Shown here piece by piece: positions 1 to 64,000 of a stretch of 64,000 nucleotides of DNA (the stretch's first letter is position 1; the number at the start of each line of letters is the position of its first letter). The notes under the pieces are model-generated. The model did no database searches. It was not told the DNA's origin and saw only the letters and a program-made list of their open reading frames with translations. Source of the DNA: Heterodontus francisci. Taxonomy: Eukaryota. A program made the translations under genes and the position numbers. The DNA lies in contig NC_090416.1 of NCBI RefSeq assembly GCF_036365525.1, forward strand, positions 16,712,945 through 16,776,944, in the 5' to 3' direction.

Positions 1-1195
1 TTGACAGTTTGGAATGACAGGAAGCAAGGAAAAGGAGGTGGTGTAGTTCAGTTAATAAAGGATGAGATCAGTACAGTGGTGAGAAATGATCTTGTATCAG
101 AAAATCAAGATGTGGAATCAGTTTGGGTGGAGATATGAAATAGCAAAAATTCATACTGGAGCTGCACTGTGGAACAGAGTATAAATCAAGAAATAAGGGG
201 GGCTTGTAAGGAAAATACTGCAGTAATCCTGGGTGATTTTAATCTTCATATAGATTGGAGTAATCAAACTGGTAAAGTTAGATCGAGGATGAGTTCATGG
301 AGTGTACTCAGGACAGTTTCTTAGAACAATACATTCTGGAACCAATCCGGGAGCAGGATATTTTAGACCTGGTAATGAGTAAGGAGACGGAATTAATTAA
401 TGACCTCTCAGTAAAGGAAGAATAGAAAAGTAGAATATTATTTACATGGAGAGAGACTGCAGAATGCTGCAGTACAGAGGGATCTGGGTGTCCTTGTACA
501 TGGATCACAAAATGTTAACATGCAGGTTCAGCAAGTAATTAGGAAGAGAAATTGAATGTTGGTATTTATTGCAATGGGGATGGAGTATAAAAGTAGGGAC
601 ATCTTGCTACAACTGTTCCGGGTATTGGTGAGACCGCACCTAGAATACTGCATACAGTTTTGGTCTCCTTATTTAAGGAGGGATATACTTGCATTGGAAG
701 CAAGGTTCACTTGGCTGATTCCTGGGATGAAGGGATTGTCTTGTGAGGAAAGGTTGAGAAGGTTGGGCCTGTACTCATTGGAGTTTAGAAGAATGAGAGG
801 TGATCTTATTGAAAAGTGTAACGTTCTGAAGGGGTTTGACGGGGTAGATACTGAGAGGATGTTTCCCCTCGTGGGGGAATCTAGAACTAGGGGGAACAGT
901 TACAGAATACGGGGTCTCCCATTTAAGACGGAGATGAGGAGGAATTTCTTCTCTGAGGGTCATTAATCTTTGGAATTCTCTTCCCCAGGGAGCAGTGGAG
1001 GCTGGGTCATTGAATATATTCAAGGCTGAGTTGGAGAGTTTTTTGATCTCCAAGGGAGTTGAGGGTTATGGTGGGGGGCAGACAGGAAAGTGGAGATAAG
1101 GTCACAATCAGATCATCCATGATCTTATCGAATGGCAGAACAGGCTCGAGGGGCCGAACGGCCTTCTCCTGTTCTTATTTCTTATGCTTTTATGT
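1..1195 (+). mobile_element. Decayed CR1-clade LINE fragment with a large internal deletion (endonuclease piece joined to RT C-terminus and 3' tail); copies at ~15583-16805, ~32476-33697, ~48874-50072
   Basis: GDFNL..IDW and ILDLV endonuclease motifs in 1-420; LVRPHLEYCIQFWSPY and RRMRGDLIE RT C-terminal motifs in 556-966; GGGCCGAA..GGCC hairpin and TTCTTAT-type tail. Confidence 0.88.
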
Positions 1196-2495
1196 TGAAG
1201 ATATCGTACCTGCTGTATTCAATAGCTGTCCAGCTCTTTAAAGCCCAAAGTGGCCGTAACTGTTCCTATCTGTGCAGAGAGCCCTTGGCAGTAATATAAT
1301 ATAATGAAAATGGCCTGGCTGAAACTCCCCGGGTCTGGATATCTCAGTACAGATCGGGGAAGGGGTGGTGGGAGTGCTGGAATCTGGGCCTTCCCAGCAA
1401 GTGTCCTGTAAGGGAACTGAATGACCTCAACGAAGGAACGAGTTCACAGAGGGAGATGAGGCTGATGTGATTGCAGTGTGTGCGAACAAGAGGAGGCCAT
1501 TCAGCCCTTCGAGACTGCTGTACCATTCCATTAGATCATAGCTGGTCTGTACCTTCACCCCATATACCCTGCCTTAGCTCCATAGTCCTAGCTGCCCTTA
1601 CCCAATAAAAATCTATCAACCACAATCTTTGTAACTCCAATTTTTAATGAAGTGCATTTCTATAGCGTCTTTCACAACCTCAGGATGTTCCCAAAGTGCT
1701 TCGCAGCCAATGAAATACCTTGAAAAGCAATGTTGGGAAATGAAGACTGGGATGTAGAGCAGGAGGAGTTCAGTTCAGTTCTCCTGAGGGGCCCAGTCCA
1801 GATAATGGGTTGTTTTGTTATAAATGTGTGACGTGTCCAAGAATGTAACCGTTTAACGGTGTTTCTCGGATTTCCGTCCTGTTTCTGTGTGTTTCAGAGC
1901 AGGGGAACTGGGCCCAGATGCTGCTGCTCTCTGCTGCTTATCAGACAGTGAGCAGGGAGGTTTCGGTTCCTCCCCGGGGCTCCTCTCCCACCCCCTGCAG
2001 CGAGTGACCACACCACCTGCACCACATCACAAACAAGACAAAAACAGCATCGATTTGGGTATCAGGATCTAAAATAAGGCTTTCAGAACACCGCCCAGGT
2101 CCCCTGTGGTTGATGACGAGGGCCTGATCAGGGCTGCATTCAGTGCCATTCTCAGACCCAGTCTGGAACCTGGCTGTTCGGCCATGTGAATCATCAACAT
2201 TGTGGATTTAACTGGACTGATAAACGTTTGATGGCCTTTAAGATACTCCTTAAAACCTACCACTTTGACCGAGCTTTTGGTCACCTGCTCTAATATCTCC
2301 GAATGTGGCTCAGCATTAAACTTTGTTTGCTGACGCCCCTTGCGACGTTTTATTACATTAAAGGCGCCATATAAATGCAGATTGGTGGTTGTTTGCAGAT
2401 GACAATTCGTTGAAGACCTTAATAACTAACCGACTGCAGGCCATGAAGTACATCAACTAAAGCCACAATTAAAACTCAAGGCTTCTGATGTAAGT

Positions 2496-2812
2496 ACAGT
2501 ACTGAAGGAATACCGCACTGCCGGAGGGGCTATCTGTCACTTGGAATCTGCCCTCTGTTAAAGATACTGCAACCCCTATTTAGAAAAAGAGTTGGGGAGT
2601 TCTCCCCCACCCCCGTGTCTTGGCTGATATTTATCCTTCAATCAATATCACAAAAAAATCACCTGGGTCATTATCTCATTGTTATGTGTGTGGGATCATG
2701 CTGTGCACAAATTGGCTGCTGTGTTTCCTACATTGCAACAGTTGACTAGACTTCAAAAAAAATACTTGGTTGGCTGTAAAGCGCTGTGCGACATTCTGAA
2801 GCTGTGAAAGGA
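2496..2812 (+). mobile_element. 5'-truncated Deu-domain (SacSINE1-like) SINE; present in each unit
   Basis: Colinear similarity to the element at 10287-10790 (agtactga..gcactg..ggagg; gggagttctcccc; ggtcattatc..attg; aaattggctg..tttcctacatt; ttggctgtaaagcgct); family assignment from recall. Confidence 0.65.
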
Positions 2813-3189
2813 GGCTCACTATCACCTTCTCAGGGGGACAACTAGTGATGGACAATAAATGGCTTCTCTTACCAGAGATGCCCACATCTCGAGAATGAAG
2901 AAGTGCAGGTTCTGTCTCTCTGGACGCTGTGATGTCCCCTTGTAAAACATACTGAAACTAAATAGTTCTAAAAACATCTGCATAAATACAGCATCCTCAG
3001 ACTCGAGATGAGGATTAAACCTGCATTTAATACCTCTTTAAGTGCGTGGCCCCTTTAAGGTGTGCTGAGGGACTGGGCTTTTCCAGCACTCTCTGTTCAT
3101 TTACTCTTTGAGGTGATGCAACCGATACCCTCTCCACAGCCGGAGGCTCAGTTAACAGCCATTCCCTCTTATGGCCCCTGGTTCTGCTC

Positions 3190-3785
3190 TCACCCGCAAG
3201 TGGAAACGTCTAGCCTTATCGAGTCCTTTCATAACCTTAAAGGGCTCCATCAGGTCCTACCCTCCACCCCCCCCCCCCCCCTCTCAGTCTTCTCTTTTCA
3301 ACCTATCCTGGTAGCCTATCTCAGTACTGGTACCATCCCAGCACATCTTTTCTTGCACCTTCTCCAGTGTCATTTTATAACATGGAGACGGGACAGTGCA
3401 CAGTAATTCCAAGTGTGGTCTAACTGAGGTTCCCTACAAGTTTGACTTAATGTATCTGCTTCTCAATTCTATCCCTCGAGAAATTAACCCCGGTGTTTGG
3501 ATTGCTTTTTATATGGCCTTATTCAGCAGCATTGCTGCAGTTACTCTATAACCCTCGATCCACAACCCTATTTAGACTCTTTCTTCCCCACCTCCCCCTC
3601 CCTCCAGGACTAGGTGACCTCATTCATCCTCCCAAAAAGTAGCACCTCACACTTATCCATACTGACCTTCATTTGCCAATTACACACCCATTCTGCATGT
3701 CACTTCATGTCCTGTCATTTGTGATGGACCTAATATTAACTGCAGCCTCCCCCAATTTGGAGTCATCAGCAAACTCTCAAATTGT
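3190..3785 (-). mobile_element. Decayed CR1 RT fragment, minus strand; present in each unit
   Basis: Minus strand near 3750-3776 reads FADDSKLG (RT catalytic motif); downstream remnants resemble the RT C-terminus. Confidence 0.7.
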
Positions 3786-3949
3786 ACCTGGTGCTAGTCT
3801 GTCCCGTGCCATCCCATCTCTCGGACCAGGATAGTGAGCAGTTCTCCCTGGGAGGGACGGTATTTTATTCCAAACAGATGCTTTTCCTGTAAATCACATA
3901 CAATGATGGTCTAGTATGGGAGAAACTACACTTTAGGATGGGAGGGTTG

Positions 3950-4432
3950 TTGAGAGTGTGCAGAGGAGGTTTACCGGAATGGTTCCAGGGATGGGGGAAT
4001 TCTAGTTATAAGGTCAGCCTGGAGAAGCTGGGATTGTTTTCCTTGGAGCGAAGGAGATTGCAGGGAGATTTAATAGAGGTGGACAAGATGATGACAGATC
4101 TGGATAGAGTAGACAAGGAAAAACAGTTCCCATTAACTGATGGTACAAGGGCTAGGGGACACAGATTGAAAGTTTTGGGCAAGAGATACAGGGGGGGCAG
4201 GCGGGGGGGATGTGAGGAAGAATTTATTTATTTTTAAATGCAGTGAGTGACAATGACCTGGAACTCACTGCCTACCAGAGTGGTGGAAGCGGGAGACAAT
4301 GATTTCAGTAAGAAACTGGGGTGGGGGGGACACTTAAATTCGCAGGGGGCCCCGGGGGGATTGGGACTGACTGGATTGCACTACGGGGAGCTGGCACGAA
4401 CCCGAGGGGCCGAATAGCCTCCTTCTGTGCCA
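3950..4432 (+). mobile_element. 5'-truncated CR1 3' end; present in each unit
   Basis: LEKLGLFSLERRRLQGDLIEV..RARGHRLKV C-terminal motif; tail hairpin GGGCCGAATAGCC. Confidence 0.85.
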
Positions 4433-4630
4433 GAAATGAAATCGAATTCGTTTAAAATAGTTAACTCTGCTTGAATATTTTTTTATTAAATCTGCCCAAA
4501 CGAAAAATCCTCAAATCGCCAATATTCGTACAGTTAACCACTGACTTGCACCAATATCCACCTCAACTCACCCCCACCCCCACCCCCTCCCCAGAAAAAA
4601 AATAACAGAGCAATTTGAATTCATGTCATC

Positions 4631-4636
4631 TTTATT
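4631..4636 (-). terminator. Putative polyadenylation signal AATAAA, IgL cluster 1 (others: 20237-20242, 37172-37177, 53532-53537)
   Basis: TTTATT on the + strand ~330 bp past the C stop codon, conserved in all four units. Confidence 0.7.
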
Positions 4637-4965
4637 AAAACAGCCACACACAGAGAGATACACTTTTCAATTCTAACAAATGGTACTGCTGAGAGAAAGG
4701 AGAGAGGGAGCAGAACCCATCCAGCTCCAAATGGGAATGTACTCCCGGGATAGGTGGTCCTGATATTCACTGTCACCCACCTGCGCCCCCCAGTTAAAAT
4801 TGGATCCAAAATTGGATCGTTAAACTGCGATTGAAGTGACTGTTTCAACATCGTTGGCCACATTTGCTACAGTGATTACATTGTAAAACAACAACAACAA
4901 CATTCCACATATTGAATAATATTTCATCAGCAATAAATCAAACTCTAAACCCCAGTTGCCCCCTC

Positions 4966-5294
4966 TCAGTCGGAACAAGCGGTGGAGCTGATGGTTTTGA
5001 GGAGAGGTGAGCTCAGAGAGCCGTGGTCCACACTGCAGGTATAGCTGGAGCCCTTATTCCAGGCAGTGGCGGGGACTCTCAGGTAACTGCTCAGGCTGTA
5101 GGTTTGATCACTGTCCGTGGACACGGTGCCTGTGGTCACCCCGCTGTCTGTCTCTTTATCATCCACTCTCCAGAGAACCCGCACGAAACCCGGCTTAAAG
5201 CGGCTCACCAGGCAGGACAGAGTAGCCCATCCGGAGTCTATTTCTTCCGAGGAAGGAGGGAGCAGGAGAACTGATGGTTTCCGATCCTCACTAC
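4966..5294 (-). CDS. Ig light chain constant exon, cluster 1 (type I / sigma-cart-like)
   Basis: Acceptor ..cacacag|GT; SEDRKPSVLLLPPSSEE..ATLSCLV..W..YSLSSYL..W..YTCSVDH..STACSD-stop; C1-set Cys/Trp motifs and near-terminal Cys for H-L bond. Confidence 0.96.
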
Positions 5295-6297
5295 CTGTGT
5301 GTGAGAGACAGGGTGGAAGAAAGGAATCTCACTGTTAGTATCAATCATTTTTTCTAAAAGGCACATCCAGAATTAGTAACACATACTATAATTTAAAACA
5401 AACATTTAACTTGACTTCAGACTTAGGTAGAGACAGTAAATAATATAACAGCCTGAGTGTTTCCAGCACTCGATTTCAGATTTCCAGCATCTGCAGGATT
5501 TTGCTTTGATTGGATTAAAATTAAATATTTAGTCCAATCTTAACTCCCTGTCAATTGAGAGCTGGACTTGTACATGGATTCGAGACATTCAGATAAATTA
5601 ATTAACTGAATATTAAATTCAACAGACAATATCGAATTGTTTAAAATTCAGGGGCAGATTAAAATCAAAAGTTTAAAAATTGAGGAAGTTTCACATTTCG
5701 GATAGGCTGTACTGGAGGTCTTATGGAGGTGCTCGGAGGATGTATTGGGAGTAACTCAACCTCCCAGATCCACACTCAGAGTTCGGTGATCACCTCACCA
5801 GGAAAAATTCTTTATTTAAATAAAAAAGGTTTTAAAAGTAATAAAGTTCGGGGCGGTTTCCATTTAGAAAGTAGGTTAGACACTTCACATGAAGGAATGA
5901 CAGCCGGAAGGAGGGGGCTGGGAAGGGAGACGGGGGCTGGGGGGTAGTGGGACCGGGTGCATTAGGAACAGACAAGATGGGGGTGCGCAGAATGAGGCCA
6001 TTCGGTCCATCGAGTCCGTGCCGCAGCCTAATCCACCTCCCAACTTTGGGAGTCTTTTTTTGAGGTGGGGGAGGGGGTGCTAGTGTCAAACTCGACCCCC
6101 TTTGAGTGTGAGTAAAATTCCTGTTTGTAAATCTTCCAGCAACACCCGGGGCAGGCTCGCTATTTATACAACAGTGCAGCGAATAGACGGAGAATTCCAC
6201 ACCTGCACACTGCAGACCTGGCCGAACAGACTCGAGGGGCTGAATGGCCTTTCTCCCCTGTTCATTCTGCATTTTTTTTTGCCAATGGAGTTTTTCC

Positions 6298-6445
6298 TCG
6301 GTTCTGAGGAAAGGTCAGAGACCCGAAACTGTTCACCGTTTCTCCCTCTCTCTCCGCAGAGGCTGCCCAGACCTGCTGAGTATTTCCAGCTTCTTCTGTT
6401 TTTTTTATTTCAGATTTCCAGCATCCGCAATTGTTTTGCTGCTAT
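6298..6445 (+). mobile_element. Penelope-like element terminal fragment in J-C intron (shorter piece at ~5452-5508)
   Basis: CTGAGGA..GGTC/GACC..GAAAC followed by cagacctgctgagtatttccagc..atttcagatttccagcatc, a common shark repeat end; family assignment from recall. Confidence 0.55.
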
Positions 6446-6622
6446 TTTAGTGTTTATTTTTCTACCCTCCAGAATCCAAATTCCCAGCACTGAATCAGTG
6501 GACAGAAAAATAAAAATCTGACCCAATTTGTTTTCACCGTTATCAGGGCAGAGGCGATTCTGCAACAATAAATGAATAAATAATTGAAACAATATGAATG
6601 ATAGGATGAGGGAATTACTTAC

Positions 6623-6659
6623 TCCGTAAACTCAGGGCGGTCCCAGGTCCGAAGGTAAA
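6623..6659 (-). CDS. Ig light chain J segment, cluster 1 (FTFGPGTALSLR)
   Basis: FGxG motif; donor A|GTAAGT; abuts 23-RSS heptamer; splice phase matches C exon. Confidence 0.96.
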
Positions 6660-6698
6660 CACAGTGCAGTGTTTTAATGGGACGGGTCACCTAAAACC
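6660..6698 (+). promoter_or_regulatory. 23-bp-spacer RSS of J1
   Basis: CACAGTG (6660-6666) + 23 nt + CCTAAAACC (6690-6698). Confidence 0.93.
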
Positions 6699-7013
6699 CA
6701 GGCTGGGAAGAAAGAGGGGAAAATATTAATAATCTGTCCTTTATTACATTCCCTTTCACATTCTGCCTTTCACAGGGGCCGGAATGCTGAGAGTCTGGAG
6801 AAAGATTTTCACATATCAGTGAGGAAACCCTGAGAATATCGGTGTTTACCTACCCAGCTAATAGTCCAAATATTGGGGAAAATCCAAATAAACCCATGGA
6901 ATTCCAGTGAGATTATCCACAAGTTACATAAGGAATATTTCTGAAACTCATCCCACAGTCTCAGGCAGGAATATTTCAGTAGCTGTTGGAATTCTGAGTG
7001 GTTCTGTTGGTGC

Positions 7014-7041
7014 AGTTTTTGTATTGCCCTGTCTCACTGTG
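7014..7041 (-). promoter_or_regulatory. 12-bp-spacer RSS of V1
   Basis: Minus strand CACAGTG-AGACAGGGCAAT-ACAAAAACT. Confidence 0.96.
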
Positions 7042-7369
7042 TATGTAGCTGCTGAGCCATCCCAGGCAGCACAGTAATAGACGGCGGAGTCTCCCGGTTC
7101 CAAGCTGCCGATGGTCAGAATGTGACTGTTACTGGAGGTGTCTCTGGAAGGTTGAAAACGGTCCGTGAAGCCGGTGCCTCTGGCTATATAATTATCTGGA
7201 TCATGTCTTATCACCCACACCGGAGCCTCCCCGGGTCTCTGTCGGTACCAGTACATGTAGTAACTGCCCACGTTGCCGTTCTGCATCGCACACTTTAACT
7301 CGGAGGTCTCACCGGCGGAGACTGGGTCTGAAATTGGGGTCTGATTGAGGACAGGAACCGCCAGGACAC
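7042..7369 (-). CDS. Ig light chain V exon, cluster 1
   Basis: Acceptor ttgaag|GT; VPVLNQTP..LKC..WYRQRPG..DRF..LTI..DSAVYYCAAW; open frame up to the heptamer. Confidence 0.97.
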
Positions 7370-7534
7370 CTTCAACACAAAACACAAGAGAGAGAAAAAA
7401 AACACATTCAGTTTATTGGAGCAAAAAAACACACTGATAAATAAACAGGCCGGGCTACCAAATCCCTTTGCTTCCTAATCTAATGGTTTACAAATGAATA
7501 ATTGAGTAACGCTCTGTTAACATAAGTGTCTCAC

Positions 7535-7583
7535 CTGTTAAATGGAGTAGCAGGGTCCCCAGGAGATACATTACTGCAGCCAT
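7535..7583 (-). CDS. Leader (signal peptide) exon, cluster 1: MAAVMYLLGTLLLHLT
   Basis: 49-nt exon, hydrophobic core, phase-1 donor G|GTGAG matches V acceptor. Confidence 0.92.
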
Positions 7584-7692
7584 TCCCTCCGGGGGGGGGG
7601 GGAAAAACCCGTGAAGAATTAGAGAGCAGGGTTTTACTGTAACTCCAGAAAGTGGATCCAGTTACAGTGCCGGACAAGGTGAGACCAGTATC

Positions 7693-7716
7693 TATTATAT
7701 GAACCTGTATGCAAAT
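7693..7716 (-). promoter_or_regulatory. V1 promoter: octamer ATTTGCAT (7709-7716) and TATA-like ATATAATA
   Basis: Perfect octamer in light-chain orientation ~125 bp upstream of the ATG. Confidence 0.88.
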
Positions 7717-9104
7717 ACAGGGAGGGTTGAGAGGAGCAGGGGCGGCGGGGGGGCGGGGGGGGGGGGGGGGGGTGGACCAGACCAGATTTTTTTTTATTGA
7801 GCCTCTATTGGTCCCCAATTAAACATTTCCATGTATTTATTTCCACCGAGTTGAGGGTTAATTCACAATAATTTCTGATTTTAACCCCCCCCCTTCTCAT
7901 GTCAAGAGTGTGAGATTTAAAAGAACAACTGTAGAAATTCCACATTTTATCCCAGATGGGCAAAGACAAAAGCCCTTCAGAATCCAGTGCCTTGAATTCA
8001 TCCAGAACAAGTTTAACCCAGCGATCGTTAAGGATTTGTTTTTTTTTAATATTTGGGTCTGCAATGTGTACTTAAACACATATCTTTATATCCAACACGC
8101 TGGTGTTTGCAACAAAGCAGTTCATTGGAAGGATTGGAATGGAAGAGATTGACTGGACTGCTTCTCTCAGCTGCTCTTTTTTCCTATCCGCCACTGTACA
8201 AGTGCACTGCTTGTCCTGGCGTTTGAGCCGAGTGTAGGGTCAAAACACTCGTTTCTCACTCAGGCCGACGTTCAGAAACAGCCAGAATCAACTCCAATAT
8301 CCGTTTTAATTGGTAATGCAACGAGGAGTGAGATTCTGACCGGGCAAGCTGACTGCTCGGCTAGTTTCTGTGTTGTGTCCGGATCCTGTGTTAAGTCCAG
8401 TTTCAATGAAATGTGTTTTCCTGCTGCAACAGTTCCTGCCCTGACTTTTTTTTGTTGCAACTAAACCACATGTATCGGAACCTCAGTCCCAGGAATACAT
8501 TTGTTTTAACATTCCATTTCAGATGTTTTATGTCAATCACTCGATGCCAAGGGAAAACTTGCAACAAGTAGCTGGTGAGAGGAGTTAGTTTCTTTAAAAT
8601 GAATATTTTCTATCTTTATTTTAAATTCACTTCATGGGATATGGGCATCACTTGGCCCTGCCCGCATTTATTGCCCATCCCTCATTGCCGTTGAGAAGGT
8701 GGTGGTGGAGCCGCCTTCTTGAACTGCTGCAGTGCAGTGGTTTTTTACAACAGAACGTCCATTTCTGAGGGCAGTTAAGAGTCAACCACATTGCCGTGGG
8801 TCTGGAGTCACATGTAGGCCAGACGAAGTGAGGACGGCAGATTTCCTTCCCTAAAAGGACATTTGTGAACCAGATGGTTTTTTGTTAATGAACATTCAAT
8901 GGTAGTTTTATGGTCACCATTACTGAGACTAGGTTTCAATTCCAATTTTTAAAAATTAATTAGTTGAATTTAAATTCCATGGTGGGATTTGAACACGTGT
9001 CTCCAGAGCATTATCCTGGGCCTCTGGATTAGTAATATCTAGTGACATTACTACTACGCCACCTTGTGATGGATCAATATTAATTCTAGAAATGTGATAG
9101 GATT

Positions 9105-9440
9105 TGAGCCAGTGAAAGGGGGAAGGTGGGAAGAAGAACAGCAGGGAAGGTCTGTGACAGGGGTGGAGGGCAGGAGAGATTAAATGACAAAAAGGGTTTC
9201 AAGGTGCAAAGCCAAAGGGAGTGGTAATGAAAGATGTGTCTGGACGAGGTGTGAATGACAGGTACTGAACACAAGGTAAAGGAAATAAGAGGTAAACAAG
9301 AGAGATAAAATAACAAATCAGCAAACAAAAAGGGAAACAAAAATGAGGGCAGGGGGGTTACAAACTAAAATTGTAGAATTCAGTGTTGAGTCCGGAAGGC
9401 TGTAGACTGCCCAGTCGAAAGATGAGGTGCTGTTCCTGGA
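9105..9440 (-). mobile_element. Penelope-like element fragment (endonuclease C-terminus and 3' region); present in each unit
   Basis: Minus strand encodes EQHLIFRLGSLQPSGLNTEF, typical of the end of the PLE GIY-YIG domain. Confidence 0.7.
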
Positions 9441-9703
9441 GTTAGTCTCCTAATACTGACATGTTCAGTCAAGTCAGTGTCGACTAGCTGCCTCCTAGAC
9501 AGAGAATTTGACTCCTCCCCAATTAAAAATCCGTTTCTGATTGGTCTCCACAGCAGAAACAGACCCACCTCCCTCCCCTCCCACCAGGCAGATTCTCTGG
9601 GTCATTTTCAACTAAACCTAACCTGCATTACTATAGAGACCTCAGGATGTCCTAAAGACAGACAAATAAACACCTGTTTTGAAGTCTGGTCATTGTAACA
9701 TCA

Positions 9704-9866
9704 TAACCCAATGCACAATGGAAATAAATATTTGGAAATGATCAATCAGGGACAATTATATTTTTAATAAAGTGTTTTCCCCTGCTCCCCTTGACCCCCT
9801 CCCTGTATTTGCATATTGACTAATACATAGATACTTGTATTCTCCGGGTTCCCGGAGTTACAGTAA
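9704..9866 (+). promoter_or_regulatory. Inverted orphan paralog of the V promoter with perfect octamer (9807-9814)
   Basis: Block homology to the reverse complement of 7634-7860, including identical CCCTCCCTGTATTTGCATA. Confidence 0.8.
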
Positions 9867-9950
9867 TCTTGTTGAAGTGAAAGCACAATTGCTAAATGTG
9901 TGAGAAGCTGAACTCAGCTTTGCTCGTGTAGTTGAATAGAGGGTGCACAT

Positions 9951-10019
9951 ATGTAGTTAAATGGAGTCATCCACGTATGTAGTTAAATGGAGTCATCCAC
10001 GTATGTAGTTAAATGGAGT
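9951..10019 (+). repeat. 26-bp tandem repeat ATGTAGTTAAATGGAGTCATCCACGT (~2.6 units; ~3.6 in unit 2, ~1.6 in units 3 and 4)
   Basis: Read directly from the sequence. Confidence 0.9.
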
Positions 10020-10286
10020 GTGCCAGTGTGCAGTAAAATGGGATTGTGCACATGTCTAATGGAAAGCAGTTCAGCACCTCTAGGTTCATAGAATCTCTCA
10101 CTTTGCACAGCAGATGTCACATGGCTGCAGCTTTGCCCAGGGAGCCTACCCGGTTCACACAGGATAGGCCAGGTGTTAAAGCAAGAGCATTTGGTGCTGC
10201 CTATTGAAGCTTGCACAGCGGTTAAAGGAAAATACAATTAAATCTCACAAGATGGGAATCTTGTAAAGTGTCAGCCATGGCCTCGT

Positions 10287-10790
10287 GGGTTCAAGTCCCA
10301 ATCCAGAGACTTGAGCACAAAAAACAGTCTCACATTCCCCGTGTAGTACTGAGGGAGCGCTGCACTGTCGGAGGGTCAGTACTAAGAGAGTGCGGCACTG
10401 TCGGAGGGTCAGTACTGAGGGAGTGCTGCACTGTCGGAGGATCAGTACTGAGGGAGTGCTGCACTGTCAGAGGGTCAATACTGAGAGAGTGCTGCACTGT
10501 CAGAGGGTCAGTACTGAGGGAGTGCTGCACTGTCTGAGGTGCTATCTTCACAAGTCCCCCTCAGGTGGACATTATCGATCCCATGACTCTATTTGAAGGA
10601 GAGCAGGTGCCCTGGACAATATATATTCCAACATTAACACCTAAAACTGTAACTGGTCATTATCACATTGCTATTTGTGGGAGCTTGCTGTGTAAATGAC
10701 TGTCAGATTTCCTGCATTTCAACAGTGACTACATTTCAAAACACACTTCAAAAGTACGTCATTAGATGTAAACCACTTTGGGGCAGCCTA
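10287..10790 (+). mobile_element. Deu-domain (SacSINE1-like) SINE with internal 33-bp VNTR; present in each unit
   Basis: B-box-like GGTTCAAGTCC head, ccagagacttgagcac, ctcaggtggac..gatcccatg..ctatttgaag core, cttcaaaagtac tail; family assignment from recall. Confidence 0.7.
10346..10537 (+). repeat. 33-bp minisatellite GTACTGAGGGAGTGCTGCACTGTCGGAGGGTCA, ~6 units
   Basis: Read directly from the sequence. Confidence 0.95.
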
Positions 10791-11005
10791 GTGATCAGAC
10801 CTCTCTGTCTCTCCATCTGTCTATCTGTCTATGTATCTGACCACTCATCNNNNNNNNNNNNNNNNNNNNNNNNNNNNNNNNNNNNNNNNNNNNNNNNNNN
10901 NNNNNNNNNNNNNNNNNNNNNNNNNNNNNNNNNNNNNNNNNNNNNNNNNNNNNNNNNNNNNNNNNNNNNNNNNNNNNNNNNNNNNNNNNNNNNNNNNNNN
11001 NNNNN

Positions 11006-14000
11006 TAGTTCCAGACCGGTAAGTTTAAAAAACTTACTTCGGGGATTCTCGCACCAGGCTCGGAGGGCGGAGTTAACCTCGGGAATTTTCGGAGCAAACT
11101 CGGAGATTCTCGGTCAGACTCGGAGGCCGGAATTAATCTCGGGGATTCTCGGACAGAGTCGGAGGGCGTGGTTAACCTCGGGTATTCTCGGACAGACTCG
11201 GAGGGCGGAGTTTGTGTCGATGGGCCGAAGGGCCTGTTTCTGTGCTGTATCTCTAAATAAAAATAAAAATAAAAAAATAAAATAATATTTATAGTCGAAA
11301 TCCAGCACTAGGGGCCATATATTTAATTATAACAATTTAGTAAGGATTTAATAAGTATTTATTTTATATTAATTAACTAATTAGTGATAGAAATGTCAGT
11401 TAAAGGGGTGAAGTGCTTCACCTGTGAGATGTGGGAAGTCCGTGACACTTCCAGTATTCCGGGCGACTCCGCCTGCAGGAAGTTTACCCAGTTGCAGCTC
11501 CTCACAGACCACATGGATCGGTTGGTGCGGCAACTGGATGCACTTAGGAGCATGCAGGTGGCAGAGAGCGTCATAGACAGGAGTTTTAGAGAAGTGGTTA
11601 CACCCAATGTGCAGGCAGATAGATGGGAGACCGCTAGAAGGGGCAGGCAGTCATTGCAGGAATCCCCTGTGGCTATCCCCCCTCGCTACACCATTTTGGA
11701 TACGGTTGGGGGGGATGGCCTAGCAGGGGAAAACAACAGCAGCAGCCAGAGCAGTGGCACCACAGCTATCACTGTTGTTCAGCAGGGAGGGACAAAGCGC
11801 AAAGAACAATAGTTATCGGGGACTCTATAGTCAGGGGCACAGATAGGCGCGAATGTGGACGTGAAAGAGACTCCAGGATGGTATGTTGCCTCCCTGGTGC
11901 CAGGGACAAGGATGTCTCTGAATGGACAGGGGGCATTCTGAAGGGCGAGGATGCACAGCCAGAGGTTGTGGTACACATCGGTACCAATGACAGAGGCAGG
12001 AAGAGTGATGAGGTCCTGCAGGGGGAGTTTAGGGAGTTAGGTAGAAAGTTAAAAAAACAGGACCTCTAGGGTTGTAATCTCTGGATTAGTCCCTGTGCCA
12101 CGTGCCAGTGAGGCTAGAAATAGGAAGATACTGCAGCTAAACACGTGGCTGAGCAGCTGGTGTAGAAGGGAGGGTTTCAGATATCTGGACCATTGGGCTC
12201 TCTTCAGGGACAGATGGGACCTGTACAAGAAGGACGGGTTGCATCTAAACTGGAGGGGCGCTAATATCCTGGCTGCAAAGTTTGCTAGCGTCACTCGGGA
12301 GGGTTTAAACTAGTGTGGCAGGGGGGTGGGAACCAGAGCAGTGGGACAGCTAGAAAAATAAATGAGGAGGACATAGTAAATAAGGCCAGTAAGACTAAGA
12401 GGAAGAGCAGGCAGGAAGATGTTGCTGAGCACAGCGGGACTGGTGGTCTGAAGTGCATTTCTTTCAATGCGAGAAGTATAACAGGTAAGGTAGATGAACT
12501 TAGAGCTTGGATTAGTACTTGGAAATATGATGTTGTTGCTATTACAGAGACTTGGTTGAGGGAAGGGCAGGATTGGCAGCTAAATGTTCCAGCTTTCGAA
12601 GCTTCAGGCGGGATAGAGGGGGATGTAAAAGGGATGGGGGAGTTGCATTACTGGTTAAGGAGAATATCACAGCTGTACTGCGGGAGGACACCTCAGAGAG
12701 GTCATGCAGCGAGGCAATATGGGTGGAGCTCAGGAATAGGAAGGGTGCAGTCACGATGTTGGGGGTTTACTACAGGCCTCCCAACAGCCAGCGGGAGGTA
12801 GAGGACAAGATATGTAGACAGATTTTGGAAAGATGTAAAGGTAACAGGGTTGTGGTGGTGGGTGATTTTAACTTCCCCTATATTGACTGGGACTCACTTA
12901 GTGCTAGGGGCTTGGATGGGGCATAATTTGTGAGGAGCATCCAGGAGGGCTTCTTGAAGCTGTATGCAGACAGTCCAACTAGGGATAGGGCCATTCTGGA
13001 CCTGGTATTGGGGAATGAGCCCGGCCAGGTGGTCGAAGTTTCAGTGGGGGAACATTTCGGGAGCAGTGACCATAATTCTATAAGTTTTAAGGTACTTGTG
13101 GATAAGGATAAGAGTAGTCCTCGGGTGAAGGTGCTAAATTGGGGGAAGGCTAATTCTAACAATATTAGGCAGGAATTGAAGAATTTAGATTGGGGGCGGC
13201 TGTTTGAGGGTAAATCAACATCTGACATGTGGGAGTCTTTCAAACGTCAGCTGATTAGAATCCAGGACCAGCATGTTCCTGTGAGGAAGAAAGACAAGTT
13301 TGGCATGTTTCGGGAAATTTGGATAACACTGGATATTGTGAGCCTAGTCAAAAAGAAAAAGGAAGCATTTGTGAGGGCTGGAAGGCTAGGAACAGACGAA
13401 GCACTTGAGGAACATAAAGACAGTGGGAAGGAACTTAAGCAAGGAGATAGGAGGGCTAAAAGGGGTCATAAAAGGTCATTGGCAAACAGGATTAAGGAGA
13501 ATCCCAAGGCTTTGTATACATATATAAAGAGCAAGAGGGTAACCAGGGAAAGGGTTGGCCCACTCAAGGATAGAGATGGGAATCTATGTGTGGAGCCAGA
13601 GGAAGTGGGCGAGGTGCTAAATGAGTACTTTGCATCAGTATTCACCAAAGAGAAGGACTTGGTGGATGATGAGCCTAGGGAAGGGAGTGCAGATAGTCTC
13701 AGTCATCTTATTATTAAAAAGGAGGAGGTGTTGGGTGTTTTGCAAAGCATTAAGGTAGATAAGTCCCCAGGGCCTGATGGGATCTACCCTAGAATACTGA
13801 GGGAGGCAAGGGAAGAAATTGATGGTTTCTTGTCAGAAATCTTTGCATCATTTTTGGCTACAGGTGAGGCCCCAGAGGACTGGAGAATAGCCAATGCTGT
13901 TCCTTTGTTTAAGAAGGGTGGCAAGGATAATCCAGGAAATTATAGGCCGGTGAGCCTTCCGTCAGTGGTAGGGAAACTATTAAAGAGGATTATTCGGGAC

Positions 14001-15327
14001 AGGATTTACTCCCATTTGGAAACAAACGAACTTATTAGCGAGAGACAGCATGGCTTTGTAAAGTGGAGGTTGTGTCTTACTAATTTGAATGAGTTTTTTG
14101 AGGAAGTGACGAAGATGATTGATGAAGGAAGAGCAGTGGATGTTATCTATATGGACTTTATTAAAGCCTTTGAGAAGGTCCCGCATGGCAGACTGGTACA
14201 AAAGGTAATGTCACATGGGATCAGATGTGAGCTGGCAAGATGGATACAGAACTGGCTCGGTCATAGAAGACAGAGGGTATCAGTGGATGGGTGTTTTTCT
14301 GAATGGAGGGATGTGACTAGTGGTGTTCCGCAGGGATCAGTGCTGGGACCTTTGCTGTTTGTAGTATATATAAATGATTTGGAGGAAAATGTAGCTGGTC
14401 TGATTAGTAAGTTGGCGGATGACACAAAGGTTGGTGGAGTTGCGGATAATGATGAGGATTGTCAGAGGATACAGCTGGATATAGATCGGTTGGAGACTTG
14501 GGTGGATAAATGGCAGATGGAGTTTAATCTGGACAAATGTGAGGTAATGCATTTTGAAAGGACTAATGCAGGTGGGAGGTATACAGTAAATGGCAGAACC
14601 CTTAGGAGTATTGACAGACAGAGAAATCTGGGCGTTGCGGTCCACAGGTCACTGAAAGTGGCAACGCAGGTGGATAAGGTAGTCAGGAAGGCATACGGCA
14701 TGCTTGCCATCATTGGTCGGGGCATAGAGTATAAAAATTGGCAAGTCATGTTGCAGCTGTACAGAACCTTAGTTAGGCCACACTTAGAATATTGCGTGCA
14801 ATTCTGGTCGCCACACTACCAGAAGGACATGGAGGTTTTGGAGAGGGTACAGAGGAGGTTTATCAGGATGTTGCCTGGTCTGGAGGGCATTAACTATGAG
14901 GAGAGGTTGGAAAAAGTCGGATTGTTTTCACTGGGACGACGGAGGTGGAGGGGCGACATGATAGAGGTTTACAAAGTTATGAGCGGCATGGACAGAGTGG
15001 ATAGTCAGAAGCTTTTTCCCAGGGTGGAAGAGTCAGTTACTAGGGGACATAGGTTTAAGGTGAGAGGGGCAAAGTTTAGAGGGGATGTGTGAGGCAAGTT
15101 TTTGACACAGAGGGTGGTGAGTGCCTGGAACTTGCTGCCAGGGGAGGTGGTGGAAGCAGATACGATAGCGACGTTTAAGAGACATCTTGACAAATACATG
15201 AATAGGAAGGAAATAGAGGGATTTGGGCCCCGGAAGTGCAGAAGGTGTTAGTTTAGGCAGGCATCAAGATCGGTGCAGGCTTGGAGGGCCGAATGGCCTG
15301 TTCCTGTGTGGTACTGTTCTTTGTTCT
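11006..15327 (+). mobile_element. Near-full-length decayed CR1 LINE, unit 1 (39-bp 5' repeats; ORF1 Zn-finger/zipper + SGNH esterase ~11393-12313; ORF2 APE + RT ~12313-15200)
   Basis: ORF1 CFTC..C, VIGDS, CCLPGA, HIGTND, DGLHL; ORF2 NARS, ITETWL, GDFN, SDH, SPGPDG, YRPVSL, QHGF, GVPQGSVLGP, LADD; frameshifts and stops (TAA 12924-12926, TGA 15090-15092); TGTTCTT tail. Confidence 0.95.
12930..15092 (+). pseudogene. Longest open remnant (720 codons) of CR1 ORF2 reverse transcriptase
   Basis: ORF track; bounded by premature stops; lacks most of the endonuclease; FADD changed to LADD. Confidence 0.88.
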
Positions 15328-18300
15328 NNNNNNNNNNNNNNNNNNNNNNNNNNNNNNNNNNNNNNNNNNNNNNNNNNNNNNNNNNNNNNNNNNNNNNNNN
15401 NNNNNNNNNNNNNNNNNNNNNNNNNNNNNNNNNNNNNNNNNNNNNNNNNNNNNNNNCTTGCTCTATCTATTTGTCTGTCTGTCCATCTCTATCTATCTGT
15501 CTGTCCATCTCTGTCTGTCTGTCTGTCTATCCCTCAGTACTGACCCTTTGACAGTGCGGCACTCCCTCAGTACTGACCCTTTGGGAACTGAATATTCCAG
15601 GGTATTTGACAGTTTGGAATGACAGGAAGCAAGGAAAAGGAGGTGGTGTAGTTCAGTTAATAAAGGATGAGATCAGTACAGTAGTGAGAAATGATCTTGT
15701 ATCAGAAAATCAAGATGTGGAATCAGTTTGGGTGGAGATATGAAATAGCATAAATTCATACAGTAGCTGCACTGTAAGACAGAGTATAAATCAAGAAATA
15801 AGGGGGGCTTGTAAGGAAAATACTGCAGTAATCCTGGGTGATTTTAATCTTCATATAAATTGGAGTAATCAAACTGGTAAAGTTAGATAGAGGATGAGTT
15901 CATGGAGTGTACTCAGGACAGTTTCTTAGAACAATACATTCTGGAACCAATCCGGGAGCAGGATATTTTAGACCTGGTAATGTGCAAGGAGACGGAATTA
16001 ATTAATGACCTCTTAGTAAAGGAAGAATAGAAAAGCAGAATATTATTTACATGGAGAGAGACTGCAGAATGCTGCAGTACAGAGGGATCTGGGTGTCCTT
16101 GTACATGAATCACAAAATGTTAACATGCAGGTTCAGAAAGTAATTAGGAAGAGAAATGGAATGTTTGTATTTATTGCAATGGGGATGGAATATAAAAGTA
16201 GGGCCATCTTGCTACAACTGTACCGGGTATTGGTGAGACCGCACCTAGAATACTGCATGCAGTTTTGGTCTCCTTATTTAAGGAGGGATATACTTGCATT
16301 GGAAGCAGTTCAGAGAAGGTTCACTTGGCTGATTCCTGGGATGAAGGGATTGTCTGATAAGGAAAGGTTGAGCAGGTTGGGCCTGTTTGGAGTTTAGAAG
16401 AATGAGAGGTGATCTTATTGAAAAGTGTAACGTTCTGAAGGGGTTTGACGGGGTAGATACTGAGAGGATGTTTCCCCTCATGGGGGAATCTAGAACTAGG
16501 GGGAACAGTTACAGAATACGGGGTCTCCCATTTAAGACGGAGATGAGGAGGAATTTCTTCTCTGAGGGTCATTAATCTTTGGAATTCTCTTCCCCAGGGA
16601 GCAGTGGAGGCTGGGTCATTGAATATATTCAAGGCTGAGTTGGAGAGTTTTTTGATCTCCAAGGGAGTTGAGGGTTATGGTGGGGGGCAGACAGGAAAGT
16701 GGAGTTAAGGTCACAATCAGATCATCCGTGATCTTATCGAATGGCAGAACAGTCTCGATGGGCCGAATGGCCTTCTCCTGTTCTTATTTCTTATGCTTTT
16801 ATGTTGAAGATATCGTACCTGCTGTATTCAATAGCTGTCCAGGTCTTTAAAGCCCAAAGTGGCCGTAACTGTTCCTATCTGTGCAGAGAGCCCTTGGCAG
16901 TAATATAATATAATGAAAATAGCCTGGCTGAAACTCCCCGGGTCTGGATATCTCAGTACAGATCGGGGAAGGGGTGGTGGGAGTGCTGGAAACTGGGCCT
17001 TCCCAGCAAGTGTCCTGTAAGGGAACTGAATGACCTCAACGAAGGAACGAGTTCACAGAGGGAGATGAGGCCGGAGTGATTGCAGTGTGTGCGAACAAGA
17101 GGAGGCCATTCAGCCCTTCGAGACTGCTGTACCATTCCATTAGATCATAGCTGGTCTGTACCTTAACCCCATATACCCTGCCTTAGCTCCATAGTCCTTG
17201 CTGCCCTTACCCAATAAAAATCTATCAACCACAATCTTTATAACTCCAATTTTTAATGAAGTGCATTTCTATAGCGTCTTTCACAACCTCAGGATGTTCC
17301 CAATGTGCTTCGCAGCCAATGAAATACCTTGAAAAGCAATATTGGGAAATGAAGAATGGGATGTAGAGCAGGAGGAGTTCAGTTCAGTTCTCCTGAGGGG
17401 CCCAGTCCAGATAATGGGTTGTTTTGTTATAAATGTGTGACGTGTCCAAGAATGTAACCGTTTAACGGTGTTTCTCGGATTTCCGTCCTGTTTCTGTGTG
17501 TGTTTCAGAGCAGGGGAACTGGGCCCAGATGCTGCTGCTCTCTGCTGCTTATCAGACAGTGAACAGGGAGGTTTCGGTTCCTCCCCGGGGCTCCTCTCCC
17601 ACCCCCTGCAGCGAGTGACCACACCACCTGCACCACATCACAAACAAGACAAAAACAGCATCGATTTGGGTATCAGGATCTAAAATAAGGCTTTCAGAAC
17701 ACCGCCCAGGTCCCCTGTGGTTGATGACGAGGGCCTGATCTGAGCTGCATTCAGTGCCATTCTCAGACCCAGTCTGGAACCTGGCTGTTCGGCCATGTGA
17801 ATCATCAACATTGTGGATTTAACTGGACGGATAAACGTTTGATTGCCTTTAAGATACTCCTTAAAACCTACCTCTTTGACCTAGCTTTTGGTCACCTGCT
17901 CTAATATCTCCGAATGTGGCTCAGCATTAAACTTTGTTTGCTGACACTCCTTGCGACGTTTTATTACATTAAAGGCGCCATATAAATGCAGATTGGTTGT
18001 TGTTTGCAAATGACAATTCGTTGAAGACCTTAATAACTAACCGACTGCAGGCCATGAAGTACATCAACTAAAGCCACAATTAAAACTCAAGGCTTCTGAT
18101 GTAAGTACAGTACTGAAGGAATACCGCACTGCCGGAGGGGCTATCTGTCACTTGGAATCTGCCCTCTGTTAAAGATACTGCAACCCCTATTTAGAAAAAG
18201 AGTTGGGAATTCTCCCCCATCCCCGTGTCTTGGCTGATATTTATCCTTCAATCAATATCACAAAAAAAAATCACCTGGGTCATTATCTCATTGTTATGTG

Positions 18301-20571
18301 TGTGGGATCATGCTGTGCACAAATTGGCTGCTGTGTTTCCTACATTACAACAGTTGACTAGACTTCAAAAAAAAATACTTGGTTGGCTGTAAAGCGCTGT
18401 GGGACATTCTGAAGCTGTGAAAGGAGGCTCACTGTCACCTTCTCAGGGGGACAACTAGTGATGGACAATAAATGGCTGGTCTTACCAGAGATGCCCACAT
18501 CTCGAGAATGAAGAAGTGCAGGTTCTGTCTCTCTGGACGCTGTGATGTCCCCTTGTAAAACATATTGAAACTAAATAGTTCTAAAAACATCTGCATAAAT
18601 ACAGCATCCTCAGACTCGAGATGGGGATTAAACCTGCATTTAATACCTCTTTCAGTGCGTGGCCCCTTTAAGGTGTGCTGAGGGACTGGGCTTTTCCAGC
18701 ACTCTCTGTCCATTTACTCTTTGAGGTGATGCAACCGATACCCACTCCACAGCCGGAGGCTCAGTTAACAGCCCTTCCCTCTTATGGCCCCTAGTTCTGC
18801 TCTCACCCGCAAGTGGAAACGTCTCGCCTTATCGAGTCCTTTCATAACCTTAAAGGGCTCCATCAGGTCCTACCCTCCCTCCCTCTCAGTCTTCTCTTTT
18901 CAACCTATCCTGGTAGCCTATCTCAGTACTGGTACCATCCCAGCACATCTTTTCTTGCACCTTCTCCAGTGTCATTTTATAACATGGAGACAGGAACAGT
19001 GCACAGTAATTCCAAGTGTGGTTTAACTGAGGTTCCCTACAAGTTTGACTTAATGTATCTGCTTCTCAATTCTATCCCTCGAGAAATTAACCCCGGTGTT
19101 TGGATTGCTTTTTATAAGGCCTTATTCAGCAGCATTGCTGCAGTTACTCTATAACCCTCGATCCACAACCCAATTTAGACTCTTTCTTCCCCACCTCCCC
19201 CTCCCTCCAGGACTAGGTGACCTCATTCATCCTCCCAAAAAGTAGCACCTCACACTTATCCATACTGACCTTCATTTGCCAATTACACACCCATTCTGCA
19301 TGTCACTTCATGTCCTGTCATTTGTGATGGACCTAATATTAACTGCAGCCTCCCCCAATTTGGAGTCATCAGCAAACTCTCAAATTGTACCTGGGGCTAG
19401 TCTGTCCCGTGCCATCCCATCTCTCGGACCGGGATAGTGAGCAGTTCTCCCTGGGAGGGACGGTATTTTATTCCAAACAGAGGGTTTTCCTGTAAATCAC
19501 ATACAATGATGGTCTAGTATGGGAGAAACTACACTTTAGGATGGGAGGGTTGTTGAGAGGGTGCAGAGGAGGTTGACCGGAATGGTTCCAGGGATGGGGG
19601 AATTCTAGTGATAAGGTCAGCCTGGAGAAGCTGGGATTGCTTTCCTTGGAGCGAAGGAGATTGCAGGGAGATTTAATAGAGGTGGACAAGATTATGACAG
19701 ATCTGGATAGAGTAGACAAGGAAAAACAGTTCCCATTAACTGATGGTACAAGGGCTAGGGGACACAGATTGAACGTTTTGGGCAAGGGATACAAGGGGGG
19801 GGGGGGAGGATGTGAGGAAGAATTTATTTATTTTTAAATGCAGTGAGTGACAATGACCTGGAACTCACTGCCTACCAGAGTGGTGGAAGCTGGAGACAAT
19901 GATTTCAGTAACAAACTGGGGTGGGGGGGGGACACTTGAAGGAAATAAATTCGCAGGGGGCCACGGGGGTGCGGAGAGTGGGACTGACTGGATTGCACTA
20001 CGGGGAGCTGGCACGGACCCGAGGGGCCGAATAGCCTCCTTCTGTGCCAGAAATGAAATCGAATTCGTTTAAAATAGTTAACTCTGCTTGAATATTTTTT
20101 TTTAAATCTGCCCAAAAGAAAATTCCTCTAATCGCCATTATTCGTACAGTTAACCACTGACTTGCACCAATATCCACCTCAACTCACCCCCAAACCCCCA
20201 CAAAAAAATAACAGAGCAATTTGAATTCATGTCATCTTTATTAAAACAGTCACACACAGAGAGATACACTTTTCAATTCTAACAAATGGTACTACTGAGA
20301 GTAAGGAGAGAGGGAGCAGAACCCATCCAGCTCCAAATGGGAATGTACTCCCGGGATAGGTGGTCCTGATATTCACTGTCACCCACCTGCGCCCCCCAGT
20401 TAAAATTGGATCCAAAATTGGATCGTTAAACTGCGATTGAAGTGACTGTTTCAACATCGTTGGCCACATTTGCTACAGTGATTACATTGTAAAACAACAA
20501 CAACAACATTCCACATATTGAATCATATTTCATCAGCAATAAATCAAACTCTAAACCCCAGTTGCCCCCTC

Positions 20572-20900
20572 TCAGTCGGAACAAGCGGTGGAGCTGATGG
20601 TTTTGAGGAGAGGTGAGCTCAGAGAGCCGTGGTCCACACTGCAGGTATAGCTGGAGCCCTTATTCCAGGCAGTGGCGGGGACTCTCAGGTAACTGCTCAG
20701 GCTGTAGGTTTGATCACTGTCCGTGGACACAGTGCCTGTGGTCACCCCGCTGTCTGTCTCTTTATCATCCACTCTCCAGAGAACCCGCACGAAACCCGGC
20801 TTAAAGCGGCTCACCAGGCAGGACAGAGTAGCCCATCCCGAGTCTATTTCTTCTGAGGAAGGAGGGAGCAGGAGAACTGATGGTTTCCGATCCTCACTAC
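20572..20900 (-). CDS. Ig light chain C exon, cluster 2
   Basis: Protein identical to C1; intact acceptor. Confidence 0.96.
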
Positions 20901-22236
20901 CTGTGTGTGAGAGACAGGGTGGAAGAAAGGAATCTCACTGTTAGTATCAATCATTTTTTCTAAAAGGCACATCCAGAATTAGTAACACATACTATAATTT
21001 AAAACAAACATTTAACTTGACTTCAGACTTAGGTAGAGACAGTAAATAATATAATAGCCTGAGTGTTTCCAGCACTCGATTTCAGATTTCCAGCATCTGC
21101 AGGATTTTGCTTTGATTGGATTAAAATTAAATATTTAGTCCAATCTTAACTCCCTGTCAATTGAGAGCTGGACTTGTACATGGATTCGAGACATTCAATA
21201 TAAATTAATTAACTGAATATTAAATACAACAGACAATATCGAATTGTTTAAAATTCAGGGGCAGATTAAAATCAAAAGTTTAAAATTTGAGGAAGTTTCA
21301 CATTTCGGATAGGCTGTACTGGAGGTCTTATGGAGGTGCTCGGAGTATGTATTGGGAGTAACTCAACCTCCCAGATCCACACTCAGAGTTCGGTGATCAC
21401 CTCACCAGGAAAAATTCTTTATTTGTTAAAAAAAAAGTTTTAAAAGTAATAAAGTTCGGGGCGGTTTCCATTTAGAAAGTAGGTTAGACACTTCACATGA
21501 ACGAACGACAGTCGGAAGGAGGGGGCTGGGAAGGGAGACGGGGGCTGGGGGGTAGAGAGACCGGGTGCGTTAGGAACAGACAAGATGGGGGGAGAAGGCG
21601 CAGAATGAGGCCATTCGGTCCATCGAGTCCCTGCCGCAGCCTAACCCCACTTCCCAACTTTGGGAGTCTTTTTTTGAGGTGGGGGAGGGGGTGCTAGTGT
21701 CAAACTCGACCCCCTTTGAGTGTGAGTAAAATTCCTGTTTGTAAATCTTCCAGCAACACCCGGGGCAGGCTCGCTATTTATACAACAGTGCAGCGAATAG
21801 ACGGAGAAGTCCACACCTGCACACTGCAGACCTGGCCGAACAGACTCCAGGGGCTGAATGGCCTTTCTCCCCTGTTCGTTCTGCATTTTTTTTTTGCCAA
21901 TGGAGTTTTTCCTCGGTTCTGAGGAAAGGTCAGTGACCCGAAACTGTTCACCGTTTCTCCCTCTCTCTCCGCAGAGGCTGCCCAGACCTGCTGAGTATTT
22001 CCAGCATCTTCTGTTTTTTTATTTCAGATTTCCAGCATCCGCAATTGTTTTGCTGCTATTTTAGTGTTTATTTTTCTACCCTCCAGAATCCAAATTCCCA
22101 GCACTGAATCAGTGGACAGAAAAATAAAAATCTGACCCAATTTCTTTTCACCGTTATCAGGGCAGATCCGATTCTGCAACAATAAATGAATAAATAATTG
22201 AAACAATATGAATGATAGGATGAGGGAATTACTTAC

Positions 22237-22273
22237 TCCGTAAACTCAGGGCGGTCCCAGGTCCGAAGGTAAA
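22237..22273 (-). CDS. J segment, cluster 2
   Basis: Identical to J1; GTAAGT donor. Confidence 0.96.
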
Positions 22274-22312
22274 CACAGTGCAGTGTTTTAATGGGACGGA
22301 TCAACTAAAACC
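22274..22312 (+). promoter_or_regulatory. 23-RSS of J2
   Basis: CACAGTG-23 nt-ACTAAAACC. Confidence 0.93.
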
Positions 22313-22627
22313 CAGGCTGGGAAGAAAGAGGGGAAAATATAAATAATCTGTCCTTTATCACATTCCCTTTCACATTCTGCCTTTCACTGGGGCCGGAATG
22401 CTGAGAGTCTGGAGAAAGATTTTCACATATCAGTGAGGAAACCTTGAGAATATCAGTGTTTACCTACCCAGCTAATAGCCCAAATATTGGGGAAAATCCA
22501 AATAAACCCATGGAATTCCAGTGAGATTTTCCACAAGTTACATATGGAATATTTCTGAAACTCATTCCACAATCTCAGGCAGGAATATTTCAGTAGCTGT
22601 TGGAATTCTGAGTGGTTCTGTTGGTGC

Positions 22628-22655
22628 AGTTTTTGTATTGCCCTGTCTCACTGTG
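22628..22655 (-). promoter_or_regulatory. 12-RSS of V2
   Basis: CACAGTG-12 nt-ACAAAAACT. Confidence 0.96.
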
Positions 22656-22984
22656 TATATAGCCTGCTGAGCTATCCCAGGCAGCACAGGAATAGACGGC
22701 GGAGTCTCCCGGTTCCAAGCTGCCGATGGTCAGAATGTGACTGTTACTGGAGGTGTCTCTGGAAGGTTTAAAACGGTCCGTGAAGCCGGTGCCTCGATAG
22801 ATGTCACCATCTGTATAGTGGTATAACACGAACACCGGAGCCTCCCCGGGTCTCTGTCGGTACCAGCTCATGTAGTAACTGCCCACATTGCCGTTCTGCA
22901 TCGCACACTTTAACTCGGAGGTCTCACCGGCGGAGACTGGGTCTGAAATTGGGGTCTGATTGAGGACAGGAACCGCCAGGATAC
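22656..22984 (-). CDS. V exon, cluster 2 (YSC instead of YYC; 1 nt longer 3' end)
   Basis: Open frame; both Cys and FR2 Trp present. Confidence 0.95.
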
Positions 22985-23149
22985 CTTCAACACAAAACAC
23001 AAGAGAGAGAAAAAAAACACATTCAGTTTATTGGAGCAAAAAAACACACTGATAAATAAACAGGCCGGGCAACCAAATCCCTTTGCTTCCTAATCTAATG
23101 GTTTACAAATGAATAATTGAGTAACGTTCTGTTAACATAAGTCTCTCAC

Positions 23150-23198
23150 CTGTTAAATGGAGTAGCAGGGTCCCCAGGAGATACATTACTGCAGCCAT
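23150..23198 (-). CDS. Leader exon, cluster 2
   Basis: Same as cluster 1 leader; GTGAG donor. Confidence 0.92.
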
Positions 23199-23320
23199 TC
23201 CCTCCGGGGGGGAAAAAAACCCGTGAAGAATTAGAGAGCAGGGTTTTACTGTAATTCCAGAAAGTGGATCCAGTTACAGTGCCGGACAAGGTGAGACCAG
23301 TATCTATTATATGAACCTGT

Positions 23321-23328
23321 ATGCAAAT
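23321..23328 (-). promoter_or_regulatory. V2 promoter octamer ATTTGCAT
   Basis: ATGCAAAT on the + strand upstream of the leader. Confidence 0.88.
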
Positions 23329-24302
23329 ACAGGGAGGGTTGAGAGGAGCAGGGGCGGCGGGGGGGGGGGGGGGGGGGGGTGGTGGACCAGACCAGATTTT
23401 TTTTATTGAGCCTCTATTGGTCCCCAATTAAACATTTCCATGTATTTATTTCCACCGAGTTGAGGGTTAATTCACAATAATTTCTGATTTTAACCCCCCC
23501 TTCTCATGTCATGAGTGTGAGATTTAAAAGAACAACTGTAGAAATTGCACATTTTATCCCAGATGGTCAAAGACAAAAGCCCTTCAGAATCCAGTGCCTT
23601 GAATTCATCCAGAACAAGTTTAACCCAGCGATAGTTAAGGATTTGTTTTTTTTTATATTTGGGTCTGCAATGTGTACTTAAACACATATCTTTATATCCA
23701 ACACGCTGGTGTTTGCAACAAAGCAGTTTCAGGAAGGATTGGAATGGAAGAGATTGACTGGACTGCTTCTCTGAGCTGCTCTTTTTTCCTATCCGCCACT
23801 GTACAAGTGCACTGCTTGTCCTGGCGTTTGAGCCGAGTGTCGGGTCAAAACACTCGTTTCTCACTCAGGCCGACGTTCAGAAACAGCCAGAATCAACTCC
23901 AATATCCGTTTTAATTGGTAATGCAACGAGGAGTGAGATTCTGACCGGGCAAGCTGACTGCTCGGCTAGTCTCTGTGTTGTGTCCGGATCCTGTGTTAAG
24001 TCCAGTTTCAATGAATTGTGTTTTCCTGCTGCAACAGTTCCTGCCCTGACTTTTTTTTGTTGCAACTAAACCACATGTATCGGAACCTCAGTCCCAGGAA
24101 TACATTTGTTTTAACATTCCATTTCAGATGTTTTATGTCAATCACTCGATGCCAAGGGAAAACGTTCAACAAATTGCTCGTGAGAGGAGTTAGTTTCTTT
24201 AAAATGAATATTTTCTATCTTTTTATTTCAAATGCACTTAATTGGATGTGGACATCACTTGGCCCTGCCCGCATTTATTGCCCATCCCTCATTGCCGTTG
24301 AG

Positions 24303-24654
24303 GGCGGCACAGTGGCGCAGTGGTTAGCATTACAGCCTCACAGCTCCAGGGACCCGGGTTCGATTCCGGGTACTGCCTGTGTGGAGTTTGCAAGTTCTCC
24401 CTGTGTCTGCGTGGGTTTTCTCCGGGTGCTCCGGTTTCCTCCCACAAGCCAAAAGACTTGCAGGTTGATAGGTAAATTGGCCATTATAAATTGTCACTAA
24501 TATAGGTAGGTGGTAGGGTAATATAGGGACAGGTGGGGATGTTTGGTGGGAATATGGGATTAGTGTAGGATTAGTATAAATGGGTGGTTGATGTTCGGCA
24601 CAGACTCGGTGGGCCGAAGGGACTGTTTCATTGCTGCATCTCTAATCTAATCTA
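24303..24654 (+). mobile_element. tRNA-derived SINE (HE1-like), ~352 bp
   Basis: A box TGGCGCAGTGG, B box GGTTCGATTCC, CR1-type tail GGGCCGAAGGG..(TCTAA)n; absent at the equivalent site in unit 1. Confidence 0.9.
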
Positions 24655-25648
24655 AAGGTGGTGGTGGAGTCGCCTTCTTGAACTGCTACAGTGCAGTGGT
24701 TTTTGTACAACAGAACTGAGGGCAGTTAAGAGTCAACCACATTGCCGTGGGTCTGGAGTCACATGTCGGCCAGACCAGGTGAGGACGGCAGATTTCCTTC
24801 CCTAAAAGGACATTTGTGAAACAGATGGTTTTTTGTTAATGAACATTCAATTTATGGTCACCATTACTGAGACTAGGTTTCAATTCCAATTTTTCTTTTA
24901 ATTAATTAGTTGAATTTAAATTCCATGGTGGGATTTGAACTCGTGTCTCCAGAGCATTATCCTGGGCCTCTGGATTAGTAATATCTAGTGACATTACTAC
25001 TACGCCACCTTGTGATGGATCAATATTAATTCTAGAAATGTGATAGGATTTGAGCCAGTGAAAGGGAGAGTGTGGGAAAAAGAACAGCAGGGAAGGTATG
25101 TGACACGGGTGGAGGGCAGGAGAGATTAAATGACAAAAAGGGTTTCAAGGTGCAAAGCCAAAGAGAGTGGTAATAAAAGATGTGTCTGGAGGAGGTGTGA
25201 ATGGCAGCTACTGAAAACAAGGTAAAGGAAATAAGAGGTCAACAAGAGAGATAAAATAACAAATCAGCAAAGAAATGGGCAACAAAAATTAGGGCAGGGG
25301 GGTTACAAACTAAAATTGTTGAATTCATTGTTGTGTCCGGAAGGCTGTAGAGTGCCCAGTCGAAAGATGAGGTGCTGTTCCTGGAGTTAGCCTCCGATTA
25401 CTGACATGTTCAGTCAAGTCAGTGTCGACTAGCTGCCCCCTAGACAGAGAATTTGACCCCTCCCCATTAAAAATCCATTTCTGATTGGTCTCCACAGCAG
25501 AAACAGACCCACCTCCCTCCCCTCCCACCAGGCAGATTCTCTGGGTTCCTTTTCAACTAAACCTAACCTGCATTACTATAGAGACCTCAGGATGTCCTAA
25601 AGACAGAAAAATAAACACCTGTTTTGAAGTCTGGTCATTGTAACATCG

Positions 25649-25811
25649 TAACCCAATGCACAATGGAAATAAATATTTGGAAATGTTTACTCAGGGACAA
25701 ATATATTTTTAATAAAGTGTTTTCCCCTGCTCCCCTTGACCCCCTCCCTGTATTTGCATATTGACTAATATATAGATACTAGTATTCTCCGGGTTCCCGG
25801 AGTTACAGTAA
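25649..25811 (+). promoter_or_regulatory. Inverted orphan V-promoter paralog, unit 2 (octamer 25752-25759)
   Basis: As in unit 1. Confidence 0.8.
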
Positions 25812-26316
25812 TCTTGTTGAAGTGAAAGCACAATTGCTAAATGTGTGAGAAGCTGAACTCAGCTTTGCCCATGTAGTTGAATGGAGAGTGCACATATGTA
25901 GTTAAATGGAGTCATCCACGTATGTAGTTAAATGGAGTCATCCACGTATGTAGTTAAATGGAGTCATCCACGTATGTAGTTAAATGGAGTGTGCCAGTGT
26001 GTAGTAAAATGGGGTTGTGCACATGTCTAATGGAAAGCAGTTCAGCACCTCCAGGTTCATAGAATCTCTCACTTTGCACAGCAGATGTCACATGGCTGCA
26101 GCTTTGCCCAGGGAGCCTACCCGGTTCACACAGGATAGGCCAGGTGTTAAAGCAAGAGCATTTGGTGCTGCCTATTGAAGCTTGCACAGCGGTTAAAGGA
26201 AAATACAATTAATGTTCACAAGATGGGAATCTTGTAATTTGTTAGCCATGGCCTCGTGGGTTCAAGTCCCAATCCAGAGACTTGAGCACAAAAAACAGTC
26301 TCACATTCTCCGTGTA

Positions 26317-27168
26317 GTACTGATGGAGTGCTGCACTGTCGGAGGGTCAGTACTGAGGGAGTGCTGCACTGTCGGAGGGTCAGTACTGAGGGAGTGCTGC
26401 ACTGTCGGTGGGTCAGTACTGAGGGAGTGCTGCACTGTCGGAGGGTCAGTACTGAGGGAGTGCTGCATTGTCAGAGGATCAGTACTGAGGGAGTGCTGCA
26501 CTGTCGGAGGGTCAGTACTGAGGGAGTGCTGCACTGTCGGAGGGTCAGTACTGAGGGACTGCGGCACTGTCGGAGGGTCAGTAGTGAGGGAGTGCTGCAC
26601 TGTCGGAAGGTCAGTACTGAGGGAGTGCTGCACTGTCGGAGGGTCAGTACTGAGGGAGTGCTGCACTGTCGGTGGGTCAGTACTGAGGGAGTGCTGCCCT
26701 GTTGGAAGGTCAGTACTGAGGGAGTGCTGCACTGTCGGAGGGTCAGTACTGAGGGAGTGCTGCACTGTCGGAGGGTCAGTACTGAGGGAGTGCTGCACTG
26801 TCGGAGGGTCAGTACTGAGGGAGTGCGGCACTGTCGGAGGGTCAGTACTGAGGGAGTGCTGCACTGTCAGAGGGTCAGTACTGAGGGAAAGCTGTATTGT
26901 CAGAGGGTCAGTACTGAGGGAGTGCTGCACCGCCAGAGGGTCAGTTCTGAGGGAGTGCGGCACTGTCGGAGGTTCAGTACTGAGGGAGTGCCGCACTGTC
27001 AGAGGGTCAGTACTGAGGGAAAGCTGTATTGTCAGAGGGTCAGTACTGAGGGAGTGCTGCACCGCCAGAGGGTCAGTTCTGAGGGAGTGCGGCACTGTCG
27101 GAGGTTCAGTACTGAGGGAGTGCCGCACTGTCAGAGGGTCAGTACTGAGGGAGTGCTGCACTGTCTGA
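26317..27168 (+). repeat. 33-bp minisatellite, ~26 units, inside the Deu-type SINE
   Basis: Read directly; 11-aa periodicity in the ORF track. Confidence 0.97.
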
Positions 27169-27750
27169 GGTGCTATCTTCACAAGTCCCCCTCAGGTGGA
27201 CATTATCGATCCCATGACTCTATTTGAAGGAGAGCAGGTGCCCTGGACAATATATATTCCAACATTAACTCCTAAAACTGTAACTGGTCATTATCACGTT
27301 GCTATTTGTGGGAGCTTGCTGTGTAAATGACTGTCAGATTTCCTGCATTTCAACAGTGACTACATTTCAAAACACACTTCAAAAGTACATCATTGGATGT
27401 AAACCACTGTGGAGCAGCCTAGTGATCAGACCTCTCTGTCTCTCCGTCTGTCTATCTATTAATCTATCTATCTATCTAGCCAGCTATCTATCGATCTATC
27501 TATCTGTCTGTTTATCTATCGATCTCTCCATATCTATCTTTCTATCTGTCNNNNNNNNNNNNNNNNNNNNNNNNNNNNNNNNNNNNNNNNNNNNNNNNNN
27601 NNNNNNNNNNNNNNNNNNNNNNNNNNNNNNNNNNNNNNNNNNNNNNNNNNNNNNNNNNNNNNNNNNNNNNNNNNNNNNNNNNNNNNNNNNNNNNNNNNNN
27701 NNNNNNNNNNNNNNNNNNNNNNNNNNNNNNNNNNNNNNNNNNNNNNNNNN

Positions 27751-30700
27751 CGTAGTTCCAGACGGGGAAGTATAAAAAATTAACTTTGGGGATTCTCGCA
27801 CCAGGCTCGGAGGGCGGAGTTCACCTCGGGGATTTTCGGAGCAGAGTCGGAGATGCTCGGACCGACTCGGAGGGCGGAGTTCACCTCGGGGATACTCGGA
27901 GCAGCCTCGGAGAGCGGAGTTCACCTCGGGGACTCTCGGAGCAGACTCGGAAGGCGGAGTTAATCTCGGGGATTCTCGGACAGACTCGGAGGGCGGAGTT
28001 AACCTCGGGGATTCTCGGACAGACTCGGAGGGCGGAGTTAACCTCGGGTATTCTCGGACAGACTCGGAAGGCAGAGTTAATGTCGATGGGCCGAAGGGCC
28101 TGTTTCAGTGCTGTATCTCTAAATAAAAAATAAAAATAAAAATAAATAAAATAATATTTATAGTAGAAATCTAGCACTAGGGACCATATAGTTAATTATA
28201 ACAATTTAGTAAGAATTTAATAAGTATTTATTTTATATTAATTAACTAATTAGTGATAGAAATGTCAGTTAAAGGGGTGAAGTGCTTCACCTGTGAGATG
28301 TGGGAAGTCCGTGACACTTCCAGCATTCCGGGCGACTCCGCCTGCAGGAAGTTTACCCAGTTGCAGCTCCTCACAGACCGCATGGATCGGTTGGAGCGGC
28401 AACTGGATGCACTTAGGAGCATGCAGGTGGCAGAAAGCATCACAGACAGGAGTTTTAGAGAAGTGGTTACACCCAATGTGCAGGCAGATAGATGGGTGAC
28501 CGCTAGAAGGGGCAGGCAGTCAGTGCAGGAATCCCCTGTGGCTATCCCCCTCTCTAACAAGTATACCATTTTGGATACTGTTGGGGGGGGATGGCCTATC
28601 AGGGGAAAACAGCAGCAGCAGCCAGAGCAGTGGCACCACGGCTGGCACTGTTGTTCAGCAGGGAGGGACAAAGCGCAGAAGAGCAATAGTTATCGGGGAC
28701 TCTGTAGTCAGGGGCACAGATAGGCGCTTCTGTGGACGTGAAAGAGACTCCAGGATGGTATGTTGCCTCCCTGGTGCCAGGGTCAAGGATGTCTCTGAAT
28801 GGACAGGGGGCATTCTGAAGGGCGAGGGTGAACAGCCAGAGGTTGTGGTACACATCGGTACCAATGACATAGGCAGGAAGAGTGATGAGGTCCTGCAGGG
28901 GGAGTTTAGGGAGTTAGGTAGTAAGTTAAAAAAACAGGACCTGTAGGGTTGTCATCTCTGGATTAGTCCCTGTGCCACGTGCCAGTGAGGCTAGAAATAG
29001 GAAGCTAGTGCAGCTAAACACATGGCTGAACAGCTGGTGTAGAAGGGAGGGTTTCAGATATCTGGACCATTGGGCTCTCTTCAGGGACAGATGGGACCTG
29101 TACAAGAAGGAAGGGTTGCATCTAAACTGGAGCGGCATTAATATCCTTGCTGCAAAGTTTGCTAGCGTCACTCGGGAGGGTTTAAACTAGTGTGGCAGGG
29201 GGTGGGAACCAGAGCAGTGGGACAGTTAGAAAAATAAATGAGGAGGACATAGTAAATAAGGCCAGTCGGACTAAGAGGAAGAGCAGGCAGGGAGATGTTG
29301 CTGAGCACAGCGGGACTGGTGCTCTGAAGTGCATTTCTTTCAATACGAGAAGTATAACAGGTAAGGCAGATTAACTTAGAGCTTGGATTAGTACTTGGAA
29401 ATATGATGTTGTTGCTATTACAGAGACTTGGTTGAGGGAAGGGCAGGATTGGCAGCTAAATGTTCCAGGCTTTAGAAGCTTCAGGCAGGATAGAGGGGGA
29501 TGTAAAAGGGGTGGGGGAGTTGCATTACTGGTTAAGGAGAATATCACAGCTGTACTGCGGGAGGACACCTCAGAGAGGTCATGCAGCGAGGCAATAGGGG
29601 TGGAGCTCAGGAATAGGAAGGGTGCAGGCACGATGTTGGGGGTTTACTACAAGCCTCCCAACAGCCAGCGGGAGGTAGAGGACAAGATATGTAGACAGAT
29701 TTTGGAAAGATGTAAAGGTAACAGGGTTGTGGTGGTGGGTGATTTTAACTTCCCCTATATTGACTGGGACTCACTTAGTGCTAGGGGCTTGGATGGGGCA
29801 TAATTTGTGAGGAGCATCCAGGAGGGCTTCTTGAAACAGTATGTAGATAGTCCAACTAGGGATAGGGCCATTCTGGACCTGGTATTGGGGAATGAGCCCG
29901 GCCAGGTGGTCGAAGTTTCAGTGGGGGAACATTTCGGGAGCAGTGACCATTATTCCATAAGTTTTAAGGAACTTGTGGATAAGGATAAGAGTAGTCCTCG
30001 GGTGAAGGTGCTAAATTGGAGGAAGGCTAATTATAACAATATTAGGCAGGAATTGAAGAATTTAGATTGGGGGGCGGCTGTTTGAGGGTAAATCAACATC
30101 TGACATGTGGGAGTCTTTCAAACGTCAGCTGATTAGAATCCAGGACCAGCATGTTCCTGTGAGGAAGAAAGACAAGTTTGGCATGTTTCGGGAAATTTGT
30201 ATAACACTGGATGTTGTGAGCCTCGTCAAAAAGAAAAAGGAAGCATTTGTCAGGGTTGGAAGGCTCGGAACAGACTTGAGGAATATAAAGACAGTGGGAA
30301 GGAACTTAAGCAAGGAGTTAGGAGGGCTAAAAGGGGTCATAAAAGGTCATTGGCAAACAGGATGAAGGAGAATCCCAAGGCTTTTTATACATATACAAAG
30401 AGCAAGAGGGTAACCAGGGAAAGGGTTGGCCCACTCAAGGATAGAGATGGGAATCTATGTGTGGAGCCAGAGGAAATGGGCGAGGTGCTAAATGAGTACT
30501 TTGCATCAGTATTCACCAAAGAGAAGGACTTGGTGGATGATGAGCCTAGGGAAGGGAGTGCAGATAGTCTCAGTCATCTCATTATTAAAAAGGAGGAGGT
30601 GTTGGGTGTTTTGCAAAGCATTAAGGTAGATAAGTCCCCAGGGCCTGATGGGATCTACCCTAGAATACTGAGGGAGGCAAGGGAAGAAATTGATGGTTTC

Positions 30701-32208
30701 TTGTCAGAAATCTTTGCATCATTTTTGGCTACAGGTGAGGTCCCAGAGGACTGGAGAATAGCCAATGTTGTTCCTTTGTTTAAGAAGGGTGGCAAGGATA
30801 ATCCAGGAAATTATAGGCCGGTGAGCCTTCCGTCAGTGGTAGGGAAACTATTAAAGAGGATTATTCGGGACAGGATTTACTCCCATTTGGAAACAAACGA
30901 ACTTATTAGTGAGAGACAGCATGGCTTTGTGAAGTGGAGGTTGTGTCTTACTAATTTGATTGAGTTTTTTGAGGAAGTGACGAAGATGATTGATGAAGGA
31001 AGGGCAGTGGATGTTGTCTATATGGACTTTATTAAAGCCTTTGACAAGGTCCCTCATGGCAAACTGGTACAAAAGGTAATGTCACATGGGATCAGATGTG
31101 AGCTGGCAAGATGGATACAGAACTGGCTCGGTCATAGAAGACAGAGGGTATCAGTGGATGGGTGTTTTTCTGAATGGAGGGATGTGACTAGTGGTGTTCC
31201 GCAGGGATCAGTGCTGGGACCTTTGCTGTTTGTAGTATATATAAATGATTTGGAGGAAAATGTAGCTGGTCTGATTAGTAAGTTTGCGGACGACACAAAG
31301 GTTGGTGGAGTTGCGGATAATGATGAGGATTGTCAGAGGATACAGCAGGATATAGATCGGTTGGAGACTTGGGCGGAGAAATGGCAGATGGAGTTTAATC
31401 TGGACAAATGTGAGGTAATGCATTTTGAAAGGACTAATGCAGGTGGGAGGTATACAGTAAATGGCAGAACCCTCAGGAGTATTGACAGACAGCGAAATCT
31501 GGGCGTACAGGTCCACAGGTCACTGAAAGTGGCAACGCAGGTGGATAAGGTAGTCAAGAAGGCATACGGCATGCTTGCCTTCATCGGTCGGGGCACAGAG
31601 TATAAAAATTGGCAAGTCATGTTGCAGCTGCACAGAACCTTAGTTCGGCCACACTTAGAATATTGCGTGCAATTCTGGTCGCCACACTACCAGAAGGACG
31701 TGGAGGCTTTGGAGAGGGTACAAAGGAGGTTTACGGATGCTGCCTGGTCTGGAGGGCATTAACTATGAGGAGAGGTTGGAAAAAGTCGGATTGTTTTCAC
31801 TGGGACGACGGAGGTGGAGGGGCGACATGATAGAGGTTTACAAAGTTATGAGCGGGATGGACAGAGTGGATAGTCAGAAGCTTTTTCCCAGAGTGGAAGA
31901 GTCAGATACTATGGGACATAGGTTTAAGGTGCGAGGGGCAAAGTTTAGAGGGGATGTACGAGGCAAGTTTTATACACAGAGGGTGGTGAGTGCCTGGAAC
32001 TTGCTGCCAGGGGAGGTGGTGGAAGCAGATACGATAGCGATGTTTAAGTGACATCTTGACAAATACATGAATAGGAAGGAAATAGAGGGATTTGGGCCCC
32101 GGAAGTGCAGAAGGTGTTAGTTTAGGCAGGCATCAAGATCGGTGCAGGCTTGGAGGGCCGAATGGCCTGTTCCTGTGTGGTACTGTTCTTTGTTCTTGTT
32201 CTTTGTTC
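27751..32208 (+). mobile_element. Near-full-length decayed CR1 LINE, unit 2
   Basis: Same motifs as unit 1 (FADD intact); several frameshifts and stops. Confidence 0.95.
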
Positions 32209-32424
32209 TCTCTGTCTATCTGTCTATCTGTCTATCTATCTATCTGTCTATCTATCTATCTGACTATCGATCTATCGATTAATCTATCTGTCCATATCTA
32301 TCTATCTATGTATCTATCTATCTGTCTATCTATCCACCTGTCCATCTCTCTTGCTCTATCTATTTGTCTGTCTGTCCATCTCTATCTATCTGTCTGTCCA
32401 TCTCTGTCTGTCTGTCTGTCTATC
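32209..32424 (+). repeat. (TCTA/TCTG)n compound microsatellite after the LINE tail (also ~48586-48822; partly N in other positions)
   Basis: Read directly from the sequence. Confidence 0.95.
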
Positions 32425-35400
32425 CCTCAGTACTGACCCTTTGACAGTGCGGCACTCCCTCAGTACTGACCCTTTGGGAACTGAATATTCCAGGGTATTT
32501 GACAGTTTGGAATGACAGGAAGCAAGGAAAAGGAGGTGGTGAAGCTCAGTTAATAAAGGATGAGATCAGTACAGTAGTGAGAAATGATCTTGTATCAGAA
32601 AATCAAGATGTGGAATCAGTTTGGGTGGAGATATGAAATAGCAAAAATTCATACTGGAGCTGCACTGTAAGACAGAGTATAAATCAAGAAATAATGGGGG
32701 CTTGTAAGGAAAATACTGCAGTAATCCTGGGTGATTTTAATCTTCATATAAATTGGAGTAATCAAACTGGTAAAGTTAGATAGAGGATGAGTTCATGGAG
32801 TGTACTCAGGACAGTTTCTTAGAACAATACATTCTGGAACCAATCCGGGAGCAGGATATTTTAGACCTGGTAATGTGCAAGGAGACGGAATTAATTAATG
32901 ACCTCTTAGTAAAGGAAGAATAGAAAAGTAGAATATTATTTACATGGAGAGAGACTGCAGAATGCTGCAGTACAGAGGGATCTGGGTGTCCTTGTACATG
33001 AATCACAAAATGTTAACATGCAGGTTCAGCAAGTAATTAGGAAGAGAAATTGAATGTTGGTATTTATTGCAATGGGGATGGAGTATAAAAGTAGGGACAT
33101 CTTGCTACAACTGTGCCGGGTATAGGTGAGACCGCACCTAGAATACTGCATACAGTTTTGGTCTCCTTATTTAAGGAGGGATATACTTGCATTGGAAGCA
33201 GTTCAGAGAAGGTTCACTTGGCTGATTCCTGGGATGAAGGGATTGTCTTATCAGGAAAGGTTGAGCAGGTTGGGCCTGTTTAGAGTTTAGAAGAATGAGA
33301 GGTGATCTTATTGAAATGTGTAACGTTCTGAAGGGGTTTGACGGGGTAGATACTGAGAGGATGTTTCCCCTCGTGGGGGAATCTGGAACTAGGGGGAACA
33401 GTTACAGAATACGGGGTCTCCCATTTAAGACGGAGATGAGGAGGAATTTCTTCTCTGAGGGTCATTAATCTTTGGAATTCTCTTCCCCAGGGAGCAGTGG
33501 AGGCTGGGTCATTGAATATATTCAAGGCTGAGTTGGAGAGTTTTTTGATCTCCAAGGGAGTTGAGGGTTATGGTGGGGGGCAGACAGGAAAGTGGAGATA
33601 AGGTCACAATCAGATCATCCATGATCTTATCGAATGGCGGAACAGTCTCGATGGGCCGAATGGCCTTCTCCTGTTCTTATTTCTTATGCTTTTATGTTGA
33701 AGATATCGTACCTGCTGTATTCAATAGCTGTCCAGCTCTTTAAAGCCCAAAGTGGCCGTAACTGTTCCTATCTGTGCAGAGACCCCTTGGCAGTAATATA
33801 ATATAATGAAAATGGCCTGGCTGAAACTCCCCGGATCTGGATATCTCAGTACAGATCGGGGAAGGGGTGGTCGGAGTGCTGGAATCTGGGCCTTCCCAGC
33901 AAGTGTCCTGTAAGGGAACTGAATGACCTCAACGAAGGAACGAGTTCACAGAGGGAGATGAGGCTGATGTGATTGTAGTGTGTGCGAACAAGAGGAGGCC
34001 ATTCAGCCCTTCGAGACTGCTGTACCATTCCATTAGATCATAGCTGTTCTGTACCTTAACCCCATATACCCTGCCTTAGGTCCATAGTCCTTGCTGCCCT
34101 TACCCAATAAAAATCTATCAACCACAATCTTTATAACTCCATTTTTTAATGAAGTGCATTTCTATAGCGTCTTTCACAACCTCAGGATGTTCCCAAAGTG
34201 CTTCGCAGCCAATGAAATACCTTGAAAAGCAATATTGGGAAATGAAGAATGGGATGTAGAGCAGGAGGAGTTCAGTTCAGTTCTCCTGAGGGGCCCAGTC
34301 CAGATAATGGGTTGTTTTGTTGTAAATGTGTGACGTGTCCAAGAATGTAACCGTTTAACGGTGTTTCTCGGATTTCCGTCCTGTTTCTGTGTGTTTCAGA
34401 GCAGGGGAACTGGGCCCAGATGCTGCTGCTCTCTGCTGCTTATCAGACAGTGAGCAGGGAGGTTTCGGTTCCTCCCCGAGGCTCCTCTCCCACCCCCTGC
34501 AGCGAGTGACCACACCACCTGCACCACATCACAAACAAGACACAAACAGCATCGATTTGGGTATCAGGATCTAAAATAAGGCTTTCAGAACACCGCCCAG
34601 GTCCCCTGTGGTTGATGACGAGGGCCTGATCTGGGCTGCATTCAGTGCCATTCTCAGACCCAGTCTGGAACCTAGCTGTTCGGCCATGTGAATCATCAAC
34701 ATTGTGGATTTAACTGGACTGATAAACGTTTGATGGCCTTTAAGATACTCCTTAAAAACTACCTCTTTGACCGAGCTTTTGGTCACCTGCTCTAATATCT
34801 CCGAATGTGGCTCAGCATTAAACTTTGTTTGCTGACACTCCTTGCGACGTTTTATTACATTAAAGGCGGCATATAAATGCAGATTGGTTGTTGTTGCTTG
34901 TTGTGGCGCAGATGAAAATTCGTTGAAGACCTTAATAACTAACCGACTGCAGGCCATGAAGTACATCAACTAAAGCCACAATTAAAACTCAGGGCTTCTG
35001 ATGTAAGTACAGTACTGAAGGAATACCGCACTGCCGGAGGGGCTATCTGTCACTTGGAATCTGCCCTCTGTGAAAGATACTGCAACCCCTATTTAGAAAA
35101 AGAGTTGGGGAGTTCTCCCCCATCCCCGTGTCTTGGCTGATATTTATCCTTCAATCAATATCACAAAAAAAGATCACCTGGGTCATTATCTCATTGTTAT
35201 GTGTGTGGGATCATTCTGTGCGCAAATTGGCTGCTGTGTTTCCTACATTGCAACAGTTGACTAGACTTCAAACAAAATACTTGGTTGGCTGTAAAGCGCT
35301 GTGGGACATTCTGAAGCTGTGAAAGGAGGCTCACTGTCACCTTCTCAGGGGAACAACTAGTGATGGACAATAAATGGCTGGTCTTACCAGAGATGCCCAC

Positions 35401-37506
35401 ATCTCGAGAATGAAGAAGTGCAGGTTCTGTCTCTCTGGACGCTGTGATGTCCCCTTGTAAAACATATTGAAACTAAATCGTTCTAAAAACTTCTGCATAA
35501 ATACAGCATCCTCAGACTCGAGATGAGGATTAAACCTGCATTTAATACCTCTTTAAGTGCGTGGCCCCTTTAAGGTGTGCTGAGGGACTGAGCTTTTCCA
35601 GCACTCTCTGTCCATTTACTCTTTGAGGTGATGCAACCGAAACCCTCTCCACAGCCTGGGGCTCAGTTAACAGCCCTTCCCTCTTATGGCCCCTGGTTCT
35701 GCTCTCACCCGCAAGTGGAAACGTCTAGCCTTATCGAGTCCTTTCATAATCTTAAAGGCCTCCATCAGGTCCTACCCTCCCCCCCTTCTCAGTCTTCTCT
35801 TTTCAACCTATCCTGGTAGCCTATCTCAGTACTGGTACCATCCCAGCACATCTTTTCTTGCACCTTCTCCAGTGTCATTTTATAACATGGAGACAGGAAC
35901 AGTGCACAGTAATTCCAAGTGTGGTCTAACTGAGGTTCCCTGCAAGTTTGACTTAATGTATCTGCTTCTCAATTCTATCCCTCGAGAAATTAACCCCGGT
36001 GTTTGGATTGCTTTTTATATGGCCTTATTCAGCAGCATTGCTGCAGTTACTCTATCACCCTCGATCCACAACCCAATTTAGACTCTTTCTTCCCCACCTC
36101 CCCCTCCCTCCAGGACTAGGTGACCTCATTCATCCTCCCAAAATGTAGCACCTCACACTTATCCATACTGACCTTCATTTGCCAATTACACACCCATTCT
36201 GCATGTCCTGTCATTTGTGATGGACCTAATATTAACTGCAGCCTCCCCCAATTTGGAGTCATCAGCAAACTCTCAAATTGTACCTGGGGCTAGTCTGTCC
36301 CGTGCCATCCCATCTCTCGGACCGGGATAGTGAGCAGTTCTCCCTGGGAGGGACGGTATTTTATTCCAAACAGAGGCTTTTCCTGTAAATCACATACAAT
36401 GATGGTCAAGTATGGGAGAAACGACACTTTAGGATGGGAGGGTTGTTGAGAGGGTGCAGAGGAGGTTTACTGGAATGGTTCCAGGGATGGGGGAATTCTA
36501 GTTATAAGGTCAGCCTGGAGAAGCTGGGATTGTTTTCCTTGGAGCGAAGGAGATTGCAGGGAGATTTAATAGAGGTGGACAAGATTATGACAGATCTGGA
36601 TAGAGTAGACAAGGGAAAACAGTTCCCATTAACTGATGGTACAAGGGCTAGGGGACACAGAGTGAAAGTTTTGGGCAAGAGATACAAGGGCGGGGGCGGG
36701 GGGGATGTGAGGAAGAATTTATTTATTTTTAAATGCAGTGAGTGACAATGACCTGGAACTCACTGCCTACCAGAGTGGTGGAAGCAGGAGACAATGATTT
36801 CAGTGAGAAACTGGGGGGGGAGGGGGTGCGGAGCGGGGGGGGGGGGGGCGGGGTGCGGGGCGGGGGGGGTGGCACTTGAAGGAAATAATTTCGCAGGGGG
36901 CCCCGGGGGGATTGGGACTGACTGGATTGCACTACGGGGAGCTGGCACGGACCCGAGGGGCCGAATATCCTCCTTCTGTGCCAGAAATGAAATCGAAGAC
37001 GTTTAAAATAGTTAACTCTGCTTGAATATTTTTTTATTAAATCTGCCCAAAAGAAAAATCCTCAAATCGCCAATATTCGTACAGTTAACCACTGACTTGC
37101 ACCAATATCCACCTCAACTCACCCCCAAACCCCCACAAAAAAATAACAGAGCAATTTGAATTCATGTCATCTTTATTAAAACAGCCACACACACAGAGAT
37201 ACACTTTTCAATTCTAACAAATGGTACCACTGAGAGAAAGGAGAGAGGGAGCAGAACCCATCCAGCTCCAAATGGGAATGTACTCCCGGGATAGGTGGTC
37301 CTGATATTCACTGTCACCCACCTGCGCCCCCCAGTTAAAATTGGATCCAAAATTGGATCGTTAAACTGCGATTGAAGTGACTGTTTCAACATCGTTGGCC
37401 ACATTTGCTACAGTGATTACATTGTAAAACAACAACAACAACATTCCACATATTGAATAATATTTCATCAGCAATAAATCAAACTCTAAGCCCCAGTTGC
37501 CCCCTC

Positions 37507-37835
37507 TCAGTCGGAACAAGCGGTGGAGCTGATGGTTTTGAGGAGAGGTGAGCTCAGAGAGCCGTGGTCCACACTGCAGGTATAGCTGGAGCCCTTATTC
37601 CAGGCAGTGGCGGGGACTCTCAGGTAACTGCTCAGGCTGTAGGTTTGATCACTGTCCGTGGACACGGTGCCTGTGGTCACCCCGCTGTCTGTCTCTTTAT
37701 CATCCACTCTCCAGAGAACCCGCACGAAACCCGGCTTAAAGCGGCTCACCAGGCAGGACAGAGTAGCCCATCCGGAGTCTATTTCTTCCGAGGAAGGAGG
37801 GAGCAGGAGAACTGATGGTTTCCGATCCTCACTAC
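37507..37835 (-). CDS. C exon, cluster 3
   Basis: Protein identical to C1. Confidence 0.96.
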
Positions 37836-39170
37836 CTGTGTGTGTGAGAGACAGGGTGGAAGAAAGGAATCTCACTGTTAGTATCAATCATTTTTTCTAA
37901 AAGGCACATCCAGAATTAGTAACACAGACTATAATTTAAAACAAACATTTAACTTGACTTCAGACTTAGGTAGAGACAGTAAATAATATAATAGCCTGAG
38001 TGTTTCCAGCACTCGATTTCAGATTTCCAGCATCTGCAGGATTTTGCTTTGATTGGATTAAAATTAAATATTTAGTCCAATCTTAACTCCCTGTCAATTG
38101 AGAGCTGGACTTGTACATGGATTCGAGACATTCAGATAAATTAATTAACTGAATATTAAATACAACAGACAATATCGAATTGTTTAAAATTCAGGGGCAG
38201 ATTAAAATCAAAAGTTTAAAATTTGAGGAAGTTTCACATTTCGGATAGGCTGTACTGGAGGTCTTATGGAGGTGCTCGGAGTATGTATTGGGAGTAACTC
38301 AACCTCCCAGATCCACACTCAGAGTTCGGTGATCACCTCACCAGGAAAAATTCTTTATTTATAAAAAAAGAGTTTTAAAAGTAATAAAGTTCGGGGCGGT
38401 TTCCATTTAGAAAGTAGGTTAGACACTTCACATGAACGAACGACAGCCGGAAGGAGGGGGCTGGGAAGGGAGACGGGGGGTCGTGGGTAGAGGGACCGGG
38501 TGCGTTAGGAACAGACAAGATGGGGGGGGGGGCGCAGAATGAGGCCATTCGGTCCATCGAGTCCGTGCCGCAGCCTAACCCACTTCCCAACTTTGGGAGT
38601 CTTTTTTTGAGGTGGGGGAGGGGGTGCTAGTGTCAAACTCGACCCCCTTTGAGTGTGAGTAAAATTCCTGTTTGTAAATCTTCCAGCAACACCCGGGGCA
38701 GGCTCGCTATTTATACAACAGTGCAGCGAATAGACGGAGAAGTCCACACCTGCACACTGCAGACCTGGCCGAACAGACTCGAGGGGCTGAATGGCCTTTC
38801 TCCCCTTTTCATTCTGCATTTTTATTTTGCCAATGGAGTTTTTCCTCGGTTCTGAGGAAAGGTCAGAGACCCGAAACTGTTCACCATTTCTCCCTCTCTC
38901 TCCGCAGAGGCTGCCCACATCTGCTGAGTATTTCCAGCATCTTCTGTTTTTTTTATTTCAGATTTCCAGCATCCGCAATTGTTTTGCTGCTATTTTAGTG
39001 TTTATTTTTCTACCCTCCAGAATCCAAATTCCCAGCACTGAATCAGTGGACAGAAAAATAAAAATCTGACCCAATTTTTTTTCACCGTTATCAGGGCAGA
39101 TCCGATTCTGCAACAATAAATGAATAAATAATTGAAACAATATGAATGATAGGATGAGGGAATTACTTAC

Positions 39171-39207
39171 TCCGTAAACTCAGGGCGGTCCCAGGTCCGA
39201 AGGTAAA
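39171..39207 (-). CDS. J segment, cluster 3
   Basis: Identical to J1. Confidence 0.96.
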
Positions 39208-39246
39208 CACAGTGCAGTGTTTTAATGGGACGGGTCACCTAAAACC
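39208..39246 (+). promoter_or_regulatory. 23-RSS of J3
   Basis: CACAGTG-23 nt-CCTAAAACC. Confidence 0.93.
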
Positions 39247-39560
39247 CAGGCTGGGAAGAAAGAGGGGAAATATTAATAATCTGTCCTTTATCACATTCCC
39301 TTTCACATTCTGCCTTTCACAGGGGCCGGAATGCTGAGAGGCTGGAGAAAGATTTTCACATATCAGTGAGGAAACCTTGAGAATATCAGTGTTTACCTAC
39401 CCAGCTAATAGCCCAAATATTGGGGAAAATCCAAATAAACCCATGGAATTCCAGTGAGATTTTCCACAAGATACATAAGGAATATTTCTGAAGCTCATCC
39501 CACAGTCTCAGGCAGGAATATTTCAGTAGCTGTTGGAATTCTGAGTGGTTCTGTTGATGC

Positions 39561-39588
39561 AGTTTTTGTATTGCCCTGTCTCACTGTG
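39561..39588 (-). promoter_or_regulatory. 12-RSS of V3
   Basis: CACAGTG-12 nt-ACAAAAACT. Confidence 0.96.
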
Positions 39589-39916
39589 TATGTAGCTGCT
39601 GAGCCATCCCCGGCAGCACAGTAATAGACGGCGGAGTCTCCCGGTTCCAAGCTGCCGATGGTCAGAATGTGACTGTTACTGGAGGTGTCTCTGGAAGGTT
39701 TAAAACGGTCCGTGAAGCCGGTGCCTCGATAGATGCTACCATCTTTATAGTGCACTAACACCCCCACCGGAGCCTCCCCGGGTCTCTGTCGGTACCAGTA
39801 TATGTAGTAACTGCCCACATTGCCGTTCTGCATCGCACACTTTAACTCGGAGGTCTCACCGGCGGAGACTGGGTCTGAAATTGGGGTCTGATTGAGGACA
39901 GGAACCGCCAGGACAC
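39589..39916 (-). CDS. V exon, cluster 3
   Basis: Open frame; ..WYRQRPGEAPVGVLVHYKDGSIYRG..YYCAAGDGS. Confidence 0.96.
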
Positions 39917-40081
39917 CTTCAACACAAAACACAAGAGAGAGAAAAAAAACACATTCAGTTTATTGGAGCAAAAAAACACACTGATAAATAAACAGGCCGG
40001 GCTACCAAATCCCTTTGCTTCCTAATCTAATGGTTTACAAATGAATAATTGAGTAACGTTCTGTTAACATAAGTCTCTCAC

Positions 40082-40130
40082 CTGTTAAATGGAGTAGCAG
40101 GGTCCCCAGGAGATACATTACTGCAGCCAT
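40082..40130 (-). CDS. Leader exon, cluster 3
   Basis: Same as cluster 1 leader. Confidence 0.92.
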
Positions 40131-40252
40131 TCCCTCCGGGGGGGAAAAAAACCCGTGAAGAATTAGAGAGCAGGGTTTTACTGTAACTCCAGAAAGTGGA
40201 TCCAGTTACAGTGCCGGACAAGGTGAGACCAGTATCTATTATATGAACCTGT

Positions 40253-40260
40253 ATGCAAAT
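40253..40260 (-). promoter_or_regulatory. V3 promoter octamer
   Basis: ATGCAAAT on the + strand. Confidence 0.88.
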
Positions 40261-41239
40261 ACAGGGAGGGTTGAGAGGAGCAGGGGCGGCGGGGGGGTGG
40301 GGGGGGGGGGTGGGGTGGTGGACCAGACCAGATTTTTTTTATTGAGCCTCTATTGGTCCCCAATTAAACATTTCCATGTATTTATTTCCACCGAGTTGAG
40401 GGTTAATTCACAATAATTTCTGATTTTAACCCCCCCTTCTCATGTCATGAGTGTGAGATTTAAAAGAACAACTGTAGAAATTGCACATTTTATCCCAGAT
40501 GGTCAAAGGCAAAAGCCCTTCAGAATCCAGTGCCTTGAATTCATCCAGAACAAGTTTAACCCAGCGATAGTTAAGGATTTGTTTTTTTTTATATTTGGGT
40601 CTGCAATGTGTACTTAAACACATATCTTTATATCCAACACGCTGGTGTTTGCAACAAAGCAGTTCATTGGAAGGATTGGAATGGAAGAGATTGACTGGAC
40701 TGCTTCTCTGAGCTGCTCTTTTTTCCTATCCGCCACTGTACAAGTGCACTGCTTGTCCTGGCGTTTGAGCCGAGTGTCGGGTCAAAACACTCGTTTCTCA
40801 CTCAGGCCGACGTTCAGAAACAGCCAGAATCAACTCCAATATCCGTTTTAATTGGTAATGCAACGAGGAGTGAGATTATGACCGGGCAAGCTGACTGCTC
40901 GGCTAGTTTCTGTGTTGTGTCCGGATCCTGTGTTAAGTCCAGTTTCAATGAAATGTGTTTTCCTGCTGCAACAGTTCCTGCCCTGACTTTTTTTTGTTGC
41001 AACTAAACCACATGTATCGGAACCTCAGTCCCAGGCATACATTTGTTTTAACATTCCATTTCAGATGTTTTATGTCAATCACTCGATGCCAAGGGAAAAC
41101 GTTCAACAAGTTGCTCGTGAGAGGAGTTAGTTTCTTTAAAATGAATATTTTCTATCTTTTTATTTAAAATTCACTTAATTGGATGTGGACATCACTTGGC
41201 CCTGCCCGCATTTATTGCCCATCCCTCATTGCCGTTGAG

Positions 41240-41591
41240 GGCGGCACAGTGGCGCAGTGGTTAGCATTACAGCCTCACAGCTCCACGAACCCGGGTTCGA
41301 TTCCGGGTACTGCCTGTGTGGAGTTTGCAAGTTCTCCCTGTGTCTGCGTGGGTTTTCTCCGGGTGCTCCGGTTTCCTCCCACAAGCCAAAAGACTTGCAG
41401 GTTGATAGGTAAATTGGCCATTATAAATTGTCACTAATATAGGTAGGTGGTAGGGTAATATAGGGACAGGTGGGGATGTTTGGTGGGAATATGGGATTAG
41501 TGTAGGATTAGTATAAATGGGTGGTTGATGTTCGGCACAGACTCGGTGGGCCGAAGGGACTGTTTCATTGCTGCATCTCTAATCTAATCTA
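41240..41591 (+). mobile_element. tRNA-derived SINE (HE1-like), unit 3
   Basis: Same insertion site and sequence as unit 2. Confidence 0.9.
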
Positions 41592-42585
41592 AAGGTGGTG
41601 GTGGAGTCGCCTTCTTGAACTGCTACAGTGCAGTGGTTTTTGTACAACAGAACTGAGGGCAGTTAAGAGTCAACCACATTGCCGTGGGTCTGGAGTCACA
41701 TGTCGGCCAGACCAGGTGAGGACGGCAGATTTCCTTCCCTAAAAGGACATTTGTGAAACAGATGGTTTTTTGTTAATGAACATTCAATTTATGGTCACCA
41801 TTACTGAGACTAGGTTTCAATTCCAATTTTTCTTTTAATTAATTAGTTGAATTTAAATTCCATGGTGGGATTTGAACTCGTGTCTCCAGAGCATTATCCT
41901 GGGCCTCTGGATTAGTAATATCTAGTGCCATAACTACTACGCCACCTTGTGATGGATCAATATTAATTCTAGAAATGTGATAGGATTTGAGCCAGTGAAA
42001 GGGAGAGGGTGGGAAGAAGAACAGCAGGGAAGGTCTGTGACAGGGGTGGAGGGCAGGAGAGATTAAATGACAAAAAGGGTGTCAAGGTGCAAAGCCAAAG
42101 GGAGTGGTAATAAAAGATGTGTCTGGAGGAGATGTGAATGGCAGGATCGGAACACAAAGTAAAGGAAATAAGAGGTAAACAAGAGAGATAAAATAACAAA
42201 TCAGCAAAGAAAAGGGCAACAAAAATGAGGGCAGGGGGGTTACAAACTAAAATTGTAGAATTCAGTGTTGAGTCCGGAAGGTTGTAGAGTGCCCAGTCGA
42301 AAGATGAGGTGCTGTTCCTGCAGTTAGCCTCCGATTACTGACATGTTCAGTCAAGTCAGTGTCGACTAGCTGCCCCCTAGACAGAGAATTTCACCCCTCC
42401 CCCATTCAAAATCCATTTCTGATTGGTCTCCACAGCAGAAACAGACCCACCTCCCTCCCCTCCCACCAGGCAGATTCTCTGGGTCATTTTCAACTAACCC
42501 TAACCTGCATTACTATAGAGACCTCAGGATGTCCTAAAGACAGACAAATAAACACCTGTTTTGAAGTTTTGTCATTGTAACATCG

Positions 42586-42687
42586 TAATAAAGTGTTTTC
42601 CCCTGCTCCCCTTGACCCCCTCCCTGTATTTGCATATTGACTAATATATAGATACTAGTCTTCTCCGGGTTCCCGGAGTTACAGTAA
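42586..42687 (+). promoter_or_regulatory. Inverted orphan V-promoter paralog, unit 3 (distal block deleted; octamer 42628-42635 kept)
   Basis: ~60-bp deletion relative to the other units, between two TAA motifs. Confidence 0.75.
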
Positions 42688-43140
42688 TATTGTTGAAGTG
42701 AAAGCACAATTGCTAAATGTGTGAGAAGCTGAACTCAGCTTTGCCCATGTAGTTGAATGGAGAGTGCACATATGTAGTTAAATGGAGTCATCCACGTATG
42801 TAGTTAAATGGAGTGTGCCAGTGTGCAGTAAAATGGGGTTGTGCACATGTCTAATGGAAAGCAGTTCAGCACCTCTAGGTTCATAGAATCTCTCACTTTG
42901 CACAGCAGATGTCACATGGCTGCAGCTTTGCCCAGGGAGCCTACCCGGTTCACACAGGATAGGCCAGGTGTTAAAGCAAGAGCATTTGGTGTTGCCTATT
43001 GAAGCTTGCACAGCGGTTAAAGGAAAATACAATTAAAGCTCACAAGATGGGAATCTTGTAAAGTGTCAGCCATGGCCTCGTGGCTTCAAGTCACAATCCA
43101 GAGACTTGAGCACAAAAAGCAGTCTCACATTCGCCGTGTA

Positions 43141-43364
43141 GTACTGAGGGAGTGCTGCACTGTCAGAGGGTCAGTACTGAGTGAGTGCCGCACTCAGAGG
43201 GTCAGTACTGAGGGAGTGCTGCATTGTCAGAGGGTCAGACCTGAGGGAGCGCTGAACTGTTGGAGGGTCAGTACTGAGGGAGTGCTGAACTGTTGGAGGG
43301 TCAGTACTGACGGAGTGCTGCACTGTCGGAGGGTCAGTACTGAGGGAGTGCTGCACTGTCTGAG
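43141..43364 (+). repeat. 33-bp minisatellite, ~7 units
   Basis: Read directly from the sequence. Confidence 0.93.
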
Positions 43365-44290
43365 GTGCCATATTCACAAGTCCCCCTCAGGTGGACATTA
43401 TCGATCCCATGACTCTATTTGAAGGAGAGCAGGTGCCCTGGACAATATATATTCCAACATTAACACCTAAAGCTGTAACTGGTCATTATCACATTGCTAT
43501 TTGTGGGAGCTTGCTGTGTAAATGACTGTCAGATTTCCTGCATTTCAACAGTGACTACATTTCAAAACACACTTCAAAAGTACGTCATTAGATGTAAACC
43601 ACTTTGGGGCAGCCTAGTGATCAGACCTCTCTGTCTCTCCATCTGTCTATCTNNNNNNNNNNNNNNNNNNNNNNNNNNNNNNNNNNNNNNNNNNNNNNNN
43701 NNNNNNNNNNNNNNNNNNNNNNNNNNNNNNNNNNNNNNNNNNNNNNNNNNNNNNNNNNNNNNNNNNNNNNNNNNNNNNNNNNNNNNNNNNNNNNNNNNNN
43801 NNNNNNNNNNNNNNNNNNNNNNNNNNNNNNNNNNNNNNNNNNNNNNNNNNNNNNNNNNNNNNNNNNNNNNNNNNNNNNNNNNNNNNNNNNNNNNNNNNNN
43901 NNNNNNNNNNNNNNNNNNNNNNNNNNNNNNNNNNNNNNNNTTCTCTCCATATCTATCTATCTCTCTATCTATCTATCTATCTATCTGTCTATCCATCTAT
44001 CTGTCCATCTCTTGCTATCTATCTATCTATCTGTTTATCTATCTGTCTGTTTATCTATCNNNNNNNNNNNNNNNNNNNNNNNNNNNNNNNNNNNNNNNNN
44101 NNNNNNNNNNNNNNNNNNNNNNNNNNNNNNNNNNNNNNNNNNNNNNNNNNNNNNNNNNNNNNNNNNNNNNNNNNNNNNNNNNNNNNNNNNNNNNNNNNNN
44201 NNNNNNNNNNNNNNNNNNNNNNNNNNNNNNNNNNNNNNNNNNNNNNNNNNNNNNNNNNNNNNNNNNNNNNNNNNNNNNNNNNNNNNNNNN

Positions 44291-47200
44291 GCGGAGTTCC
44301 AGACCGGTAAGTGCAAAAACCTTACTTCGGGGATTCTCGGACAGACTCGGAGGGCGGAATTAACCTCGGTGATTCTCGGACAGACTCGGAGGGCGGAGTT
44401 AACCTCGGGGATTCTCGGACAGACTCGGAGGGCGGAGTTAACCTCGGGGATTCTCGGACAGACTCGGAGGGCGGTGTTCTCCTCGATGGGTCGAAGGGCC
44501 TGTTTCAGTGCTGTATCTCTAAATAAAAAATAAAAATAAATAAAATAATATTTATAGTAGAAATCTAGCACTGGGGACCATATCGTTTATTATAACAATT
44601 TAGTAAGGATTTAATAAGTATTTCTTTTATATTAATTAACTAATTAGTGATAGAAATGTCAGTTAAAGGGGTGAAGTGCTTCACCTGTGAGATGTGGGAA
44701 GTCCGTGACACTTCCAGCATTCCGGGCGACTCCGCCTGCAGGAAGTTTACCCAGTTGCAGCTCCTCACAGACCGCATGGATCGGTTGGAGCGGCAACTGG
44801 AAGCACTTGGGAGCATGCAGGTGGCAGAGAGCGTCATAGACAGGAGTTTTAGAGAAGTGGTTGCACCCAATGTGCAGGCAGATAGATGGGTGACCGCTAG
44901 AAGGAGCAGGCAGTCAGTGCAGGAATCCCCTGTGGCTATCTCCTTCTCCAACAAGTATACAGTTTTGGATACTGTTGGGGGGGATGGCCGAGCAGGGGAA
45001 AACAACAGCAGCAGCCAGAGCAGTGGCACCACGGCTATCACTGTTGTTCAGCAGGGAGGGACAAAGCGCAAAGAACAATAGTTATAGGGGACTCTATAGT
45101 CAGGGGCACAGATAGGCGCATCTGTGGACGTGAAAGAGACTCCAGGATGGTATGTTGCCTCCCTGGTGCCAGGGTGAAGGATGTCTCTGAACGGACAGGG
45201 GGCATTCTGAAGGGCGAGGGTGAACAGCCAGAGGTTGTGGTACACATCGGTACCAATGACAAAGGCAGGAAGAGTGCTGAGGGCCTGCAGGGGGAGTTTA
45301 GGTAGTCAGGTAGAAAGTTGTAATCTCTGGATTAAACCCTGTGCCACGTGCCAGAGAGGATAGAAATAGGAAGATAGTGCAGCTAAACACGTGGCTGAGC
45401 AGCTGGTGTCGAAGGGAGGGTTTCAGATATCTGGACCATTGGGCTCTCTTCAGGGACAGATGGGACCCGTACAAGAAGGACGGGTTGCATCTAAACTGGA
45501 GGGGCACTAATATCCTGGCTGCAAAGTTTGCCAGCGTCACTCGGGAGGGTTTAAACTAGTGTGGCAGGGGGGTGGGAACCAGAGCAGTGGGACAGCTAGA
45601 AAAATAAATGAGGAGGACATAGTAAATAAGGCCAGTAAGACTAAGAGGAAGAGCAGGCAGGAAGATGTTGCTGAGCACAGCGGGACTGGTGCTCTGCAGT
45701 ACATTTCTTTCAATGCGAGAAGTATAGCAGGTAAGGTAGATGAAATTAGAGCTTGGATTAGTACTTGGAAATATGATGTTGTTGCTATTACAGAGACTTG
45801 GTTGAGGGAAGGGCAGGATTGGCAGCTAAATGTTCCAGGCTTTAGAAGCTTCAGGTGGGATAGAGGGGGATGTAAAAGGGGTGGGGGAGTTGCATTACTG
45901 GTTAAGGAGAATATCACAGCTGTACTGCGGGAGGACACCTCAGAGGGGTCATGCAGCGAGGCAATATGGGTGGAGCTCAGGAATAGGAAGGGTGCAGTCA
46001 CGAAGTTGGGGGTTTACTACAGGCCTCCCAACAGCCAGCGGGAGGTAGAGGACAAGATATGTAGACAGATTTTGGAAAGATGTAAAGGTAACAGGATTGT
46101 GGTGGTGGGTGATTTTAACTTCCCCGATATTGACTGGGACTCACTTAGTGCTAGGGGCTTGGATGGGGCAGAATTTGTGAGGAGCATCCAGGAGGGCTTC
46201 TTGAAACAGAATGTAGATAGTCCAACTAGGGATAGGGCCATTCTGGACCTGGTATTGGGGAATGAGCCCGGCCAGGTGGTCGAAGTTTCAGTGGGTGAAC
46301 ATTTCGGGAGCAGTGACCATAATTCCATAAGTTTTAAGGTACTTGTGGATAAGGATAAGAGTAGTCCTCGGGTGAAGGTGCGAACTTGGGGGAAGGCTAA
46401 TTATAACAATATTAGGCAGGAATTGAAGAATTTAGATTGGGGGCGGCTGTTTGAGGGTAAATCAACATCTGACATGTGGGAGTCTTTCAAACGTCAGCTG
46501 ATTAGAATCCAGGACCAGCATGTTCCTGTGAGGAAGAAAGACAAGTTTGGCATGTTTCGGGAAATTTGGATAACACTGGATGTTGTGAGCCTAGTCAAAA
46601 AGGAAAAGGAAGCATTTGTAAGGGCTGGAAGGTTAGGAACAGACGAAGCACTTGAGGAATATAAAGACAGTGGGAAGGAACTTAAGCAAGGAGTTAGGAG
46701 GGCTAAAAGGGGTCATAAAAAGTCATTGGCAAACAGGATTAAGGAGAATCCGAAGTCTTTTTATACATGTATAAAGAGCAAGAGGGTACCAGGGAAAGGG
46801 TTGGCCCACTCAAGGATAGAGATGGGAATCTATGTGTGGAGCCAGAGGAAATGGGCGAGGTGCTAAATGAGTACTTTGCATCAGTATTCACCAAAGAGAA
46901 GGACTTGGTGGATGATGAGCCTAGGGAAGGGAGTGCAGATAGTCTCAGTCATGTCATTATTAAAAAGGAGGAGGTGTTGGGTGTCTTGCAAAGCATTAAG
47001 GTAGATACGTCCCCAGGGCCTGATGGGATCTACCCTAGAATACTGAGGGAGGCAATGGAAGAAATTGCTGGGGCCTTGACAGAAATCTTTGCATCATCAT
47101 TGGCTACAGGTGAGGCCCCAGAGGACTGGAGAACAGCCAATGTTGTTCCTTTGTTTAAGAAGGGTGGCAAGGATAATCCAGGAAATTATAGGCCGGTGAG

Positions 47201-48585
47201 CCTTACGTCAGTGGTTGGGAAATTATTAGAGAGGATTCTTCGGGATAGAATTTACTCCCATTTGGAAACAAACGAACTTATTAGCGAGAGACTGCATGGT
47301 TTTGTGTTGGGGAGGTCATGTCTTACTAATTTGATTGAGTTTTTTGAGGAAGTGACGAAGATGATTGATGAAGGAAGGGCAGTGGATGTTATCTAAATGG
47401 AATTTATTAAAGCCTTTGACAAGGTCCCGCATGGCAGACTGGTACAAAAGATAAAGTCACACGGGATCAGAGGTGAGCTGGCAAGATGGATACAGAACTG
47501 GCTCGGTCATAGAAGACAGAGGGTATCAGTGGATGGGTGTTTTTCTGAATGGAGGGATGTGACTAGTGGTGTTCCGCAGGAATGAGTGCTGGGACCTTTG
47601 CTGTTTGTAGTATTATAAATGATTTGGAGGAAAATGTAGCTGGTCTGATTAGTAAGTTTGCGGACGACACAAAGGTTGGTGGAGTTGCGGATAATGATGA
47701 GGATTGTCAGAGGATACAGCTGGATATAGATCGGTTGGAGACTTGGGCGGAGAAATGGCACATGGAGTTTAATCCGGACAAATGTGAGGTAATGCATTTT
47801 GGAAGGACTAATGCAGGTGGGAGGTATACAGTAAATGGCAGAACCCTTAGGAGTATAGACAGACAGAGAGATCTGGGCGTACAGGTCCACAGGTCACTGA
47901 AAGTGGCAACGCAGGTGGATAAGGTAGTCAAGAAGGCATACGGCATGCTTGCCATCATTGGTCGGGGCATAGAGTATAAAAATTGGCAAGTCATGTTGCA
48001 GCTGTACAGAACCTTAGTTAGGCCACACTTAGAATATTGCTTGCAATTCTGGTCGCCACACTACCAGAAGGACGTGGAGGCTTTGGAGAGGGTACAGAGG
48101 AGGTATACCAGGATGTTGCCTGTTCTGGAGGGCATGAGCTATGAGGAGAGGTTGGAAAAACTCGGATTGTTTTCACTGGAACGATGGAAGTGGAGGGGCG
48201 ACATGATAGAGGTTTACAAAGTTATGAGCGGCATGGACAGAGTGGATAGTCAGAAGCTTTTTCCCAGGGTGGAAGAGTCAGTTACTAGGGGACATAGGTT
48301 TAAGGTGAGAGGGGCAAAGTTTAGAGGGGATGTGTGAGGCAAGTTTTTTACACAGAGGGTGGTGAGTGCCTGGAACCTGCTGCCAGGGGAGGTGGTGGAA
48401 GCAGATACGATAGCGACGTTTAAGAGACATCTTGACAAATACATGAATAGGAAGGGAATAGAGGGATATGGGCCCCGGAAGTGCAGAAGTTGTTAGTTTA
48501 GGCAGGCATCAAGATCGGTGCAGGCTTGGAGGGCCGAATGGCCTGTTCCTGTGCTGTACTGTTCTTTGTTCTTGTTCTTTGTTCT
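44291..48585 (+). mobile_element. Near-full-length decayed CR1 LINE, unit 3
   Basis: Endonuclease region open (45559-46866), then frameshifts and stops in RT. Confidence 0.95.
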
Positions 48586-51500
48586 CTCTGTCTATCTGTC
48601 CATCTCTCTGTCTATCTATCTGTCTATCTGTCTATCTGACTATCTATCTATCGATTTATCTATCTGTCCATATCTATCTATCTATGTATCTATCTATCTG
48701 TCTATCTATCCACCTGTCCATCTCTCTCGCTCTATCTATTTGTCTGTCTGTTTATCTCTATCTATCTGTCTGTCCATCTCTATCTATCTGTCTGTCCATC
48801 TCTGTCTGTCTGTCTGTCTATCCCTCAGTACTGACCCTTTGACAGTGCGGCACTCCCTCAGTACTGACCCTTTGGGAACTGAATATTCCAGGGTATTTGA
48901 CAGTTTGGAATGACAGGAAGCAAGGAAAAGGAGGTGGTGTAGTTCAGTTAATAAAGGATGAGATCAGTACAGTAGTGAGAAATGATCTTGGCTCAGAAAA
49001 TCAAGATGTGGAATCAGTTTGGGTGGAGATATGAAATAGCAAAAATTCATACTGGAGCTGCACTGTGGGACAGAGTATAAATCAAGAAATAAGGGGGGGC
49101 TTGTAAGGAAAATACTGCAGTAATCCTGGGTAATTTTAATCTTCATATAAATTGGAGTAATCAAACTGGTAAAGTTAGATAGAGGATGAGTTCATGGAGT
49201 GTACTCAGGACAGTTTCTTAGAACAATACATTCTGGAACCAATCCGGGAGCAGGCTATTTTAGACCTGGTAATGTGTAAGGAGACGGAATTAATTAATGA
49301 CCTCTTAGTAAAGGAAGAATAGGAAAGTAGAATATTATTTACATGGAGAGAGACCGCAGAATGCTGCAGTACAGAGGGATCTGGGTGTCCTTGTACATGA
49401 ATCACAAAATGTTAACGTGCAGGTTCAGCAAGTAATTAGGAAGGCAAATGGAATGTTGGTATTTATTGCAATGGGGATGGAGTATAAAAGTAGGGACATC
49501 TTGCTACAACTGTGCCGGGTACTGGTGAGACCGCACCTAGAATACTGCATACAGTTTTGGTTTCCTTATTTAAGGAGGGATATACTTGCATTGGAAGCAG
49601 TTCAGAGAAGGTTCACTTGGCTGATTCCTGGGATGAAGGGATTGTCTTATGAGGAAAGGTTGAGCAGTTTGGGCCTGTTTAGAGTTGAAATGTGTAAGGT
49701 TCTGAAGGGGCTTAATTGGGTGGATGGTGAGAGGATGTTTCCCCTCGTGGGGGAATCTAGAACTAGGGTGAACAGTTACAGAATACGGGGTCTCCCATTT
49801 AAGACGGAGATGAGGAGGAATTTCTTCTCTGAGGGTCATTAATCTTTGGAATTCTCTTCCCCAGGGAGCAGTGGAGGCTGGGTCATTGAATATATTCAAG
49901 GCTGAGTTGGAGAGTTTTTTGATCTAAAAGGGAGTTGAGGATTATGGTGGGGGGCGGAGAGGAAAGTGGAGATAAGGTCACAATCAGATCATCCGTGATC
50001 TTATCGAATGGCAGAACAGTCTCGAGGGGCCGAATGGCCTTCTCCTGTTCTTATTTCTTATGCTTTTATGTTGAAGATATCGTACCTGCTGTATTCAATA
50101 CCTGTCCAGGTCTTTAAAGCCCAAAGTGGCCGTAACTGTTCCTATCTGTGCAGAGAGCCCTTGGCAGTAATATAATATAATGAAAATGGCCTGGCTGAAA
50201 CTCCCCGGGTCTGGATATCTCAGTACAGATTGGGGAAGGGGTGGTGGGAGTGCTGGAATCTGGGCCTTCCCAGCAAGTGTCCTGTAAGGAACTGAATGAC
50301 CTCAACGAAGGAACGAGTTCACAGAGGGAGATGAGGCTGATGTGATTGTAGTGTGTGCGAACAAGAGGAGGCCATTCAGCCCTTCGAGACTGCTGTACCA
50401 TTCCATTAGATCATAGCTGTTCTGTACCTTAACCCCATATACCCTGCCTTAGCTCCATAGTCCTTGCTGCCCTTACCCAATAAATATCTATCAACCACAA
50501 TCTTTATAACTCCATTTTTTAATGAAGTGCATTTGTATAGCGTCTTTCACAACCTCAGGATGTTCCCAAAGTGCTTCGCAGCCAATGAAATACCTTGAAA
50601 AGCAATATTGGGAAATGAAGACTGGGATGTAGAGCAGGAGGAGTTCAGTTCAGTTCTCCTGAGGGGCCCAGTCCAGATAATGGGTTGTTTTGTTGTAAAT
50701 GTGTGACGTGTCCAAGAATGGAACCGTTTAACGGTGTTTCTCGGATTTCCGTCCTGTTTCTGTGTGTTTCAGAGCAGGGGAACTGGGCCCAGATGCTGCT
50801 ACTCTCTGCTGCTTATCAGACAGTGAACAGGGAGGTTTCGGTTCCTCCCCGAGGCTCCTCTCCCACCCCCTGCAGCGAGTGACCACACCACCTGCACCAC
50901 ATCACAAACAAGACAAAAACAGCATCGATTTGGGTATCAGGATCTAAAATAAGGCTTTCAGAACACCGCCCAGATCCCCTGTGGTTGATGACGAGGGCCT
51001 GATCTGAGCTGCATTCAGTGCCATTCTCAGACCCAGTCTGGAACCTGGCTGTTCGGCCATGTGAATCATCAACATTGTGGATTTAACTGGACTGATAAAC
51101 GTTTGATGGCCTTTAAGATACTCCTTAAAACCTACCTCTTTGACCGAGCTTTTGGTCACCTGCTCTAATATCTCCGAATGTGGCTCAGCATTAAACTTTG
51201 TTTGCTGACGCCCCTTGCGACGTTTTATTACATTAAAGGCGCCATATAAATGCAGATTGGTGGTTGTTTGCAGATGACAATTCGTTGAAGACCTTAATAA
51301 CTAACCGACTGCAGGCCATGAAGTACATCAACTAAAGCCACAATTAAAACTCAAGGCTTCTGATGTAAGTACAGTACTGAAGGAATACCGCACTGCCGGA
51401 GGGGCTATCTGTCACTTGGAATCTGCCCTCTGTTAAAGATACTGCAACCCCTATTTAGAAAAAGAGTTGGGGAGTTCTCCCCCACCCCCGTGTCTTGGCT

Positions 51501-53866
51501 GATATTTATCCTTCAATCAATATCACAAAAAAAAATCACCTGGGTCATTATCTCATTGTTATGTGTGTGGGATCATGCTGTGCACAAATTGGCTGCTGTG
51601 TTTCCTGCATTGCAACAGTTGACTAGACTTCAAAAAAAAAATACTTGGTTGGCTGTAAAGCGCTGTGGGACATTCTGAAGCTGTGAAAGGAGGCTCACTG
51701 TCACCTTCTCAGGGGGACAAATAGTGATGGACAATAAATGGCTGGTCTTACCAGAGATGCCCACATCTCGAGAATGAAGAAGTGCAGGTTCTGTCTCTCT
51801 GGACGCTGTGATGTCCCCTTGTAAAACATATTGAAACCAAATAGTTCTAAAAACATCTGCATAAATACAGCATCCTCAGACTCGAGATGAGGATTAAACC
51901 TGCATTTAATACCTCTTTAAGTGCGTGGCCCCTTTAAGGTGTGCTGAGGGACTGGGCTTTTCCAGCACTCTCTGTCCATTTACTCTTTGAGGTGATGCAA
52001 CCGATACTCTCTCCACAGCCGGGGGCTCAGTTAACAGCCCTTCCCTCTTATGGCCCCTAGTTCTGCTCTCACCCGCAAGTGGAAACGTCTCGCATTATCG
52101 AGTCCTTACATAACCTTAAAGGCCTCCATCAGGTCCTACCCTCCACCCCACACCCCCCCCCCCCCACCCCCCTCCCTCTCAGTCTTCTCTTTTCAACCTA
52201 TCCTGGTAGCCTATCTCAGTACTGGTACCATCCCAGCACATCTTTTCTTGCACCTTCTCCAGTGTCATTTTATAATATGGAGACGGGAACAGTGCACAGT
52301 AATTCCAAGTGTGGTCTAACTGAGGTTCCCTACAAGTTTGACTTAATGTATCTGCTTCTCAATTCTATCCCTCGAGAAATTAACCCCGGTGTTTGGATTG
52401 CTTTTTATATGGCCTTATTCAGCAGCATTGCTGCAGTTACTCTATCACCCTCGATCCACAACCCAATTTAGACTCTTTCTTCCCCACCTCCCCCTCCCTC
52501 CAGGACTAGGTGACCTCATTCATCCTCCCAAAAAGTAGCACCTCACACTTATCCATACTGACCTTCATTTGCCAATTACACACCCATTCTGCATGTCCTG
52601 TCATTTGTGATGGACCTAATATTAACTGCAGCCTCCCCCAATTTGGAGTCATCAGCAAACTCTCAAATTGTACCTGGGGCTAGTCTGTCCCGTGCCATCC
52701 CATCTCTCGGACCGGGATAGTGAGCAGTTCTCCCTGGGAGGGACAGTATTTTATTCCAAACAGAGGCTTTTCCTGTAAATCACATACAATGATGGTCTAG
52801 TATGGGAGAAACTACACTTTAGGATGGGAGGATTGTTGAGAGGGTGCAGAGGAGGTTTACTGGAATGGTTCCAGGGATGGGGGAATTCTAGTTATAAGGT
52901 CAGCCTGGAGAAGCTGGGATTGTTTTCCTTGGAGCGAAGGAGATTGCAGGGAGATTTAATAGAGGTGGACAAGATTATGACAGATCTGGATGGAGTAGAC
53001 AAGGATAAACAGTTCCCATTAACTGATGGTACAAGGGATAGGGGACACAGATTGAAAGTTTTGGGCAAGAGATACGGGGGAGGGGGGGGGGGGATGTGAG
53101 GAAGAATTTATTTATTATTAAATGCAGTGAGTGACAATGACCTGGAACTCACTGCCTACCAGAGTGGTGGAAGGGGGAGACAATGATTTCAGTTAGAAAC
53201 TGGGGGGGCGGGGGGGGGGGGGGGCACTTGAAGGAAATAAATTCGCAGGGGCCACGGGGGGAGTGGGACTGACTGGATTGCACTACGGGGAGCTGGCACG
53301 GACCCGAGGGGCCGAATAGCCTCCTTCTGCGCCAGAAATAAAATCGAAGACGTTTAAAATAGTTAACTCTGCTTGAATATTTTTTTATTAAATCTGCCCA
53401 AAAGAAAAATCCTCAAATTGCCAAAATTCGTACAGTTAACCACTGACTTGCACCAATATCCACCTCAACTCACCCCAACGCCGCCCCCCCCACCACCAAA
53501 AAATAACAGAGCAATTTGAATTCATGTCATCTTTATTAAAACAGCCACACACACAGAGATACACTTTTCAATTCTAACAAATGGTACTGCTGAGAGAAAG
53601 GAGAGAGGGAGCAGAACCCATCCAGCTCCAAATGGGAATGTACTCCCGGGATAGGTGGTCCTGATATTCACTGTCACCCACCTGCGCCCCCCAGTTAAAA
53701 TTGGATCCAAAATTGGATCGTTAAACTGCGATTGAAGTGACTGTTTCAACATCGTTGGCCACATTTGCTACAGTGATTACATTGTAAAACAACAACAACA
53801 ACATTCCACATATTGAATAATATTTCATCAGCAATAAATCAAACTCTAAACCCCAGCTGCCCCCTC

Positions 53867-54195
53867 TCAGTCGGAACAAGCGGTGGAGCTGATGGTTTTG
53901 AGGAGAGGTGAGCTCAGAGAGCCGTGGTCCACACTGCAGGTATAGCTGGAGCCCTTATTCCAGGCAGTGGCGGGGACTCTCAGGTAACTGCTCAGGCTGT
54001 AGGTTTGATCACTGTCCGTGGACACGGTGCCTGTGGTCACCCCGCTGTCTGTCTCTTTATCATCCACTCTCCAGAGAACCCGCACGAAACCCGGCTTAAA
54101 GCGGCTCACCAGGCAGGACAGAGTAGCCCATCCCGAGTCTATTTCTTCCGAGGAAGGAGGGAGCAGCAGAACTGATGGTTTCCGATCCTCACTAC
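53867..54195 (-). CDS. C exon, cluster 4
   Basis: Protein identical to C1. Confidence 0.96.
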
Positions 54196-55531
54196 CTGTG
54201 TGTGTGAGAGACAGGGTGGAAGAAAGGAATCTCACTGTTAGTATCAATCATTTTTTCTAAAAGGCACATCCAGAATTAGTAACACATACTATAATTTAAA
54301 ACAAACATTTAACTTGACTTCAGACTTAGGTAGAGACAGTAAATAATATAATAGCCTGAGTGTTTCCAGCACTCGATTTCAGATTTCCAGCATCTGCAGG
54401 ATTTTGCTTTGATTGGATTAAAATTAAATATTTAGTCCAATCTTAACTCCCTGTCAATTGAGAGCTGGACTTGTACATGGATTCGAGACATTCAATATAA
54501 ATTAATTAACTGAATATTAAATACAACAGACAATATCGAATTGTTTAAAATTCAGGGGCAGATTAAAATCAAACGTTTAAAAATTGAGGAAGTTTCACAT
54601 TTCGGATAGGCTGTACTGGAGGTCTTATGGAGGTGCTCGGAGTATGTATTGGGAGTAACTCAACCTCCCAGATCCACACTCAGAGTTCGGTGATCACCTC
54701 ACCAGGAAAAATTCTTTATTTAAATAAAAAAGTTTTAAAAGTAATAAAGTTCGGGGCGGTTTCCATTTAGAAAGTAGGTTAGACACTTCACATGAACGAA
54801 CGACAGCCGGAAGGAGGGGGCTGGGAAGGGAGACGGGGGCTGGGGGGTAGAGAGACCGGGTGCGTTAGGAACAGACAAGATGGGGGGAGGGGGCGCAGAA
54901 TGAGGCCATTCGGTCCATCGAGTCCCTGCCGCAGTTTAACCCACTTCCCAACTTTGGGAGTCTTTTTTTGAGGTGGGGAAGGGGGTGCTAGTGTCAAACT
55001 CGACCCCCTTTGAGTGTGAGTAAAATTCCTGTTTGTAAATCTTCCAGCAACACCCGGGGCAGGCTCGCTATTTATACAACAGTGCAGCGAATAGACGGAG
55101 AATTCCACGCCAGCTCACAGCAGACCTGGCCGAACAGACTCGAGGGGCTGAATGGCCTTTTTCCCCTGTTCATTCTGCATTTTTTTTTTGCCAATGGAGT
55201 TTTTCCTCGGTTCTGAGGAAAGGTCAGAGACCCGAAACTGTTCACCGTTTCTCCCTCTCTCTCCGCAGAGGCTGCCCAGACCTGCTGAGTATTTCCAGCA
55301 TCTTCTGTTTTTTTTATTTCAGATTTCCAGCATCCGCAATTGTTTTGCTGCTATTTTAGTGTTTATTTTTCTACCCTCCAGAATCCAAATTCCCAGCACT
55401 GAATCAGTGGACAGAAAAATAAAAATCTGAGCCAATTTTTTTTCACCGTTATCAGGGCAGATCCGATTCTGCAACAATAAATGAATAAATAATTGAAACA
55501 ATATGAATGATAGGATGAGGGAATTACTTAC

Positions 55532-55568
55532 TCCGTAAACTCAGGGCGGTCCCAGGTCCGAAGGTAAA
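55532..55568 (-). CDS. J segment, cluster 4
   Basis: Identical to J1. Confidence 0.96.
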
Positions 55569-55607
55569 CACAGTGCAGTGTTTTAATGGGACGGGTCACC
55601 TAAAACC
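55569..55607 (+). promoter_or_regulatory. 23-RSS of J4
   Basis: CACAGTG-23 nt-CCTAAAACC. Confidence 0.93.
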
Positions 55608-55919
55608 CAGGCTGGGAAGAAAGAGGGGAAAATATTAATAATCTGTCCTTTATTACATTCCCTTTCACATTCTGCCTTTCACTGGGGCCGGAATGCTGAG
55701 AGTCTGGAGAAGGATTTTCACATATCAGTGAGGAAACCCTGAGAATATCAGTGTTTACCTACCCAGCTAATAGTCCAAATATTGGGGAAAATCCAAATAA
55801 ACCCATGGAATTCCAGTGAGATTTTCCACAAGTATAAGGAATATTTCTGAAGCTCATCACACAGTCTCAGGCAGGAATATTTCAGTAGCTGTTGGAATTC
55901 TGAGTGGTTCTGTTGGTGC

Positions 55920-55947
55920 AGTTTTTGTATTGCCCTGTCTCACTGTG
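55920..55947 (-). promoter_or_regulatory. 12-RSS of V4
   Basis: CACAGTG-12 nt-ACAAAAACT. Confidence 0.96.
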
Positions 55948-56275
55948 TATGTAGCTGCTGAGGTATCCTCGGCAGCACAGTAATAGACGGCGGAGTCTCC
56001 CGGTTCCAAGCTGCCGATGGTCAGAATGTGACTGTTACTGGAGGTGTCTCTGGAAGGTTTAAAACGGTCCGTGAAGCCGGTGCCTCGATTGATGCTACCA
56101 CTTGTAGAGTGGGCTAACACCCACACCGGAGCCTCCCCGGGTCTCTGTCGGTACCAGTACATGTTGTAACTGCCCACATTGCCGTTCTGCATCGCACACT
56201 TTAACTCGGAGGTCTCACCGGCGGAGACTGGGTCTGAAATTGGGGTCTGATTGAGGACAGGAACCGCCAGGACAC
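55948..56275 (-). CDS. V exon, cluster 4
   Basis: Open frame; ..VWVLAHSTSGSINRG..YYCAAEDTS. Confidence 0.96.
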
Positions 56276-56437
56276 CTTCAACACAAAACACAAGAGAGAG
56301 AAAAACACATTCAGTTTATTGGGGCAAAAAAGCACACTGATAAATAAACAGGCCGGGCTACCAAATCCCTTTGCTTCCTAATCTAATGGTTTACAAATGA
56401 ATAATTGAGTAACGTTCTGTTAACATAAGTCTCTCAC

Positions 56438-56486
56438 CTGTTAAATGGAGTAGCAGGGTCCCCAGGAGATACATTACTGCAGCCAT
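56438..56486 (-). CDS. Leader exon, cluster 4
   Basis: Same as cluster 1 leader. Confidence 0.92.
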
Positions 56487-56608
56487 TCCCTCTGGGGGGG
56501 AAAAAAACCCGTGAAGAATTAGAGAGCAGGGTTTTACTGTAACTCCAGAAAGTGGATCCAGTTACAGTGCCGGACAAGGTGAGACCAGTATCTATTATAT
56601 GAACCTGT

Positions 56609-56616
56609 ATGCAAAT
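56609..56616 (-). promoter_or_regulatory. V4 promoter octamer
   Basis: ATGCAAAT on the + strand. Confidence 0.88.
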
Positions 56617-57588
56617 ACAGGGAGGGTTGAGAGGAGCAGGGGCGGCGGGGGGGCGGGGGGGGGGGGGGGGGTGGACCAGATTTTTTTGATTGAGCCTCTT
56701 TTGGTCCCCAATTAAACATTTCCATGTATTTATTTCCACCGAGTTGAGGGTTAATTCACAATAATTTCTGATTTTAACCCCTCCTTCTCATGTCAAGAAT
56801 GTGAGGTTTAAAAGAACAACTGTCGAAATTGCACATTTTATCCCAGATGGACAAAAACAAAAGCCCTTCAGAATCCAGTGCCTTAAATTCATCCAGAACA
56901 AGTTTAACCCAGCGATCGTTAAGGATTTGTTTTTTTTTATATTTGGGTCTGCAATGTGTACTTAAACACATATCTTTATATCCAACACGCTGGTGTTTGC
57001 AACAAAGCAGTTCATTGGAAGGATTGGAATGGAAGAGATTGACTGGACTGCTTCTCTCAGCTGCTCTTTTTTCCTATCCGCCACTGTACAAGTGCACTGC
57101 TTGTCCTGGCGTTTGAGCCGAGTGTGGGGTCAAAACACTCGTTTCTCACTCAGGCCGACGTTCAGAAACAGCCAGAATCAACTCCAATATCCGTTTTAAT
57201 TGGTAATGCAACGAGGAGTGAGATTCTGACCGGGCAAGCTGACTGCTCGGATAGTTTCTGTGTTGTGTCCGGATCCTGTGTTAAGTCCAGTTTCAATGAA
57301 ATGTGTTTTCCTGCTGCAACAGTTCCTGCCCTGACTTTTTTTTTGTTGCAACTAAACCACATGTATCGGAACCCCAGTCCCAGGAATACATTTGTTTTAA
57401 CATTCCATTTCAGATGTTTTATGTCAATCACTCGATGCCAAGGGAAAACTTGCAACAAGTTGCCCGTGAGAGGAGTTAGTTTCTTTAAAATGAATATTTT
57501 CTATCTTTTTATTTAAAATTCACTTAATTGGATGTGGACATCACTTGGCCCTGCCCGCATTTATTGCCCATCCCTCATTGCCGTTGAG

Positions 57589-57940
57589 GGCGGCACAGTG
57601 GCGCAGTGGTTAGCACTGCAGCCTCACAGCTCCAGGGACCCGGGTTCGATTCCGGGTACTGCCTGTGTGGAGTTTGCAAGTTCTCCCTGTGTCTGCGTGG
57701 GTTTTCTCCGGGTGCTCCGGTTTCCTCCCACAAGCCAAAAGACTTGCAGGTTGATAGGTAAATTGGCCATTATAAATTGTCACTAATATAGGTAGGTGGT
57801 AGGGTAATATAGGGACAGGTGGGGATGTTTGGTGGGAATATGGGATTAGTGTAGGATTAGTATAAATGGGTGGTTGATGTTCGGCACAGACTCGGTGGGC
57901 CGAAGGGACTGTTTCATTGCTGTATCTCTAATCTAATCTA
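57589..57940 (+). mobile_element. tRNA-derived SINE (HE1-like), unit 4
   Basis: Same insertion site as units 2 and 3. Confidence 0.9.
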
Positions 57941-58942
57941 AAGGTGGTGGTGGAGTCGCCTTCTTGAACTGCTACAGTGCAGTGGTTTTTGTACAACAGA
58001 ACTGAGGGCAGTTAAGAGTCAACCACATTGCCGTGGGTCTGGAGTCACATGTAGGCCAGACCAGGTGAGGACGGCAGATTTCCTTCCCGAAAAGGACATT
58101 TGTCAACCAGATGTTTTTTTGTTAATGAACATTCAATGGTAGTTTTATGGTCACCATTTCTGAGACTAGGTTTCAATTCCAATTTTTCTTTTTATTAATT
58201 AGTTGAATTTAAATTCCATGGTGGGATTTGAACACGTGTCTCCAGAGCATTATCCTGGGCCTCTGGATTAGTAATATCTAGTGACATTACCACTACGCCA
58301 CCTTGTGATGGATCAATATTAATTCTAGAAATGTGATAGGATTTGAGCCAGTGAAAGGGGGAGGGTGGGAAGAAGAACAGCAGGGAAGGTCTGTGACAGG
58401 GGTGGAGGGCAAGAGAGATTAAATGACAAAAAGGGTTTCAAGGTGCAAAGCCAAAGGGAGTGGTAATGAAAGATGTGTCTGGACGAGGTGTGAATGGCAG
58501 GTACTGAACACAAGGTAAAGGAAATAAGAGGTAAACAAGAGAGATAAAATAACAAATCAGCAGAAAAAAAGGGAAACAAAAATGAGGGCAGGGGGTTTAC
58601 AAACTAAAATTGTAGAATTCAGTGTTGAGTCCGGAAGGCTGTAGAGTGCCCAGTCGAAAGATGAGGTGCTGTTCCTGGAGTTAGTCTCCTAATACTGACA
58701 TGTTCAGTCAAGTCAGTGTCGACTAGCTGCCCCCTAGACAGAGAATTTGACCCCTCCCCCATTAAAAATCCGTTTCTGATTGGTCTCCACAGCAGAAACA
58801 GACCCACCTCCCTCCCCTCCCACCAGGCAGATTCTCTGGGTCATTTTCAACTAACCCTAACCTGCATTACTATAGAGACCTCAGGATGTCCTAAAGACAG
58901 ACAAATAAACACCTGTTTTGAAGTTTGGTCATTGTAACATCG

Positions 58943-59105
58943 TAACCCAATGCACAATGGAAATAAATATTTGGAAATGTTTAATCAGGGACAAATATAT
59001 TTTTAATAAAGTGTTTTCCCCTGCTCCCCTTGACCCCCTCCCTGTATTTGCATATTGACTAATATATAGATACTAGTCTTCTCCGGGTTCCCGGAGTGAC
59101 AGTAA
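58943..59105 (+). promoter_or_regulatory. Inverted orphan V-promoter paralog, unit 4 (octamer 59046-59053)
   Basis: As in unit 1. Confidence 0.8.
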
Positions 59106-59557
59106 TCTTGTTGAAGTGAAAGCACAATTGCTAAATGTGTGAGAAGCTGAACTCAGCTTTGCCCATGTAGTTGAATGGAGAGTGCACATATGTAGTTAAA
59201 TGGAGTCATCCACGTATGTAGTTAAATGGAGTGTGCCAGTGTGTAGTAAAATGGGGTTGTGCACATGTCTAATGGAAAGCAGTTCAGCACCTCTAGGTTC
59301 ATAGAATCTCTCACTTTGCACGGCAGGTGTCTCATGGCTGCAGCTTTGCCCAGGGAGCCTACCCGGTTCACACAGGATAGGCCAGGTGTTAAAGCAAGAG
59401 CATTTGGTGCTGCCTATTGAAGCTTGCACAGCGGTTAAAGGAAAATACAATTAAAGTTCACAAGATGGGAATCTTGTAAAGTGTCAGCCATGGCCTCGTG
59501 GGTTCAAGTCCCAATCCAGAGACTTGAGCACAAAAAACAGTCTCACATTCCCCGTGT

Positions 59558-59785
59558 AGTACTGAGGGAGCGCTGCACTGTCGGAGGGTCAGTACTGAGG
59601 GAGTGCGGCACTGTCTGAGGGTCAGTACTGAGGGAGTGCTGCACTGTCAGAGGGTCAGTACTGAGGGAAAGCTGTATTGTCGGAGGGTCAGTACTGAGGG
59701 AGTGCTGCACTGTCAGAGGGTCAGTACTGAGAGAGTGCTGCACTGTCAGAGGGTCAGTACTGAGGGAGTGCTGCTCTGTCTGAGG
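59558..59785 (+). repeat. 33-bp minisatellite, ~7 units
   Basis: Read directly from the sequence. Confidence 0.93.
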
Positions 59786-60787
59786 TGCTATCTTCACAAG
59801 TCCCCCTCAGGTGGACATTATCGATCCCATGACTCTATTTGAAGGAGAGCAGGTGCCCTGGACAATATATATTCCAACATTAACACCTAAAACTGTAACT
59901 GGTCATTATCACATTGCTATTTGTGGGAGCTTGCTGTGTAAATGACTGTCAGATTTCCTGCATTTCAACAGTGACTACACTTCAAAACACACTTCAAAAG
60001 TACGTCATTAGATGTAAACCACTTTGGGGCAGCCTAGTGATCAGACCTCTCTGTCTCTCCATCTGTCTATCTNNNNNNNNNNNNNNNNNNNNNNNNNNNN
60101 NNNNNNNNNNNNNNNNNNNNNNNNNNNNNNNNNNNNNNNNNNNNNNNNNNNNNNNNNNNNNNNNNNNNNNNNNNNNNNNNNNNNNNNNNNNNNNNNNNNN
60201 NNNNNNNNNNNNNNNNNNNNNNNNNNNNNNNNNNNNNNNNNNNNNNNNNNNNNNNNNNNNNNNNNNNNNNNNNNNNNNNNNNNNNNNNNNNNNNNNNNNN
60301 NNNNNNNNNNNNNNNNNNNNNNNNNNNNNNNNNNNNNNNNNNNNNNNNNNNNNNNNNNNNNNNNNNNNNNNNNNNNNNNNNNNNNNNNNNNNNNNNNNNN
60401 NNNNNNNNNNNNNNNNNNNNNNNNNNNNNNNNNNNNNNNNNNNNNNNNNNNNNNNNNNNNNNNNNNNNNNNNNNNNNNNNNNNNNNNNNNNNNNNNNNNN
60501 NNNNNNNNNNNNNNNNNNNNNNNNNNNNNNNNNNNNNNNNNNNNNNNNNNNNNNNNNNNNNNNNNNNNNNNNNNNNNNNNNNNNNNNNNNNNNNNNNNNN
60601 NNNNNNNNNNNNNNNNNNNNNNNNNNNNNNNNNNNNNNNNNNNNNNNNNNNNNNNNNNNNNNNNNNNNNNNNNNNNNNNNNNNNNNNNNNNNNNNNNNNN
60701 NNNNNNNNNNNNNNNNNNNNNNNNNNNNNNNNNNNNNNNNNNNNNNNNNNNNNNNNNNNNNNNNNNNNNNNNNNNNNNNNNNNNNNN

Positions 60788-63700
60788 TAGTTCCAGACCG
60801 ATAAGTTTAAAAAACTTACTTCGGGGATTCTCGCACCAGGCTGGGAGGGCGGAGTTAACCTCGGGAATTTTCGGAGCAAACTCGGAGATTCTCGGTCAGA
60901 CTCGGAGGCCGGAGTTAATCTCGTGGATTCTCGGACAGAGTCGGAGGGCGGAGTTTGTGTCGATGGGCCGAAGGGCCTGTTTCTATGCTGCATCTCTAAA
61001 TAAAAATAAAAATAAAAAAATAAAATAATATTTATAGTCGAAATCCAGCACTAGGGACCATATAGTTAATTATAACAGTTTAGTAAGGATTTAATAAGTA
61101 TTTATTTTATATTAATTAACTAATTAGTGATAGAAATGTCAGTTAAAGGGGTGAAGTGCTTCACCTGTGAGATGTGGGAAGTCCGTGACACTTCCAGCAT
61201 TCCGGGCGACTCCGCCTGCAGGAAGTTTACCCAGTTGCAGCTCCTCACAGACCACATGGATCGGTTGGAGCGGCAACTGGATGCACTTAGGAGCATGCAG
61301 GTGGCAGAGAGCGTCAAAGACAGGAGTTTTAGAGAAGTGGTTACATCCAATGTGCAGGCAGATAGATGGGTGACCGCTAGAAGGGGCAGGCAGTCAGTGC
61401 AGGAATCCCCTGTGGCTATCCCCCCTCGCTACACCATTTTGGATACTGTTGGGGGGGATGGCCTAGCAGGGGAAAACTAAAGCAGCAGCCAGAGCAGTGG
61501 CACCACACCTATCACTGTTGTTCAGCAGGGAGGGACAAAGCGCAGAAGAGCAATAGTTATAGGGGACTCTATAGTCAGGGGCACAGATAGGCGCGTCTGT
61601 GGACGTGAAAGAGACTCCAGGATGGTATGTTGCCTCCCTGGTGCCAGGGACAAGGATGTCTCTGAATGGACAGGGGGTATTCTGAAGGGCGAGGATGCAC
61701 AGCCAGAGGTTGTGGTACACATCGGTACCAATGACAGAGGCAGGAAGAGTGATGAGGTCCTGCAGGGGGAGTTTAGGGAGTTAGGTAGTAAGTTAAAAAA
61801 ACAGGACCTCTAGGGTTGTAATCTGTAGATTAGTCCCTGTGCCACGTGCCAGAGAGGCTAGAAATAGGAAGATACTGCAGCTAAACACGTGGCTGAGCAG
61901 CTGGTGTCGAAGGGAGGGTTTCAGATATCTGGACCATTGGGCTCTCTTCAGGGACAGATGGGACCTGTACAAGAAGGACGGGTTGCATCTAAACTGGAGG
62001 GGCACTAATATCCTGGCTGCAAAGTTTGCTAGCGTCACTCGGGAGGGTTTAAACTAGTGTGGCAGGGGGGTGGGAACCAGAACAGTGGGACAGCTAGAAA
62101 AATAAATGAGGAGGACATAGTAAATAAGGCCAGTAAGACTAAGAGGAAGAGCAGGCAGGAAGATGTTGCTGAGCACAGCAGGACTGGTGCTCTGAAGTGC
62201 ATTTCTTTCAATGCGAGAAGTATAGCAGGTAAGGCAGATGAACTTAGAGCTTGGATTAGTACTTGGAAATATGATGTTGTTGCTATTACAGAGACTTGGT
62301 TGAGGGAAGGGCAGGATTGGCAGCTAAATGTTCCAGGCTTTAGAAGCTTCAGGCGGGATAGAGGGGGATGTAAAAGGGATGGGGGAGTTGCATAACTGGT
62401 TAAGGAGAATATCGCAGCTGTACTGCGGGAGGACACCTCAGAGGGGTCATGCAGCGAGGCAATATGGGTGGAGCTCAGGAATAGGAAGGGTGCAGTCACG
62501 ATGTTGGGGGTTTACTACAGGCCTCCCAACAGCCAGCGGGAGGTAGAGGAGCAGATATGTAGACAGATTTTGGAAAGATGTAAAGGTAACAGGGTTGTGG
62601 TGGTGGGTGATTTTAACTTCCCCTATATTGACTGGGACTCACTTAGTGCTAGGGGTTTGGATGGGGCATAATTTGTGAGGAGCATCCAGGAGGGCTTCTT
62701 GAAGCAGTATGTAGATAGTCCAACTAGGGATAGGGCCATTCTGGACCTGGTATTGGGGAATGAGCCCGGCCAGGTGGTCGAAGTTTCAGTGGGGGAACAT
62801 TTCGGGAGCAGTGACCATTATTCCATAAGTTTTAAGGTACTTGTGGATAAGGATAAGAGTAGTCCTCGGGTGAAGGTGCGAAATTGGAGGAAGGCTAATT
62901 ATAACAATATTAGGCAGGAACTGAAGAATTTAGATTGGGGGCGGCTGTTTGAGAGTAAATCAACATCTGACATGTGGGGGAGTCTTTCAAACGTCAGCTG
63001 ATTAGAATCCAGGACCAGCATGTTCCTGTGAGCAAGAAAGACAAGTTTGGCATGTTTCGGGAAATTTGGAGAACACTGGATATTGTGAGCCTAGTCAAAA
63101 AGAAACAGGAAGCATTTGTAAGGGCTGGAAGGCTAGGAACAGACGAAGCACTTGAGGAATATAAAGACAGTGGGAAGGAACTTAAGCAAGTAGTTAGGAG
63201 GGCTAAAAGGAGTCATAAAAAGTCATTGGCAAACAGGATTAAGGAGAATCCCAAGGCTTTTTATACATATATAAAGAGCAAGAGGGTAACCAGGGAAAGG
63301 GTTGGCCCACTCAAGGATAGAGATGGGAATCTATGTGTGGAGCCAAAGGAAATGGGCGAGGTGCTAAATGAGTACTTTGCATCAGTATTCACCAAAGAGA
63401 AGGACTTGGTGGATGATGAGCCTAGGGAAGGGAGTGCAGATAGTCTCAGTCATGTCATTATTAAAAAGGAGGAGGTGTTGGGTGTCTTGCACAGCATTAA
63501 GGTAGATAAGTCCCCAGGGCCTGATGGGATCTACCCTAGAATACTGAGGGAGGCAAGGGAAGAAATTGCTGGGGCTTGACAGAAATCTTTGCATCATCAT
63601 TGGCTACAGGTGAGGCCCAAGAGGACTGGAGAAAAGCCAATGTTGTTCCTTTGTTTAAGAAGGGTGGCAAGGATAATCCAGGAAATTATAGGCCGGTGAG

Positions 63701-64000
63701 CCTTACGTCAGTGGTAGGTAAATTATTAGAGAGGATTCTTCGGGACAGAATTTACTCCCATTTGGAAACAAACGAACTTATTAGCGAGAGACAGCATGGT
63801 TTTGTGCAGGGGATGTCATGTCTTACTAATTTGATTGAGTTTTTTGAGGAAGTGACGAAGATGATTGATGAAGGAAGGGCAGTGGATGTTGTCTATATGG
63901 ACTTTATTAAAGCCTTTGAGAAGGTCCCGCATGGCAGACTGGTACAAAAGATAAAGTCACACGGGATCAGAGGTGAGCTGGCAAGATGGATACAGAACTG
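60788..64000 (+). mobile_element. Decayed CR1 LINE, unit 4 (runs off the window end)
   Basis: ORF1 and ORF2 motifs with stops and frameshifts. Confidence 0.95.

Follow-up and report, generated by a model that had tools for sequence, protein, structure and literature searches.

Why should each gene in an array of shark immunoglobulin light-chain genes carry, about 2 kb upstream of its V promoter, an inverted copy of that promoter with no gene behind it? The question arises from a window of 64,000 nucleotides (the whole stretch of DNA that was analysed) of Heterodontus francisci, in which an initial annotation had pointed out such a “mirror” beside every V gene. For the sigma-2 (type I, NS5, sigma-cart) V-J-C miniclusters that cartilaginous fish possess, a review (PMC5192425) notes that only V segments seem to have promoters; the present locus differs in having a second, V-less promoter copy in every unit. 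No description of such an element was found in the literature; an earlier mention in the 1989 horn-shark papers (Shamblott, Litman) or in PMC2192082 is possible.

The light-chain array

The window consists of four head-to-tail units of ~16 kb each that are mutually 95–97% identical, and each unit is a minus-strand minilocus made of a promoter (P), leader, V, J and C. The promoters of the four units and the exons of unit 1 are located as follows.

7634..7860, minus strand: V promoter P of unit 1, with octamer at 7716-7709 and a poly-C tract that is missing in the mirror
23246..23470, minus strand: P of unit 2, found by profile search
40178..40406, minus strand: P of unit 3, found by profile search
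56534..56754, minus strand: P of unit 4, found by profile search
7535..7583, minus strand: leader exon, ATG at 7583-7581, with a spliced joint in RNA-like contigs
7014..7369, minus strand: sigma-2 V exon with 12-spacer RSS, heptamer from 7041
6624..6698, minus strand: J segment with 23-spacer RSS, seen in V-J junction contigs
4966..5294, minus strand: C exon, matching horn shark light-chain proteins

The pairing of a 12-spacer RSS on V with a 23-spacer RSS on J within the minicluster is that of a sigma-2 IgL cluster. Because the C protein is 99–100% identical to light-chain proteins of the horn shark (Heterodontus francisci) and 69% identical to a skate protein named type I light chain (other isotypes in the genome reach 37–50%), the host gene is, on this comparison, a sigma-2/type I/NS5 light chain, an assignment drawn from percent identities. 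Adjacent paralogues are also listed in bamboo, zebra and whale shark and in rays. Contigs of four runs (X5–X8, one sample, guessed to be RNA) bridge leader and V, V and J with varied junctions, and J and C, and therefore the light-chain genes are rearranged and spliced. All four of these RNA-like runs also have a GT..AG spliced joint inside the V-J spacer (window 6702-6854, minus strand), and a similar joint is found in run X12 of another species; this joint probably belongs to a germline (sterile) transcript that is spliced into J by way of the RSS.

Among 36 units the V exon has a pi of 0.044, against 0.006 for the C exon and 0 for the leader (7045-7370 vs 4966-5295), and its variability is equal to or above that of non-coding DNA. 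Beyond the array end, at a distance of 14 kb, there is a divergent V (56% at the amino acid level; C46:16884849-16885118, L065) that runs directly into a J-like stretch without RSS and has a frameshift near its start; it looks like a germline-joined pseudogene.

An inverted copy of the V promoter

The mirror (M) is a genuine inverted paralogue of the V promoter. Its copies in the four units, and its parts in unit 1, are listed below.

9704..9866, plus strand: M of unit 1, 76% identical to P over 161 columns, no gene behind
25649..25811, plus strand: M of unit 2, found by sequence match and profile search
42586..42687, plus strand: M of unit 3, without block A
58943..59105, plus strand: M of unit 4, the closest to P (78%)
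9704..9764, plus strand: block A, the upstream block of M, which 8/37 units have lost through a 61-bp deletion
9797..9815, plus strand: 19-bp octamer core (octamer 9807-9814), the same as in P and invariant in 37/37 mirrors
9820..9832, plus strand: a stretch that we take to be TATA-like, altered in 7/37 mirrors, unit 1 among them
9854..9866, plus strand: last shared block GGAGTTACAGTAA, where the homology to P stops

P and M are 76–78% identical over 161 columns, and the local alignments of eight pairs score 79–97, whereas 100 dinucleotide shuffles per pair gave a mean of ~28 and a maximum of 46. At all eight octamer places (four in P, four in M) stands the same 19-mer, CCCTCCCTGTATTTGCATA, with the octamers of P on the minus strand at 7716, 23328, 40260 and 56616 and those of M on the plus strand at 9807, 25752, 42628 and 59046; from octamer to octamer the distance is 2.09–2.43 kb. 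The mirror copy as the initial annotation had drawn it, with its blocks, coordinates and distance of ~2 kb, is thereby confirmed, and GGAGTTACAGTAA is present, as it had said, in M of units 1–3 and occurs with one change in unit 4. Its description of the blocks in four units needs some correction: the blocks themselves are as described, but M of unit 3 lacks the entire block A, and in M of unit 1 block A has two changes and the TATA-like box one. The 61-bp deletion of block A is flanked by a 3-bp TAA microhomology. A CCAAT-like word of P is absent from M.

Octamer-TATA promoters are described for Ig light-chain V genes (PMC5241823, PMC2193156), and PMC5241823 supports the role of the octamer in the promoter. 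Like these promoters, as far as they are characterised in those parts of the two papers, M has the octamer ATTTGCAT in light-chain orientation (37/37 mirrors); downstream of it 30/37 mirrors have a TATATA-like word, which is altered in the other seven. Unlike them it points away from the gene, and with neither leader nor V exon downstream it is not counted among the V promoters; if M works at all, it would do so in the manner of an octamer element. Over the ~420 bp behind M no similarity to leader, intron, V, RSS/J or C was detected by shuffled local alignments (1/30 tests at p<0.05, with a value of 0.035), neither tblastn nor an nhmmer profile built from four V genes gave anything at E<3, whether over 12.5 kb of the window or over 15.9 kb at the array end, and a V search of the genome found no plus-strand V inside the array; the earlier claim that no V gene lies behind the mirror is borne out by the shuffled alignments, nhmmer and tblastn alike.

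Directly behind M, at 9925-10040, lies a degenerate 26-bp tandem repeat whose copy number varies, and this region contains, 90 bp behind M, a 12-mer that is found in reversed form in the leader exon. A scrambled remnant of the leader was considered here and rejected: the inversion model (p=0.007) was post hoc and its target is a tandem repeat that is destroyed by shuffling, and plain alignments give p of 0.035–0.08. The contigs of X5–X8 cover 9614-10180 at close to zero (bin depths 0–3.4) and the exons heavily; assembled contigs show neither start sites nor strand, and a stretch that they leave uncovered is not evidence of silence and counts neither for nor against activity.

In the whole genome a DNA search found 37 mirrors, all on the plus strand and all in one array of ~610 kb on contig C46. 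With as many as 3 mismatches allowed, all 66 matches to the block A pattern fall inside this array, as do 70 of the 71 genome matches to the 19-mer core; the remaining one, on contig C38, lies in unrelated sequence with no Ig gene and was rejected as an Ig element. Taken together, exact and mismatch-tolerant searches with the core and block A patterns recover, besides P and M of the array, five promoters in a second cluster and a single chance site in unrelated sequence, and a profile search of selected loci likewise finds P, M and the second-cluster promoters. Eight metagenome matches to the core pattern reach 12 bits or less on the profile and were taken as chance. The match to a dispersed repeat family that, according to the initial annotation, would take away the Ig specificity did not occur: a repeat or transposable element was rejected with 37/37 copies of M in the array, in searches that pass over very common words and do not pick up copies in advanced decay. 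At the left end of the array there is no mirror beyond the C of the outermost unit, and the rightmost unit ends with one; M therefore belongs upstream of V, and the idea that it forms part of the 3′ side of the neighbouring unit was rejected.

The JC distance between P and M is 0.25, compared with a mean of 0.030 between units. This points to one duplication far older than the present diversity of the array, so that M, judged by these distances, is of single origin and ~8 times older than the differences between units. A pedigree mutation rate of 7e-10 per generation is given in the part of PMC10587355 used here, from which it follows only that decay is slow; it provides no dating in years. 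The perfect octamer in all four units, to which the initial annotation had drawn attention, is real, but it is a weak argument, since units that were copied recently and differ by only ~3% lend it no independent support.

A second sigma-2 cluster (C46:15.00-15.20 Mb, L071–L084) has seven V genes and includes genes on both strands, and it is 93–95% identical to the array in V, 93–97% in the V-J spacer and 96–99% in C. Its promoter Q is only ~60–65% like P, with little beyond CCCTCCC-octamer-ATAGA common to both, and the cluster has neither block A in Q nor a mirror. Beside eight of eight other octamer-bearing V promoters checked in this genome, the second sigma-2 cluster included, no inverted copy was found in the 4–6 kb available for each; this check was made outside four loci, namely a C8 stretch without kappa V and three V genes without a proximal octamer. 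Two of the seven V genes in the second cluster have no octamer promoter. Over the promoter and the leader intron's 5′ half, similarity to the array is only ~60–70%, a pattern that suggests gene conversion restricted to the parts that code and recombine. In runs X9, X10 and X12 (organism B) and X13 (organism C; guessed to be DNA, with a low depth of ~2–7 over J-V), J, the V-J spacer and V are covered, and P, the unique spacer and M are uncovered, a pattern that speaks neither for nor against a mirror in these species.

Variation and constraint in the mirror

Variation was counted in 36 of the 37 units, with one unit dropped (L053) that has lost the promoter core, V and J. This unit, at C46:16635308-16645307, has lost its leader as well and has kept C, P block A and the mirror. 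Among the aligned units 18/163 sites vary in M against 7/164 in P (p=0.023), and the sites that M shares with P are not protected (13/127 vary, vs 4/34 of those unshared; p=0.76). Block A has a pi of 0.036 in M and 0.004 in P, and 11 of the 67 sites at 9704-9770 of M vary among units; the block-A pattern is perfect in 36/37 P and in 4/29 M, being deleted in the other eight, and the TATA-like box, intact in 36/36 P, is altered in 7/37 M. M is no longer held like a promoter, since it is more variable than P, its block A is decayed or deleted, and its TATA-like box has been altered.

The octamer core shows no variation at its 19 sites, and 5–10% of background windows of 19 bp are equally invariant (p about 0.03–0.1). 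Under neutral simulations the octamer survives in 11–30%, and a run of at least 19 centred on the octamer arises in 1.4–4.8%; when the run and the invariance of the core are combined by hand (Fisher's method), p is ~0.006–0.03. These values give a modest hint that the octamer core may still be in use. For a wider core of 58 bp there are five varying sites (p about 0.05–0.25), and the whole of M, with 18/163 = 0.11, lies slightly below the 0.13–0.17 of its neighbourhood (p of 0.02–0.23 by binomial test and 0.14–0.23 from empirical windows). Variation among units is patchy, so that background windows are often invariant.

Past constraint can be approached through the distribution of the differences between P and M, which the initial annotation had likened to a phylogenetic footprint. 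This likeness finds modest support in a two-state HMM, which rejects uniform decay (p 0.003–0.035 against uniform simulations and 0.006–0.047 against 148–159 repeat-copy pairs) with fitted states of ~99% and ~55% identity, but two of the three tests of blockiness are not significant: the summed long runs give p 0.20–0.38, and the runs test gives 0.05–0.26 against simulations and 0.11–0.34 against 126 repeat-copy pairs. No alignment between P and M extends into their flanks (1/11 tests at p<0.05). The homologous stretch coincides with the least variable zone of P, with 7/164 varying sites inside and ~18/148 in the flanks, the latter tallied by eye (p=0.012). Together these tests modestly favour long constraint on both copies over even decay.

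Origin of the mirror

M is a real and apparently undescribed feature, and most likely a decaying orphan promoter. We lean, by a little, toward regarding it as a relic: the promoter of a head-to-head, inverted paralogue that has been lost, with M itself by now subject mostly to drift. An ancient sigma-2 cluster would have been duplicated in inverted orientation, giving a second promoter with its own gene, and both promoters would long have been under selection, so that only the functional ~165 bp can still be aligned. The second leader-V(-J-C) would then have been deleted rather than eroded, the remaining unit may have been amplified in tandem with M carried into all 37 units, and M would since have come to drift. 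The homology to P, the single origin, the missing gene and the relaxed block A and TATA-like box are established; the former second gene and its deletion are what we infer. Between the relic and the co-opted element that the initial annotation had offered, the relic fits best because M is more polymorphic than P, with block A deleted in 8/37 and the TATA-like box changed in 7/37 copies, and because the second sigma-2 cluster and the other light-chain loci are without a mirror; co-option fits less well, though the 19-bp core is invariant in 37/37. The promoter Q shows that in this family promoters of old and divergent type are retained even as V-J and C undergo homogenisation, and that genes lie on both strands; such conditions would have allowed a head-to-head paralogue to exist. 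Against a relic stand the lack of any trace of the lost gene and the requirement that the edge of the deletion fall within ~50 bp past the last shared block; the octamer core, too, looks better kept than neutral decay predicts, and the non-significant run sums and runs test weaken the step of long constraint. As a relic, M would be a minor fossil of the duplication of shark light-chain clusters, and it would show how paralogous promoters of ancient origin can survive the genes they served even as coding sequence is homogenised.

Oct factors act through octamers in promoters as well as in enhancers. It is conceivable, if on balance doubtful, that the former promoter has been repurposed, so that the octamer core would now be an orientation-independent enhancer, using Oct1/Oct2 together with OCA-B and acting from upstream on the V promoter at a distance of 2 kb, with the promoter-only parts, block A and the TATA-like box, left free to decay, since their loss would be tolerable for an enhancer. 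The 19-bp core is the longest run shared by P and M, it lies on an element chosen a priori, and neutral probabilities are 0.014–0.048 for its run and 0.05–0.095 for its invariance; moreover the mirror marks the amplified array of 37 units and not the smaller second cluster. Set against this, the octamer by itself outlasts neutral decay in a fair share of the simulations given above, invariant windows are common in a background of patchy variation, the 58-bp core does contain varying sites, and other octamer V promoters manage without such an element. Repurposing of promoters as enhancers is documented in mammals from epigenome and transcriptome data (Carelli et al., PMC6172195). Like the cases in the part of that work considered here, the promoter-derived M could act as an enhancer after loss of its transcript; unlike them, it is a paralogous copy, and the hint that it offers is a weak one from sequence. 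A more specific version, which we put forward with somewhat greater hesitation, is that a V promoter has turned into a dedicated upstream octamer enhancer, one for each of the 37 miniloci, which may have favoured the amplification of the array and high expression. An enhancer at the core would bear on how shark Ig miniloci, many as they are, come to be activated one by one and independently. It would also be a first sequence-defined enhancer candidate for them. The array offers 37 natural variants in this respect, in which the deletion alleles (8/37) are built-in controls for an enhancer.

It is unlikely that M was from the beginning a short inverted copy (~170–200 bp) of the promoter only, placed 2 kb upstream by template switch, at no time provided with a gene or a function, and subject since then to even decay. 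Such an event would agree with the sharp limits of homology on both sides and with the absence of a gene remnant, and uniform decay is consistent with the run-based tests and with a transition/transversion count of 20/15–19, against a ratio of 1.18 in repeat pairs. Uniform decay is nevertheless rejected by the HMM (p 0.003–0.047), and random breakpoints would be unlikely to match both edges of the low-polymorphism zone of P. Least of all do we credit an active divergent promoter that would send non-coding or antisense RNA away from V toward the C of the next unit and so open the chromatin for recombination: the octamer and TATA-like box do keep promoter order and spacing in 30/37 copies, but the frequent losses of block A and of the TATA-like box affect elements that are both kept in P, and the CCAAT-like word is missing.

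Several smaller features surround the two promoters. Between block A and the octamer core of P, at 7743-7790, lies a poly-C/G tract whose length differs in nearly every unit. Short palindromes seen by eye, at 9842-9857 in M and 7638-7668 in P, adjoin the last shared block and sit around the expected start site. A repeat-derived stretch of ~350 bp (24302-24655), which starts near a heptamer-like word, lies between P and M in units 2–4, with none in unit 1 or in either end unit. Just upstream of P, at 7906-8558, there are low-depth contigs in X5 and X6, the runs richest in light-chain sequence; contigs do not give the strand, and these could be upstream antisense RNA, read-through RNA or DNA.
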